Of a DNA stretch of 5,040 nt, positions 1-5,040 are shown piece by piece. This DNA comes from Wallemia ichthyophaga EXF-994. Lineage: Eukaryota > Fungi > Basidiomycota. The stretch's first letter is position 1. Each line of letters starts with the position of its first letter. The notes under the pieces were generated by a model. The model searched no databases. It was given only the letters and a program-made list of their open reading frames with translations, and was not told where the DNA came from. The translations under genes were made by a program, and so were the position numbers. The stretch spans positions 1 to 5,040 of the forward strand of contig NW_008806315.1 in assembly GCF_000400465.1 (NCBI RefSeq). The letters run 5' to 3'.

Positions 1-190
1 GATTTATAAGGATTTATTAATGTTTAAAACTATAGATTACAAATTTTGTTATTATTACATAAATAATTTTACGATAAACTAGTAATAAAAGATAAATTTT
101 AGATATTATAAGATAATGGATAATTAGTTACTTGGAGTATTTTATATATGGTATAATATTGAAGGAAATTATGGTAATATTATCTGTTAA

Positions 191-439
<249 letters not shown>

Positions 440-720
440 ATACCATCAATTTGATACTTCCATGTATCATTTCTAACAATATTTACTATTTAGTATTTAT
501 TGTTAGTAGTCGTCTATACATATTATATATTTTAATTAGAGAGAAAAGAAAATAATTGTTTATAAAAAAATATAAAATTATAGGTATTAGGTTTAAATTT
601 TTAAAAATCTATAGTACTTGTTACATTTTTATACGTTAATTGTTTGGAAAATATAAAAGTTTTGTACTTTAATAGATAATATCTGTTATTTGTATTGTAG
701 TTAAAGAAAAAAGATGATGA

Positions 721-1235
721 AAGGTTTTAACAAATACGGTTTCTACCCTTTGTCTCATTTCTAGTGTAAATCTTAGACAAAATCTGGATTTATGGATGCA
801 GGTTTATGGTAAAGGTGGTGTTTCTGCATGGTTAAATACTATTACTGGTGACCTTTATATTGGTAGAGATTTAAGAAGAGCATTAAGTTATCTATCTGAT
901 TCTTATAAGAAAACTAATGCCAATACTAGAGTAGTCAAAAATATGGAATAAAATTTTAAGTTTTGTGTATTAGAAGAATTTGACAAATAGATAAAATCTC
1001 GAATAAAGACACTTATGGTGAACTTAAAGTTTACAATAGTGCATTGATTATAGACGTCATGCATATCCTGATCTAACTAAATCTGAAAAGATGATGGGTG
1101 ATAAAAATCACTTTTTTGGTAATAAACATACGGATAGGCTATTCTTTCATAACAAATATAAAAACTCCAATAAGACCAGGTGTTGTAGTTGAATGAATTG
1201 ATCTAAAAAATGAGGAAAAGGAGTGCAAGTTAGTC
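721..1235 (+). pseudogene. Degenerate GIY-YIG homing endonuclease gene with NUMOD3-like motif
   Basis: Frame of 781 reads YGKGGVSAWLNTITGDLYIGRDLRRALSYLS (GIY-like GVS at 817-825, YIG at 856-864), stop at 949-951, then NFKFCVLEEF. A second frame gives KMMGDKNHFFGNKHTD (1088-1135, NUMOD3-like) and a third gives IRPGVVVE(TGA)IDLKNEEK (1170-1220, resembling the C-terminal DNA-binding repeats). Several stops and frameshifts; boundaries approximate. Confidence 0.8.
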
Positions 1236-2293
1236 TTTTATTTAGTAATTTCGTTCCTCTCTCATTATTAAATAAAAATTATACAACCAACTCATATAGT
1301 AAATCATTTGATGATAAAGGTTGGTTTTTACTGGTTTAACTGATGGCGAAGGATATTTTACAGCTGATATTAACAAGTCTAATACTACTAAATTAGGATA
1401 GGACTAAGATTTGGTTTACTAATGCATATTCGTGATATTGAATTACTACTTTCTTTTTCTGAATATTTAGGAAATATTGGTTATGTTAGAGCTGATCATA
1501 ATAGAAACCAGGCAGTGTTTAATGTTAGTTCTATTCAAGAACTAGTAATGGTTATTAACCATTTTAACAGATATCCATTAGTTACATCTAAATTTCTAGC
1601 TTTTTATACTTTTAAATTAATTCATAATATTATTATCACTAAGCAGCATCTAAGTGTATCTGGTTTTGTTTTAGTATGTTCTTATATTAACATTTTAAAT
1701 AAACCGTTATATCCAAAAAACTTGGTGAATTAACTAATGCTTTTGGTTGTTTATATGATGTTGTACAACATCATATAAACAACCAAAAGCATTAGTTAAT
1801 TCACCAAGTTTTTTGGATATAACGGTTTATTTAAAATGTTAATATAAGAACATACTAAAACAAAACCAGATACACTTAGATGCTGCTTAGTGATAATAAT
1901 ATTATGAATTAATTTAAAAGTATAAAAAGCTAGAAATTTAGATGTAACTAATGGATATCTGTTAAAATGGTTAATAACCATTACTAGTTCTTGAATAGAA
2001 CTAACATTAAACACTGCCTGGTTTCTATTATGATCAGCTCTAACATAACCAATATTTCCTAAATATTCAGAAAAAGAAAGTAGTAATTCAATATCACGAA
2101 TATGCATTAGTAAACCAAATCTTAGTCCTATCCTAATTTAGTAGTATTAGACTTGTTAATATCAGCTGTAAAATATCCTTCGCCATCAGTTAAACCAGTA
2201 AAAACCAACCTTTATCATCAAATGATTTACTATATGAGTTGGTTGTATAATTTTTATTTAATAATGAGAGAGGAACGAAATTACTAAATAAAA
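1236..2293. repeat. Perfect spacer-less palindrome, 1058 bp (two 529-bp inverted arms, 1236-1764 and 1765-2293)
   Basis: Position i pairs with 3529-i. Blocks 1236-1428 vs 2101-2293 and 1669-1764 vs 1765-1860 were checked by eye with no mismatch; the remaining interior is supported by the identical 103-aa ORFs 1422-1733(+) and 1796-2107(-). Centre ...GATGTTGT|ACAACATC...; first mismatch at 1235(C)/2294(C). Confidence 0.98.
1241..1764 (+). pseudogene. Degenerate LAGLIDADG homing endonuclease, left (inverted) copy, first domain only
   Basis: Joining three frames gives ...DDKGWFL/TGLTDGEGYFTADINKSNTTKLG/IGLRFGLLMHIRDIELL...INHFNRYPLVTSKF...LNKPLYPK/KLGELTNAFG. LAGLIDADG motif TGLTDGEG at 1330-1353. 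Frameshifts near 1330, 1398 and 1715-1720. The ORF-track ORF 1422-1733 is the middle piece. Confidence 0.88.
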
Positions 2294-2372
2294 CTAATAA
2301 CTGAAGAATACTATTGTCTAAAACTACACTCTTATTATAATGTGAACTTATATTATTAAATATATAATAATA
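1765..2372 (-). pseudogene. Degenerate intron-encoded LAGLIDADG homing endonuclease, right copy (probably the native one), truncated at the palindrome centre
   Basis: Mirror of the left copy. On the minus strand the frame stays open across the arm boundary 2294/2293 (SVVLDNSILQLLVLFSNFVPLSLLNK...GWFL) back to the intron S/P9 region, and it is co-oriented with the cob intron. The upstream limit is approximate and no in-frame ATG was seen. Confidence 0.85.
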
Positions 2373-2535
2373 TCGGACTATATCATATTATTGTATTGTA
2401 TAGTCTCTGAAAATGTTTCACATTTAGCTAATTGTACAAATTTTTACGGATTATAACAATATAAAATTGTACCATTAAAAACTTTGTATATATATATCTA
2501 GCTATTGAATATATTTTATAGCTACACACTAAATT
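2350..2535 (-). mobile_element. Group I intron (IB-like) catalytic core in cob, inserted after cob nt 155; 3' end not found in the window
   Basis: Minus strand: P1 = exon UAGCUAU paired with GUAGCUA (2525-2519), with U.G at the splice site; P4 = UAGCUAG (2504-2498) with UUAGCUA (2431-2425); P5 = 2488-2476 with 2446-2435; P6 = AAUGU-GAA-ACAUU; R element UCAGAGACUA (2410-2401); S element AUGAUAUAGUCC (2386-2375); 9-bp P9-like hairpin at 2373-2350. P3 and P8 were not confidently resolved. Confidence 0.9.
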
Positions 2536-2690
2536 ATAGCTAGGATGATACCTGTTACTAATTGTAAACCAAGACAAGTTGCTAATAGTGATCCAAAATT
2601 CCACATGTAACTAATGTTAGCTGGTTGTGGAGAATCAACAACGTAACTATTCACTAAACTTAATAATGGATGTGATTTTAGTAAACGCAT
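2536..2690 (-). CDS. cob: Apocytochrome b, exon 1 (155 nt; partial CDS)
   Basis: Reverse complement from ATG at 2690 reads [51 protein letters not shown] plus AT, clearly the cytochrome b N-terminus. Similarity stops inside the Met codon of the conserved LAMHY, exactly at the group I 5' splice site (exon ends in U). No stops or frameshifts. Confidence 0.96.
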
Positions 2691-3042
2691 AAATTTAATA
2701 AAAAATAGCTAATAGTATATAGATATCTAATTTAATAGATAAATATTATACTATTATTGCTGTAAAAACAACAACTTAAATGACAACGTAAAAAATTGCT
2801 ATTATAAAAATAATAACATATAGAAATTAAAAAAATTACCTAAAAGTAAAAAATAAAAATAATAAATGAAATTCAAAAAAAATAAAATAAATTCGTAATT
2901 AAGCTACCTTTATAATATATATTTTAATATAATATTAGATTATGCTAAGTTTGTTTTAACTTATAAAATTTTATGTTAGGACGATATTGTATATATTGAC
3001 GTTAAAATAAATGTATGGACGAATAATATATAAAATATTAGT

Positions 3043-3069
3043 GATATATTAGATATATTAGATATATTA
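3043..3069. repeat. Tandem repeat, 3 x GATATATTA, in the nad4-cob spacer
   Basis: Three exact 9-bp units at 3043-3051, 3052-3060 and 3061-3069. Confidence 0.85.
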
Positions 3070-3198
3070 TTATATAAGAATAAAAAAGTATTAGTTTTAT
3101 TATAAATAGAAATAATAAATTATTTTTAGAGTTATGTTATTGGATTATATTAGGGAGGGGTATTAAATTTTTATAATAGTGGTTAATTAGTTATTATA

Positions 3199-4659
3199 TT
3201 AGTATAATAGACCTGTAACACTTACGTGTAAGTTATCAAGAATAACATTAGGGTAAATTCCTAGTAAAAGAGTCATAGTAATTAATGGTAATAATACGTG
3301 AAATTCTCTTCTATTAATATCTTTCATATAGCTTAGGTATTTACTATAAGTACCGAAACTCATTCTTGAGAATAACCAGATACTATATGCTGCTCCTAAT
3401 ACAACACTCGAGGCTGCTAATGTACCTACAACCATTGATTTTCCAAAGATACCCATTAATGATAATGATTCTCCTAACCAATTTAGAGATAATGGTACTC
3501 CACAGTTTGCTAGTGTTAATACAAAGAATAAGGCAGATGTAACTGGCATATAAAGAGTAAGTCCCCTGTAGTATCTTAGTACACGAGTATGAAATCTATC
3601 ATATAAAATTCCTCCTACTACCATGAATAATCCAGGGGATACAAATCCATGTGCAATTGATAATAACATATCACCTTCAATACCAATTAGATTATTACTA
3701 AATAATCCTAAAATAACAATACCTTGGTGTTGTACTGAACTCATAGCAATAAAACTTTTACTATCTTGTTGTCTCATACATGAGAATGATGCATAAATAA
3801 CTGTAATTAAAGCTAACATTTGAATCATAGGTTGGTAATAACTTGTTGCTTCTGGCATTAAATCAATTAATACTCTTACATAACCATAAGTTGCAAGTTT
3901 TAGAATTAATCCGGCAAGAATAATACTTCCTGCAACAGGTGCTTCACCGTGAGCTCTAGGTAACCAAATATGTCCAAATGGGATTAAAGGTGTTTTAATA
4001 TATAAACCAATAAATACACCTAACCATAGAATATATTGACTATCTAAATTAATTGAATGTAATCTTAAGTATGAAAAATCAGTTGTTCCAAAATTATTAT
4101 TAATAGTTAAAATTGATAATAACATAAATAGTGATCCTCCTAATGTGTATAAGAATAATAAGAATGATGCTCTAATTCTGTTATTACCTCCCCAGATTCC
4201 TACAATAAGGAATAATGGGATAAGTACTGATTCGAAGAAAACATAGAATAAAATTAGATCACTAACTGTGAAAACAGCAATTAATAAAGATTCTAAAATT
4301 AGTAATAAAATTAGGTAATATTTAGCTTTAAATTTAATATTAGTCCATGATGCTAAAATAGAGATAGGCATAGTAAATGTAGTTAATAATACAAAATAAA
4401 GACTTAAACCGTCAATACCAAAATGAAAACTACAGAAACTAGTATCAAAAATTTGAGAAACAAATTGATAACCTACATGACTATTATCAAATTGTACAAA
4501 TAAGTATAATGATAATACAAATGTGATTACTGTTCCTACTAATGCTAGAACAAAAGGATTAGTACTAAATACATTAGATTTGTTATTAGTTCCACTTTCA
4601 TTATTAACTGAAATAAAAAAACATGTAACTAAAGGAATTAAAATTAGACTTAAAATCAT
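3199..4659 (-). CDS. nad4: NADH dehydrogenase subunit 4, 486 aa, intronless
   Basis: Full ORF with ND4/NuoM motifs: FGIDGLSLYFVLLTT, FYVFFESVLIP, KTP..HIWLPRAH.EAP, LAGLILKLATYG, AHGFVSPGLF, YDRFHTR, GESL. ATG at 4659, TAA at 3201-3199. Confidence 0.98.
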   Translation of the reverse strand: MILSLILIPLVTCFFISVNNESGTNNKSNVFSTNPFVLALVGTVITFVLSLYLFVQFDNSHVGYQFVSQIFDTSFCSFHFGIDGLSLYFVLLTTFTMPISILASWTNIKFKAKYYLILLLILESLLIAVFTVSDLILFYVFFESVLIPLFLIVGIWGGNNRIRASFLLFLYTLGGSLFMLLSILTINNNFGTTDFSYLRLHSINLDSQYILWLGVFIGLYIKTPLIPFGHIWLPRAHGEAPVAGSIILAGLILKLATYGYVRVLIDLMPEATSYYQPMIQMLALITVIYASFSCMRQQDSKSFIAMSSVQHQGIVILGLFSNNLIGIEGDMLLSIAHGFVSPGLFMVVGGILYDRFHTRVLRYYRGLTLYMPVTSALFFVLTLANCGVPLSLNWLGESLSLMGIFGKSMVVGTLAASSVVLGAAYSIWLFSRMSFGTYSKYLSYMKDINRREFHVLLPLITMTLLLGIYPNVILDNLHVSVTGLLY

Positions 4660-4830
4660 ATTTATATTTATTATAAAAATAATTGCGAATTTCCATTGAA
4701 TATCTTATTAATAAAAGATAATCATTTAACTTATTACCTATAATTATAGTATTTTTTAGATTTTTATATAATTGTTTTATATTTATTTATTATATATTAC
4801 TGTTTTATTAAAGGAAATAATTAAATTTAA

Positions 4831-4914
4831 GGAATAGTCTCCATCGGTAAGGTAAAACAGTTGCTATCTGTTTAGATTTTTTAATCTTGGTAGGTTCGAA
4901 TCCTGCCTATTCCG
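4831..4914 (+). tRNA. trnS(gcu): tRNA-Ser (anticodon GCU) with long variable arm
   Basis: Acceptor stem GGAATAG (4831-4837) with CTATTCC (4907-4913), discriminator G. Anticodon stem AACAG/CTGTT with loop TT-GCT-AT (GCT at 4863-4865). Variable arm AGATT-TTTT-AATCT. T arm GTAGG-TTCGAAT-CCTGC. Confidence 0.96.
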
Positions 4915-5040
4915 TGTAAATATAAATACATACCCACAATATTAAATAAATAAATAAATACCAAATAATAATTATACTTAACATAACTATTATTTCATGT
5001 ACAAAAATTTTAATCAGTTTTATTAATACCATAATAAGCA

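Follow-up and report, generated by a model that had tools for sequence, protein, structure and literature searches.

The 5040-bp stretch of DNA analysed here (below referred to as the window) is AT-rich mitochondrial DNA (mtDNA) from the halophilic basidiomycete Wallemia ichthyophaga, with a GC content of 13-43% throughout, and it carries a perfect palindrome with a total length of 1058 bp. This raises the question of how such a palindrome came to be there, and whether it is an element of the mtDNA, a sporadic rearrangement, or an artefact. The palindrome consists of two arms (1236-1764 and 1765-2293) of 529 nt each, which are 100% complementary and have a spacer of 0 nt. Two perfect 529-bp arms without a spacer had been described in an initial annotation, and they were reproduced by a repeat search as well as by a direct reverse-complement test. 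The sequence at the symmetry centre is GTTGTACAAC, and the central TGTACA (BsrGI) site named in that annotation was located at 1762-1767. Symmetry ends sharply at 1235/2294, with 1225-1235 not being the reverse complement of 2294-2304. When folded as single-stranded DNA, the palindrome forms one hairpin of 1058 nt (-595 kcal/mol). The runner-up among the inverted repeats of the window has 40 nt at 70%. Because the longest spacer-less palindromes in shuffled versions of the window (n=200) had arms of only 5-11 nt, an origin of the palindrome by chance is excluded. The features of the window are as follows.

218-439, + strand: intact atp9 (ATP synthase subunit c; PF00137, E=1.1e-15)
631-1238, + strand: degenerate free-standing GIY-YIG homing-endonuclease gene downstream of atp9, cut at 1238 by the left junction
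1172-1215, no strand: patch of five private, derived variants (4 substitutions, one deletion of 1 nt) immediately 5' of the left junction
1236-1238, no strand: left novel junction, with TTT common to donor and acceptor
1236-1764, + strand: left arm, extra inverted copy of cob intron 1 / LAGLIDADG pseudogene, with the ORF sense on the + strand
1752-1777, no strand: natural perfect 26-bp palindrome (TATATGATGTTGTACAACATCATATA) at the symmetry centre
1765-2293, - strand: right arm, native sequence of cob intron 1 (5' part of the LAGLIDADG pseudogene)
2246-2299, no strand: imperfect local inverted repeat (20-nt arms, 85%, 14-nt spacer), which contains the acceptor of the left junction
2294-2535, - strand: cob intron 1, 5' end, which separates exon 1 from the LAGLIDADG pseudogene
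2536-2690, - strand: cob exon 1 (MRLLKSHP...GIILA plus 2 nt; PF00033, E=2.1e-07)
3199-4659, - strand: nad4, full length, with the private change A330D (codon 3670-3672; PF00361, E=1e-69)
4831-4914, + strand: trnS, tRNA-Ser (gct), predicted by ARAGORN

Each arm contains an ORF of 103 aa which matches LAGLIDADG_1 (PF00961, E=7.8e-13). The reading frame is interrupted by stops and frameshifts in the window, and the same breakage (into pieces of 103 aa and 71 aa) is found in all normal copies of the locus, so that the gene is a pseudogene, as the initial annotation had proposed for this homing endonuclease. No ORF of at least 20 aa extends across the centre, and a search for a group I intron core with Rfam (Intron_gpI) gave no match at the gathering score. 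Up to GIILA(M), the first exon of cob encodes the same N-terminus as two cytochrome b proteins of W. mellicola (P0149 and P0159), and the boundary of cob intron 1 was deduced from the intron-less cob gene of W. mellicola. On the other side of the palindrome, window 631-988 aligns at 72% with a region of contig L015 from a related Wallemia, which holds an intact GIY-YIG ORF of 247 aa.

The window was compared with 14 Logan contigs (L001-L014) and with contigs from three W. ichthyophaga isolates at NCBI (L044, L045, and L048; accessions SPOM01000062.1, SPNX01000067.1, and SPNZ01000083.1). It shows 99.4-100% sequence identity to these contigs, the SPNX haplotype being the closest; exact look-ups of its proteins and cluster membership assign it to the genus Wallemia. 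All 17 independent contigs which cover the centre run straight through it into the rest of cob intron 1 and none of them folds back; the comparison with other strains, which had been suggested in the initial annotation, thus found the palindrome in 0 of 17 cases. The normal contigs proceed from nad4 to cob exon 1, to intron 1 with the dead LAGLIDADG gene, and to cob exon 2 onward. Window 1752-5040 is collinear with seven of them (L001, L005, L009, L011, L044, L045, L048) at 99.4-99.7%. The right arm runs on into its normal flank, and the left arm matches the normal contigs solely as the reverse complement of their single copy. At the left boundary, which is covered by 12 contigs from two haplotype groups, all 12 match the atp9 region up to about position 1238 and then diverge toward trnL and trnR. 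In the orientation of the window, the normal order is rest of cob - 26-bp palindrome - 1765-2293 - cob exon 1 - nad4 - trnS - 101 bp - atp9 - GIY-YIG remnant (up to 1238) - trnL/trnR.

The sequences on either side of the palindrome had been regarded as unrelated in the initial annotation. This does not hold for either flank: the right one (2294 onward) is the native continuation of the arm, and the left one (1-1238) is native mtDNA, which is normally found 4.1 kb further along the same strand. Compared with the normal arrangement, just two junctions of the window are new, the centre and the left junction. The related Wallemia with the intact 247-aa GIY-YIG ORF is collinear with the window up to 1238 and past this point with the normal sequence and not with the arm, which indicates that the break at 1238 is derived. 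Position 5040 is followed in the normal genome by 101 bp and then by position 1 (four Logan and three NCBI contigs). The fact that the ends of the window are only 101 bp apart in the normal genome would imply a closed or tandem unit of 5141 bp. We do not consider this closure to be proof of a circle; it shows only that 4.1 kb separate the two junction sites and that a unit of 5141 bp has about the length of the window, and a long tandem or a duplicated source would look alike.

Exact searches with a 40-mer that spans the centre and with a 31-mer that spans the left junction gave no hit in IMG/VR, JGI metagenomes, and GTDB genomes. With the whole window as the query of a megablast, no match was found in collections of phages and plasmids. 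Neither the 38-aa ORF that spans the left junction nor the window's own nad4 protein was on record in a protein look-up.

The symmetry centre coincides exactly with a pre-existing palindrome of 26 bp (TATATGATGTTGTACAACATCATATA) inside the LAGLIDADG pseudogene of cob intron 1. This palindrome occurs once, at the homologous place, in 14 of 14 Logan contigs and 3 of 3 NCBI contigs. More than 30 kb of normal W. ichthyophaga mtDNA were compared, in which it exceeds all other perfect palindromes without a spacer in length. Folding of its single strand gives a hairpin of 11 bp (-7.6 kcal/mol, z=-4.55). The normal continuation of the 26-bp core is TCTTAGGTAAAG...; in the window, the sole change at the centre is that the distal side has been replaced by the reverse complement of the proximal side. 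A centre on the longest natural palindrome is as predicted by a switch guided by that repeat. Two other explanations of the centre were rejected: the core is not a dispersed palindromic element, as it occurs once per genome segment, and a fold-back at a random fragment end, of the type known from nanopore and PacBio sequencing, would shift the centre off the natural palindrome. At K=21-27, all k-mers of the centre are already present in the normal genome, and novel ones are encountered only from K=29.

At the left junction, comparison with six normal contigs and with the flank of the native arm shows that the donor ...GTTAGTCTTT, which normally continues into CTATTCACATATTAGG..., has been joined to the acceptor TTTTATTTAG.... 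Only TTT is common to both sides, and the exact breakpoint may thus be anywhere within 1236-1238. The junction ties a point 4083-4086 bp downstream of the outer end of the arm back to that end, in inverted orientation. Together with a patch of variants next to it, the junction forms an unbroken run of novel 21-mers (1152-1255, about 84 consecutive ones) and could therefore not have been created by shared k-mers alone. A microhomology of 3 nt in AT-rich DNA is no more than is expected by chance. The acceptor is located within a local inverted repeat (2246-2299), such repeats being common (31 in 5.2 kb), and its position there is weakly suggestive. Folding of 1200-1270 gave no significant hairpin at the donor site.

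The patch comprises private variants at positions 1172, 1179, 1196, 1205, and 1215, all of them at most 66 nt from the left junction, and there are zero window-private variants in the preceding stretch of about 950 nt (218-1171). All 12 normal contigs, from both haplotype groups, carry the other allele at the five positions. Since the outgroup shares the normal allele at each of the four substitutions (4/4), these are derived. A paralogous donor of the patch was rejected, as a short-word BLAST of 1100-1240 against all loci matched the normal locus alone; the second natural haplotype (L046, L047) also has the normal alleles there, and an ancestral origin is ruled out by the outgroup alignment. 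Also private to the window are A330D in nad4 and a 7-bp deletion near position 5000. In the alignment column of nad4 residue 330, A is found in 117 of 120 homologues and G in the other 3, with D in the window; A is also found in 13 of 13 cluster members with the motif and in every other contig of W. ichthyophaga.

The two new junctions both have an inverted orientation, one being at an inverted repeat and the other at a microhomology. This agrees with the pattern of template-switch rearrangements. With a probability of roughly 0.5, we consider the palindrome to be a sporadic product of two strand switches in W. ichthyophaga mtDNA, without a function of its own. In the scheme which we infer (this concerns the order of events, whether they took place in the cell, and which physical form the molecule has), a strand synthesised through atp9 and the GIY-YIG remnant would leave its template at 1238 and would re-prime on the opposite strand 4.1 kb behind, at 2293, via the 3-nt microhomology. 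It would then copy 529 nt backwards up to the natural 26-bp palindrome, where a second strand switch would occur, either by snap-back or by return to the original template, and synthesis would then proceed through the right arm, cob exon 1, and nad4. The palindrome would correspond to the stretch copied between the two switches. The predicted product is the 5141-bp unit atp9 - remnant - A' - A - cob exon 1 - nad4 - trnS. This may exist as a subgenomic circle or tandem array, and would then be a petite-like defective mtDNA, or as a duplication of the DUP-TRP/INV-DUP type in the main genome, and both forms should be interconvertible by recombination between direct repeats.

We favour this origin in the cell because the centre is fixed by a natural palindrome, because the microhomology junction is beyond the reach of shared k-mers, and because a derived patch is found beside that junction, as error-prone template switching would leave. 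Also in its favour are the closure of the unit on itself and the damaging private changes (A330D and the 7-bp deletion), which fit a redundant or defective copy under relaxed selection. The initial annotation had proposed, as one of two alternatives, a very recent fold-back at a break inside the LAGLIDADG ORF. The geometry agrees with this, the centre being a pre-existing palindrome, and the rest of cob is indeed cut off in this molecule. A simple fold-back, however, is insufficient: there is a second inverted junction (1236-1238), which ends the arms after 529 bp and imports sequence from 4.1 kb away. A more far-reaching reading, which seems rather unlikely to us, is that of a self-maintaining 5.1-kb subgenomic replicon with atp9, nad4, trnS, and the 1-kb palindrome, which would be amplified over the wild type and would accumulate its own mutations (A330D in nad4 and the 7-bp deletion). 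It would represent a petite-like selfish mtDNA, with the palindrome perhaps serving as a site of replication or resolution. The host of such a replicon would be a halophilic basidiomycete that presumably depends on respiration.

It is a serious possibility, at somewhat less than even odds, that the structure was never present in the fungus and is an assembly error or an in vitro chimera; the initial annotation had already warned of a chimeric artefact. Wrong joins in the assembly graph are one route to this: at small k, the 26-bp palindrome would act as a repeat that is its own reverse complement, and the left junction would come from a read that is chimeric or rich in errors. Along the other route, a polymerase would make the double-switch chimera in vitro (during MDA/RCA, end repair, or PCR), and this would then be assembled. 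Perfect arms with zero spacer are the result to be expected from walking one graph node twice, and the centre has no novel k-mers at K<=27. On the other hand, unitig-type de Bruijn assemblers cannot, to our knowledge, combine a segment of 529 bp with its reverse complement in the same contig, which counts against an artefact. The assembly parameters are in its favour: the W. ichthyophaga reference genome was assembled by SOAPdenovo with K=21 (PMC3849046), and the 21 population genomes of other strains by IDBA-Hybrid with a seed k-mer of 20 and a maximum k of 120 (PMC6738226). So is the fact that the structure occurs in 0 of 17 other contigs over the centre and in 0 of 12 over the left junction. 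Of the chimeras generated by MDA, over 85% are inverted, have an intervening deletion, and are primed on 2-21 nt of complementarity (PMC1855051). The window resembles this dominant type in its inverted joins to nearby sites, where the complementarity is 3 nt for the left junction, with a jump of 4.1 kb, and 26 nt for the centre, with a jump of 0 bp. It is also in line with an artefact that inverted repeats and palindromes give rise to chimeric reads during library preparation (PMC10908179) and that nanopore reads of yeast mtDNA are enriched in inverted-duplication artefacts (PMC9054137). The mutation patch could stem from an error-rich chimeric read. Against an artefact, the accurate phi29 polymerase of MDA is not expected to leave a patch of five variants. 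With a homology of 3 nt and a run of about 84 novel 21-mers, the left junction cannot come from shared k-mers and would need support from a physical molecule or from reads, and a random fragment-end fold-back would not be centred exactly on the natural palindrome. A contig which passes through both junctions implies that neither of them was a minor branch, and the private changes A330D and the 7-bp deletion point to a separate molecule and not to an assembly path that strayed through normal reads.

Two further readings place the structure in the fungus. A recent NUMT, in which mtDNA fragments were captured and joined end-to-end in the nucleus with nad4 being free to decay, would account for a junction homology of 0-3 nt and for damaging changes (A330D, 7-bp deletion) in a copy without the need to function. 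We nevertheless consider it improbable: the window contains no nuclear sequence and has an mtDNA-typical GC content of 13-43%, its identity to mtDNA is 99.4-100%, its ends close on each other in mtDNA coordinates, and a centre on the natural palindrome points to a repeat-guided switch and not to the joining of independent fragments. Even less probable, in our opinion, is a maintained mtDNA element. Candidates would be an origin of replication, a hotspot of recombination, a hairpin telomere or the junction of its replicated dimer, and a large inverted repeat; the initial annotation had offered such an element as its other alternative, under the terms of a replication, recombination, or terminal structure. 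Extrusion of a cruciform from a palindrome of this length and perfection would be possible, as would a hairpin end that was read through, and large inverted repeats or hairpin termini are known from the mtDNA of some fungi. However, the proposal is contradicted by the single copy in the three NCBI isolates and the 14 further same-species contigs (absence from 17/17). The flanks are asymmetric internal genes, so that this is not a terminus, and the structure truncates and destroys the essential cob gene. Its arms are made of a dead endonuclease gene, both junctions are in dead endonuclease genes, and the left one breaks a second pseudogene in a manner that is derived when compared to the outgroup.

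If the two-switch origin applies, the window belongs among known types of rearrangement. Palindromic and 'mixed' rho- mitochondrial genomes of Saccharomyces cerevisiae were reportedly described by Heyting (1979) and by Sor and Fukuhara (1983). The window is similar to such petites in the small segment that is retained (here 4.6 of at least 33.5 kb); a concatemeric or circular form is to be expected here too, and the unit alone would be non-functional for respiration. 'Mixed' petite mtDNAs of yeast have two inverted breakpoints (Nunn & Goyal 2022, PMC9054137), and the similarity extends to a partial inverted duplication bounded by two distinct inverted breakpoints; we consider them to be the nearest documented mitochondrial analogue. 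They differ in that the host is here an obligately halophilic basidiomycete and not a petite-positive yeast, and that one of the breakpoints of the window is a perfect spacer-less palindrome.

Fold-back inverted duplications are alike in having identical arms and a centre on a pre-existing short inverted repeat. Palindromic gene amplification in yeast is one such case; classical fold-backs keep the loop of the short repeat as a spacer and have arms which reach to the next break or telomere. Here, in contrast, the natural repeat has no spacer and the second switch limits the arms to 529 bp. A further example, with priming at short inverted repeats, is reportedly that of PMC3907307. Rearrangements of the DUP-TRP/INV-DUP and MMBIR/FoSTeS types share with the window the two inverted junctions, one at an inverted repeat and one at a microhomology (which, with 3 nt, is weak here), the cluster of point mutations by the microhomology junction, and the predicted structure A - segment - A' - A - segment. 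They differ in having been described for nuclear genomes, with inverted repeats that span kilobases. For a rearrangement of this type, the arm would be predicted at 3x and the intervening segment at 2x the copy number of the rest of the genome. These template-switch rearrangements are said to have been described by Carvalho et al. in 2011 and 2013. Chimeras from MDA and library preparation are similar with respect to the inverted join to a nearby site on the opposite strand, the few nt of complementarity, and the preference for natural inverted repeats and palindromes (PMC1855051, PMC10908179). For the window, two of them would be needed on one assembled molecule, 529 bp apart. Such chimeras are usually individually rare and are not known to carry a patch of substitutions.

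Large inverted repeats (LIRs) occur in the mtDNA of Malassezia and Candida, and hairpin telomeres in that of Pichia/Williopsis. The window is like these in being an inverted duplication in mtDNA with a hairpin-like palindromic reading. They are, however, conserved within a species, have a single-copy spacer or represent the end of a molecule, and leave essential genes intact, none of which is true here: symmetry stops at 1235/2294 with both flanks being internal genes in normal orientation, which does not agree with a hairpin telomere or terminal inverted repeat, and a conserved LIR is at odds with the single copy in three NCBI isolates and 14 Logan contigs and with the missing spacer. The structure is either a one-off inverted-duplication product of an already known type or an artefact which mimics one.

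If it is real, the window provides a base-resolved case of a long perfect palindrome arising in mtDNA and a record of error-prone template switching in a fungal mitochondrion, in which the longest natural palindrome, a microhomology, and a mutation patch are combined. We know of no earlier rearranged mtDNA in Wallemia, and literature searches yielded no publication whose subject is a mitogenome of this genus. In the case of an artefact, the window serves as a warning that a natural palindrome of 26 bp is invisible to de Bruijn graphs at K<=27 and that such palindromes can seed false palindromes on the kilobase scale in organelle contigs. Either way, nothing is implied with respect to a conserved replication or telomere structure, and the general importance is modest.

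Elsewhere in the window, the 73-aa atp9 protein is also found, in identical form, on other Wallemia contigs. The lengths of the poly-A runs at 2835 and 2882 differ from those in most other contigs.

Codon 330 of nad4 (window 3670-3672, minus strand) carries an Ala330Asp substitution that is private to the window. This residue is alanine in every other W. ichthyophaga contig, and the corresponding alignment column holds alanine in 117 of 120 homologues and glycine in 3. We attribute the substitution either to an error or to a damaging mutation carried by a copy that is redundant or defective. The window also differs from all other W. ichthyophaga contigs by a 7-bp deletion at ~5000 in the trnS-atp9 spacer, where it reads CATGTACAAAA and the other contigs read CATGTATACTTGACAAAA.

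All 486 codons of nad4 (window 3199-4659) are open under the bacterial code, and the gene is therefore devoid of TGA codons. In-frame TGA is present in the endonuclease remnants. Core genes seem to avoid TGA as a tryptophan codon.

One of these remnants and its counterpart in a related Wallemia are as follows:

window 631-1238: free-standing GIY-YIG homing endonuclease gene, 3' of atp9, decayed in W. ichthyophaga
L015:11065-11808: GIY-YIG counterpart, an intact ORF of 247 aa, in a related Wallemia from metagenomes

Natural polymorphism among strains was encountered at two places. The GIY-YIG remnant has a second haplotype, defined by a cluster of four changes at window 862-866. The other is a 7-bp indel within the arm sequence of the palindrome (window 1253-1259 and 2270-2278), for which both arms of the window carry the long allele.

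The ~270-bp segment directly 3' of atp9 (window 438-705) has a second copy with 78% sequence identity (L021:1228-1508), which is located ~1 kb farther downstream in the normal, unrearranged mitochondrial genome. Several Logan contigs show breaks near window 660, within this repeat.

All three NCBI contigs of W. ichthyophaga mtDNA (L044, L045, and L048; 33.5-36.5 kb) share their terminal base, which lies inside atp9 (contig position 1 corresponds to window 333). This common end reflects either complete circles which were cut at a deterministic point or a branch in the assembly graph. The presence of a cox2 intron with a LAGLIDADG_2 ORF varies by strain (L034:8898-9982 vs. L044). In two other NCBI contigs, 33 bp (positions 1-33 of L037 and L038) lie between the contig end and cox2 exon 2, on the upstream side of the exon, and both contig ends coincide with this polymorphic intron site.

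Mitochondrial DNA from W. ichthyophaga, supposedly a rare halophile, was found in dozens of Logan runs with adjacent accessions, SRR25393908-SRR25400357 (loci L001, L004-L005, L007-L010, L012, L014, L018, L023-L029, L031-L034, L036, L039-L043, and L046). These neighbouring accessions possibly represent one sequencing project. It was also found in several unrelated Logan runs.
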